A stretch of DNA of 64,000 nucleotides from Klebsormidium nitens (lineage: Eukaryota > Plantae > Klebsormidiophyceae), in assembly GCA_000708835.1 (NCBI GenBank), contig DF237151.1, positions 62,001 to 126,000 on the forward strand, in the 5' to 3' direction. The notes under the pieces are model-generated. The model saw nothing but the letters and a program-made list of their open reading frames with translations, searched no databases and was not told the origin of the DNA. Below are positions 1 through 64,000 of the stretch, one piece after another (positions within the stretch are counted from its first letter, which is position 1; every line of letters begins with the position of its first letter). The translations under genes and the position numbers were made by a program.

Positions 1-3000
1 CAGCCCGCTGAAGAAGACGGCGAGCAAGGGCAACGTCAGCAGCGCGATGACGCCCTTGACGGTGCGCCCGCCGCTGACGAACGCGTCGTAGTAGATCTGC
101 GCGCCCGCGCTGAAGCCGCCGGTCGCGTTGCCAAGATCCAGAACGGAAGCCGGGTCCTGCGAGAGAGATATCGTGTTAGGTTAAGGGTTATGGCAACTTG
201 ACCCAACCAGGAAAAAATGTTTGTGGTAAAAGTTTCAATCGGGTTGGGACTGCGCGCCCGCGCTGAAGCCGCCGGTCGCATTGCCGAGATCCAATACGGA
301 AGCGGGATCCTGTGAAAATAAATTCCGTGTTAAATTACCGGTTAGGGAATGTTGACCCAACCCAGAAAAAAACGTTTGTGGCAAAACTTTTCATTGGGGT
401 GGGACTGCGCGCCCGCGCTAAAGCAGCCGGTCGCGTTGCCGGGTTCCAGAGCGGAAGCCGGGTCCTACAACAGGGTTTTCTCAAGGTTTTGTTAGTTCCT
501 ATAAAAGTGTGATTAGGCCGGTTTCAGACAGATTTAGTTAGTGCTAGTTTGAACGACGTAAAGTCAGACTAGAGTTTGAGAGGCTTTCAAAATGATTTAA
601 GCAATTTCTTACAGTACGGCGTACTATCTCATGCTGAAGCTGCCGGTCGCTTTACTGAAGTACAATCAGGAGAAAGGACTCTCAGAAGGAGGATTTGAAG
701 CTTTACGAAGGACGTGGACAGTGACGAAGCGGCCGTATTGGAGAAGCTATTGCGCGCGCAAGTGGAAGGGGCTGCTTGCTTTGCTGACACTCAAAACAGA
801 ACTGGATCTTCTCGAAGATGGATGTGGGCTTCCAGTCCTCTTGGGCCTTTCAAGAAGAAGATCGAGAACGCGTCTTTGTGATTCAAAATGAAGGGCTTTT
901 CAAGCTCCCGGCTAGGACGTCAATATCGTTTGCCGAGGTCAACATCGACGCAGGGTCCGAGGACAAAGGGGCCAGGAAAGACTTCAAAGCGCGCGAGTAG
1001 TTAACCGCTTGCGCGCTTGCGCCGGCAATTGACCACAGTCCACTTTGCAAGCGGCACAGAATGCATGATTGCACGGCGTTGCCGAAAAGGAGCTCGACCC
1101 GTTTCCTTTGTAGATTCGAGAAGTTTTGGAAGGACTTCTTCTTTGCAAGTAGACAATCTAAGACAACATCGAGACTATAATTATCATATCGAGACTATAA
1201 TTATCATTTGTGAAAATTACTATTGTAACAATCGTAATTAAGCTGCTGAAAGAAGCAGCGGGGCAAACTTGAGGTCTCACCTGGATGCAGAAAGTGAGGA
1301 CCAGGATGTATATAAAGCCGGCGATGGAAGCGGTGAAGACGGCGGTGACGATGCTCACAGGAGCCGTCCAATCGGAGCGCTCCGTCTCCTCCGTTAAGTG
1401 CGTGGCAGCCTGTGATCAGAGGAGTCAAAAACTCTGTCTTCTAGTTTCCGAATTTGCTTTTCGGCGGTGGAAAGTATAGGTTGTGATCAAAGATTAGCAA
1501 TCTCTCGACCAGATCACTGGAAGCGCTTTTATTGCCAGCGTCCGAGCGTCTGAAGTTTCGTTCTGCGATCGGCAAGCCTAGTGAGTCCGACTCCCAGATG
1601 TCTCGGTCTGATGTATAAAGCTCAACCATTCAGAACCGCCCGGCCGAAGTGGTCGATAAATAAAGCTGCATGCTTCAGATGTTAATGTTACAGATGCCAA
1701 ATAACGGGTCGCATGCGCAGAAATGTTGATTACAGAAGCAAAGCTCGACGAATGTGTGACCACGGCCGGGCAACATTTGAGTTTAACACGCCCATTTTAA
1801 GGGGCATGATCGTCCATTCACGTCATTCACACCGGCCACTCACGTCGTAAGCGCAGAGTGTGAACTGGCTCATGAGCATCCCCAGGATGAAGACGTAGAA
1901 CTTGTTGTGGACGCCGGTCCCGGTCGCTGGCTCGTAGTGCGTGAACACGAACTTGGCGGACTGCTTCTCCTCTGCAGATAAGGTGTACATATGGGCGTGA
2001 GAAACGGTTTGAAATATGCCTCACTATTCAGGCATTTGACTTTACGATGGTAGATCTGCTAGATGGCGCGTGCTGTGTAGATCAAAACAAAGATTGGGCG
2101 ACTCTCGTTTTCGCTGGAAGAGGGTTGTACCTCTCCAGAGAAAGGTTGACTATGCTCAGACTTGGAAAAAGATGAAAAGTTGTGAATGACCGCGTCAAAC
2201 GCTCGACAGAATGTAATTGGAGAGGTGAACGTCGTCGTCGCCCTCTTAAGGCTGCCGTTGCGAGGAAGAGAGGCGGAGTTTCTGCAATGAAGAATTGCAC
2301 TTCTAGATGTTTTGAATACTCGCCAAGACTCGGAGAAGCTCGGGCGGCAAAGAAAATCTTCACTCAGTACGAGAAATGCAAAGAGCGTCACGAAAATCGG
2401 GAAGCGTAATGCTCTCACCCGAGACCCAGAGGAGCGTTACGCAGACGACGACCAGGCCGATCATCTCAATGTAGAGCGCCGACTTCTCGATGGCTGCCAG
2501 GACCTTCACGTGGAGCGAGTTGCAGATGGCCTGCGGAAACAATCGACTGTGACGTCAGCAGAAAGGATGACGTGTGCAAATAAAAAAGCTTCGAGTAGAG
2601 GAAGGCGCCATCAGCAGACGAGCGCGACATGAGCAGCCTGAGGTGGCAGTCGGCCAGGGGAGGGACCATCAAGAAACGTCAGCTGACGTCACGTGAGGGA
2701 ACAGTAATCCCAAGGCGTAGCCTGTATAAAAATCTGATCAAGGAACCCCAGGGAGGACAACAAGTCTCCTGCTGAATGAGCTGACCTAGGAATTTTTTTC
2801 ATCATCAACTCGGACTGAAGCCGACGGCGCAAGATGTTTGGCACTGCTTCTACCGAGCTGATATGGTCAGCCTACGGAAAGATTCCTCACAGACGATTGC
2901 GTCATCGAATCAGAAGCAAGCTTGAAACGGAATAAAGAAAAGAAGAAGCGATCATCTCCATTACCTGAATGACAGTCAGCCCAATCAGGAACGATAGGGT

Positions 3001-5085
3001 GACCTCCTTCGAAGCGATGTATCCCCCGTCCAAAGCAGTCCCCGTGTTAATAACCACCATTGCGGCGATCAAGTTGGCGCCAATGTTGTTGATTGTTGCC
3101 ACGCCGCAGACTGAACCGGTGTACAGAAACCAACCAGTGATCCAGGAGAGGAAGGGACCCCACTCAGGGCCGCCCAGACTGAACGCCCAGTAGTATAGCC
3201 CGCCCGCCGTCTGCATACGAGATGAGGAAGATTTTGATTTGGTACAGAAGACGTCGACCAGCAAGGACACTGAGGGAGCGAGTACTGAAGTTGTGAGCGC
3301 CTAGATAGCGCAATCAACGAGAAATTCCTAAATCTTGAGCTCAGCCATTTTGATGAGAGTTGCCGGACCTGCACACCTACTCAGCGCAAAAAAAAATTCT
3401 TTTACTGCGGAGTTCTCAGGGGTTTTCAAGATGGTAGGATCCGATTCTTATCGGGGTGGAAGAAGGGACGGAGCTCAGCAACGTAGTTGAGCAACGGCAG
3501 CTTCTCGTGGATCTGGAAAAGATTGGTCAAACGGGAAGTTTCGGAATGTGAAATGGATTGGTCTCGCTTACGGGCAGGCTAGAGCAGAGTTCCGCCATGG
3601 AAGACGCGACGAACATGGAGAAGAAGCTGACGACGACCCAGCCCCAAACAACACCAACTGGGCCTCCGTATGTGAACCCGATGGAGTAGAGGCCGGTAAT
3701 GCCCATCAAAACGCCGATGATGGTGTAACTCACAGCGAAGTTGACGGCCAGGCTCTGGAGGAAGAGGGTTTGGAGAACTGGGTCAGTGTTAGTCGTTTCA
3801 GCTTCTTGTGAGGTAGTCAAGGTCTGGGTTAGTGTTCACCGCTCTTAGGTGATTGAGCAGAATGCTGATGATCGTTAAAATGCTCACGGCGAAGTTGACG
3901 GCCAGGCTCTGGAGAAAAAGTGGTGAAGCGAACTGGGTTAGCGGTTGGAATGAGCCTCCCAGTCCTGTGCGTGTAAGCTTCCCAGTAAGGGTTTGGCGGT
4001 TCGGTTAAAGCTGAGAGGAGCTGGGTCCAGAGCGATTCATTGAGTTGGTGAAGGGTTCGGCTGCGAGGATAACCCACACGCAGAACCGAGGACCAGTGGG
4101 CTTGTAATTCTGCAACCAGGTTAAAGCCTATCAAATAGGGGTTGAAGAGATACAGAGAAGGGGGATCAGGAAGTGGGGGAGGTCTACAGATTCAGAAGGA
4201 TGCGGAAGAATCAGAAAGTTTTGAATCTGGAAGCAGAAACGATTCGGAGGCACTCATGATTGCAGACATAAGTGACTTATTCCACTTGGATGATACCACT
4301 CTCGATCAGAGACGGAAGTGCAGCCTTCACTTCGGGCTGCGATTCCAGCGTGTGTCACACAATCGCATATTTTTGGAGCTCAGAAGGTGGAAAAGCTCGA
4401 CGAACAACTCACCAGAACCCGAACGAGCTCCTGTTTGTACCTGCAGGACAGAATAGACCCAAGAGTCAGCTCTCATGAGCTTTTCCTCAAGCCGCAGGGA
4501 CTTGTAAGCAGAGAAGCATCTGTTGCTGACATTTTAGACATTCTTCAACTCGTGATTGAACCAATGGCAGCTGGATGGCTTGAACTTGAAAGTAGTTCCC
4601 GATAACCAAGCTCTCATGTGCCTCCCCCAAAAGCTGAAGCAGCCAGCAAGCAGGCGGAACTGAAGTTAACCAGATGATATGATCTTTTTAATAATCCCCA
4701 ACAGATGTTCATACATCAGCTGGCCTGAAGCTAGTCAATTGATGCAGATCACTGATGTCAATATTTTCTCTGCAGATACTGTAAAATGCACATGGAGCCA
4801 AGAATAAATCCCCACATCTCCTCACAATCCAACCTAGAGCCCTTCATTGCATTCTTGCCCCTACCCAGAGTATGTAGAACCTAATTCTGCACCCACAAAG
4901 TCGTCCTCTCGCTTTCCAGCATTTGTGAAGAAAGGTTGACACACAAATACAGGTTTCAGTGCTCACCCCAGCTCGTGCAGCCGTTTCTCTCCGGAGTCCA
5001 TGGCCTTGGGCTTGCCGATGGTATCAAAGGACCCGCCCGGCGCTCCCGCGTGCACTGCAGCCGCCTTCATCTTTGTAGGGAACAT
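1..5085 (-). CDS. BAT1: Amino acid/GABA permease (APC superfamily, plant BAT1-like); 8 coding exons in window, 3' end runs off the left edge
   Basis: Hand-spliced exons with GT-AG ends and consistent phases: 5085-4967, 4440-4413, 3754-3572, 3210-2965, 2530-2419, 1971-1844, 1409-1281, 156-<1. Translation includes MDSGEKRLHELGYKQELVRVLSLAVNFAVSYTIIGVLMG...SMAELCSSLPTAGGLYYW...GPFLSWITGWF and ...LMSQFTLCAYDAATHLTEET, matching the known BAT1/GabP-type pattern (MDSG..RL.ELGYKQEL, SMAEICSSYPTSGGLYYW, GYDASAHMTEET). Orthology is from recall, not tested. Confidence 0.93.
250..500 (-). repeat. Two intronic tandem copies (period 153-155 bp) of the exon-8 acceptor plus the first 60 nt of exon 8
   Basis: Exon 8 nt 156-97 (DPASVLDLGNATGGFSAGAQ) recurs at 309-250 and 464-405, each preceded by a pyrimidine-rich AG (ttttcacag, ctgttgtag). 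The spacers 200-249 and 355-404 also align with each other. Confidence 0.92.
633..960 (-). repeat. Older, decayed copies of the exon-8 start in the same intron
   Basis: gctgaagctgccggtcgc at 633-650 matches exon 8 at 109-126. The minus strand around 958-900 reads DPASMLTSANDIDVLAG versus the true DPASVLDLGNATGGFSAG. Confidence 0.55.
1168..1207. repeat. Perfect 20-bp tandem duplication
   Basis: atcgagactataattatcat x2. Confidence 0.9.
3852..3942 (-). repeat. Intronic copy of the exon-3 branch point, acceptor and exon start, 154 bp upstream of the true acceptor
   Basis: ctaacccagtt...ttctccag|AGCCTGGCCGTCAACTTCGCCGTGAGC versus true ctgacccagtt...cctccag|AGCCTGGCCGTCAACTTCGCTGTGAGT. The copy reads SLAVNFAVSILTIISILL versus SLAVNFAVSYTIIGVLM. 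Confidence 0.88.
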
Positions 5086-6184
5086 GACGGCAAGGAGTTC
5101 TTCTGGGAGTGCTGCCGTTGTTAGTTCTCGTTACTGAAGTGAAGTTGCAACAAGAACGCCCAGCTAGAAGGGTTTGACCTCCAAGTTTTTTCGAGGTTGG
5201 AATACGGAGAGCTTAGGAGAGACTTGTGGCTGAGGGGCCAACGAAAAACGTCTGGTGCTGCGGACATCAATGGATGGCGCTTGTCTTTAATTGAATTATC
5301 GAAGCCAACTCCGAAGGAATGACTGCAAGACAATCACGCAGTATGACCACGCAATATGAACACCCAGTGACCCTATTCAGTAGTGCTCATGAATAGTCAA
5401 ACAAGTTTATTGACCACGTTGCAGATGCATTCCTGTAAGTCTTGCTACAGAGTTGCGGGTTTGTTGACAGCCTGTTGACCTGAGTCATGGAGGTTAAATG
5501 AGTGAGAGGGATGCAAATTATCTTCACAGGTACTGCTCTTTCAGAGGTTGTCAGCTAGCAGCTGCAGCTCATGACAGCTCCTGAGGTGAATCGAAGACTT
5601 GCTTTCCAAGTACAGCATCCTCACTTGAACTCCACAGTAAAACTGAAATAGTACAGCTGAAGTTTTCGCCTCCAATACTACCTATTTAGCTTTCACTTGC
5701 AACCCAATACCAGCAGTCTCCGAGATAAACCATAATCAGGTCAATCGACTTGCGACCCGACCTGCAGGCACCCCTCATGAACGCTCACAAGAAAGTAGAT
5801 ATCAGTACCAGCACTGGATTATTATATGAGCACACGCTTCAACTCGAGGAGTGCTGTAAAGTTTCGGGTGTGGACATCTGCAAACACGCTACCGTGGCCA
5901 GCTCAGTTGGTGATCCGCTGCCGAGCCTGCTCGTCGACTACCTATATGCACTGCAAGTCTGCAATACACAGTGGCCGGCATGGAAAATGCCGCCCTGCGG
6001 CCGCCGTTGACTTTCGCATCCGACTCGGCGGACGTCGCCGCGTCGGTCACTCCGGAGTCCATACGGTCCGTACCCCTGTGAAATTGAAGTTTTCGACAGA
6101 GCCTCGTCGCCGTTCGTTGGGAACCTAGAACGCCATCAACGGTTGTCATCGTTTGTCCTCTGTCAAATAGTGGGATGGGAGGCT

Positions 6185-6670
6185 TTCCACCGGGTGTACT
6201 TCCGGGAACCCCCTCGGGCAACTGTTTGCATGATGAGCCTCCCGGTGGGGCTTTTCCGGGGCAGCTCCCAAATGGCTACGAAACGTCGGGTGAATACGGC
6301 TGGATACTTCAAGGTTAGGCTTTGTTAGGCCCGGTTAGAATCTCTTTAGCTAAACCTTACCGTCCTATAGCAAGCATCTAGGCCGTTCAACCGTTCAAAG
6401 AAGACGACAATCAAGGGCTTGTGATGGGTGCAATTGGTTGACAACTTTCACTTCCCGAGTGGTAAACCGGGAGTCACTGTGGGCACAAACACCAGGATAG
6501 GCTACCCCGGAGGACTAGCCGATACGCCCGGTTGCACAGAACACGGTCGCCGACTCGCCCGGTACAGCTGGACGAGACTCGGACGAGACTGCGCGTATAG
6601 GTAGCTGCCAGAAGGTGAATTTCCAAATTTGAAAAGGTGCATGGGGGTTGCATGAAAGTTTTCCGGGGCG
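6185..6670. other. CCGG-rich, partly self-similar block; possible non-autonomous repeat relic
   Basis: About 10 CCGG in about 490 bp; ttttccggggc.gct and ttgcatga each occur twice (about 6225-6270 and 6645-6672). No terminal repeats or TSD could be defined. Confidence 0.3.
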
Positions 6671-7820
6671 GCTGAATGATCGAGTGACTCTAAACTTCTC
6701 ACGGCTGCCTTCTGAGGCCCGCAGGCCGTCGGCGTTGGCTAGACAGTACCGTCCCAGGACGGTCGGGATATCGGAATCGCCAATTGCCGCCGAGCTGGGG
6801 TCCACCTGGATTATGTATAAATAGCACTTCATCTATGAATCTATCTACAGGACTGAGGGCCCTTAGGGGCGGCGTACACTGGGCATGCACAGCAATATGT
6901 TGTATCCCAGTTGCATGCACTTCACCGATTTGAGCGCTGGCACTTTGATCGGGCCCCTTGGATCTTTGGCTGAGAGCTTTCATCTTAAATTTGATAGCTT
7001 ATGATCTTACGGTTCGACGATATCGATTCTTGTATTGATCAATTATTGAATTATAGTGTGAGTTTATAATCATTTAAAATTCAGTCGACCGGCGGCTTAG
7101 TGAGCTCCGGGAATATATGATTCTGATCTTCATGGATGGTAGTTTTGCATGTCGACGACTCCCGCCTTTGTCAACCCGCACATCCTGACTGTTCTGACAT
7201 CCGGCAAAGTGACTGAGCAACTCGGTCATCGATTACTGGCAACCGTTTATTCATGACGAATGAACGAGCGGTTGCTATCGCTGCAAGCACAGTATGCTGA
7301 TTATCTGCTAATGATAAAATATTGCACGATTCCCCGCCGGCGTGGACGCTATTGGACACCAGGAGCTGCGCCGCCCACCTCACCATCGCATCCATATCAG
7401 TGTGCACCATGTTACTGAAGCGGCGCCCGTGCGCTCACGGTCACATATTGTAATAGGAAGTACCTTATCACAGAAGATTATGCCGCCTGTACATATGTAC
7501 ACGCATCTTCCACAACTTCTACTGCTAGATGAAAGGGTCGTAAATCTATCTGTTGATATTGCCCACCATATACAAGAGCGTACGTTCACCGTTTGAAGTC
7601 GCCGTTGCTTGTCTTTGAAACTCGTTTTTGGGTCCGAGCAGATTCAAAGACAAGATCTTGCTCTACAGAAATACCATTAAAGATCGTCATCATAGACGTA
7701 GTCCTCACTATCTCTCCTTTGACTGCCAGTATTCAACTTCGTCAACCAGCAAACTATACACACTAGTCATGTTACGTGCCAGCCCATGACAGAATCTGTG
7801 ATTTTTTTCTGGCTCTACTT

Positions 7821-8629
7821 CTATTCGTAATTATGCATGCACACTGCGTATGCCTGGTTAATGCACTCATTGGCCGGTACGCTCGGGGGGCAAACCGGAG
7901 TCGTGTTACAGACGCACTCCCACTGGTTAAAATCACCGGTCTCTACTCCCGGGCCGGCACGGATGACGTTGTTGGGACCGGGGCAGGAGCAGCCCCCCCC
8001 GGTCAGGGTCATATAACTGGCGCAACTCGCAATGTAGAGAGTCGTTCCAGGGTAGGGGCCATCCGACCACTTGTTGGCGCTGTATGTCGTCGTGTGTATC
8101 CGAAAGGGAGCTGCTTTGGGTGCGCTGGCTGAGCGAGAGAAAGGAGCAAACTTAGCGAAAGAGGAACGCGCTCAACACCTATTTGAAATGCTTCGAATGC
8201 TTGACATAAGTTCGAACTTTGAGCGTTCCTGTTCTGGAGAACTTGACTCCCACGAAGAATGGCTAAATCACCTGAGGAGAATGGCAGTGGTTCAGCAAAA
8301 CCTCGGGAGTCTCTGCAGAATGATTACCACGTTCGCGACTCTCTCCTGTACCCAAGCTCTCTCCTACGTATGTTTCCTAATCAACAAAGAACACTGTTGC
8401 TCGAGGGTTGCCTCCTACATTGATGGGCCATCTTAAATCTTACAAAGAAGACGTACTGCTTACTACTGGTAGGGGTGGGAGTCGAAGTGCTAGATAGCCC
8501 CCCGGTGGGTAAGGAAACAGTCGAACCGGCCTGTCTGCTGACGTGGCCGCCAGGCACGGGGCGGCACTCCGAGGCGTATGGAAACGCAGCCAGCAAGACG
8601 ACCCAAGAGAGCAGTACCACCCTGCTCAT
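7821..8629 (-). CDS. Small secreted Cys-rich protein, paralogue A (about 157 aa, 2 exons)
   Basis: Exons 8629-8464 and 8128-7821 joined in frame by a phase-1 gtaagc...ctcag intron. Signal-peptide-like MSRVVLLSWVVLLAAFPYASEC, then an S/T/P-rich linker, then an 8-Cys domain ending AYAVCMHNYE*. Confidence 0.85.
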
Positions 8630-8799
8630 ATCTGCGACGCAAGAATCACACGAAATTACAAGCAGCGAGAGTCCTTTCTGAAACGCCCTTTCAGCTTACT
8701 GTGTGACTACTGAGGTCATCTCAAACTTCAGCAAGTTAGCTACTAGTGAATCTGCAAAACATTGACGGTTCAGGTGCACAAAGGTTCATAAATCTGTTC

Positions 8800-9900
8800 G
8801 GACTGGCAGTCTCCTGCCTTTGTAAGAAAAGACGTGTTGTCTCCACGAATCTCTACACGTGCTCAGATCTCTCGAGAAGAACCGGCCCAAGAGAAGAAAC
8901 TTCGATTTCACACAGAATGACTGTTCAACTTCGACGTCCTGAGCACCTGTTCAATCAGACGGCGTGCACTTGCTGAAATCGAGGATTTCATGGGCAGCTC
9001 AAGAGCCATCACGTCGCGCATCGCTCGAATCCGATGTTTCCCATGAGCTTGACAAGGCACTCTTATCCAGTGTTCAATCAGTAGCAAGAACGGCAGTCCC
9101 TGATAATACCCACTTGGTTAAGCAAGGACAGCGATTCTGACACAGCCCGTAGCAAATTACAAAGGAAGGCTGCCCTTTGTCTGACAAGTTGGAAGCCATA
9201 TCCATTCTGGCACACGTCTCTTCCTAGTGCCACTGTGCGGCCGCGAATCAGAGGTCTCCAAGAAAATCTGTATAACACCACCTTTGGCAAGGAGTGCCGG
9301 GCCATCCCACCTCCCCAATAAGCGTTTTGCTATGCAGATTGCTACACGGCGCCATTCTCGACCAAGAACGAAAATGGACTCTAGCTTTCATTGGACCTTC
9401 CCTTTTTACCCACCTGGAGAAGCGCCGCAACGTTTGCAGGATGCCATGGCTCCCGAAGTAGTTCCCGGCGCGCAAGAAACTGTGGGCAACTTAGATTCAA
9501 AGCTTTTTCGGACTGCAAGTCGGATCTTCTATGAGGAGGACTCGAACAGAAAGCTGACACAGTGCTGGCTGGCGGATACGCGAAGAGTTTTCTGGACTGG
9601 AAAAAGCTGCAAAGACAGCGGAAACTCGAGTACTATAACGGGCGGCGGTTGTAGGTTCCCCTTCAAACTAATTCTCACTACGTCCTCAAGCTGATTCTGG
9701 CTTCAAGATGCGTTTTCGCGCAGCGGATTTTGCCTAGCTCAGGCAGCTCTTGTCAAGAGGTTGCCGCTTCACTTCAAGTATACCAGCTGGGCGCCACAGC
9801 TTTTCTTTCAGGCTGTTTCTCTCCTGAAGCAGCTGCCTCACGTGTGAGGGTTACTGATGACGGCTTGGAGACCGTTCAATGGCGCCGCACTGCAAGTCCG
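8800..9900 (-). pseudogene. Decayed LRR-like gene relic upstream of paralogue A
   Basis: Aligns by eye with 13000-14140 (minus) and 15060-16250 (plus), e.g. shared ctgcaaacgttgc...caggtggg, cttgaggacgta and gagct.g.ca. Multiple stops and frameshifts; Leu-periodic fragments. The LRR assignment is inference. Confidence 0.5.
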
Positions 9901-10029
9901 CGCAAGTCAAAAGTCGTCTGAGAGTCAGCCCTCGAAACTCATTTAGTGCTGATCGAGGTTGACAGGGACGAGGTTATAAAGCCGGGCGCCAGGGCAGGCG
10001 CCGTTTGTACTTCAATGAACTGAGGTCGC

Positions 10030-10720
10030 CGGCCAGAAGGGGCCGAGAGCTGACGTCACTGACTTCACCTACGGTGCGATGCAGCTCCGTCGCGCATTTA
10101 CTGCTGGACTTCGCCGGGCGTGGGGGTCGACGTCGGACGACCTTTATACTGACAGCTGCAAATCACCCAGCGTTATGACGTAACCGGGAATGTCAGAACA
10201 TTTGGCTGCTTCATTTACTAGGACGTAGTGAGACTCAGCTGAGGAAACTCGGCCAGACTGAAAACCAACCTGGTAATCAGGTCGACGTCTTCATCTCTGA
10301 CGTATCATGAATTGAGAGCCATTCTAAAGCGAGCAATTCCGCACTTCATCCGATCAGCACTGTGTGCCTACGCCCTTTTTGATCGAGGTCAACGTCCACC
10401 ACGAGACGCATGTCTTTCTGCTGAAACGTCGACACTACCGGCCGGCCATTCTATTTGCAACCAATCGAAGAACTGCATGGTAGACGTCAGCGGTGCGCTG
10501 GAGGCTGCCATGAAGCGTTGGCCGATTGGTTGAGCTCGTCGAAGCAGAACGACCAGAACGATTAAGAGTACGCCAGGAGACTGGAGGCGCGAGCATGATC
10601 GGATATGCGAACAGGTGGTCGCAGTGGGCACATCTCTTAAACGACGTACGTGAATATGTTATGGACGATTCTTTTCTTAAACAGCATATAGACTGTGAGC
10701 TCGTAATCACGCTGGCAAGG
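10030..10720 (+). pseudogene. Relic(s) convergent on paralogue B, homologous to 18450-18750
   Basis: gcgatgca..c.cgtcg.gcatttactg.tggacttcg (10077-10112) and gagcatgatcgga (about 10590) match the reverse complement of 18540-18700. Contains the LEAAMKR version of the motif recurring across the LRR field. Confidence 0.45.
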
Positions 10721-11427
10721 CCGGTTTTAAGTGTGGCGTCAGAATCTTAAGATCGACGCCGTTGAAGCTCTTTAAGCGAGCACAACCATGACGCCCCCTT
10801 TGATTTGATCGTGAGTGCGGTTTCTGTGCGAGCGGAAAGACAAGGTTGACCGTCGCTCTCTAAAGACCCGTTCGCTTTATGAGGTGCTTGCCAGCAGTGT
10901 TCGGACACTAAGGTCCGAGTCGTCGAATATAGTTGATCGAAAAAGGATAGCTTCGATCAGGGGTCATTAGCGGATGCAGTAATAGCTTCTCGCAGCGGAG
11001 AATGCTGTGCTTTCGACCGAATTACTTGCCGAATTCCATCACATATTGCATTCATACTGACAGACGTCCTTTACAGCATCATACTTCTGCAAGAATCATT
11101 GTTCGCCGACCAGAGTAGATGAAAAGCGGTTGCGCCTTGGAGTAGTGGCTTCAACCGTCTTGAAGGGGGCCAAATAAAGTCAACATCAATAGCAATGCAT
11201 ACATGATCTTTCTCACAACCCGCTGCACTGGTCAAAGCTGCGTGAGGTACATCGAGCACACAGATGTAGGGACCAGACAGACGTCGCAGCTACTTGGCAT
11301 GCATGGTCCGCCTCTGTTCTGCTTGTGCTGCCAGGTTTAAACGTTAATCAGCAGCTAGGCACAGTACGGCTGACTAGACAACGGTACGTCGACCCCCCTA
11401 GCTAGCTGGCGGCTGGGCCCCCCTTTG

Positions 11428-12714
11428 TCATTCCGCACACACTGCATACGCTATGTTGTGGCACTCGCCGGCCGGCACCCCGGAGGGACATGACGGATTT
11501 ATGCTGCAATTGCATTGCCAGCTGTAGATATCATCGTGCATTTTTACCGGGCCAGCAAAAACGATGTTACTGCTGCCGGGGCAGGAGCAGCTCCCCCCGG
11601 TCAGGGTCTCCCGAGTGCCGCACAGCGCGATGTAGATCAGTGTGCCGGGATACGGGCTGGTCGCTTCCATAATGGTGCTCCTGATGCGAGTGGACAGACG
11701 TGACTCAGGTGCTGCACGGGAGAAGGGGAAGGCAAGTGAGATCGAAGAAGAATGAGTCAAGTAGGTAAAAGGGGAGATCGCGCCGCTTCAGATTCAAACG
11801 GAAAAAGGAATCAAGAAAAAGGTAAGGGAGAAGGCGGGGAGAAGGGACAAAAAGTAAGAAAGACGAATTGAAGCAGGTGAAAGGGGAGAATCGCGCCGGT
11901 TCAAATTCGGACGAAAAAAGAAGAAAGAGAAAAAGAAGGAAGAGAAGAGAAACGGGGAAAACGGAAAATGGAAAACGGAAAACGGAAGTGATTGTTGTCC
12001 GGAGCAAGTGGTGGTGCTCCAGTCCGCGCTTTGTCTCGTTCAAGACCCAATCAAGAAGCGATCTTGAGCTAGGAATAGGCAGTAAAAGTACTTAGGGGAC
12101 TCGCGGTGTGCCTTTCTGGACACATCGGATTCTTAGTCACACTTCATTTCCTGGCAGTCATCGGACAATCAAGTGAATCAACCTGAAGTCGTGGAGCAGA
12201 GCCTGGGAGTCGGCCACAATTCATTGATCCTTTTCGACTTTGTGAGAAGAGACCTACTTTGTCCTGGTTTCAAATTTGCTTGAGTCCGGCGACGTCCCCT
12301 GGTTCTTCGGCGAAACGGTCCTTGACAACGCCCTCCAATGAAAGCAAATATGCGAGCTTTCTAGCAAGGGGACCCAGATCGAGAAGCGTGAGATTGGAGG
12401 GGCCCTTCTTGCGGATAAGATTGGAGTGCTGATCGATCCAAATTGCTCGAGGGGAGTAACGCACGCCCTCTCAGGGACAATCAAGTAGCACAGGCCAGAT
12501 CTCAAAGCGAGAAGCTTAAGTCCGTTCAGGACTTACCGCTAGTAGGGCTGGGAGCCACAGTGCTGGCTGGCGCGTTAATGGTTGTTCCAGGGGATAAGGT
12601 AGCCAAAGTGCCGGCCACTTTGCTGACCTGGCTGCCAGGCTCGGTGCGGCACTCCGAGGCGTCGGGGAAAGCAGCCAGCAAGACGATCCAGGACAGCAAG
12701 GCAAATTCGTTCAT
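11428..12714 (-). CDS. Small secreted Cys-rich protein, paralogue B (about 153 aa, 2 exons)
   Basis: Exons 12714-12537 and 11711-11428, phase-1 gtaagt...gtgcag intron. Reads MNEFALLSWIVLLAAFPDASECRTEPG...TSAPESRL...CGTRETLTGGSCSC...WQCNC...AYAVCAE*. Confidence 0.87.
11760..11990. repeat. Purine-rich low-complexity intron tract with an internal duplication of about 112 bp
   Basis: ggggagatcgcgccgcttcagattc (11771) versus ggggagaatcgcgccggttcaaattc (11883); short ggaaaac-type repeats at about 11955-11985. Confidence 0.75.
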
Positions 12715-12999
12715 AGCTGCAGCGTAGGACTCACAAGAGTTACACGCAGCAAAAGAACCGAGTGAAGGCTCAGTCAGCTGATTGTGCAATTATACGGCTG
12801 AGGTTATCAGCCTAGCTAGTAGTGACTCTGCATCCTTACGACAAGTAAGGGGCAGCCGATGGGTCTTGACTTTATCTGCCTTATTCTTCTGAGTTGGTCC
12901 GACTAGCTGACAGTTGAAGACTCCATCAACGGAGCTCCACAAACGATGAGAAGCTAGTATTTCCTCGGGCGCACATGCTCAGAAAAGCACTACCGTGAG

Positions 13000-14140
13000 A
13001 GTCAGACGCGTTCAACCTCAGCTCAGTGCACCTTATCAGACCGCTAACACGTCAGTGCAAGGCTTGCTGAAACAGGCGTTCCAAACTGGTGCTGCCCCAG
13101 TAGGTTTAACCGCGCGGTTGACTTCAAGTAGGAGCTTGACAAACCAGTGCTAAAAGATCCTAGCTCATGTTCAGGCAGACAAGATGATGTTCTTGCAAAG
13201 AAATCCTTAGTACTGGTTGAGATTGTCGAGAGAGGAATAAGAGAGACCGCAGACCCCTTGGTGAAATACTTGTAGGTAGCAATTGTGTCGATTGAAGGCA
13301 ATCAGATCATATTTAAGGAAAGCTTTGTAGACCTGTTTGATAGATCATAAAGCCTAATCACCCTGGCCGTTTCTTTCCCCCAACTCTCCTCCTCGTGCCA
13401 AAACCGCTGAGCTGCCGGGATCCAGAATTCCGCTACCAAACTTTTCTAAAAGCAGGTTTAGCAAACGGCACCTGCCACATCCTAACAAGCCTTTCTCCTC
13501 AAGGCGCCCAGTATTCGACCAGAAACACAAATGGAGTGCTGCTTCCACTGGACCTTCGAATTCGGGCCTTTTTCACCCACCTGGAAAAGGGCAACGTTTG
13601 CAGGACGCCATGTCTCTTGAAGTGGGTCCCACCACACGGGAAGTGTAGGCAACTCAGAGTCAAATCTTTTCGCGACAAGTCGGACCTGCTACAATGACGA
13701 CTAGCACAAAATGCTTGACACAGTGGATGGCCGATCACGGAAAACAGAACGTTTCTTTTGGACCAGGAAAAGCTACCGAGGATGACGAGGACAATCAGAA
13801 ACTCGTGGAGTTCTATAACGGGTGGCGCTTGTAGCTTCTCCTTCAGAATGAAGTCTCAATTACTACGTACGTCCTCAAGCGCGCTCCGCTTCTGGCTCGA
13901 TGCGCCTTCAGCACGCTGTGAATGGCGAGCTCAAGCAAATTGCTCAAGAGGTTGCGAGTTGGCGAGTTACTCCAAGCTTGTGCAATATGTGGCTGCGACT
14001 TGCGTGACACCGCTTCTAGTTTCACGCTGTCAGGTCTATCCCTAAGCTGAACTTGTAGAGGCGCTGCCACATGTAGGTAGTGGGCGCTACTGAAAAGTGA
14101 ATGCTTGAGGCGCAGCAATCGAGGCGCCGCAGTGCAAGTC
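13000..14140 (-). pseudogene. Decayed LRR-like gene relic upstream of paralogue B
   Basis: Homologous to 8800-9900 and 15060-16250. Fragments such as EKLQAPPVIELHEFLIVL and PANVALFQVGEK are interrupted by stops. Confidence 0.5.
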
Positions 14141-14579
14141 AGATCAGTCTTTTAAACCGGCAGTGTCTGTACAAGTATATAAGCAGCTCTTTAGTACTGC
14201 CGCCCCGAATCAAATGGCTGCTGTGGTATACTTATTCTAAAAGCGGCATAGCTGGCAGACACTGTCAGCTTTAACCTCACAGCTGTGATTGTTTGACCGT
14301 CTTCATCAAGGGGCATCAAAGATGAAAGGGAGATTGGCCGTTTCAATCCTGCTGATTTGGAGTTGACCTTTCAGCTCAGACGCCGGTCTCAGTACCGAGT
14401 CCTTTAGTACCTATATACGGACGTAGTTTAATACGCAGTGGGGCTTTTTGCAGCTGTTGACGCTGACGTAGCTGCCAACTCAAAAGCGTTGACTCTACGT
14501 ACACTTTCTATTCCGTCAGCAATAAAGGTACGACATCGGTACGTGCTGTAACTTATTATATGGCGTGTTGTTTTTGCGT

Positions 14580-14782
14580 ACCCAGCCGGCTGGAGCACGG
14601 TCCGACCGGTGCCTCGGAAGGCGCCTATTAGCCGGCTGTGGTTCGGCCGGAAAACCGGCAACATCCACCGCCGAACCGGCTCGGATTAATTGGTGGTCAA
14701 AAGCATCAGACCGGTAGATATTTGCAGTCGGCCGGCTGAAAATTAAACGAAGGGTGGCCGGTACAATGCCGGTACCGGCCAA
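14580..14782. other. CCGG-dense block in the spacer between the inverted B and C arms
   Basis: 11 CCGG (nearly all RCCGGY) in about 200 bp, including cagccggctg, tagccggctg, cggccggctg and gccggtac x2. Confidence 0.55.
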
Positions 14783-15059
14783 AAGTTGGTGACAATTTCG
14801 TACTCCGACTCTCGAATTTATGTGTCAAAATTCAAACCCTGCGCTGCATTCCACCGTAGGTGACGTCAGCACCCATTGAATTCAACGGCAGACCAGGCCT
14901 GGACACCAGTCACACCACTGAGATGTACTGCTGGCAGCTCCGCATCAGTAAATAATGCACTTTCAAGAGCTGACGCTAAACAAGCATATGAATCGAAACT
15001 TTAATTGGACTGACGTTGACTTTCCAACTTTCTCGGTCGGACTGCTGCACTAGTACTAG

Positions 15060-16250
15060 TAGTGCGGCACGTTCGACAAAGCTCATTTGAGATAGTTTTG
15101 GCTTTCACTCAGCGCGCAGTTAGCAGTTGGCATTTTTTATCTGTGGCAGCCCCTTGTTACACTAATATCATCCGGGCAGACCGTCGGAAAGGATTCAGAA
15201 AAGCGGTGCAGCCAACCTTGGTTGCGAGGCACGACATACCGGTATTTCTTGAGCTGGCCACGTTTCAAAAGCATCATCGTTAAACACTCGAGAACATCGG
15301 TTATAGAGTCTAGTATTATGAGTGAGCTGATCTACTGCAACCAAGCAGCTAGTAGAAGGCACGACATCTTTCTTGAGCTGGCCACGTTCAGCGCAAGACC
15401 ATTGCAGAAAGCATCATCAATCCAGAAACTGATCGAGGACAAAGTTGGTAGAGTCTAATATAAGAGTCATGAGCTGATCTAGAGGAGAGGTACAGGTGCC
15501 ACTCTGCGTCCCCAGCTATCAGGCCAGGACTTGCTTGCGAAATCGTACTTTGCCAGCCTTTCCCACCAAAAGTTTCTAGTAGTCTTCCGCATCCATTCAA
15601 CGTTTCATGATCAGCGCGCTGTCTGTGCGAATAGTCCCAATAGCAAGTGCGGCATCTCTCCAATCCTTTGGAAGAGCTTCTGCGCTGAGTCGCCAAGTAC
15701 ACAGCTTTTTGCGCGGGATCTACTTCAAGAGCCTGCATGGCGCCATCCGGCTGCAAACGTTGCCCTTTTTCAGGTGGGCGAAAAAGACAAGTGGAAAAGC
15801 CTCCGTACTTTTTCTGGGCCATCAAGAAATGGGCACCTTGCTGTAACGTTGATAAAACGCCTGTTGAGAAGAAAGTCGCTCATTGCAGAAAAATCATAAA
15901 ACGGCAATTTATCTTTGTTGAGGACATTCACACCCCCAGCAGCATAATGGCGGTTGGAAGGAGATGTAAGAAAGGAGAAGTGGCTGTATTCATTAGGCCG
16001 TCGACTCTGTAAAAGGTTGAAAAGAAACCATGTGGTTCTGTCTCAGCGACTACAATTGAGACAATTGCTACCGTTGTCTGATTTCCCCAAGTCAGTACTA
16101 AAACGCTGCCATTTGTGCTTCAACAAGTAAGATTCGCCCTGAGAGGACATCGACATGCCTGTCTGAACAGGAGATCTGGTCTAGCATCCATTTCTCAAGC
16201 TCCTCAAGAGAGTCAAGCGAGGTTGATACCTGTCAGGCGGCGCACTTTTG
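15060..16250 (+). pseudogene. Decayed LRR-like gene relic upstream of paralogue C (inverted relative to A and B)
   Basis: Plus strand aligns with the minus strand of 13000-14140 (tgtggcagc.cct, aagcggtg, cttgagct.gcca, ctgcaaacgttgccctttt). Contains stops and frameshifts. Confidence 0.5.
15227..15482. repeat. Diverged tandem duplication of about 130 bp
   Basis: aggcacgacat...tttcttgagctggccacgtt...aagcatcatc...agagtcta...gagctgatcta occurs at about 15227-15333 and about 15357-15481. Confidence 0.8.
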
Positions 16251-16600
16251 AAGCGCGGCTGTTTAACATGTGCGTATAATTGCCTGATTTCAACAGGTGC
16301 TCAGGTCGAGACCGGGCGTGTCTGACTCTCAAGTGCTTTGTCCAGAAAGTGTCTGGCTTCTCCTCTATATATGTGTCGAACCGTCGTTGGTGAAAGAGGT
16401 TGACGGCTGCCGACTCAGAGTCAGAACGTTTTGCAGACCTTTCGGTTGCACCATATACGTAATGCTTATCCTGTAGCAGACCTGCTAGCCAATATTGGCG
16501 AAACTTCAGGTATACCCAGTACTCAAATAATCAGCTGAAAGGGCCTTTATTCGATTCTCTCGCCGCTTGTAACGTTGAAAACCAGTCTTGCGCTGCAGGT

Positions 16601-17739
16601 ATGAACAGATTTGTGATGTTGTCATGGGTCGTATTGCTGGCTGCTTTCCCCAACGCCGCGGAGTGCCGCACCGAGCCTGGCGGCCACGTCAGCAAAGTGG
16701 CCGGCACCTTGGCTACCTTACCCCCCGGAACAAGCATTAATGTCACCCCGGCCAACACTGCTGCTCCTACCGCTACTAGCGGTAAGTCCTGAAGGATCCG
16801 CTTTGTTCTTCGATCACAACCCCTTGCCGGCAGTTGATGATGCTCTTCGAATGCCCTAGCTGCGCCGCTTTAGGCATGAGATCACGTTTTAGGAGCATCC
16901 CGGAGCGCGGATTCCTGATTCACAAAAAAGGCCTCTTGGAGTCCCCTTGCTACATCGCTTCTAGAAGCCCGGATCTTGTCGAAGGAGACTCGGAAGCATG
17001 GTCGTAACGAACCGTGTCCAAAGGGAAAAAACGTCGCCGCATTCCATCGCCGAGAAGAGCTTGAAACAAAGACAAAGTTTCCAATCTAAAAGATGGTTGA
17101 AGTTTGTGGGGCCCTCTCTGCTAACGGACAGCTGATACGGGGGTGAAACATCAGTGACTCGACTTGTCTGAAGAGGCAGACCTCTTGCATGAGTACGTTG
17201 ACAAGAAATCCCCAGCGCAAGATTGCTTTGGACATGCCAGTGAACGCAACGAAGCGACTGGAGCCACTTGCTCAGGACGTACATCACCTCCATCATGTTA
17301 AAATTTAGATCCCCTTTTTCCCGTTAGTTTTCCAGTTTTCTATGTTTCTTCTTCCTTCTTCCCGAATCTGAACCGGCGCGATGAAGCTCTCGCGCCTTCT
17401 ATTCACGTAAATGAGTATTCTTACTCACTCGCAAGTTGCCCCTTCTCCCGTACAGCACCCGAGTCGCGCCTTTCTATCGTAAGCACCAACGTCATGCACG
17501 CGGCTAGCCCGTATCCCGGTACGAGGGTCTACATCGCTGCGTGCGGGACTGGGGAGACCCTGACCGGGGGGAGCTGCTCTTGCCCCGGCAGCAGTAACAT
17601 CGCTTTCGCCGGCCCGGGAGTGCTGACCGGGGATCGAAATAGCTGGCAGTGCATCTGCAGTACAACTCCGGCTTGTCCCGCCGGGGTGCCCGCCGGCGAG
17701 TGCGTCAACAATGCATACGCAGTGTGCGCGCACAACTGA
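16601..17739 (+). CDS. Small secreted Cys-rich protein, paralogue C (154 aa, 2 exons)
   Basis: Exons 16601-16781 and 17456-17739, phase-1 gtaagt...tacag intron. Reads MNRFVMLSWVVLLAAFPNAAECRTEPGG...TSAPESRL...CGTGETLTGGSCSC...WQCIC...AYAVCAHN*. Confidence 0.88.
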
Positions 17740-18449
17740 AAGTAGCAGCTGCCGAGGGATCCAATGGAAGTGTATGCTTTTGTGGGGTTTTTGATTGGGT
17801 TTGAGATGGGCCGTGTAGTCAGCCCAGTGGCAGCGGCCAAGGTATCCAACGTAGCTCTAGGTTGTCTTACTGGGTTCGAGATGAGCCCCCCGGATAAGCC
17901 GTGTAGTCAGCTCTTTGACATCTTATTACATCCGACAGACGCAAGAGACATGACCCGTTCCATATTGTCTTAGCTTCGTCACGGTGTTTCTTGTTCGTCA
18001 ATTGTTCTTACGCTTGATTACCATGTGTGCCAATTCATGCACGCATAGAAGATCCTGCTTGCATAAAGAGCAACTCGCTCGGCCCCCAAGCAACCAAGGC
18101 AATCGCTTTGAAACCCGTTTGGTGGGCGAACCATTGTAACAATGACCTATGAATTATACGTGAAAGCCGCTATGGAGGACTCCAGCTTGATCAACAGCTA
18201 ACCGTGTTATATATACTACTGATAGACGACTCCAATGCGGTAGACCCGACTCGAATAGTGCTTGGACACTACTGGCAAGCAGCTCGCAAGCACCTTATAA
18301 AGCGAACGTATCTGTCGAGAGTGACGGTTAGACGGTCAATCTTATGTTTTCGCTCGGGTGCACAGCTGATGATCAACCGGGGGCGTCTGATGTGCTGGCC
18401 TGGCAAGAGAGCTTGAATACGTCAACCTTGTTCTGACGCCACAATACTC

Positions 18450-19400
18450 GCCTTGCGGTGTTCGAAAGCAGATTATGCTAGGTTATGCTATGTTAAAAGG
18501 AATTTTCCAGGTCACGTCGTTTCACAGGTCGTGCCCACCTCAACGTACCATCTCTCATGCAGCAACTCCGATCATGCTCCTGGTTTACCGTCTTCGGTCC
18601 AACACCGTTCGTCCTGCCAATTGTCGAAGTCCAACAGTAAATGCACGACGGGCACGACGGCGTTGCATCGCGATCTGCACCGCTCAGGGGACGTCAGCGA
18701 CGTCAGCACTCACGTTTTGGTCTGCGATGTCGAACTCGACATCATGCAGGCACAGACGGCGCGTGCGCGCCACGTACCTTGTGCAGATTCAGATTACCGG
18801 GAGGGGCATTGCCGACCCTTAGACACATATCTCATCATTCATGAGCTGAGCGATCAAAGTCGGGCCAACGACGAGCCGTTCATTAGGAAATAGTGCACAA
18901 GGGCGTTTTCGACACTGCAGTGAACCACTTTATATGACCGCCTTTGAAACGAACCCAACTAAAAGCTCGAAAGTGGTGACCATCATCAATCCATCGAAAT
19001 TGTATTCTCGTGAGACAGTGCAAATTGATTATGACCGCCCAGATGAAACTATTGAGCTGGAAGAAGGACTCGAAGACAGAACGGCTGGGATTGACGGCCA
19101 AAGATTTGCCACCCCGCAAGGAGTACAATCAGTGCAGCAGCTTATTCAGCGCACGAACCAGCAGTTCGATGATGCTTGGATTGCCTCAAAAAACAAGCTC
19201 TCGAACGGCCACCAAGAAGAACTTGAAGCAGTACGATTGCTTTTCTCTTTGTATTCGCGAGTAGCTGAGTTGGAAAACGGAAGATACCAGCTCAACACGG
19301 AGAGCGCGCCGTTGAAAGTTAAACGAAGGATCAGCACTGGCAACGGGCTTTTCATTTTGTCCTCAGCACCTTGGAGCCTTTATCGTTGTGACAACTCGAA
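18450..19400 (-). pseudogene. LRR-like relic convergent on paralogue C
   Basis: Minus-strand fragments NLHCLTRIQFRW, LPVLILRLTF and VQIAMQR; the DNA matches 10030-10720. Confidence 0.4.
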
Positions 19401-19699
19401 TTCAAAGACTGCTCTAAACACACGTCACCCGTCAAAGGAACAGGAGCATAGAACGTCTATTGTCAGTGCGAATTTCATCAACCTGTAGTGCAAGCCGCTT
19501 CGAGTTTCGCAGATTTCCCTCTAGCACCGTGAGACAGGAGACAGGGCTTCATTGAAGACGCGAGCAAATGCAAAGAGAGCGAGAGCTTTGACACAGCTGA
19601 AAGGAGTCACGTTCTAACCTTCAAAGAAGAGACGTTCCGTTTACATGCATCAAATCTGACAAGCAGATGGGTGGGCTCCATTTTTATTGGAGCCCATCT

Positions 19700-22600
19700 T
19701 GAAGGCCTTGGCGTCAGCTTTTTCAAAAGCAGCACTTACCACTGGGAGACGCCCCATTCTTACGGTGCATCACCGCCTTTCTTAGACTGGTCCGCCTCAT
19801 AATGTCAGGCGGGAAAAAGACAGAAGAAAGATCTACACCTTCTCGCGGCTCATCTTTCGCGGAATTTCATAGCAGTCTACCACTGTGTGGTATCATCCTT
19901 GTTCCTATAATCCCGACTAGGTTGAAGCGTCCACCAATAGACGTAATTGAGACGAGAGCAAAAAGCCAGGCACACACGTTTTCTGAAGGATTTTGATCAT
20001 TGCACAAATATTTTCGGCCCGGGGGGGCAACTTCAAGCGGCAAAGAAAAACCAGGAAATCAAAGTGCGCCTCTACTTTGGACGACTTACGTCAGGGCTGA
20101 AACGTCACCCGCAACGTCGTCGGATGCTCCTTACTTATTTCAGCTCTTAGCATGCCTTACTCAACGAACTCAATGAGGCGGTTCAACGTCAGCCTTGGAA
20201 GCCATGATGGATACTGAGACGCACCCTTTGAAGGGCCTCGATTCTGCGCCGGCATCATTGCTGCGTATGCTTCGTCGATCGAGATTGCCAGAGACAGGCC
20301 CGAATAGAATTCTAAGGAGTCGGCTTATAGCCAGAATAGGAACGTGCGATTGGACGATCGACTCCAGTTTCCAGTTCCGAGCCGTGTGTGCCTCGTGTAG
20401 CGGATGCACAGGGGATACTATATAGTCAGCATCACGTCCTCAATTTTCGACTAGGGCAGCTAGCGCAGACTGGCGGCAAGAATTGTGACGCTCGTCCGAC
20501 TGCAAGCCCAAGCACGGTAGCATCAACAGGGAGCTGAAAGATCGCTGGGCTGGGCGGCTGATTTGAGCCCAGTCATAAGCAGGCATCATAGCTACTTCAC
20601 AAGGACACTTCGAAACTAAGAAACCCATCCCGAGAGTCGCAGCCTTACTACTAGCTTGGTAAAAGGCGGCTGGCAGGCCGTGCGCGCTCTCTTGACGCCC
20701 GAGATCGACCCCGGCAAAAGGCACTGGATAAGAATTAGGAGCTTATTTGAGATGCCAAAACCGAAAGAAGCGCCGCGCGGGAGACGATCGATCGACCCAC
20801 TCATACGCGTCATCAACAGGCGTCGAATCAGCTGAGAATCACTGTCCTATGTCGTTTGGGCTGTCGAACGTGCCCAGTATGATATTGTTGCCCGTTGGCA
20901 TATGGGCGGCTAGGTAAGAGGTCGCACGATGATTTTGTACCTCTTTTTCAGTTTGAATCGTATGCAATCGGGCTGAGTGCCTTAATTCCTGAGCACCACT
21001 GGTAGGAACCAGTGCTGAGTCTCGTCCAATCCAACCATCGTGCACGAGCATCCGAAGGGACTTATATGAGAGCCAGAATTTAGACTGCTCGCAACCAGAA
21101 AGCCCGGAAGATCGTGGGCATGAAAGTGACCCAGGGTTTACTGCTCATCACAGCCACGTACGTAAACCTCTTGGCTTCAAGCACGCGTTCAAACGTTCTG
21201 GCAAAATAGAGATCACTTAGCAAAACTTCAAGTGATTTCGCACTCGGGAGCCACAACCCCTTGAAAAATCAATCGACTGGAAGTTGAGAACGTCAGCTAG
21301 TGTACGATGACCATAGTTGGTCGGAAATCGAATAGTCTGCCACTGGAAGCCAGCTTTCTAAGCACGTGGGCGCCTCTGTTACACGAAGCCAGCGCCTGAC
21401 AGTCGCAATCAGAGGTTCTTCTCTTTTCTAGAGGCGACTTGAGCTTCTAGCTCGTATTGGCCCGCCAAGGGCGTCAAGAAATCCAATTGGGCAAGCAAGA
21501 CTTCCATTTGAGACTTATTCACCCGTTTTAGAATCTCTTCGCTCCTTTACACATGTGATCACTCTGGTTTCTTCTGGCCCGTTGATCGGAGGGGCAAGCA
21601 GAAACATCAGCGCACCGTTCCGTGAACTTCAGACCAGCTCATGTAGCAACAAAGTCAAACCACCGCGGAAGTGAGACGTTGATCACCGTCCCAACTGTTC
21701 TTTGTTCTTTATTGCTGTGCCTTGAAACGACTTGCTAGCCAGATTCAATTACATTGCATGCTCCGAAAAGCATTCAAGGGGCCTCTGGTGATTGAAGGGC
21801 CAGCTAGGCTTGAATGATGTCTCATGGACAAAAAGTGGCATTGAGATTTACTGCGTCCGAACAATCCCTTCGAATCAGTCTTCGTAAAGGCCGAAGACAT
21901 CAGCAAAAGCTTTGTAGCCAGTTGACGAGCGATTTTGGATTGTTGATGTACGTGACACCATATGCTTGCGCCCTCTTGGAGGCACCGCCATAAGACGCAC
22001 GCGATGCTTTCAAGGAGCGCGACCGGCCATCAAAGTTGATCTTCAAAACCTACACGTCACTTCTCCAAGTTGATCAATCCCCAGCCCAAGTCTGAGTCCA
22101 ACCCCCAGGTCCCTTTTCCTGAAAAGATATGACTTTTGTCAAAGAGCAGAACACTCAATTCCTGGCACTGCCATCAACAATACCAAGAATCTAACCGCCC
22201 GCCATCTCGGAGCATAGTTTTTTGAGGCCGGGAATGCTTGGAGCGTAATTTAAAGCCCCTGTCTCCCTCGCCCTCTTTTTTACTTGTAAGAAAGCCAAGA
22301 ATCTTCGGATTGATCGACGGTCAATGATCGACTGACTCCGACTTGGGCTTTGAAGCCACTCGCATTGCCGTACCTGCTTACCCCTTACGTAACAACGGAA
22401 TGTAAACCGCCAGATTGAGCAAGCTAGCATGTTAGCGGCGGTCCGAGTATAGCTCGCGGGGCGCCGCGGCCTTATGCTCGGGCACTTCAGATTCATATTC
22501 CGATTGAAAGGCAAAATCTTTTAGCGCGGCGTGCGGGCACTAGCTAGTGCCGGCAACGTGTGCGACGAGACAAGTTGTACCTAGTGAATAAATGCAGTGC

Positions 22601-25600
22601 ATACGTTTGACATGAGGAACTGAGAATGAGCAGCATCGCAAGCGAAAAGACGGACGTGGGCTTGCGAAAGTACAGCGCAATAGCAGACCAGAGTATCATT
22701 GCTGTTCTAACTTCGGCTAGGAATAAGAGGTACAGCGGCTAGGCAACAATCTGCAGAGACCAATGTTTGAATGATTATCGTAACGCAATTACTCGCTCGC
22801 AGAATGTTGCTGAGGCAGCAAGCGAAAATGGAAAGCCGGGCCGCATGTCAAGCCTTGGTTTTATATGCCGTAGAAATTGGATAAAGCACTTCGAACGCAA
22901 TTGAAGACGTTTGAGGAGAAGCTAACAAAAAGACGGTGTCATCCGGGGAACTATCGTTTCAGAGGCTTTTCCTGCGTGGTCGGTTTTCGACTCGATTCCC
23001 TTAAAGCGATTAAGGCAATTTGATGGCGTCACAGAAGGTTGAAGAGAATCACATACGCCAGCTTCTTTCGAGACCCAGAGCATCGAGCCAGCTGAACGGC
23101 AGTCAGATCCATTTTTCATGGAAACATTCCGTCAATCTCATTCAGCAGGGTTTGAGGACTGACACGAAAGTGCTGCAATCGACGCGCGTCCTAGTCGCTC
23201 CGAAAAGCCTGGCATCAATGTCGAACTTTTCGTCCTGTCATCAATTGGAGCGCGCTCGTCAAGGAGCGTCCCCAAGATTCGTGTGCATCACCGCCTTTGT
23301 CGGACTTCAACTTCGCCTTAGCTGGCCAAAAGTCAACAACAGTCACTGTCAATGTTCAAAAACAGTTTGCAAGAAGGCCGTAAATACATATTTGCTTTCT
23401 TCTAACAGCAGCATAGAAGAACATAAGAAGGTCTGGGTTTCCCAAGAGCCGCCGAGCGCTTGTCTTCGCAGCAAAAGACGGAAGGACGTTGTTTATGGAC
23501 AGTGATGCTCCGCGTCCACGTTTCCGTGGAAGACACGCCCCCCCATCCCGCAAAGAAGACTATTAGTAGAGACGTCAGCTTGCCTCCCACTCAGTTCGAA
23601 ATTCATAACAAGCAGCGTCCAAACGACGCCCTGAAAGTCATCTCACAAATCCTGAGTGCTTTTCCGATGCGCAGCGCACTGGTTTCCTGGCTGAATCCGA
23701 TAACCGCCAAGTGTAGGACTTGCACCCACGACCGCTGAGCCGAACTTAGCATCAGTTCTGCGAACTCGAGGAAACATGGGGCGTAATCACTTGAGCCCCA
23801 GTCCTTGTTCAACCTTCTTTTGCAACTGTGGAAGTCACATGCTTATAATGACATAGACCGAGAACCATCAACTGAAAATAGGACCTGCAGGCACATAAAG
23901 TACGGGAGCCTGGTTACACTTGGCACAGCAACGACACACTAATAAAAACGCCAGTCTTCGGATCCACCAATTGGCTTACTCGTTGAAAGTGGAAACAATT
24001 AAGGCCCATGAAGCCGTCTAACAGGCTAGTACGCTGGCTAGCGTACGTAGTTGAGCTGTCGCTTTGGCTGCGGCCCCGCAGTCCATTTTCGGGTATTCAG
24101 AGTTGCGGATTTGAACTGGGCAAAAGGTTTGGAACAGTGGGATGCACTGATCGAGCGGGTCAGTAACGTTGTAAGTGATTGCATGCAAACACCTCAGGAC
24201 GGATTTGAAAGCGTCTACACATTACGGCTGCTCTTGACGCAATCCAGCCCCAAATTAAAAAAGCATCATTGCTGCACCATCACATATAACGGAAATAAGC
24301 AAACGGTTTTTAGTCCCGGCAGACATCAGAATCATTTCGAGATAAGCGAAGCAAGCGATTTGCCTGAGCGAGGTAGTCGATGGGTTGTTTTCTGTGAAGC
24401 TACCATCGCCAAAAGAAAGAAAATGTCGAAGCGAACACTACTACGGACCGGTGTGACGTCGAGCCCCCCAAACGAGCTCTTGGAGACCTCGACGACAAAC
24501 ATCATTAATGAACGGTTCAAATTTCGCAAAGACCCAAATAACGAGTTGCAGACGATAAGGATCTGCGGTCCAGAATTGCAACCAAATCATTGACAGCGAA
24601 ACGAGTAAAGAAGCTATAAAAAAGCGTCCACCAGTGTACACGACAGTCATTGGATCGAACAGGGCCCATTGCTTTCACAAGCCGTGGCTTTCGCGGACTC
24701 TAGCGTGCTTGGATTATGTGGAAGACTTGCTCGGAGATTCGCGCTTGCTTTAGGCGATTCTGAAACTAGTTCGGGTTCGTGCCGGAACATTCCGCAAAAT
24801 TCAAAGTTTTGATCCAAAAGGCGTCAATCAGAACCTATAAGCCAACGGTGCTGACGCTGTCGTTTAAGATGGTGGGTAGTAAAGCCTGCATGCCCTCTGT
24901 GTTGGAGACGCTCTTTTTTTGACCGCATGTGCACCATTGCGTCAGTTACAGGCTGGTAACCAATATATGTAGAGCGCCCTCGTGGCCTCAGGGTATATCA
25001 GATGCAAGAGACGCTTGGCCACCACAATCAGCGCCAGGTCTCCAGCCCTCCTTAGCCCTTATCCCGGCAGAAGATTACGATTGTGCCTGCAATTTTCATC
25101 GTGAATTGAAGACGCTCAGGTCCGCAGCTTTCAACTTCGCTGCTCAAAATGTGCGCCAGTGATGATCCTTACCTCGTCGAGCGACTTCATTGTGTCATTG
25201 CATTTGAAGCTCTGGGCCGCACAAGACGTCAAGAATAACAAGGATTCAAAATGGATTGGGTGGCGAGTAAACTGTGAAACGGGCTTTGGTGATATCGAAG
25301 AAGGGGGTCCACTGTCAGCGTCCAAGGCAGACCGGTGGAGATCTAGTTCTTGTAGCACAGACTACGATGGTACCAGAGAGAGTGCACAAGTCTGGTTCTT
25401 GATACACTGCGATGACGCGGCAGCAGCGTCAGTGGTCTCGAGATGACCTTCTGGACCAGATAAAGTTTGATGCCCAGATCCCAGCTCACGTCATTGCTTT
25501 ATCAAAACAAACGCGGATGAAAGTTTTGTTCGATGAGAAAGCAAGCTTCTTTAGCTAGCTTACCTGCACCCGAAAGCAGCACCCGAAAGCAGATCTAAAG

Positions 25601-28600
25601 GTATGTTTGCTAAGCCCAGATCGTAAAGTTTATCCACAGAACAAACAGCAGACTCCATCTTCTGCCGTGCATGCCACAACTGTGACGTCACAGGCTGATA
25701 GTTTCTGGAGGGATTTTCGGTAACGAGGGCGTCAATGACAGCCGCTGCTGCATTTGGCGCGTAGGCCATTAGATGCAGGCGGCATCGCATCATTGCCACG
25801 TGACGCTCCCCAAGAGATGCTCACGTATAATATGACGCAGTCAAGGGCACCTAAAAAACAAACACCTTATTTGCAACTAAGCGTGCGAAACACTAGATCA
25901 CAGCTAGTGCCATCGCAAGCGGACGGACGATGAATCCGCCTGTTTCAACGGTTCTGAACGCCCCACTGTCATTGGCACTTGAATGGGGGCTTGTCAAGAT
26001 TGGAATTTCCTGTGCACTGGCAGTAAGAGCAGACTCGGAGAAAGTGGCTCAGAGCGGGAAAAGTTGGGCGACGCAACGGTCACGTACTTTGAAGGGATTT
26101 GTTAGTCTTCATTATTTTGCAATCTCCAAAACGTTCTCGACCTTGCAGTAGATCGACTCCGAAGCCCCCCTTACTTCACCATCTTTACAAACAGCTGTCA
26201 AAGCCGCTTTCCTCACCAAATCGTGCAACCTACGAACGTCCTATCTGATCCGTCAGCTAGAGCACATACGTCAGACTAATTCTTTCTATTGCAAGGGGCA
26301 TCCGAGTCAAAGTTGGATGGAGCTAGATGGTCCAACAGTGAGGCTCTCAAACGTGCCCCAAAGATTTGCAGATTATGGCCGGCCGGAAGGTAACACTTTT
26401 GCAAGTCCCTTCATCTCTTTCTCACGTCTTTTCTGGAAACTTGTAATCAGCGATCGCTGGCAGCAACAATCGAAGCAAAGCAGAAGAACGCGAAGGTAAA
26501 AAAACGGAAGCGCGCGGCATGTTCGGAGCTTTGCTTGAATATTATGCTAGAGTCTGTCCAGGCATGATAAAAAGGATTGAATGTTGATGGAGCTAACGCG
26601 TTACATAAAAGGCAGATGATGACCGAGTCAATCTGGACGGGTCACGCGACAAACCTTCTCGTTGATTCTGCACTCTAGGCCCCAAGAAAGACAGAGGGAG
26701 TATGTTAATAGCTTCAGCCTGAGTTACTGGAAATAAGCAGTTGAGGGCGATTCCCCTTCGGGTACCTCAACATAATATGGGCATCCCAGCCACAACAGTA
26801 TTGGGCGCTGAACAGTACGACAGCTGGGATTGTGCCCAGCTGAGTAAATCTCGCTTTCAAGTTCTTGATGCCCTCTGACTGTTTGTGAAGTAGAGAATCG
26901 AACTGGAGACTCGATTTGAATGTGGGTCTTTCAGTTACCCACGCGTACTCACGACAATTCTCGAGGCGGGACGCCGCACGCTCTCCTCCTCCGAATGTAT
27001 GGGGGACGAAAAAGCAGGAACGCCGCCGTCTTGCACCTTTGACTTCCCACGTGATTGAGTTGGCTATTACGGTACAGAGCCACAGAGCCCTACGAAGGCC
27101 CCAAGTCCGTTGAATAACGCGGATCTCAACACCGCCCTTCACTAGAGCTTCGGGCCTCGACTTCTTCAGTAAGGACGCGTCGAAACACTTGTGGTGGCGC
27201 TTTCAAAATCTCCTGATGCTCCATGCCTTTGCCACATCAAGAGTACGAAGCTCGGGCTTCAGCAGTGCCAGTGCAGCATCGGCTTCACAGGAAGACATCT
27301 GCGCTGCCAGCTAAGCGTTCCAAGTGGGTAGCAATCATCATCGCTGCTCGATTCGGACAGCTGTTACAGCTCGCGCCAAAAGGTCGTGCAGAAGGAAATC
27401 CACAAAACCGAGGAGAAAGAGGCAGCCATGAGAATTGTATTCCGGATGAGAACAGCTTCCAGAGACTGCACTTCGCGCAGTCCGGTCACTTTATATCAGT
27501 GGAATGCCGTATGATTGAAGGATGACTTCTAAAGGAGCTGGCAACCAGCAGATGCAACGTTACGTCTAACGTCGCACGCGCCTCAAAAGCCTAACGAATG
27601 TAATCGAAACGAGTATCTAGTTTCTGTGAGGGACTCAACTAAGGCCGACACAAACTTGGAGCATTGTCGCCTGCCTCCTTTTGAGCACGTCACGGTAAAG
27701 TCTGAACGTGTATTGTTAAGGCCCAACTACTACTCTATGTGTACAGCATTAATAGGCTTGTGTCGTAAAATTGGATGCTCCATCTTCTAATCGGCCCAGA
27801 CGTGTACATCATCGCTGTTTGGAAATCGAACCGCCCTCGAGTCCAAGCCGGATCGAGGTCTACCCACAAACTAGCAGCAAGAGGATGTGAGCTAGGGCTA
27901 GCTTGTGCATTCATATCACGGACTTCTTCAATGAGAGCACCCGATATCGATCAAGTGAAACTTAAGCAATGAACTAGGTTGAAACGGTTGGGGGATTGAT
28001 CACCCGCGTCTTGCCCGAGTGTTAAAAGACTACCGTCGAACGTACATCAGATGCGGCCAAGCTGGAAAAAATTTCCAGGAAACAATCCCCAAAATGACGC
28101 TTATGCAGAAACAGAGTTTTCTAGTAACAGCGTCAGCGTTTGCCTACTACCAGAGCTCTCACTGAGGCGCGGGCTTTAAAAGCGCCCCGGACATCCACAC
28201 GTGCATCAGTGCTGTAGAATTCGTTTCTAAATCCTAATTTGGGCACCCAGGCATACTGATCAAGAGGCTGAAACAGTCGCAATTGGAGAGTCCGGGATAC
28301 AGCAATCGGACCTCTCTCTCTGTGATTAAACTTCGTCCCTTACGTACCTGTAATGTTACTGTCTGCTTCAATCATAATGAGTTGGGCGAGTTCGCTAATT
28401 GTCGATCTGAAAGTCCGCTGAGTGACGACCGACAAGATTTGCTTCAGTGCTCTAAGGTGGTCGATAGAGAGTGGCATGCCATTACAGCCTGAGGAGGCAA
28501 GTTGGTTATAGTGACCTCTAAGGAGGTATGAGAACAGCGCGACTGCTGATACGCGCAATCGATGAGAGATGGGCGATCGAAGGAGACGACAGAACGGCTG

Positions 28601-31300
28601 CTCTCGCCAGATCTTAGCTACGCCACGGGAAGCAGACTCAGCAGTAGATTCAGAGCAAAATCCTGGATCCGGCGCCATCAGTGCACCGATCATGCAGCGC
28701 AACGGTCTCTAGCTCATTCATTATCGACGTGAAGCGGCCTAACTTCGACTGACAGTGCGTACGTGAAAGGATGCAGCGAAAGAATGAAGGGTCGATGATT
28801 TTGAAGAGGATTTTTGCGTAACCACGAAGAGGAGGCCTTAAAGAAGAAGCGTGAGGCAACACCTTCTCAAAAAGAACTCTAGGTGGCGCGCGGCGGCCTT
28901 TACGAGCTTTGACCTTCTCACATGGGTCTCAGATCGGAGCTAAAATCTGCCCAGACTCATCAGCGCAACCGTTCAGCTCGAAAACGGAAAGATACCTAGA
29001 AAGACTCAGTTGCTCTAATCGAGGCATTGTAGACGGCTAGGCAGAGACGTGGGCGGCTTTTGTTGGCGTCGGCTTTGGTTTGCCTTCTGAACTATTGCAC
29101 TAACCCATGTCAAGCCGGGTACGTCCAAAACGGGCGACCCGAAACACCCCTGACACACTCAGTTCAGATCACGAAAAGGCGTGGCTTTCACCAGGTGAAG
29201 AGGCCGGGTCAGTCCATATTGTTCACAGTCATGTTCAGCCCAGGGTGATTGAAGTCGATAATTATTCAGGACAGGCTGCGGCCACAAGTGCATGATACTG
29301 CCGGCAAGGCGATTCTAGTACTTAGACTTCGCCGCGGCAGACTCGGAGGCGTCAGGAAAATGTTAACAGGGGCCTCTGCTGAGGACGCTGATGCAAGGTC
29401 CCCAAGCTCAAAGCCCAAATCATAGCCACGTATGGAGGGAACCTTTGGACAAGGAAAAACTATTGAAATTGTAGGAATAGGTACACGAGTCTCCAAAAGT
29501 GAAGATGTTCTATCACAAGCAGGGGAAGCTTCACATATGCAAGCAAAAGCGGAGTCGTCAAATCATCGGCGTGACCAATTCGGAATGATACTGATGTATG
29601 ACCAAATGAAAAACGATTGGGGCGTCAGGATAAAGCGCAATCCAAGTGCGAGTACCTGACCGGTAAAGGCCAGTCTCGGACCTTCACATCATCGCCTGGC
29701 CCACTCGTCTAGAAACTGGGAAAAACTTCAGGACGTGACTCAATATATGAAAGAACGAGCACTGAGAAAAGGAACGATGTTGTCCACGCGCTTAACAATG
29801 AAGTCACCAGCGCCCAGATGACTGCGTTGATTATGTCAGACGAGTACGTCATGAGCACCCGAGCTTTCAAACATGGTGGGCAGGTCTCGGTGGGACCCGA
29901 TGCCGCACTCAATTTTGCCACGCACCGACGTGGTGACAGAATAGAGCGACTTGGGGAGTGGGCGTGGAATGGAAAGTGCGCCGCTTCTATTTGAAACCGG
30001 TCAATTGGTCATTCCGCAAGACGATTGTTATTTGTATACGCCCAGCACAAGGAAGTACTTCCATCCTAGCTTCGTGAAAGATTGGCAGCTAATCATGGGC
30101 TCTCACCTCTGGCAACTGTCAGGATCAAAACACCATTCTCGGACCATCCCTCATCACAGCGGTGGCCAAAGGGCTCCGATGAATGTCAAAAACAACTCTC
30201 TTATGTGCCCACCTTCCTCGCTTGTTGAAACGAGATCCATTCGGATCTAACATCTTGAATTCTGGAAGCAGGCAGATCTCCTTGTAATCATTAAATTGGT
30301 TGATTGACAGCGGGACTGAAATGTGAACGCACGGACGGTAGCCAGGTGTTTCGGAGACACTGGCGCTTATTGAGAAAAAAGAACGGCAAGATTCACGAGC
30401 TGAGGTTGAAAAGCCACAAGATAAGCGATCGGGCAGATGTTCTGAACGCGTTTGAACATGTCAGAATCTGCTTTGAAGTATGGCGAGATCTCCTCCAGGG
30501 AATTAGGGAGATGAGAAGCAAAGCGTTAGCACTTCAGACGAATGCAATTAATTGGGGCAATATTCGCTGATGCCCCGTTTCTGTATGTGCATCACAGCCA
30601 GAATGATTGCAACTACTAGCGCCGGATCCACATCAGCTAGACGGCCGGAAAGAAATTAAGCCGGGTTGACTAATTGAACCCGATCGAGACCAGCTATTTA
30701 GGCTATAAGGAAACACATGAAACATCTCGAAATCTTCACTGGTAGATCAATTTGAACCGAAGAGAATGCATCATAAAACCTCAGAACTAGGAGACCACGT
30801 AGCCTGCTATACGGTACTCTATCAGCGGCGACCGAGAAGCTAGGATCCCCCTTTGAATGTCGCCATTGAACCGCCAGGTGTCAGATTTTCGGGCGGACAC
30901 AAGAGATCCTTACATAAGTTGGGCCTTTCTATGTCATATGTCGGCGGCGGGCCCAAGTTCCCTATACGTGGGCCTGCCTTACCTAGCTAAAGATGCCAGC
31001 GATTTTATGTTGCTTTTGCAAAAGCGCGTTTGTTTTACATCGACAGAAATCAAGGGTCCACAACTTCGGTGCCCATCAAATTGGACGCGCATTGTGGCGC
31101 CATGCAGCTGACGGTCTCTAGCTTAGATATTGGCTCGTCATCGCTGCTTGCTGCAAAGTAGTAGCCATTTTAAACGACGGTATAGAACACTTAACAAGAA
31201 AAGCACATACTTTGGAAATCTATATAAATGTTCAACAGAGTACGATGCCAGCAACGTACCTGCAAGAATACCTAAGCAGAGAAAGGTAATTCTCCTCTTG
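19700..31300 (-). pseudogene. Field of highly decayed LRR (F-box/RNI-like) gene relics, part 1
   Basis: Minus-strand fragments IPGLKKL (about 22230), CLPGLKTVCL (about 24310), GLQELVWG (about 24480), LQELDLH (about 25350) and F-box-like LANIPLDLL (about 25600). Shared DNA motifs gtgcatcac (about 19765, 23283, 30587) and cat[tc][ga]ctgc. No long intact reading frame. Confidence 0.5.
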
Positions 31301-32237
31301 ATCTGACTACGATGGTTGCCAGTCAAAATTGTCATCTATTTGACGCTGATCTCACTACACTATTGTCAGTCGAGTTTGTCATCTATTTGACCATAACAAG
31401 GGCCGATATACAAGTATTCTCTTCAAGATTATTGATCTAGCAAAGGAAGCACAGGGAGTCACTTATCATCGACACTTTCAGCTTGTTTCTCCTCGAACTC
31501 CCTCTTATTTACCTTCGTACATCTCACAATACTCTTCTTGACTCTCACTGCTAGACCAATCCCGTTCTTTGAGAACCAACGCGACGCGAGAATAAAAAAT
31601 ACCCGAGGAAGCGAAGCCAGTATCTCGAAGCCAGTATCTCAAACTAAGTTCTGGTCAACTCAACCTCGCAATCCAATTGGGATTGATTATACGTCCCTGC
31701 AAGAGGAATCCGAAATCTTCTAAGTCGATAGTCTCATGAAAATGTATGCATCTTCGCTACAAAAGCCCAACCCAAGTAAAGCAAAGCCAGGTTTGACAAG
31801 ATCGGAGTGAGGGTACCTTCAGTACCTCAACTTAAGGAGAACTAAGGTGGAGATCAATCAACCAAGATGAACATGCACTTGCAGCAGCCCCTTGTGACAG
31901 TCTCTCTCGTATGGAAAGATTGCCCCACATTCTCGATTAGCAGTCCCATATGCCAGCTTAACACCCTCCGTACTCTGCAGAGCTTGACTTACGGTCGTTT
32001 GCAGTGATTGCAACCGGATGCCCGAACTCTAAAATTGTCGATATCCACACAACCGCTGCACCGCGAGAAGCAGATGGTCAGCTAGTCCTGTGCAACACAC
32101 AGGGTTTCCACAATCTGGAATATGATCTGACGCTGCCTCTCAGAGTTGCTTGTAACGTCAGGTCTTCTATGCAATTTGTCTTCCTATATTCCTTTGTTCC
32201 TGGTTGATGCTTTTTGTACTGCAAGCCAAAGTTCTAT

Positions 32238-33189
32238 TCAGTCCTGGCATTGTAGAATGTACAAAGGAGAAAGGATTATTGGAGAAGATGCAACAAAAAA
32301 GAGCCGAGACGCTGAAGGGAATCGATTGACTTGCCTTTTGTGGTTCAGTACAGGGCCCACCCTTCTTTCCCAAAAAACCATTATGTAGATGATTGGTGCC
32401 TCCTCTTCTATGACGGCCCTTGACAAAAAGACTGGGAGGAAGACCTCCTTCAAACCAAACACAACCAGGGCGACGAGTGCTAGGAGTACTATCCGGAAGA
32501 TGAGTACAACCAATAGAGTAATGCACACAAAAGGGGAAAAAAACCAGGAGGGTTTTCCTGGTATAGGATTTTCCCCCCCATTATAAGGTATCCCCACTAG
32601 GTCGTACCACCACCGGTGGTCTGTACAACGTCGTTTTCTAATGGGCCTATCAATGCTTTGGAGCAAGAATGGCATCCCAAGTATGGCATCTTGTATACAA
32701 AGGAGTGGATGGAGGAAAAGGGCCAGAAACAGAAGGGCGACAAGTCTAACAAAGGCAGTGCCAAGACCTGACCACCCTTGCCTCCATATGATGATTGCTA
32801 GGACTATATACAACATCCTAACCTGCAGTAAGAAAGTGGCATGTGAGGTAAGTCAAAAACCTTCTTTCACTTCCAATTGATTGGAAGTCGTCGTATAAGT
32901 GCCGTTCATGCAAATTCAATCCTCTCTACAAGTGCTGTCCAAAGGTGGTACAAAAAAACATCAGAATCTGATCTAGATGTCCTATGGGTTTATTGAGAGT
33001 GCTTGTATACAGTTGGTATGTGATGCGACCTACCGGTGTCAATTCGAGGAGGTTGTTGGCGATTCCACTTAACGTGGGGCTGATGGGAGCCAGAACGTCG
33101 CCAATGATTTGAGTCGCATTTGGGGACGAAGCCATCACTGCCAAGTGTAATTTCCAATTTTTAGCTTCAACTCCAAATAAGGCCATTTC
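32238..33189 (-). CDS. Uncharacterised multi-pass membrane protein candidate (2 exons found, at least about 245 aa; ends uncertain)
   Basis: Segment 33189-33034 (cag|GAA ATG...CCG|gtaggt) splices in phase 0 onto the 195-codon open frame starting at 32822 (tactgcag|GTT AGG ATG). About 4-5 hydrophobic segments (MLYIVLAIIIW, FVRLVALLFLALFLHPLL, FVCITLLVVLIFRIVLLALVALVVFGL). Confidence 0.5.
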
Positions 33190-33974
33190 CTGCAGGGCAT
33201 GTTATCTGTGACACTTGGAAGAGTTATACCCTGCATGTTTCTTAGTTGGAACGAAGGCGGCCGAATCAACAGGGGGAGTCCGAACACCAATGGTTGCAGG
33301 CAACTTCAATGCAGCTGGTATGGTCCTCTGTCTTCCAAAACCATTCAAATTTAGTCAGGCAGCTGTGTTCTAGATGCTGCCCGCAGCTCTTCCAAACACC
33401 AAAACCCACCTGGCTGAGATTCTCCACCCCTTGGCGGCCTGCGCACCTCACCTTACTTTCCAATTGTTACAAACTCCTATTGAACACTACTTCTTTCAAC
33501 CGCTGACTTTGCCTGTAAGAATTACAAAACCTAGCTGATCAGGTACCTCTCAATCGACACATTGGCCGCCTGTGCGTCTTTGCGCCTTCTGCCCCTTGCT
33601 CCTCTGCTATACCTCGTATCCTACTTTATCCAAATTAGATAAAGTGAGAAGCGTACAAGCGAGCCAGCTCGGAGCTCATCAATTTCAGCTGAGCTCATAG
33701 CTTATAGGGGGCTTATAGGTATCTCGCGTTGTATCCACGCCCTGTACGTTCTGTCCGGGTTGGATTCTGCTTTCATTGAACTCGTAAAATGGACCTGGTT
33801 CTTGGGATTGCACTGCAGCTAAAGGGCGTAACGTAGCAAGCGCGCTTGCTAGTGCTGGCGACATGAAAGAAGGCTACTCATTCCCTCAATTTTCGTTCTT
33901 TCCTGTAGGCTAATATTGGGTATTAATAATTATATATTCCGGTGTTTAGCCACTGGCGCAGAAGGAGAAACTTG

Positions 33975-34205
33975 CCACCGCGGCATGCATTACCACGGGC
34001 CCGGGGACATTCAATAGCCAATGGACACATGCCATGATGCCATGTAGGCATGGTCCATCATTCTCCGTGCCAGCACGGTGGGCGCAGGGCGGCCGCGACG
34101 GCCTTAGTGCATATCCAATTAAGTTATGCGCCGCCATTGGCCGCCCAGTGGCCGTAATGGCGGCCGCCGCAGCGCAGCCGCGGCCGCCGCAGCAGCCGCG
34201 CTCGA
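33975..34205. other. GC-rich block with two imperfect hairpins beside an AT-rich patch
   Basis: atggacacatgcc...ggcatggtccat (about 34021-34058), cgccattggcc...ggccgtaatggcg (about 34130-34162) and repeated gcggccgc. AT-rich flank at 33915-33937. Confidence 0.35.
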
Positions 34206-34349
34206 ATGTCGATGATTCATCCGCAATATCAATACATACAATGGTCGTCGGCCAAGCCAACTCAAAGTCGCAAGTGAGTGCCACAGCACCTCAAATGTCA
34301 CTTCTCGCTGCTACGCCTCCCTCCAGCAATCGTAACCCCTCGTGAACTT

Positions 34350-36900
34350 AATCAACGCGATTGACAAAACCCGACATCGCCATGGGCCTCGCACTTAATG
34401 TGCTCTGTGCACGTGCCGATCGGTTGTGAATGGCTGAGTCTAGCCTGGCTGCGCTGCAAATTACTGACCGAGATGGAGAAATGCGCTGTAAACACGAAAC
34501 AACCTGTAAATGCCTGCAGCGCAACAACATTGAAGCTGCGCGACATGGCATGCTAAAGCTTATACATTCAAGAAAGACGATATCAGGGAGCTGAGTAAAG
34601 CCGCAAGTGGAGTGTCGAGCGGCTACAATCTTTGCACGTGGCCCGTCAGAGTTTTCTCGCATGCTCCTGATAAGGTGACAGTGGGACGAGATTGACCAAC
34701 TTAACACTTCCAGTATCGGAAACGTCAGCACCCAATACAACTTTGCTTGGGGCAAGTGCGACATATATGACGGCCCCAATATTTCGTTCGGTGCATCACA
34801 GTCAGAGTCACTGGCGTCGAACTACCAGCTTGCGAATCTGGAAGGGGTTTATAAAAAGTAACTGATAATCAACTAGGATCCGCAAAAGGCAGGCCGACCC
34901 TCCCACAGATTCATCTCGACACAGAAGACCGTCTCAAATATGCAACCATACAAGGAGACGTCGTCGGCTTGAATCTCAATCTTCAGCGACCACTGAGAAG
35001 CACGCTCCCCGGGCCGCTTTTTTAACCATACGCATACTCCAGGTTCGCTGTTTACCTGCCACGTCGTAATCCGAGCGTGCTCGATTGGCGGCGACCGCAG
35101 CAGCGTTATTGCTGCTTCATGATCACAGACGCCCAAAAGGCTGTTCGAGACCGCCATTCTCACCACTTCAACCAAACAGGTTTCGGGCTTCGAGTGGTAC
35201 ACGGATTCGTTTGCGCGCGGTTTGAGGAGGCGCCAGCATGACGGCTCAAGTGCATTTGGCTTTCAGAAAAACAAACTTCAACCAGAGCAGCATCAGTCCA
35301 AGCATGCGAGGACATGGGCGCCATTTGGTGGTCGCCCAGATCGAACCCTGCACTCGTCATTGCTGCACGTGCAATCTCATTGTTCTTTCCCTCGCGCCAG
35401 CAACTTTTCGACACCTTCAGAAACCGGACCAGCGTAATTAGATAAGCTTTCTGGACGGTAGTGAAGCCTACAAGACTGATGACAAGATCGCAAAGCGCGC
35501 AGTACACTGCTTAGAAAGTCAGAGAAAAAGAGGTCCAGAGGAACAAAGTGTTTCGAACCAGACAGAGTACGGTTGCCCAATCTGCCGCAAAAGAAACAGG
35601 CTTGCTAAACAAGGTGGATAAAATCCGTCCGAGCACGATTGAGAACGGATGGACATTCGAGTCCTCTGCCAGTTGGAGCTTGGGTCACGGCAAACGGGCT
35701 TCTCGAAAAGCACCAGAATAGTAGGGCTGACTTGCAGCATCAGCACGCAGACTTCGTGTGCGTGTGTGTGAGGCGCTTTTGATGTTCGCGCACCCAGGTC
35801 TTTCAGTGCATCACGGCTTTCGGGAAAAAGTTTCCACCTAAGTAGCAACTCGACTGCTGTCGAAATGGATGAAAGAAACTGAATTGTTTCATGTGAGTCG
35901 CTGGTTTTGCAAGCCAAACAGGTCGAAGAAGCCGACGAGCCCACCAAAGTTGCGAAGCTTAACAAAGAATTCAGTCCGAAAACAGAGTTCATAGAATCTT
36001 CAGTGGAACCATCCCCATTTGGTCGCAACTCCAAAGAGCTGACAATCAACGTCCCAACTTTGTTAAGGAAGGAATATTTGGTGCAACGAGGTGTTATCAA
36101 GGTCCGAGCATCAGACAGTCGCGCAGAGATTGTGGGGCATTCGCGATGCCCCGCTTACCGTCGCACCCGCACATCACTGCTTCGAAGCCATTAACTGGCT
36201 CTTGTGGTTATCTTAGCAAACCTGAGGACCGCTTCGATCAGAAGAGCTCTTCGGCCATCTGCTTAAAATACCATAGGTACCCTTTGGCCCCAACGGAGGT
36301 AAGTCCAGCTCCGCGGCGCCGGACGGAATCATCACAACAAGCAGCGGACGCCTCGATGACCGAAAACAAGGCTTTTGTACGTGTAGGATCTCGATCGATC
36401 TGGTGTGGTGCTTGTGTAGAAAGCTCAGATAGACTTAGCATTTAAGTAGGATTGAAGGAGACGGCTTCCCATCACAACATACGGCGCGGCGAAGAGTCAG
36501 ACCGCCGAGGAACAATGGACCGGGTTTGTCGACCGGGCGCAAAAACATCTCAGCCTTGTCAGAGGTTAAGCAAGTCTAGAGAAACTCAAAGCCAACATGA
36601 TGAATCCTAGGTAGATTTGCAACAGAATCAAAGTCGATTACTCATTATGTTCATGCAGTTATTTGCATAAAGGTCTTCCAGGACTTGGTGGATGAGGAAC
36701 GGATGAATGTGGCATCAAAGAAGAGCGTCATAGCCTGGAGCTCCGTCTTGCGTAGCCCCAGGCGTTTGCTCTCATCACGCCCTGTAAAGGTACGTACGCG
36801 GCTCTGGGTTTCAAGAAGGATGGATACTGAATCCAAGGAACGCCCACAGAACGCTCAGAACTACACCCCCAGATGCAACATGGGCTGTTCTGGATTGTGA
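34350..36900 (-). pseudogene. LRR gene relic, module L copy 1
   Basis: The 193-aa minus ORF 35519-36100 shows Leu periodicity (TLIVSSLELRP, VELLLRWKLFPESRDALKDL); nearby fragments read NIPSLTKL and FPILEVLSWS. Collinear with 47350-49720 and, over its core, with 40040-41300. Confidence 0.62.
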
Positions 36901-37099
36901 CCGCCCCACTGAATTCTACCCGCCCACTGCCGAAAACGATTCGAACTGTTTCAAAGATTCGATCTTTCTCGGTTGATCACGACAATCTTCAGAAATTTCT
37001 CTTGACTGATGGGAGTAAAAGTAAGCAGATCCGAGGCACGACTTCTAGGATGTACTTATCTGAGAAGGTTAAAGTTTTCCACAGGATGAAGCTGATTTT

Positions 37100-40000
37100 T
37101 CTGAAATTGACCAGATTCTGGCATACCACACACGTGCCTTCGAAGCTCGCGTTAAACTGTTGCCGCAGCGCCTCAAGACAAACCCGTCAAGGTGAAGAAA
37201 GCCCTTTGGTTTATTTGGTGCATGCTCTTTCCATCAAAGAGCAAGCTATGTCGTGCTTCGTAGCATCAGACGCGCTCCCTGAGTGCTTCTGGGACGCGCA
37301 AATGCGAGTGCGCCCAGTCTGGCAGGTACCTCATTGCTGCTTGCCCATCGTACTAAAAGGATAAGCCGAAGCAACGGATGGCTCACACGCATTTGAAGAA
37401 CGCCCATGACGTCCCTCTTGCACCGGCACGCTTGAACCATATTTTTCTCTTCCCCCCGTGGTTTGCCTTCAATCTGTTACTTATCCAATTATCTTTCGAT
37501 CAGATTTTCTGTACCCCGATGAGGCCTATATGGGGCTCAGCACGGACTGTCTCCTCCCGGCCATTAATAGCGACACACTAGGCGGTCGAAACGCGAGCAA
37601 GCCGGAAGAGGCCTCGCGAAGGAAGAGCATCAGACGTTCAAACGTTTTCGTCTCGCTGCATCGGGAGTCACGGAACCTCACAAAGTAACTTCAGACCATC
37701 TGTTCAGCCAAGGCCCATCTGTCAGAAACCAGGATATTATGAGGGCAGCACTCTTTTAGAGATGAACAGACTTCTCAGATGTCCATTTGAGCTTATGGTC
37801 TGAAACCGGCCCTTCTGCTCCCGGCCCATTGCGGTTTGGCTTCAATAAATCATTCAGACGCAAGCTAGTTAGGCTGAAGAACTCCGGCATCAGCAACTTG
37901 AGGGCAACTGGTACTGGGTGCCCGAGACCCAATCCCGCCTTACAAATCACAGCCGGCCGGCTGGTATTATCGGACTATACGCAACACCAGGCTCTCACAC
38001 AGGCTTGGCAAAGCCAGGCTTGTGCAAGAGATAGAAGCGAAGCTAGCAAAAAAGCTGGAAATGAATAGAAGTGGATGCTCGACATCCGTCAGATCGTCTC
38101 AGACGTCGCAATCAGGACGTTAAATGTGCACCATAAAAGTTTCTAAGCCTTGTAGAACGCATGGCCAGCTGTTCTACTAATCGAAACGGGTTCTAAGGGC
38201 AGCTTCAACGTCTATGTATGGAAAAAGACAACATTTCCAATTACGTGCATAACCACGTCTTGGTTGCCCACCAAGCCTCTCCCTTTTTATAGCTCTTCAA
38301 GAGTGAAGCAAAGGAAACAATCCTGATAGCAATCCTGATAGCGAATACTTCTGACGGCAAGCTCTTACTCCTTGCGCTTGTATCAATTGAGGGGATTTTG
38401 CCGAATGCAAACAAAACAACCGAACAATCGATGCTTGCCACGCAACACAGAGAGCGCCTTTAATCAAGTGCTTTTGGTACCAAGAAAGCAACTTCAACGG
38501 ACCGCCCACGACCGAAGCAAGCAGTGCTGAACGGAGCTCGTCTGTCCGCTAAAAACAACCACATCATGAAGAAGAGAAGTGCGATCGTACAATGCTAAGC
38601 AGAACTAGGGCCGGCGTCTTTTCGTATCTTTTTCACGCACCCTCAACGTTACAGCTTGTGATTTGGTAAGAACGGCTTCCGCATTTGCAAAGCGGACTGG
38701 CCAGGGCTTCTCAGATCTGATTGAAATAAATCGTCAACACTGCGTTCTCTAAGAAGTAGTAATGCATAGATGGCGCTGCAGGCATCACCCCTCCAAATAA
38801 GTCTTATTGAGACGGCATTTCGAGGCCTCAAAGTGATGAGCGCATCAATGCCGTGCCAAGAAAGCAAATACCGTTTGGGTCCGGTTGAGGACAACAGCCT
38901 CACTGGCAACGAGGAGCGCAAGGCGCCGAAGTTATCAACAACGGGCGACTTGAGCCGAGTGACGGCTGCGAAACTCACTGCGTGGCAGGGAAACGGTGGG
39001 TCTCAAAGTATGCGCACCACGGCAAAGGCTTCACAAGTTGCTCAACCAACTGGACGTAGACAGTCTCATAAAGGATCCACAAACTGAAGTAAGGATTAGA
39101 GATCGCCAAAGTATGCGATCACAGGCGCTCGCGACCGCAAACTTGCGATCGACACAGAGTTCGTGGCCTGGCTTCTCAAGAACGCAGCACTCTTTGGCAT
39201 AAGGCAACCAAAGCGTTCGCTACCATTTACTTCCAGCGGAAGTTTGCTTGGGGGCTCCCCATTCGTGATTGTGCGTCACTGCTCCATGCAAGCATTCCCA
39301 AATCGAAGGCATACAGATTTCACAATCACTTAACCAGGGTCGCCAAAAGTGCAGATTGAGCGGAACATGAACGAGCGTCCCTGAAAAGCGTTAGTGTCCG
39401 GAAGAGATGGGGCCGAGTAACGCGGGGGGACTCTAAATTCCCTGGCTCCGAGGTTCTTGCAAACTAGAAAGGCATAAATCACGCTGCGGAATATTAGTTA
39501 GGATTCGAGCAACAAATGAAGACGAACCGCCAACCCGAAACATGCGGCTGCAACACTTGCAGACCGGCCCAGTGTCATCGTGACAGGGCTATAATCTCAA
39601 TAGTTGGCGTGCTTTTGAAGGAAGCGAAGCACCGCTTGATGAGAACCTTCCCGCCACGTGTACGGCTCATCGTGAGATGCTCTGGCAAACGAGCAACTTT
39701 GGCCGGGCGACCTTGAAACTTTTCAGGTGCCCCAGCCCAGACTGCGCACATCATGGCCGCATCACGACAGCCGGACAAATCCTCGCTTAACTTCAGAACC
39801 GAGTTATTGCGCCATGTATGGCGCACTTGTTTCTGAGGGTACAGAGTTCCGCTCTGGTCTATTTGAACCTTCTTTTTCAACTTTGGACGTCGTGACCGGG
39901 CCTACGGCCTTAAATGGCACAGAGTTCGACCCATACACAATTCGGCAAGCCTTTCTTTTCATTTGACACGTGTTTAGAGAAGTTGAGGTATGGATACCGG

Positions 40001-41400
40001 CCAGTACTTGAGTGTCACTGCGAATCGATCGAAGATTTTACTATTTAGTAGGAGACCACTCGATTTGCCGGGGACCGCAACAACGTTATTGCTGCCTCGC
40101 AGATGCCCAAAAGACTTTTCGAGGACGCCCTGTTCACCACTTCAACCAAAAGGTGTCGGGCTTCGAGTGGTACACGGATTTGTCTGCGCGCGGTTTGAGG
40201 AGGCGCCAGCATAACGTCTCAAGTGCAGTTGGCTTTTAGGAGAAAAACTCTAGAACCACAGTAGCATCAGTGCAGCGGGATCGGACATGGGCGCCAGTTG
40301 GCGCCTTTCCCGAACCCGGCACGCGTCATTGCTGCTCACAATCTGGTAGCTCTCTTGACACGCGCCAGCAATTGTCCACGTCGGGATCCGGATCAGCGTG
40401 AATAGATAGAGATCTCTGGACGGTAGTGAAAGGCGACGCGATAGCAAAGCGTGCATTACACGTCTCAGGAAGTTGGAGAGATTGAAGACCAAAAGAACGA
40501 AAGCCTTTCGAGGCAGAGTAAGGCCGCCGGATCCGCTGCAAAGAGACGGGCTTGTAAGAGCAGGTGGCAATCAATCCATCCGGAAAAGTTTCGAAGAGGA
40601 AAACGAACGATGGCGTTCTTTTCTGGGGCACGTCAGATAAGCTATACATCCGCCAGATTAGTGTGGCCGAACTGTGGCATCAGCACGAGATTCAGACAGA
40701 CGTGTGAGGCGCTTTTGATATACGCTCACCCAAGTTCTCCAGTGCATCACAGCTTTGAAACAATCACCCGACCAACCAGCAACTCGACGGCTGTGGAAAC
40801 AAAAACTTAAATTCTAAGAATGAATGCTTACAATCGGAGGAATCGTCTCATGTGGATTGATGACTCTGCAATGCAAGCCGAAAGTTCGAAGGATTCGAAT
40901 GGCCCACAAACGAGAAGCTTCGAATAAGGTCGGTTTCGAACGGATTTTTTACAATGTTCAGCATGCGGCACCATCACCACTTGTTTGCGACTCCAAAGCG
41001 CTGACAATCAACCCAACTCTTTTGAGGAAGAGATGGTGCGACGAGGTGATAAAGGTCCGAGCATCAGACGGTCCCGATCAGCGAAATGTTGGGGCAAGCT
41101 TTATCATGCCCCGCTTAATCCTGCACACGTACATCCTTGCTTTGAGGCAATTTTCCCTTTTTCAATCATATTGTTATTGCGGATCTTGGAAAGACGTTGT
41201 AATCTTTCAGAAGAGCTCCTCTAAATGAGAAGAAATCTGCTGACGTCCTCTCTTTAATTTAAGTTCTGCAGAGAGTAGTATCAGAGTTCTGATAATCGGA
41301 CTACTGAGCTTTCGATCACGAAGCCCCGTTTTGCCACGCTCATCACTGCTGCTAGGCAGCTTTCCCGGACACCATCAAACGCCTGTTGGATGATCCAAAG
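37100..41400 (-). pseudogene. Relic modules M+L, direct repeat of 44850-49300
   Basis: Anchors 37305/44975, 38100/45640, 38878/46289, 39720/47150 and 40326/48177 (offset 7.4-7.8 kb); disrupted frames. Confidence 0.62.
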
Positions 41401-44400
41401 TTTAAATCTGCAGAGACCGCCGGCAAAAGGCTGACTCTGTTTGATGAGAGCGTTTCAAGGTCGACCATTCATATTGTATTGACAACGTTGGACCTTGGTT
41501 ACAGACTTGATCGATCAGAAGTCGAGGACGCCAAGCGACGGATTCCAGGCAAGCAAACTTGCCAACAAAAAGCACGTTGACGAGTAAACGAGGCCGCATC
41601 TTTTGGATTCACAGCAACGTCGGTGTAGAGAATATATCTATGACCGCCTTCGCACACACTAATGCTGGGGCACCAATTTTGGGTCTCCAGCAAAAATCTG
41701 GTGCTCGTCAATATTATTGCTGCTTGCGACTTGGCAGGCGCTATTTAGCGCTGGTCTAACAGTCTCCATACAAATTTTGGCGGTTCGGAAAAAGTTATCC
41801 TGGAAGATGACGAGCGCATGAGCTTGAAATAGAAGAACGCGCAATATCTGAACGAGCTCGAAATGGAAGGAAACGGCCACATCAATATTGTGACCCGTAA
41901 ACCTGACCGGATACCACCAGTCCAACGAAACGGTAATAAACAGTCGACTCGTGAAAGCACAGCCCACCGCAGTCCTCCGCGGACTGAGTTGGAAGCGTTC
42001 TTGAGTATGTAGATGATCTTCTGAAGAGGAATTCGTTGAGTCATGCGAAACGTTTGCTACTTTCCTTAAACTAGAAGGCCGGGGTGCTCTGGGGCATCAG
42101 TATCTTATGGTTATGTTCGCTTAAGGCACTGTATAGAAACACGTGCCTCGTTTCTTCTAGTGCTGCATCAAGGCTCTCCTTCATACGCTTAGCCGGCTTC
42201 ATGGGGACGAGATGGCTGTGGAAGGAATTCAAACAGTGAACTTAGGAGAGTGTTTCATAAAAATCACTCAATCTGCATGTATTGAACAATCTTGACAGTG
42301 AAGGGTGGAAGCATGTATGCGCCTCCAAGAAGCGTAAAACTCTGAAAAATCCAGTCTCAGATACTCTAGGGGATGAGATAATCATCTCAATCGTTTGCGG
42401 TTCCAAGTGTAACTGTCAGTGGATAAGCGATATATGTGCAACGAGGTTGGCGCTGGACGGAGCGTCAGGTCGCACAAAATCGAGAAGATACTTGAGCTTT
42501 TCCGATGCCCAACTTGTGGGTGCACATCATTGCTTCCGGGCAGGTCTCCTGATTATTATCGAATAAAGTTTCTCAGACTGAGTAATGAGCACCGCCATCG
42601 ACCGTTCCGAAGCAAGTAAACAAAGATTTTAAAGTTCGCCAAAACGTACAACACGAGTGCTTCTACACCAAATATGTCAATGGGAGCATGCGAACTCAGC
42701 TATGCCACTAGCCAGATTCCTTAACGCACTCGTCACACCGGCGATTTCTCTGGCGCTGGTATTGGGCCTAGTTGCCAATGAATGGGACTTTCCCTGACGG
42801 GCCTTGCTCATAAAAGAAAAGCGGCATGTCTTCGGTTTAAGCAGCACCAAGCTTGCAAGCCACGAAAAGAAGGTGGTATGGAGGGCCAATTAACTCAAGT
42901 TCTTCCCCAGTGTTCGGCACTGTCGTCATCGCTGCTCGTAGATTAACAGCAGGTGAAGGTCGCCCCCACAGTCGCCCCGTGCAGGCAGTCAATTGTCGAA
43001 GAAACAACAGTGCATGGTCAAGCTGCCAGGCACGGCCTCTTTTCAAATTGGACGAGCATTCAAAACCGCTAGGACCTCTCCTTGTCTAGTCAGAGAGCCT
43101 CTGATGAAAGGCATTATTCAACGCACGTGCGCATGTGGGCAGCCGCATGCAGAGTATGAAATCGTGGGTCTCAAGCACCATAAGAACTTTCTGAAGCAGA
43201 AGACTGCATACACGAAGTGTGCCCTAGCTCAGTATTATTGCCCATGTGGCGCAAGAAGAAACTTCGAGTCTCTCAACAGAGGAAGGAAGCAGCGGAGGTG
43301 GGCAGTTGTATATCGGGAGTGTTTGGTCACGAGGTTGATGCCCCATGGAGGGCGCAAGAGGGCGTCAGAACCTAGAAAACTTCATCATGGGCAATTAGAG
43401 TGCCCAAGCCTCGATCCATCTCAGCCGCTCGGCAAGCTTGGGAAGTGGCTTCCATTGCAAGTGGGAAAATTGAGTTGGTGCGCGCATTCAAGTTGCTCAA
43501 TCTAAATAACGTTGGCATGCTCTGAAGGTATTTAAGCAGAAGCAAGACTCAGAGCTGGGTCAGAAGCTGGAAAACTGACCTTCTGCTGCAAGGCCAGGCA
43601 GCCTTACGACCCGAAATTGAGCGGAAAGTGAAACCAGAAGAAAATTGGAGAGAAGCGTCCCTGGTGGGTCATATTGGAAAGAAGTTGCGACTCAAGTTTT
43701 AGCAAGACTGCGATCCCATTGGATATCAATCGTGCTCGGAAGTCAAGACGCCAGGTTGCTCAACCTTGACGCCGACTGACCAAAGATAAGGCCCACAAGG
43801 GCTCCTTCGGAAGATTCTTCATGCATCAAACATGAAGTGTCCAGAACATTATTTTCTGTTTCAGCCCGCACGGTTTGCAGCATCGGTGCGTACTCACCAG
43901 CACAAACTGTGGTCTTCAACAAGTCGTACCCCAATGGTTATTCCTCATTGAGCACTCTCTGAGGATCCCCTACGCTTTCGATTTGGACCAAGAACTGTGT
44001 CAACACATCCGCAAGACAGTCAGACAGCAACAGACACCTAGGGTTTCAAGGTACTCTCCTTGGGCCGGATTATTTTCTCGGTCAGACGCTTCCTGGCAAG
44101 CGGTTAACGCTGCCTCTTGGCACAAAAACTGCCAAAACTTGCCCCCGTACTCTTCGCATCCAGACAGACATCGAGAATCCGCCATCAGGGAGTGACGCAC
44201 AAACGAAATCGCCATGAGTCAAGGTACGAACAGATGGCGCAGCAAAAATAGATAGAATCTTCGCGAGAAAAAGGACATCGATCGTCTGTGGAGCACAAGC
44301 AAAGTAACATACGAGCGCAACAATCGTTCCTGTCAGCGCAGCTTCTCGGACGCTCCATGGCGTGACTTTTGGTTGGACGGTGCAGAAAGTAGTCCAACTC

Positions 44401-44800
44401 TATTCTCGAGCACGATCATAAGCAACGCGCCGGAGGCCGCGTGAACAGCATCATTGAAAATCTGAGGAGATCTCTTACCGAACGAGTGCGCTACAAAAAG
44501 ATGAATGCATCGTCACTTGTCTTCTAGGTACGTTCAAATGGAAGTAGAACGGTTAATTTCAAGCCCCTGTCATCTGTGACGTCATGCCCATATTCACCGG
44601 GACCACCCTTGAAGCTAATTCTGTGTAGCTAACGTGGAAAACAGTTGGAACTCTATCACAAGACGTATTTTTCGCTGTGTCGATTGCACAGAACGGTCAA
44701 AAGAAACCCCTCAGAAGCGGCGAGGCCACATTTATAAAAGAGATTACTGCGAGGCACGCATAACAATCTGGAGGCAAGTTGTACACTCTGCGAAACTCAA
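41400..44800 (-). pseudogene. More diverged relics of the same family
   Basis: Family motifs at about 41715, 42520 (gtgcacatcattgcttc, also at 50925) and 42924 (LRAAMT on minus). No intact frame. Confidence 0.4.
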
Positions 44801-44849
44801 CATTCTGAGATCAACGAAAGCCTGACTCGAGTCAAACGTGCCTTAGAAG

Positions 44850-47800
44850 CCCACCTTCCATAGCTGCGGTTGGTCACCAAAGACTATTTTCAAGATTAGC
44901 GAAGCTTTAGGTGCTGAATAAGCAGAATCGTGCTTCGTAGCATCAGACTCGTCTTTAGCCTTGCCTCTAGGATTCGAGAGCGCCCATTCTGGCAGTTGCC
45001 TCATTGCTGCTTGCAAATCGTACGTATCAAAGACTAACCCTGAAGCAACGGATGGCCCACGAGCCTGTAACGAGCGCCCGTGACGTTGCTCACGCAAATA
45101 CTTGGAAAGAAAGGTGACGCACAAGACCGTAAAGTGCAGACGCGCCGAAACAGGCCCCGGCAAAGCAAAAGCGTATCACAAATCTTTTTTTGCTGCGCTG
45201 AGAGTTACGGAAACTGACAAAGTACCTTTGGCAAACCTGTTCATAAATTAGCAAGGCGCACAATTAAATGGGAACCAGGATATAACAAGGCCCGAAGATT
45301 TTCAAACCCCGCGTAGAACTGCTAAACAATATTGAATGGGCCGTTACCGCACTTCGTCAAAGGCCCGCCCCGTTTAATTGTGCTCCATCCGTCTCGTTTA
45401 ATTGGAACCTCAAGGTATCAGTCGCACAAGCCATTGCTACTTAGATTAATCAATTTCGGCATCAGAAAAAGAAAGAAGCTGTAACTGCAGTGGGGCGCGA
45501 GGCCCCAATTCCGCCTTGCACATCACAGCCGGTTGGCATCCCCGCAAACTCAAATACCACTGGTAGGCTCTCTTGGATCTTGAAAGCAAAGCTAGCCAAC
45601 AAACTGAGAGTAAATAGAAGCGGATGTTTAATAATTATCAGACGTCACAATAGGACGTTCAAATGTGCACCGTCAAAAGATTGAAGCCTTGCAATACGTG
45701 TCCAGCTGTATCAGCGTAACGTATTTCAAGAACAGCATCAATGGAGGGAAAACGACGATAAGCCCACTAGGTCGCTCACAAAGGCTCGTCCCTCGTAGTC
45801 GCTCTTCGTTAAACACAGATCAGAGGAGGTTCTTCTGATAGCAAATACTGCACCCGGCAAGATCGGATTGGTTCGCTTTGATGATTGAGGACATTGAAAG
45901 AGTGCAAACAAAAGCAACCAAGCAATCGATGCTTACCACGTACGCAATTTGAAGAGCGCCGTTAAAGCAAATAGTTTCTGTGACACGAAAGGAACTTCAA
46001 AGACCGCGGCCAACGCGGATGAAGAAAATAGTGGTGAAAGGTGCTCGTCAGTCCGCTAAAACAATCGCATCATGGAGGAAAGAAGTCGATCGTAGAATAT
46101 AAAGCACAAGGGCTGGCGTGTCTTTTTGTATCTTTTTCACGCACCCTCGATCAACGTCACAGTTTGGGTTTGGTAAGAACCGACGTCCGCATTCGCAAAG
46201 AGGACGTGCGAGGGCTTTCTGAAGGTGGGAAAGATTCAAACACCTGTCAACACTGCGCTTTTAAAATAAAAAGGTTGAAACCCATCAGGTCCGGTTGAGA
46301 CAAACAGCCTCACTGGCAACGAGTAGCGCGAACGCCGAGATTGTTGTGGAAATGAAGTGGAGCATATTGAGATGGCTGCGCGCAACTGAGCGTGACAGGG
46401 AAAACGGCGGTCTCGATCGAGTCCGCACGCCACGGCAAAATTTCAAACGTCGCTCAGACCAAACAATGTAAGGCAGTCTGATGAAGTATCCGAGTCCAAA
46501 AGTCGAAGGGTTGAATCCATGAAGCATAATACATCTGCTACCTTTCAAGTCTCATTCGCCCAAAAGCCTTTGGACATGGGCCCGCATGGCTCAATCTCAA
46601 AGACAAAACACTCATTTCAGGTCATAGGGCAATCAGAGCGTCTGGTATTCTTCCCTTACTGAGAAGTCTTGTGGGCTCCCCAAAGATTGTGCGTCATTGC
46701 TATCTGCGAGCAGCCCCAAACCAAAGGCAGGAGTAATCCGAGACGACTTTACGAGGATCGTCAAACATGCAAATGGAAAGGAACATGAGAAGCGTCCAGA
46801 AAAGGCCCGGGCTTCAGCGTCCGGGAGAGATGAGGCCGAAACAATCTGGACATGCAGAATCTAACATTTGGACCGAGGTCCTTCCAGAATACTACTGAGA
46901 AACCACGCTGGGGATTCAAAAGTCGAAGATCCGAGCATCGGACAAAGACGAAAGTCCTATTTAGATCAGGTTGCACCACTTGCAAGACAGACCGGTCCCA
47001 CGTCATCTCGACAAGGCTACAATTTCCATGTTAGCTGGCTTGCTTTTCGAAGGATTCTACGTGCCGCCTGATGGGAACGTGCCTGCCACGTAAAGGGCTC
47101 ATCGTGCGGTGACCAAATGGAGCAATCTTGGGGGAAACTTGGGATTTTATCAGGTGCCCCAGCCCAGACTGCACATCATAGCCGCATGACGATGCAAAGA
47201 GCCCTCTTCAAAACGGTGTCCTTACATGCATTTTCACGTGCTTTGTAAACACGTTGGAAGACTGCTGTTTCAAGGAAGGGTGCACCTCGAAGCGACCCCT
47301 GCGCTCTTTCCACTCTCAGGCTTTCATGTGAAAAAAGACTTCTCTTTCGACGTTTAATGTGTCACCTTGGAGGAACTTTGGTAGAGCTGGTTCCGCGATG
47401 TTAGCAGAAGTAAGATTGAAGAGGAAAGGGATCTTTCGGCCTTACAAGACGCCAGGTCAGCCTTTTGGATGCTACTCACAACATAATGTGCCTGAAAGCA
47501 GGCAGGGATCATTTCCAAGTTTTCGTTTGACGATGTTGACCAACTTAAATCTCCGGAAACCGGAAATGTCAGCAGCATTCCACCCTGCCTGAGGCAAGTG
47601 CAACTATGACGCCCCAATTGTTTCCGGTGCATCACAGTCACAATTGCTGGCTACAAAACCCCAGCTAAAGGGCTTGGTGTGAATTGTTGAAAAGAAGACC
47701 GCGAAATGCAGGGCAAAGTCCTCTACGCACAGACCATTAAGTATGGACATTAGTAAAGCTGTCTCATGTAAGCAACCTCGTGCCAAGGAACGCTGCAGGC

Positions 47801-49720
47801 ATTATACCTTCTTCCGTGAAAGAGCAGATCGGGATCAAGCACGGTCCTCTTTTTGAGGTCGGCATTTACCTGCCACTTGCGCCGAGCGTGCTGGAAGTGG
47901 CGGCGACCTTGGCAGAGTTTTTGCTGCCTCGTAGACGCACAGCTAGAAGGCTGTTCGAGGACGCCCCTCTTCACCACTTCGATTGAATCAAATTCAGGTT
48001 TCGAGTGTTACACGCAACGGATTGCGCGCGGCATGTAGAAGCGCCAGGATGACCGTACGTCTGAAGTGCATCTGGCTTTCAGAAGAACAATAGATTGTGG
48101 AGCCACAGCAGCATCAGTCCAAGCAGGCGAGGACATGGGCACCATTTTGTTGTCTCCCAGATCGAACCCGGCACTCGTCATTGCTGCCTGCAATCTCATT
48201 GTTCTTTCCCGCGTGCTAGCAACTGTCCACATGTTAAGAAACCGGACCAGCGTAATTAGATAAGATCTCTGGAAGGTAGTGAAGCCACAAGACTGATGAG
48301 GAGATAGCAAAGCGCGCAGTACACGGTTCAGACTGTTGCAAAGGAAGAGGGCAAACGAACAACTTGTTCTTGAAACAAACAGAGTACGGATGCCGAATCT
48401 GCTGCAAAAGAAACAGGCTTGTCAAACAAGGTGGAATAATCATTCCGAGCACCATTCAGAGAAAAGGATGGCCATTCAAGTCCTCTGCCAGTTGGAGATT
48501 GGGTCACGGCAAACGGGCTTTGAAAATTCACCAAAATAGAAGGGCTGACTTGTAGCATCAGCACGCAGACTCCAACTGTGTTTGAGGCGCTTTTGTGTTC
48601 GCGCTCCCAGGTCTTTCAGTGCATCACGGCTTTCGGGAAAACTCACCCACCTGGCAAGCAACTCGACTGCTGTCAAAATGGATGAAATGGATGAAACAAG
48701 TTGAATTGTTTCATGTGAGTCGCTGGTTTTGCAAGCCAAACAGGTCGAAGAAGCCGACGAGCCCACCAAACTTGGGAAGCTTCAAAGAAGTCAGTCCGAA
48801 AACAGAGTCCATACAATCTTTCAGTGGAACCATCCCCATTTGGTCGCAACTCCAAAGGGCTGACAATCAACGTCCCAACTTTGTTAAGGAAGGAATATTT
48901 GGTGCAACGAGGTGTTATCAAGCTCCGAGCATCAGACGGTCGCAACCAAAGAAAGTTGGGGCTTAAAAGATGCCCCGCTTAGCTTCGCACACGTACATCA
49001 CTGCTTCGAAGCAGATTTTCCCTTATTAGCATCATCTGGCTCTTGCGGTTATCTTCGAAACCCTTAGGACGCTTCGATCAAAAAAGCTCTCCGGCCATCC
49101 GCTGAAAACACAACAGGACCCTTTGGCCCCAACGGAGGTAAGTTCAGCTCCGCGGTGCCGGGCGGAATCATCACAACAAGCAGCGAACGCCGCGATGACC
49201 GAACACAAGGCATTTGTGTGGGATCTCGATCGATCTGGTGTGGTGCTTTTTGGAGAAAACTCAAATAGAGTTAGCATTTAAGTAGGATTGAAGGAGACGT
49301 CTTCAGCCAACCGTAATCTACGGCAAAGAGTGAGACCGGGGACAAATGGCCAGTGGGCGCTCTTTTGTCAGCCTTGTTAGGAGTTCAGGCAAGGCAGGAG
49401 AAGCCTCAAGGCTAAGATCACGAATTCCAGGTGGTGTTGCAAAGGGATCGAGTAGCTTTCTATGTACTCGCTCTTGGCATGCGTGAAGGTCTTCTAGGAC
49501 GTAATGGTTGAGAAACAGTTACGACAGTGGCATCAGAGAAGAGCGTTTCCGCCTTGAGCTCCATCTTGCGTAGCCCCAGGTATCCGCGCTCATCACGCCC
49601 TCTAAAAAGTACGCGGCTTTGTGTTCCAATCAGAGTCCGGAGATCAAGAAGACGCCCAAAGAACGCTCAGCCCTAGACCGCCATATGCTATGGGCTGGTT
49701 TTGGTTTGTGCTCGCCCACT
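44850..49720 (-). pseudogene. Relic modules M+L, second copy
   Basis: 44850-47350 aligns with 37100-39960, and 47350-49720 aligns with 34350-36900 (e.g. atttaagtaggattgaaggagacg at about 36440 and 49277). Confidence 0.62.
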
Positions 49721-50299
49721 GCATCCTAGAACCAATAAACAATCAATTTTAGGGGACGCCCTTTCTAAACCGGCCCTTATTAGGTTAACGTGTTAGCAAA
49801 ACGCCCACAAGTTGTTTGAAGCCGCAATCTAAGATTGAGCCTTTTATTCACTGACGTCGGGCCTCAGATTGCTTCGGGGACCCAATTAAATATGCCAGGA
49901 GGCCCCAAGAGAATGTTTCGAACGTGAGACACCTTCTTTGGACAAAAAATGAAGGGCTTATAGCAGCGTCGGTGAGCAAGTAGCCAAGCAGTGAGGCGCC
50001 AGTTCAATGGTCTCGCAGACATCGGCACTCATCCTCGCTGCTTAAAATAGGCTGTTTCTGCAACGCGCATCCCACATATTGCCAAGAACGAACCCTCGGT
50101 CCGCCATATATACAGAAATGTCAAAGGTGATGATTGCACAGAGGGCCCAACTAGCGAATCACGCAACACGGTCGAGCCGTTCGAGGAAGAATTGAGCCGA
50201 ATCAAACGTCAAGTTGAACGTTTCTTGAAACCATCAAAAACTAGACTGAGTAGGTACCAGTGCAACCGACTGGGCCGCTGGGAAAGAAAAGTAAAAAAG

Positions 50300-53200
50300 C
50301 CAGATTCTAGTCTTTCAGCAGATTCTAGAGAGTTGTGGCGACTGACAGATGCCGAGACTAGATCTTTGCCGGATAAATTTGGGGTCATGCAGTCAAACGG
50401 GTGCCCTCTTATAGCTCGGTCTAACACTGGACTAGCCAAATTGCAATGGTAACATTAGCACAAGAAGTACCTCTGTGAGCCTGGGCGCTGTTTAAACGTG
50501 CGCGCCCATTGCTAACGATGCACTACGTCCGCTTTCACACGATTATCTGACGTGCCCGTCTTTGATGACGACTTGACGGCCATGGAAGGAAACGCAAAAA
50601 GGTGGAGTTGTGTCACACGGAATCTTGCGTTGGGTTGGGCGTCGAGAGACGTCAACAAGGTGGAGGATATCTTGAGCCGACAAGGAGTGGCCGACTCGCG
50701 ACTCTCAAAGGCAATGGATCTTGGATTATCACTACTCTGCCGGCCAACGACGTTATACCATCCATTCATTATACCATCGGCCCTGCTATCTTTCGGCTAC
50801 ACGTACCAGCACTTGACCAATTCCCGGTACGTGAGAGGTGCGGTAACGCGTTCATCAAGATCAGAGTGTCAGAGATGCACAACTGAGATACTATTGGGCA
50901 TGCAGATCGCCGCCCAGTTCAGCGGTGCACATCACTGCTTCTGGGCAGGGGTTTCTGAATATCATGAACTGGCCATCATTCCAAGAGAGAGTTAGTACTG
51001 CGCCTTGTGTTGGATCACCGCTGGTCCAAAAACATTGTGGATCGGCGCAACCAACACGCGTATTCTTTCAATATCACGCCCGACCCAGAGTTTAAGGGTT
51101 TATCAGCAACGCCACCAGCCAACGTCATCAAAGCCGTCTTTACACCTGGCCGACCTTTCCTCTCGGGCGCGTATTGGGTCTCATGGCCACTGTCGAGGAC
51201 CGAGTTCTACCGTAGGCGCTTCCGAGACTTCCTGGCACGCCAACGGTCACGCCTACCCAGTTAAAAGCGTCAAGCCTGCGTTACGCAACAGCTTCGGGAG
51301 GAGAAGGCCAAAGATGGGGCGCGGGGCGCAATCCGGCTACTCCAAAGTGATTGGCATTCGTTATCGCTGCTCTTACTCCACTAAGAGAACAAATGAGGCG
51401 ATCGCGCAATACAGTCAGTCAGATTCTAGGGAACCGTGGTCAAGCTGCCATGGATGATATCGTAGACGGATGAGGTAAGCAAAATGTGTAGGACCAGCTC
51501 GAAGCTCGAGAGCCCTCGAGCTAGTTGATTTACTACCAGAGTGCTGCAACTTACGCGATCAATTATTGAACTGCCCGGCAGCCTGCTTTGACATGTCAGC
51601 GCTAATTCCCAAAAGAAGAGACCAGACCAACGAGGAGAACGAAGCAGCTGCCAGGAATCGTATTGCGGCCTTGAGATGACTCGGACGTCTTTCGTCAGAG
51701 TTCTCTCTTGCAGCTGGAACTTCAGCCCAGAAACAAACAGCAAAGCGTCAGCATCATAAGCCACAGACCCACCTTGAGGCAAGAAGCCCCTTTTCCTTAT
51801 ATACATCACAGCCAGATAAGGTGAATCTACGAGCTTCATCCGTAAGCGCGAAACACCATTCGAAGGATCTTTCGAATCTAATAAGAGAAGTCGGCCAAGC
51901 TTTATGTCAGAAAAACAGGGCGATCGGACGAAGAGATTGAAACAGCTTCATGTATGCAGCCTTAGAAGAGACGTTGGCAGGATCAGCCCTCCTCCAACGA
52001 CCAAAAGACAGTAAGTCCACTTGTATAGTCGCTGTTAAACCGCCACGATATCGTATTGGCGGCGAAACAACAGCGCTGCTAGCGCTGTCGTCATCTGGCA
52101 AACTCCCACAATTGCGTTTGCCGACGCCCTCCTTTGAGCCCTTTCTTCACTGATTTTGGGCCTCGATCAGGTTAGCAAAGCTTATATGTGCAGTAAAAGG
52201 CTTCGTACTGACGACAGCAACTTTCAAATGGACTGAAAGGATTTCGGATGATTACGGCAGCGTCGGGGCCCAAATGATGACACAACACTTGAAACCTTGG
52301 ACGTAAACAAACGGTCTCCCAAGAAGGAGCCCTCATCATTGCTGCTTATAACTAGTAGCTCGCATAGATTTGCGCGTGTTCAGTTTGTATCAACAACGAA
52401 CACTGGGTCAGCGGCGAAAATATTTTGTAGATGGTGATGAATGTACAGGGCTCATGAAGAAAGAAAAGCGTGTAGCCGCACAAATCCGAGCTGCTCCCAG
52501 ATCGACCAACCGTTTCGAGAAACATGATGAACCCTATCACAGCCCAACATGAGAAGCAGGCTCGCCAAGTCCGAGCCCAGTAAAAGATTCCATCAATTGC
52601 TTTCGGATAGCCTCTACCAACGCGGACGTTAGATTGAGAGTATTCAGTGTTTCACCAAAGAAAGGCATGTCAGGCAAGCCGCATCTTTGCCAGCCTGTCA
52701 TAAGAAGTACTTTGAAACATCAGCACAGTGGTGCATCGGAACATCTTTGAGGCGGGGCCCAGCTAGCTCTGTTAGTGCATCACTGCTTCGAGTCCCTCAC
52801 AAACACCCGTCTTCATAGAAATTGGTTGTTCACGTGAAAGCAGAAGGGTTGAGGTTGCAAGTCCGAAGCAAGCGAAACACGCGACTCTCTCAAGCTGATG
52901 CTTTATGACCAGAGTAACGCAGTCGCTGCAGCACAAATAGAAGTGATCGATGGCCTGTGCGGCAGCCAGCTTAATGACCAGCTAGCGCTTGTAGAAAAAC
53001 AGATGACGGGGACAATAAGGAGATTGAAGATTTTATTAGCACCCATCCAACGGCAACATATACGATTTGGGAAATTACGCGAGAGCCGAAAGACGTTCGA
53101 CTTAAAGGAGATGACACTGAAGGGCATAGGAACGTGGCGTCAGCATCGAAGCTGTATGAGGCAACATATTTAACGCCCCATCATTTCAATTGAGCGCATC

Positions 53201-56200
53201 ACAGCCAGAAAATCCGACCTACTTATAGCGTCTTGGTAACCGAAACGCCTGCTAAAGAATCTTTTTTGACCCGAAAGGGAGAAGTGGAACACTTTGATGA
53301 CAGGGCACCCTTTGGGAGCTGATTTTTGACATAGAAAGCAGGTTCGTGTCTATATCGTCTACAAAACGAGATCAGAATAGTATAAGAATAGTTATTTTTG
53401 TTCTGCGACCAAGAACTGAGTTTTGTGCTCCCCTGGTCGCTATTACCTGCCACGTGACCAGATCGACGAATCGGCGCCGACCACATCAGCGCGCTACTGC
53501 TGTCACGCAAACGCCCCCGAATCTATCCGCCAACGACAATGCTCCAATCTGGCCATCTCAGGGTGCTGGCGTTGGGCCACAAGATTGACAAAAAGTAATA
53601 AACTGGAGCGTCATCACAGCATTCGATGGGCCATGTCTCAAGAACAAGAACAAGAACAAGAAGAAGTGGAGGATGGACCACAGCAGCGTCGGTGCATGCA
53701 AAGAGTCATCAACGACTGGGGTCGCCATTTGTCGGTCTTCCCAAAGTCGGCACTCGTCATGGCTGCTTGCACGTCTCGAAGCTGTTTAGCTTGTGTCCAG
53801 CAATCAGCGTTGGGAACGTACAACTTTGAACGGTAATGATTCATTGAGCTTTTCTTAGAAGCAATGACGAATTGGCGAAGCTTGTTTAAAATGCACACCG
53901 GGGTATGGATAAGCGGCCAAACCAATCTTAAAATTTCTGGACCGTATTCGTGCAGTAAGTGAAGCGTTTGTACCGCCTCTGACAAAACAAAATCTTCAAT
54001 TCGGATTGGAACGATCCGTACCACCTCAATTACTATCGACCCAAAGCTTACGTCCACAACGTGACCTATTTCCGAAACACTAAAGAGGCGGTGCAATAAA
54101 GTGTCCTCGAGATCAAGCGTCAAAGACACAATCTCTGACATTTGGGCTTTCCACAACGCCCAGTTTGGCGACGAACATCGCTGCTTCCAGGCAAGTTCTC
54201 CAGAATAGCATCAAGAAATGGCCATTAACTGCATCCAAGAACGTTAGCATCGCCTGTGGAGACTTGGCCGGACCACAATCAAATATCCCGGTAGCATAGT
54301 TTGATACAACGTGCGTGTATTTGCACCTGAGGCGAAAGAAGAGTTGGAATTCCAGCTACGCCGCTAGTCAACTTTCTAACTCCCTCTTCACACCCGGTCG
54401 GTCGGGCTTTCCTCCGAGGCTGATGTTGGGTCTTGTTATCACTAAGGAGGACTTTATGAAGGGCTACCGAAAGCTGCTGACGCGCATGCTCTGTCTGCAT
54501 TATTGCAATTCGGCATCGGGAGGATAAAGTGTCAAATGGGGCGCCTATTGAATACTCCCAAATCTTTGGCACCCGTCATTGCTGCTTGCATGCAATCTGA
54601 ACACCAAAGCCTCGCGAAGAACAGTCCCTCAAACGGCACGGGCTTCGTACAACGATGCAAGCGGACGAAGTCTTCTAACGTTTTTAGCTCGCCCCGACCA
54701 TATCACCAACCCGACCAAAGCGACCTACTCAAGCTGGATGATCAAAGCACCAGACGACCGCAGAGGGCTGCAGCACTACGTTAACACTGAGCTGCGACAA
54801 GCCTGCTTGGCGTACAAGCGCTTACTGATGAAACAGAGAGAGTACGAACTTCAGACCAGACGCAAAAAAGTATCACGTCGACCGAGCGGCTATGTAATCT
54901 AGGCGCGAGACGCCAAAAATGCTACTTAAGTATTCGAATCTTGACCTGGAACGCCAGCTTAGGGAACAAGAAAGAAAGCATCAGCATGCACGGGATGTCG
55001 AATTCATTTGAGGCAAGCACAAACTGCCCCCCCGTTTCTTTGGGTGCATCACAGCCAGACAAATCGGATTTACCAAAGTGTTTTGTAACTGCGAGATGCT
55101 GGAGAGAATAAAACAAAGCTTTTGAGTTCAAAGTAGTAAGTCAACTGAGAGTTGCATGCACCTCAAAGAGCGGGCTCTTATTACCAAGAATTGTTTCTTG
55201 ACAGTAAGAGAGGGCGTCATGTATGCAGCCTTAGAAAACGACGTCGGCCTCGGAGTGTGTTGCGCGGACCTGATCATCTGCGAAGGTCGCCAGAAGATTT
55301 CCAAACGCGCACAACCAAAAACGCGGTCTTCCAAGAACAACAGGTTTGGGAATAGAGCAGCATCGGAGCCCAAATGATGGACAACCAGAGGTGAGGGTCT
55401 CTCAGAAAGTGGTACTCTTCATCGCCGCTTGCAACTCGGTGGCTCTTCTAACAAGTGTGTCCATTATTTGGTAAGAACGAGATTCAATGGGTTAGCATTC
55501 AAGGATTCAAACGTGTGATATATGCACAGGTTTGACGCCGGGGAAACGAAGGTGGCACCATACAATCGAGCTCGTCCAGTTGGAAGAACAGCAACTGTAG
55601 CAATCAACCGTTTATAAACTAGCCTGAGAAGTGCAGACAAATCGCCGCTGAGAAAACAGATTCCTCAAAGCAGCGGCCCAACATGAATCTTCTGGGCGAC
55701 TTTCGAGGAGGTCCTGGTTGAAAGAAACCTTAGCGCGCGCGTATATCCAACCGATATCAACAGATTAGTGTCGGTGTCTCCTGAGAAAGTATTTCGAATC
55801 GTTTTGCCACGACATCAGGGGACTTTGAAGCATCAGCACGACAATCCCACACGTGCGTGAGGCATTGAGTGAACATTCGCGCCCCAGCTATGACGGTGCA
55901 TCATGACTTTCCAAAGGATCAGCAATGCGGCAACTTGTTCGATCCGGCTGTAGAGCAATGACGAACTCGAGGTCACCTGTTTCGCCAAAAGCGTCGGCAA
56001 TCTGGGTACTGACAGGCACCCACGATCGGCTGGAAGGAGGGTTTGGAGCCCACAAGAGGCGGGACATTGTGGGAGAAGTATTAGGGGTCAGTCTCCAACG
56101 CTTTTCGTCCCTGGATATCAGCCCAACTATTTCGTGATTCTCGGGGCTCATGGTCGACCTAAGTAGACTCCAGCAAGCGACAAAAGCCGCATTCCAGCGA

Positions 56201-56400
56201 ATCTTATAAATGGAAACAAAGAGGAGCGGGTGTGAATTTTCTTCCTCCGTCAAGAAATTGCTTTGGTCAGTACATCCGTCTGCATGAAGCTTAGCACAAC
56301 AGCGCCGATCAAAACTGACAGCTTGAAGTCTCTTTGCAAGGATATCGACCACAATGGCATCAGAAGCGAAACTGCGTCTGCTTGTGGCGCCATCAACGTC
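50300..56400 (-). pseudogene. Further LRR relics
   Basis: The 172-aa minus ORF 53638-54156 reads EIVSLTLDL...AVQTLHL...LRQFVIA...VQAAMT; DLSGCDAP at about 55050; QAAM motifs at about 52336, 53756, 54575 and 55421. Confidence 0.55.
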
Positions 56401-59400
56401 ACGTGCACCTCAGACGTTCGCTTTCGTCACGCCCTTTCAAGACTTTGCAACTTTACAGTCCCCGTGCTCTCTTGAGAAAGCTAAGAGCAACGGAGACGCC
56501 AGTACGTCCGGAGAGGCCAGATAAGCTCATCCCTACACCGTCAAATCTGGCTGTTAAAGGATTCTGGCTGCCCACAACATGCAGAACACCATCAACTTTT
56601 GACCAACATGTAAAAAATTCAGGAGGACCATGTCGATCGAATCAGGCCCGAAAAGGCGAACTTGTCTGGCGAAGCTTCTCGCTGGAGCGTGGCCAGCTCG
56701 GAATGACTGCTTAGCCCCACAAATTTAAGAACCATTAAAAGGTCCGTACGTTTTGACGCCGGGAATTGGTGGAAATGCAGAACAAAATCTTTTCGTGAAG
56801 CGTGTGCCCCAAACGAGCTTGCAACAAGCTTCAAGGCCACGATCAAAGGCTCGTTACTTTGCGAGCTGACTTCGCTTGAAGGTTGCGGCCGGGCGCCATC
56901 ATAGCCAGGCTCTTCTTGTTGCCAGGTGCACAGCACAACCAGCTAACTGCACATTGTGTGGCGAAAGATGTATCCACCCTGGGTGTGCATTGCGTGATTT
57001 GCATGCATTCGAGTATACTTTCCGAGGGTGGTCCTGAGCGTCAGCACGCAACTCGTCCTTGAGGCGCAGATTGTCAGGTGCCCCAATCTCGCGTGCGCAT
57101 CATAGCTGGCCGGAACACGCATATTACCTCCGTGTGAGGGTCTTGATGCGAACGGGAGGAAGACAAGCCTTGGCCCATATTCTTCAAAGTCCAGAGTTTG
57201 CAGCGTGCACGAGGCATCCGTCTATAGTCGGATAATATTTGGACCCCACGAACAGTGCAAAAAACGGCTTTTCCCAAGCGTACCCGAAACTTCACTCTGC
57301 TTAAGCGTCTGGCTCGCGCATTTTGCTTAAGCAGAAAGTCCGTGGGTTCGAGAAGAATAGGGAGCCGCTTAAAAGGAGCGAGCACGAATCTGAGTGAAAG
57401 AATCGTGCGATCAAACGTACTCGTGGCATCTAACTGACGCCATCAACTGGGGCAACCATCGTTTATGGCCCCAGTATTGCGAACATTTTCATTGCCAGTG
57501 CTACTCGAGAAGAGTCAAAAGCACAATAAACCTCGAGGTCTCTGTAGCGTCCCCTATAGGGAATCAGGGCGCACAGAGACGTCTCCCGCCAGGCTCAAGC
57601 CGGGCTGGGCTAACACTCAACGGAGAAAGGCGTGCGAGGCATGTTAAACATGACCCCCAGGGTTTCAGCGGGTCTTACCCTAACCACAGCGTCAAAGTGG
57701 TTGTACAAAAGGCGAATTGGCGTGATGGCCGAGAAAAGGACGCCACAAAAAAGAGCAGAAGCGAGGAGTCCCAGGGAAAACTTAGGTGGCAAGCCGACGG
57801 CAACCTGAACTTGGATGAACGTGAAGGGTGCGAACAGAGAAAGGGCGTGAGAGAAACGAGAAAAAATGCCGTGACTCAGGGTTGGGATATAAAGAGATTG
57901 AATCACGACAACGAATTGCTACCACATGCAGGCAGAGAGAAGATACTAGATAAACCAAAAACACAGCAATTGAGGCTGCCAGAATCAGAAACGAGGCCTT
58001 TCGACGGTCCCTCACACGGTGCGATTTGCTAAAACTTCGAAAGGTGGAACCGCAACGTTTGAGATAGTGCGGATGTAGAGTTGTGGGTGCTAAACGCATT
58101 CGCATAAGATTGTGGCTGCCCATGCACTAGTCATCGTTTGCCACAGGGTGTTTGAAGCGCGGCCTGTTCCATTTGAGGCATAAACCCGACAACGTTTCCA
58201 AGAGGATTGCCTAAGCATCATAGAAACAGTCGGGCAGACGCGCGACGGTAGCAACAACCCACAGCCGATTCGCTGTTTTGTGTATGCGGCACGTGGACTG
58301 GGCAGTGAGGCTCGTCCCAATAGCGGTAGATCGAGACGAGAGCACGGAATCGGATTTGCATCCGGAACGGGCCGTGAGAAACAATGGGCGCTTTGAGCGT
58401 CAGCTTGTTTGACAGCACAGTGAAGGACAAAGGGTGCAACTTCCAGCACGCGGCTAGGAGAGAGCCTGCTGAGTCTCTCACTTGGAATTCAACATCTGTC
58501 AGTCTACTTTCAACGAGACAATCCTTAATGCTCAATATCTCGTGCCAAACCATTACAGCATCAGCAACACCAAGTTAGAGACTGAAGCCCTTGCTGGCAA
58601 TGCTTCAGTCCTGGTCGTGCATCATTACTGTCAAGCCAGTGGGGCGTAGACGACTACGCACGAGAACAACTAGAGCTGTGACTGGCCTCAGCAGAAAGAA
58701 TACATGAAGCATGGCCTCCACGAGGACGCCACATTCAACCCTCATAAGCCAGTACGATACCCGCAGCTCAGACTGGCCGTTAGAAGGTTGGGGCTCGTGA
58801 TCTGACTCTGTTAAGAGTGTTGCGGGGATGTGCACAGATCAATTCGGCACTTCGCTCGTCAAAATATGGCTCGTTCAACGACGTACTTGAATTGAACTGG
58901 GCCGGCAACACAAGGAACAGTGAAACCGGACCCCAAAAGACTGGGTGCTTTAATTTACTAGAGGGGTATTTTCAAGGCGCGACTTTGAAGCTTCCAATAA
59001 AGGTAGTTCAGATCTTTGATCTGGAAGGGGTTGCCAATAATCAAGCAATGTGTTTACAGGCGGGATGCAAGATTCAAGGGATAAAGCTAGACGGCAATGC
59101 TTGGACACCAGTGCAAGGTGCCCACGTTGTTGGTTCTCCAAAGAACGGACCTTTGACAAAACAATGCAAGCACAAAGCGCAAGGAAAAGCTCTAGTTCAA
59201 ACATTCAGACCCGAGTTTTACAGGTGATTGCACGTGGACGAGCATGTGAGGAGGGAAAGCCAGGGGCACGAAAGGGATCGTACAACGTGCTAGAGAAAAG
59301 CGAGTTTTCATAATACCGATGGAAATGGGATTGCAGACTGGTTTGCATGATTGTGTCTGCTGAGAGTTTGAAGTTGCAGCATCATCGAATTGCCGGCTCG

Positions 59401-59860
59401 AAGGGTCGAAGACGGAGATGACCAGTACAGGTCAGTCGGGCAGCACGAATCATTGCTACGCCCTTCCAAAAAAGTATGCAAACGGTATGCGTAGTCAAGT
59501 GCATCAACCAAAAAGGAATTTGAGCACCAGCGTAAAGCTGAAGGCGACGATACATGCAGATAAACGGGTTAGACGCTGTGAATGCCCTCCGACAGTTTAC
59601 GATGAAACAGGTTTGTGAAGGTAGGTATGTTGCGATACGAAGATAGTAAGAATGTAAAAGCGGCCCAGTCTCCGGTTTGGGAGGGAAGGTCATCCTTCCA
59701 AGCTTAGTCGTCATCCATCGGGGTAGCTGTTCTTTAAAAGTGGCGCCGAATCCGACGCAATGTTTTTTAGCCCTTGACGTCGCCTTCTCCATCAGCTTAA
59801 TCTGCTTCATTCTCATCCACCAACGACGTCTAACGCATATCAGACTCTCACACATGACCA
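56400..59860 (-). pseudogene. Decayed relics including a hydrophobic segment and a possible F-box-like start
   Basis: caggtgcccca motif at about 57075 (also 39724 and 47153). Hydrophobic minus ORF 57610-57906 shares DNA (gga.gc.acaaaaaagagc) with about 32290. LLHSYYLRIATYLPSQTCFIVNCRR at about 59660-59590 resembles an F-box. Confidence 0.35.
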
Positions 59861-60015
59861 TTGCGGGAAAGGCGTTGAGGCAGGAATGGAATATTCAGAA
59901 GACGGTCAGACCATCAGTCCGTTCGATCCCTTCATTTTATGAGATCCTAATGAAGTTTCGGTGTCAATTCATCTTTGACACCGACACTTGTTCCACCACC
60001 TATTATAGGCTTGCC

Positions 60016-63000
60016 TCATCCGTCCATGTCATACGACTCCGCCCTGCTGCTCGTCTGCGTGCTCCGCTCCTTCATGTTGTGCATCTGCTCCTGCAACCGC
60101 TGACGTGTGCACGTGCCGGCTAGCCACCGCTGCTTCGTGTAGTTCTGCGAGGAGCCACGTCAGCAGTGACGTCAGACATGGGAGGAGTGGATGTGAAGAT
60201 CACAAGCAGAACATGTACCGGTTGGATTCCAGGGCTGGCAGAACCTAGCAACCCTGGAGACTAGAAAACTTAGCAACCCTGAAAGACTACAGCTTTTGAC
60301 ACTGTCAAGAAGCTTTTCCACCGTCACAACTTTACGACGACCTGCTGACTGGTGAGAGTATTGCCAGCAGATACTATGACAGCTGGCAGCCAAGCGGCTG
60401 CGACCTTAAGTGTCAAGAGCATCTACCGTCCTGGATTTCACGAAGCGAATAGAGGAAGGAATAGAGAAGACAAATACTGCAAGGCCTGCCGTCTGATCAA
60501 ACTGTAGACTTCAAGGTGGCTTCTTTTGAGTACAATCTGAAAAGATCATGCCAACGCAGCCAGCAAACGCATATGAGTGCGCTGTCCACACTCACCCGCG
60601 TTGGAAGAGCCTCCGCCAGAGCGAACGACACGGCAACCGGGTCGGTGACGTCTGCAGAGAGGACCTTGTCTCGTCGCCACTCCTGGAAGTGACGTAAGCA
60701 GACGGAGGGTCAGTATCCGATTCTAAAAACCATTTTTGGAAGATTTACGGCATAGTGCAGATCTGCAAGGCCACACTGGACGACCATACTGCGCCGCCCT
60801 TCTTGAGAATTTTTTGAATCCAAGCCGAACAGTTTTTAACACAGCGCAAAGACGGGGAGTACGTAATGCGTTCTCCGTTTCCACAGAGACAGCCGCAGAG
60901 CATCAACGTTACCCAAAGCTCCACCCGACCGTCACGCTATATACACCGCAACTCTTCCTTGAACAACAGCTGCGCCAGCCGGGCTCACCCTCTTCCGCAC
61001 CCTTCAATCAGGAGAGCCTTCAATAAAGCCTTCGAAAGCCCTCACATCCGCAAGCCTTTTGTCTAATAGCTCCACGAATCGGATCCTTCCTGTTGTCTCC
61101 AATGAGGTCATGCGGGATACAATAAGATTCAAAGAGCTGAAGTGCAGACACTAAAACTCCCCAGGGTTCCAAAGTGCCGCCCGACGCAAAATCCTCAAGA
61201 CCGCAACAACCGGCCTTAATCTTTTCACTTACATTAGGGTAGCTCCGTCGAAAGAGCGCTATGCTCCGCCGCGCAAGCCCGATGAGCTCTTCCCGCTCCC
61301 GGTCGCTGGTGCATGGCTCGTCGTCAAAGAACTCCACCTCAGCAACGTACAAGCCAAAACTCGACGGAGGCACCCATATCCTGCGGCAGAAAAAGATCAC
61401 TCGGTGAAGCCAGGGTGTCAAAGAGCAATTGGGGGCCGAGTATGCTGTGACGTGGTTCCAAAGAGTGCAGTGAAATCTTCGATCAAAACCACAGAAGATC
61501 CATCTCAGGCCAATTATGGCCGAAGCTCGACGGGGGGCTCGAGATATCCTGTGACAGAAAACGACCGGTATGTTCGGAGGGTGCATCCTTCGGTATAGGG
61601 GGTGGAATTGTTTGGACACGGTCTCGAGCAGGAACTTGCATGAAAGAAAATAAGCGGCAGCGGGCATGCAAGCCCAAAGTTAAGGAGCGCTTTCGTATCA
61701 TTGGACTCTGTGAATGTGGTGCTATGTTACTAATTTATCTGTCCTGTGAAAGATTTGACGCAAGATGGACGTGTTAAAGCTATTGAAAGGTGTTTCCTGC
61801 TCTCAAGCGGCTCCCTTCGGGAAGTCAGGTTGTCGACAGGAGCTTCAACTCGACGATGTGAAAGGAGCTCGCAAATTTCTGTGTACACAAACAGCAGAAG
61901 AGACAGTATTCCTTTCTCAGGTAGAAATTCAAGGCTTGAGGCTTGCCATTCACAGTCCGGTTCCCAAAGAAAAACTGATAAGACATCCCCGTGCTCTGAT
62001 CTGAGTGGCCTTTGCGTGACCTCAGCATAGTAAAACGAGAAACGAGTACAGCAAAAGCAGATTCTCGGAGTTTGGTCACATTTTATTTTACCAGTCTTGA
62101 TCGAACTTATTTACCCTAGGTCGGGCCTGGAGGTCCAGTACCAGGTGTCGTTTTGAAAAACCTCGTAACTTACTCGCACCTTACATTTCGACACGTGGCA
62201 CCCGCTGGCCGGATCATCTAGACCTCTCAGACATAATCCAAAAGCCCGTGCACCGTACGACCTTCAGTTGAGACTACGGCCGCTTCCTAGGATCACATCA
62301 CTTGCTCACCTGGGCGTTTTAAGGCGAAACCGCTGCAGCCCGTGCAACTCTACATTCGACCGAAAGGCCTCGTCGTACTCAATAACGTCAATGGACGCGG
62401 CAGTTCCGACGATCTGGCCCGTGGCGGGATCGGGGTCTAGGGAGCACACGCCGAGCGGGCTGCCTTCCTCGACACAGTGTCTAGCCTGCACGTTGGAGCA
62501 AGCATTCCTTTCTTTTCATGGGCAGGCGAAAGAATGACGTATCCTTCTTGCCTGAAAACGAATCCAAAGCACGCAGAAGTGTCGACGGTTCAACCCGTGG
62601 CGAGGGGTAGAGAGCACACGTTGAGCGGGCTGCCAAGAGCAATATTTTGCCTGGAGTTGAAGTAAGCGATCTCAATCCTTTCAGGTTCTGCCGGAAGCCT
62701 CTTGAATCTCGTTGCTGTGTGACTGAAAATCGATAGCGGAAATTTCCTGACTTTAACGTCCGTGGTCGGATCAACATCAGCGAGCCGTGCCGGGCGGAAC
62801 AACCCTTATCAAAGCTTAGCTTGCAGATGGAGTTAGCTCTTCCCAAGAACTGCAGAAGCTGCTGATAAGCGCGTACAATTGGTCTCCTCTCCTTCACAGG
62901 GTTTTTGGTCGCGAAATTGCTTTGAAGGTCCTCTCACTCCCTCCCTTGTCTAGCGAGACTTTGGCAGCCTCAGACTACAGTGCTTCTTCTAATCCGGATC

Positions 63001-63806
63001 TCCAGACGCGAACATATTCAATTAGATAGAAAGAAGAGGCGCGGAATGCTCACCAGCAATCGGTACCGCGGCTCGAATATGAACCGTTCAATCGTCTCCC
63101 CAGGGCACGGTGGCGGGTACACCAGAAACAGCGGCAGCTTCGCCACCATTCCAGGCGCCAACCGCGGGTCCCGTTTCCAGGGGGTCCCCTCCCGGCCCTC
63201 CATACCCCCCCTTTCCGAAACCAGCCGCCCGAACCGCCGCTCTAGCGACGCCTTCCGCAGCTCGATGTACTTGTTCGTGACCTGGAGTGCGTCCAGGATC
63301 TCTTCCGGGTTTTCCGGGCTTCTCCAGAGCGTTTTCTCCTCCGAGGCCCTGTTGGGCGCGCTGGTGCTCGCTCTGCGGGTGCTGTTTGGCGCGGCGCGGG
63401 CGTTTATGGGGCCCTTGAGTTTCGAGCGCCACCAGCGGAAGAGGGATTCGAGCGACTCCAGCTTTTCGTCGGAGCGGTGGAGGGTGCGCCGGCGCTCGGC
63501 GCGCGACGCGTCCGGCTTGGCCGGACGAAAGAGCTCGCGGCTGATGACGTCACTGCATCAGGAAGAGATGGCATGAGCGTAAAAGAAAATAAATGCTGCA
63601 ACGATTTGTAAAGCAGTGGACAACGGACTTCGTAAAAGCACCAAGAAAAGTGTCCTGGATGATATGCATAATGAGGACAAAGGTCAGCTTCTTTCTTGGC
63701 AGAAGGTGGTGACGTCACCTGCTAAAGTCGGAGCAGGCAAGCCAACAGTTTCAGGCAGTTTGGGTTGTAGTCCGTGCGTTTTAACAGAGGTCGAAGCGCT
63801 TCTACT
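60016..63806 (-). CDS. Lon protease N-terminal substrate-binding (PUA-like) domain protein without a protease domain; 5' end not resolved
   Basis: In-phase GT-AG exons 63552-63054, 62485-62310, 61380-61233, 60682-60596 and 60144-60016, plus a tentative exon 63806-63723. Reads LPLFLVYPPPCPGETIERFIFEPRYRLL|ARHCVEEGSPLGV...GLQRFRL...LYVAEVEFFDD...DPVAVSFALAEALP...KQRWLAGTCTRQRL, matching the Lon-N/LONRF pattern (IFEPRYRLM, G..RFRI, VAEVE). Confidence 0.88.
61490..61570 (-). repeat. Intronic copy of acceptor plus exon start, 168 bp upstream of the acceptor at 61381
   Basis: ttttctgtcacag|GATATC..CCCCCGTCGAGCTTCGGC versus true ttttctgccgcag|GATATG..CCTCCGTCGAGTTTTGGC; PPSSFG is encoded in both. 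Confidence 0.8.
62590..62670 (-). repeat. Intronic copy of acceptor plus exon start, 165 bp upstream of the acceptor at 62486
   Basis: aactccag|GC...GGCAGCCCGCTCAACGTGTGCTCTCTA...GCCACGGG versus true acgtgcag|GC...GGCAGCCCGCTCGGCGTGTGCTCCCTA...GCCACGGG (GSPLNVCSLPLATG versus GSPLGVCSLDPDPATG). Confidence 0.8.
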
Positions 63807-64000
63807 CTGAAAGTTGGCGAGGACTCGGCCGATAGGTATGCAATACTTGAGTCGCATTTGTCTGTACAGCCGGGGTCTAGGCGGTGATAGCGTTTTCACC
63901 TTTTGTCAAGTAGCGAACAGTACGAGGCAAGTTGCACCACACCCTCGCCCGGAACGCCCGAATTCCCAGCCAAACATTCGACACCGAAAAGCAAAGGAAG

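Follow-up and report, generated by a model that had tools for sequence, protein, structure and literature searches.

A window of 64,000 nucleotides from Klebsormidium nitens, a green streptophyte alga that lives on land, contains three similar loci, each predicted to specify a small, secreted, cysteine-rich protein. These raise the questions of whether all three are functional genes, what kind of extracellular protein they encode, and where their cysteine-rich domain belongs among known folds. We consider the whole to be best explained by three functional paralogues encoding "stalk-and-head" extracellular proteins that may oligomerise and whose heads are probably like those of resistin and the C-terminal modules of PCSK9, and assign this reading a probability of about 0.55.

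Interrogation of the whole window by tblastn retrieved three copies only, each a two-exon gene encoding a protein of ~151-157 aa (Table 1). Introns of all three are in phase 1, bounded by GT..AG, and interrupt a homologous codon (ACC in copy 1, GCA in copies 2 and 3); with open reading frames and splice sites present throughout, this bears out the description in the first-pass annotation of three intact paralogues sharing a phase-1 intron position. A second in-phase acceptor in copy 1, at 8112-8111, would give an intron of 353 nt. Exon translations of copy 2, joined through the split codon, are identical at every residue to KFL_002020100 (P0001) of Klebsormidium nitens; one family member is therefore already public, labelled "hypothetical protein", and copies 1 and 3 appear to be without public annotation. 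Coding GC3 is 0.68-0.72 in the three copies, against an intron GC of 0.47-0.50. The intron of copy 2 also holds a CT-rich internal direct repeat, at 11718-11968.

Table 1. Positions within the window of the three paralogues, their component parts and conserved upstream regions.
Feature	Position	Strand	Remarks
Copy 1 locus	7821-8629	-	two exons
Copy 1 exon 1	8464..8629	-	ATG, signal-peptide-like leader, invariant ECR Cys, start of S/T/P-rich linker; ends in phase 1, GTAAGC next
Copy 1 intron	8129..8463	-	335 nt, GT..AG (GTAAGC...CTCAG)
Copy 1 exon 2 incl. stop	7821..8128	-	coding 8128..7824, stop 7823-7821
Copy 1 8-Cys domain	7824-8060	-	
Copy 1 proximal upstream conserved region	8630..8760	-	GCAG 2 nt before ATG
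Copy 1 distal upstream conserved island	9358..9691	-	putative 5' exon, uORF or enhancer
Copy 2 locus	11428-12714	-	two exons
Copy 2 exon 1	12537..12714	-	P0001 / KFL_002020100 residues 1-59, plus 1 nt
Copy 2 intron	11712..12536	-	825 nt
Copy 2 exon 2 incl. stop	11428..11711	-	coding 11711..11431, stop 11430-11428; P0001 residues 60-153
Copy 2 8-Cys domain	11431-11658	-	
Copy 2 proximal upstream conserved region	12715..12845	-	
Copy 2 distal upstream conserved island	13515..13880	-	
Copy 3 locus	16601-17739	+	two exons
Copy 3 exon 1	16601..16781	+	
Copy 3 intron	16782..17455	+	674 nt; alignable with copy 2 intron
Copy 3 exon 2 incl. stop	17456..17739	+	coding 17456..17736, stop 17737-17739
Copy 3 8-Cys domain	17506-17736	+	
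Copy 3 proximal upstream conserved region	16470..16600	+	
Copy 3 distal upstream conserved island	15715..15786	+	BLAST match core; alignment reaches ~15640-15800

The encoded proteins share a uniform architecture, and the features listed for it at first pass were all recovered. The signal-peptide-like start contains a hydrophobic core of 13-14 residues (mean Kyte-Doolittle 2.3-2.5). The S/T/P-rich linker extends over ~55 residues and is 56-59% Pro/Ala/Ser/Thr with 6-7 Pro, only 2-4 [AST]P dipeptides and no G-X-Y periodicity. It leads to a C-terminal head of 76-79 aa that is acidic (pI 4.4-5.4), rich in small residues, and marked by eight invariant cysteines at the same spacing in all copies (10-1-22-1-5-8-7, with no CC), as well as by the invariant elements PYPGT, TLTGG, AGP, W and AYAVC, to which CSCPG can be added. 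Inspection further showed a ninth invariant cysteine, absent from the earlier description, that lies in all three copies within the sequence "ECR" directly after the hydrophobic leader, and probably some two residues into the mature chain. From these sequence features each copy is predicted to encode a secreted protein comprising a leader, a linker stalk and a cysteine-rich head; the linker would be disordered and O-glycosylated, and the eight head cysteines would pair as four disulfides.

Searches for relatives revealed a family that, by sequence, appears confined to Klebsormidium. No Pfam-A family was matched by any exon translation using hmmscan at E <= 10 (Resistin, PCSK9_C and Collagen included), NCBIfam gave no match for the family, and phmmer and hmmsearch against PDB sequences retrieved neither a relative nor resistin. 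P0001 was the sole family protein in a word search of 5.8 billion proteins, and again when 1.84 billion representatives were searched exhaustively with a profile, which found no bacterial protein at E <= 0.001. Among 185,579 prokaryotic genomes, viral contigs and metagenome contigs no locus was confirmed by tblastn, and when the motif TLTGGxCxCPG was sought across 185,579 genomes of bacteria and archaea, five chance matches came back, in frames full of stops. The family thus far appears, on these sequence comparisons, to be restricted to Klebsormidium, and its designation as unrecognised holds in every sequence library tried, with the qualification that copy 2 is public under its uninformative label.

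Predicted structures offer leads of a different kind. One AF2 model of the head (model 1; pLDDT 43.7, low) is all-beta, and a second (model 2; pLDDT 55.3, also low) is mostly coil. When model 1 was compared with the PDB by Foldseek, the PCSK9 C-terminal domain ranked 1, 2, 4, 6 and 7, resistin 5 and 10 and RELM-beta 15, with all E-values above 1 (1.1 for the best PCSK9 match). A search of 48,161 PDB chains with model 1 by VIA, which does not depend on Foldseek, gave PCSK9 the first two ranks (Z 4.7 and 4.3), the top match spanning 63 of 77 residues at an rmsd of 3.0 A, and the next unrelated chain at Z 3.2; resistin ranked 6 of 48,161 (Z 2.9, rmsd 2.7 A, 49 residues, 20% identity) for this model of pLDDT 43.7. 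With a second comparison included, model 1 scored Z 4.7-5.0 against PCSK9 M1 (residues 466-529; Z 5.0 with 63 of 77 residues in the second comparison), Z 4.2-4.3 against M3 (residues 616-681; 26-32% identity) and Z 2.4 against RELM-beta (26% identity). A Z of about 5 still falls short of what the search tool asks before a match counts as anything beyond a widespread arrangement. Among clusters that have a name, the one closest in ESM features is labelled PCSK9_C1/C3 (score 0.88, 172 shared features), an assignment to be read with the tool's caution that a family seen in one of the ten best matches is probably wrong. When residues 76-153 were used to search the predicted structures of the ESM Atlas, collagen-like proteins of bacteria headed the list, with a TM by query of 0.70 and 0.67 and 63-65 of 78 residues aligned. 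Small actinobacterial and proteobacterial proteins without a name came next, at 0.66-0.67, although by the tool's own note a TM above 0.5 carries little meaning at ~60 residues. These leads converge weakly on a predicted beta-sandwich of the type found in resistin and the PCSK9 C-terminal modules; the AF2 and ESM signals may nonetheless share one source, a local likeness confined to a short segment at the TLTGG-C motif. The resemblance to resistin/FIZZ and to bacterial collagen-like proteins, suggested at first pass, fails at the level of sequence, with no Pfam, profile or motif match, and receives weak support at the level of fold, from the PCSK9 and resistin ranks and the collagen-like tails of the ESM Atlas.

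The strongest competing account is that the proteins are Klebsormidium-specific, cysteine-rich components of wall or mucilage, having a fold of their own and a structural or tethering role, and that models of low confidence, together with a short local motif, would have produced a spurious likeness to resistin and PCSK9. It accords with the failure of every search to find a sequence relative, with fold scores that are all sub-significant, with model 2, whose structural search matched neither PCSK9 nor resistin, and with a PAST-rich linker like those of wall glycoproteins. Yet AF2 with structural search and ESM features both choose the same rare fold from among tens of thousands, and the score of PCSK9 exceeds that of the next unrelated chain by more than 1 Z, in a match covering 63 of 77 residues. 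We regard this account as a serious one, but unlikely.

A horizontal origin, raised as a possibility at first pass, would have the head acquired from a bacterium, as the globular domain that ends a collagen-like protein at its C-terminus, with a eukaryotic leader and an intron added later. The ESM Atlas ranking, with its TM values of 0.70 and 0.67, is what speaks for it, and such values mean little for ~60 residues. Against it stand the absence of a bacterial protein at E <= 0.001 among the 1.84 billion representatives, of a confirmed locus in the prokaryotic genomes, viral contigs and metagenomes searched, and of anything beyond five chance matches in the motif scan; spliceosomal introns in phase 1, and a host-like contrast of exon and intron composition, argue likewise against it. 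The suggestion was therefore not upheld, and we judge such a transfer highly improbable.

Patterns of substitution indicate that the copies have been maintained. Pairwise Nei-Gojobori dN/dS among them lies at 0.36-0.52 when all coding sites are counted and at 0.29-0.46 within the 8-Cys domain, where it is significantly below 1 (one-sided Fisher p 2e-5 to 6e-3); third-position changes are in excess. This substantiates the purifying selection proposed earlier. Values of dS between copies (0.5-0.8) imply long independent evolution, yet every copy is free of stops and frameshifts and keeps its splice sites; all nine cysteines are retained in each. The segment between Cys3 and Cys4, previously described as variable, diverges more than any other part in two of the three pairs, with omega reaching 0.78 on small counts.

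Flanking sequences reveal a mixed history. Conservation extends over 80-130 bp ahead of each ATG in all three copies, and recurs across them in a distal island 0.8-1.1 kb upstream. Introns and 3' flanks of copies 2 and 3 can still be aligned with one another, and neither aligns with copy 1. An earlier statement that the flanks had decayed is thus correct only in part. The paralogues probably arose through tandem duplication of roughly 4.1 kb plus one inverted copy. That one or more of them, chiefly the unannotated copies 1 and 3, are young, silent pseudogenes awaiting a first disabling mutation would fit the presence of copy 2 alone in public protein sets and the only moderate dN/dS of 0.36-0.52, but it is the least probable reading given a dS of 0.5-0.8 with no disabling change, nine cysteines kept everywhere, and upstream elements conserved for all three copies. 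The loci are real genes, as attested by intact ORFs, shared phase-1 introns, the public model of copy 2, the GC3 contrast, dN/dS and conserved upstream elements.

Returning to the stalk-and-head reading, we propose that the head probably adopts the disulfide-rich beta-sandwich predicted from model 1, as in resistin heads and the three PCSK9 modules. Resistin heads pack as trimers, and an N-terminal cysteine links one trimer to another. By analogy, the algal heads may oligomerise, the odd N-terminal cysteine may cross-link chains, and the variable Cys3-Cys4 loop may form an exposed binding surface. The product would be a putative multivalent binder at the cell-wall surface, by which the alga could ward off microbes or attach to them or to surfaces; the lectin, defence or signalling roles suggested at first pass are likewise putative.

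To our knowledge, the resistin/PCSK9-module fold has so far been found in animal proteins only. If the assignment is true, the known range of this domain would widen to include an alga from an early branch of the streptophytes, and perhaps bacteria, providing an evolutionary context missing from the animal field and a simple, single-domain model for target binding by such heads. A wider and decidedly tentative extension, which we consider rather doubtful, is that the fold represents an ancient extracellular head found in animals, in this alga and on bacterial collagen-like tips, and that the algal paralogues form trimers, possibly mixed and cross-linked through the N-terminal cysteine, which would make up multivalent particles that bind surfaces or act against microbes, much as RELM-beta and resistin do. 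Should the fold assignment fail, the family becomes an orphan secreted family of K. nitens. Algal biology gains a defined secreted cysteine-rich family, with two genes that seem to lack annotation, in Klebsormidium, whose repertoire of such proteins is a plausible part of coping with life on land (surface, microbes, desiccation).

Comparison with known systems places the family among several partial likenesses. The plant and fungal 8-Cys families (nsLTP/8CM, hydrophobin) were set aside on the lack of CC, the lack of a Pfam match and the all-beta prediction. Typical cationic antimicrobial proteins differ from the acidic algal head (pI 4.4-5.4). Chimeric arabinogalactan/hydroxyproline-rich glycoproteins, such as PAC-domain AGPs, similarly join a cysteine-rich globular domain to a signal peptide and a segment rich in PAST (56-59% in the alga) that includes some [AST]P dipeptides, but the algal linker has just 2-4 such dipeptides and 6-7 Pro, and the proteins have no Ole e 1/PAC Pfam match and no GPI signal. 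Bacterial collagen-like proteins (Collagen PF01391 plus an unnamed tail) likewise end an extended stalk in a head, whose predicted structure resembles the algal one in the ESM Atlas alone, at a TM by query of 0.67-0.70; the algal proteins differ in having no G-X-Y repeats and no sequence similarity to them in any search. Members of the resistin/RELM family (PF06954) are also small and secreted, with a signal peptide, an extra cysteine near the mature N-terminus, and a variable N-terminal segment preceding a disulfide-rich all-beta C-terminal head of similar size (predicted for the alga), in which paired C-x-C motifs lie on neighbouring predicted strands. The signature of the resistin head is ten cysteines ending in CC, whereas the acidic algal head has eight at other spacing, no C-terminal CC and no HMM match. 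Resistin is vertebrate and its tail is a coiled-coil helix; the algal linker, with 6-7 Pro and 56-59% Pro/Ala/Ser/Thr, is incompatible with a coiled coil. Modules M1-M3 of PCSK9 (PCSK9_C1/C2/C3), structurally homologous to resistin, comprise 74-89 aa with six cysteines in three disulfides (1-6, 2-5, 3-4) and stand in tandem behind a subtilase domain (PMC9113161). The algal proteins differ from them in carrying a single domain on a linker with no protease domain, eight cysteines rather than six, no richness in His and no HMM match; they resemble them in head size (76-79 aa) and in a predicted disulfide-locked beta-sandwich, for which these modules are the best structural match of model 1 in the PDB.

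The eight-cysteine family is real, and part of it is already public as a hypothetical protein. Interrogation of the window, part of a scaffold of the streptophyte alga Klebsormidium nitens, by tblastn with six exon translations as queries revealed exactly three copies: copies 1 and 2 lie in tandem at a spacing of ~4.1 kb, and copy 3 is inverted, standing head-to-head with copy 2. All three retain their splice sites and open reading frames, and each is interrupted at the homologous codon by a phase-1 intron, as the first-pass annotation had proposed in describing three intact paralogues; donors are GTAAG and acceptors pyrimidine-rich CAG. Coding GC3 is 0.68-0.72, versus an intron GC of 0.47-0.50. 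A CT-rich, TTCCGTTTTCC-like low-complexity stretch occupies the 3' part of the copy 2 and copy 3 introns, and includes a direct repeat (72%).

Coordinates of the three genes and associated features (positions in the window)
Feature	Strand	Position	Remarks	Source
Copy 1	-	exon 1 8629..8464; exon 2 8128..7824; stop 7823-7821	intron 335 nt, or 353 nt with a second possible acceptor at 8112-8111	DNA and ORF list
Copy 2	-	exon 1 12714..12537; exon 2 11711..11431; stop 11430-11428	intron 825 nt	DNA and ORF list
Copy 3	+	exon 1 16601..16781; exon 2 17456..17736; stop 17737-17739	intron 674 nt	DNA and ORF list
ECR Cys codon		8564-8566; 12649-12651; 16664-16666	copies 1, 2 and 3
Proximal upstream conserved region	-, -, +	8630-8760; 12715-12845; 16470-16600	e.g. 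CAGCTGA..G.GC, TGTAA, GCAG-NT-ATG
Upstream island	-, -, +	9358-9691; 13515-13880; 15715-15786	common to all three copies
Antisense ORFs	+, -	9227-9694; 15388-15825	155 and 145 aa
CT-rich stretch		11718-11968; 17337-17382	introns of copies 2 and 3
Direct repeat in CT-rich stretch		11718-11850 vs 11837-11968
47-nt patch	+, -	10849-10895; 18282-18328	85% identical

The predicted proteins share one architecture. In exon 1, a hydrophobic core of 13-14 residues and the invariant sequence LLAAFP.A.ECR mark out a leader, from which secretion of all three products would be expected. Straight after the leader, within ECR, is a ninth invariant Cys that had previously escaped notice; with it, the Cys count of the mature protein would be odd, and it is a candidate, judged from sequence, for an inter-chain disulfide. 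A linker of ~55 residues follows, 56-59% Pro/Ala/Ser/Thr with 6-7 Pro and 2-4 [AST]P dipeptides. The C-terminal domain, or head (76-79 aa), carries eight invariant Cys at the spacing 10-1-22-1-5-8-7, identical in the three copies as had been reported, together with the invariant elements PYPGT, YIA, TLTGG, CSCPG, AGP, W, VPA.EC and AYAVC. Heads are acidic (pI 4.4-5.4), contain very few charged residues, and consist of 50-61% Gly/Pro/Ser/Thr/Ala/Asn.

Searches of sequence databases returned a single genuine match, the public record of copy 2. Among 5.8 billion proteins, word searches in which the head and leader were queried separately (copy 3 exon 2; residues 1-75 and 76-153 of the public protein; candidate lengths up to 268 aa) retrieved only that 153-aa protein, "hypothetical protein KFL_002020100" of Klebsormidium nitens (hereafter P0001), the sole match to copy 3 exon 2. 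Copy 2 reproduces it exactly, its exon translations corresponding to residues 1-59 and 61-153 and the split codon GCA to residue 60. Copies 1 (7821-8629) and 3 (16601-17739), with heads 54-74% identical to that of copy 2, were not returned by any search of proteins clustered at 90%, whereas P0001 was; they appear to be absent from public protein sets and from the K. nitens gene set. Copies 1 and 3 entered these searches as separate exons, P0001 alone as a complete protein. HMMER, run exhaustively with the profile over 1.84 billion representatives (standing for ~15 billion proteins), yielded P0001 and one spurious protein of 311 aa (P0002), rejected as a relative because it has the look of a translated tandem DNA repeat, with six copies of a ~52-residue unit; its five short stretches matching the profile (E 1e-5) illustrate how repeats are drawn to profiles rich in Cys, Pro and Gly. 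Neither Pfam-A nor NCBIfam (E <= 10) provided a family for the six exon translations or P0001, and PDB sequences, queried with the profile and each paralogue, contained no relative. A tartrate-dehydratase match in the family scans (E 0.088) and matches to a 30K lipoprotein and WIPI3 among PDB sequences (E 0.1-1.6) were judged to be noise. No relevant publication emerged from literature searches on KFL_002020100, on secreted Cys-rich proteins of Klebsormidium, or on a resistin-like fold or domain. The description of the family as unrecognized thus stands, beyond P0001, for each of these databases. A suggested horizontal origin from bacteria drew no sequence support: tblastn confirmed no locus in 185,579 prokaryotic genomes, IMG/VR or JGI metagenomes, and the five occurrences of TLTGGxCxCPG in prokaryotic genome DNA all fell in stop-filled frames, close to the count that a rough estimate predicts for chance alone.

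The coding sequences have been maintained by purifying selection. Nei-Gojobori counts, made per exon and then summed rather than taken from joined sequence, gave dS of 0.48-0.79 and dN/dS of 0.36-0.52 over all coding sites of the three copy pairs. In the eight-Cys domain dN/dS was 0.29-0.46 (one-sided Fisher p 0.0021, 1.8e-5 and 0.0057), with third-position changes in excess; the loop between Cys3 and Cys4 gave omega values of 0.43-0.78 in pairs involving copy 1, from small counts. Since all three copies keep the reading frame, splice sites and nine of nine Cys at such divergence, the earlier proposal of constraint holds.

Non-coding flanks show a more uneven history than the decay proposed by the first-pass annotation. 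That description fits the intron and 3' flank of copy 1, where all similarity to copies 2 and 3 has been lost, but not the intron and 3' flank of copies 2 and 3, which can still be aligned, nor either of two conserved upstream stretches. The proximal stretch, 80-130 bp before the ATG in all three copies, is likely a core promoter or 5' UTR. The distal stretch, an island of 70-330 bp located 0.8-1.1 kb 5' of each copy, has in gene orientation an invariant core CATGGC...CTGCAAACGTT...CAG/GTGGG, summarized as the string CATGGC..CTGCAAACGTT..CAGGTGGG. One reading of it is a mini-ORF of 10 codons (MASCKRCPFP-like) that closes with a phase-1 donor, the donor-like AG/GTGGGT lying near 9400, 13560 and 15780; indels within the mini-ORF are of 3, 6 and 3 nt, and those upstream of it are of 1, 5, 7 and 10 nt. 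In every copy, a pyrimidine-rich GCAG precedes the signal-peptide ATG by exactly two bases, so a splice from island to GCAG would keep the frame, and the protein would then begin 11 residues earlier. Against such a coding 5' exon, the proximal 80-130 bp is conserved even in copy 1, where the coding intron has fully decayed, and the public gene model begins at the downstream ATG. Alternatively, the island may be a 5'-UTR exon or uORF, an AACGTT-type cis element, or the relic of a divergent neighbour gene. Two long ORFs antisense to the genes overlap the island; in unit 2 the homologous sequence is disrupted and spread over several frames, and the ORFs, which have no Pfam match, are possibly a decayed divergent neighbour or chance ORFs. 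Some 0.55 kb past the stops of copies 2 and 3 is a 47-nt patch, possibly left over from the 3' UTR or terminator of the duplicated unit. Pfam matched none of ten long ORFs located elsewhere in the window and in the co-duplicated flank, and Rfam matched nothing in the window.

For the head, the first-pass annotation had suggested a likeness to resistin and to bacterial collagen-like proteins. No sequence match bears this out; predicted folds lend it weak support. AlphaFold2 was given an alignment of three sequences, and both resulting models are poor. With copy 3 placed first, the model (pLDDT 43.7) is all-beta with five strands, and a Foldseek search of 350,542 PDB chains ranked the PCSK9 C-terminal domain 1, 2, 4, 6 and 7, resistin 5 and 10, and RELM-beta 15, all E-values (PCSK9 included) being 1.1-4.4. 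VIA-align, a Foldseek-independent search of 48,161 representatives, placed two PCSK9 chains first (Z 4.7, 63 of 77 residues, rmsd 3.0 A) and second (Z 4.3, 64 residues, rmsd 4.1 A), followed by the next unrelated chain at 3.2, resistin at rank 6 (Z 2.9) and RELM-beta at rank 32; a second look gave Z 5.0 against PCSK9 module M1 (466-529) and Z 4.2-4.3 against module M3 (616-681) at 26-32% identity. With copy 2 first, the model (pLDDT 55.3) is mostly coil and matched neither PCSK9, resistin nor any other fold. Independent leads come from the ESM Atlas, which includes its own model of P0001 (mean pLDDT 0.60). By language-model features, residues 76-153 fall closest, among named clusters, to one carrying PCSK9_C1/C3, with 172 shared features and a score of 0.88; in predicted structure, their nearest neighbours are clusters of bacterial collagen-like proteins (TM by query 0.70 and 0.67), with a shufflon-protein cluster at 0.62 and small unnamed actinobacterial and proteobacterial proteins at 0.63-0.67. 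A search of viral folds in BFVD found nothing meaningful. Structure search and language-model features thus meet on one uncommon fold family, although each single score is sub-significant, one of the two AlphaFold2 models does not give the match, and both signals may have one short local similarity as their source. We place the probability that the head adopts the resistin/PCSK9-module fold at roughly 0.55-0.60.

What can be stated of these genes is that three intact, constrained copies encode a leader, an odd Cys, a Pro/Ala/Ser/Thr-rich linker and an eight-Cys head. We propose that the product would enter the ER and be cleaved near A-[AS]/E-C-R, that the linker would be O-glycosylated, and that the head Cys would form four intradomain disulfides. 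In resistin, C-x-C strands are paired; by analogy, C2/C3 and C4/C5 would build a ladder, C1-C8 would clasp the terminal strands, and C6-C7 would close a local loop. Heads might then oligomerize head-to-head, with chains cross-linked through the N-terminal Cys and the variable Cys3-Cys4 loop binding a target. The function we favour, tentatively, is extracellular binding that would serve defence or adhesion where the wall meets its surroundings. Bactericidal activity has been reported for resistin-family proteins, but the acidity of the head speaks against a simple cationic antimicrobial mechanism.

By every sequence criterion tested, the three copies lie outside the resistin, PCSK9_C, collagen-like, nsLTP/8CM and hydrophobin families. 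The C-terminal modules of PCSK9, three units of 74-89 aa with three disulfides each, are structural homologues of the resistin trimer (PMC9113161). The eight-Cys family may resemble resistin-type heads in its mode of action and share a distant origin with them; its unusual element is the possible resistin-type fold in an alga.
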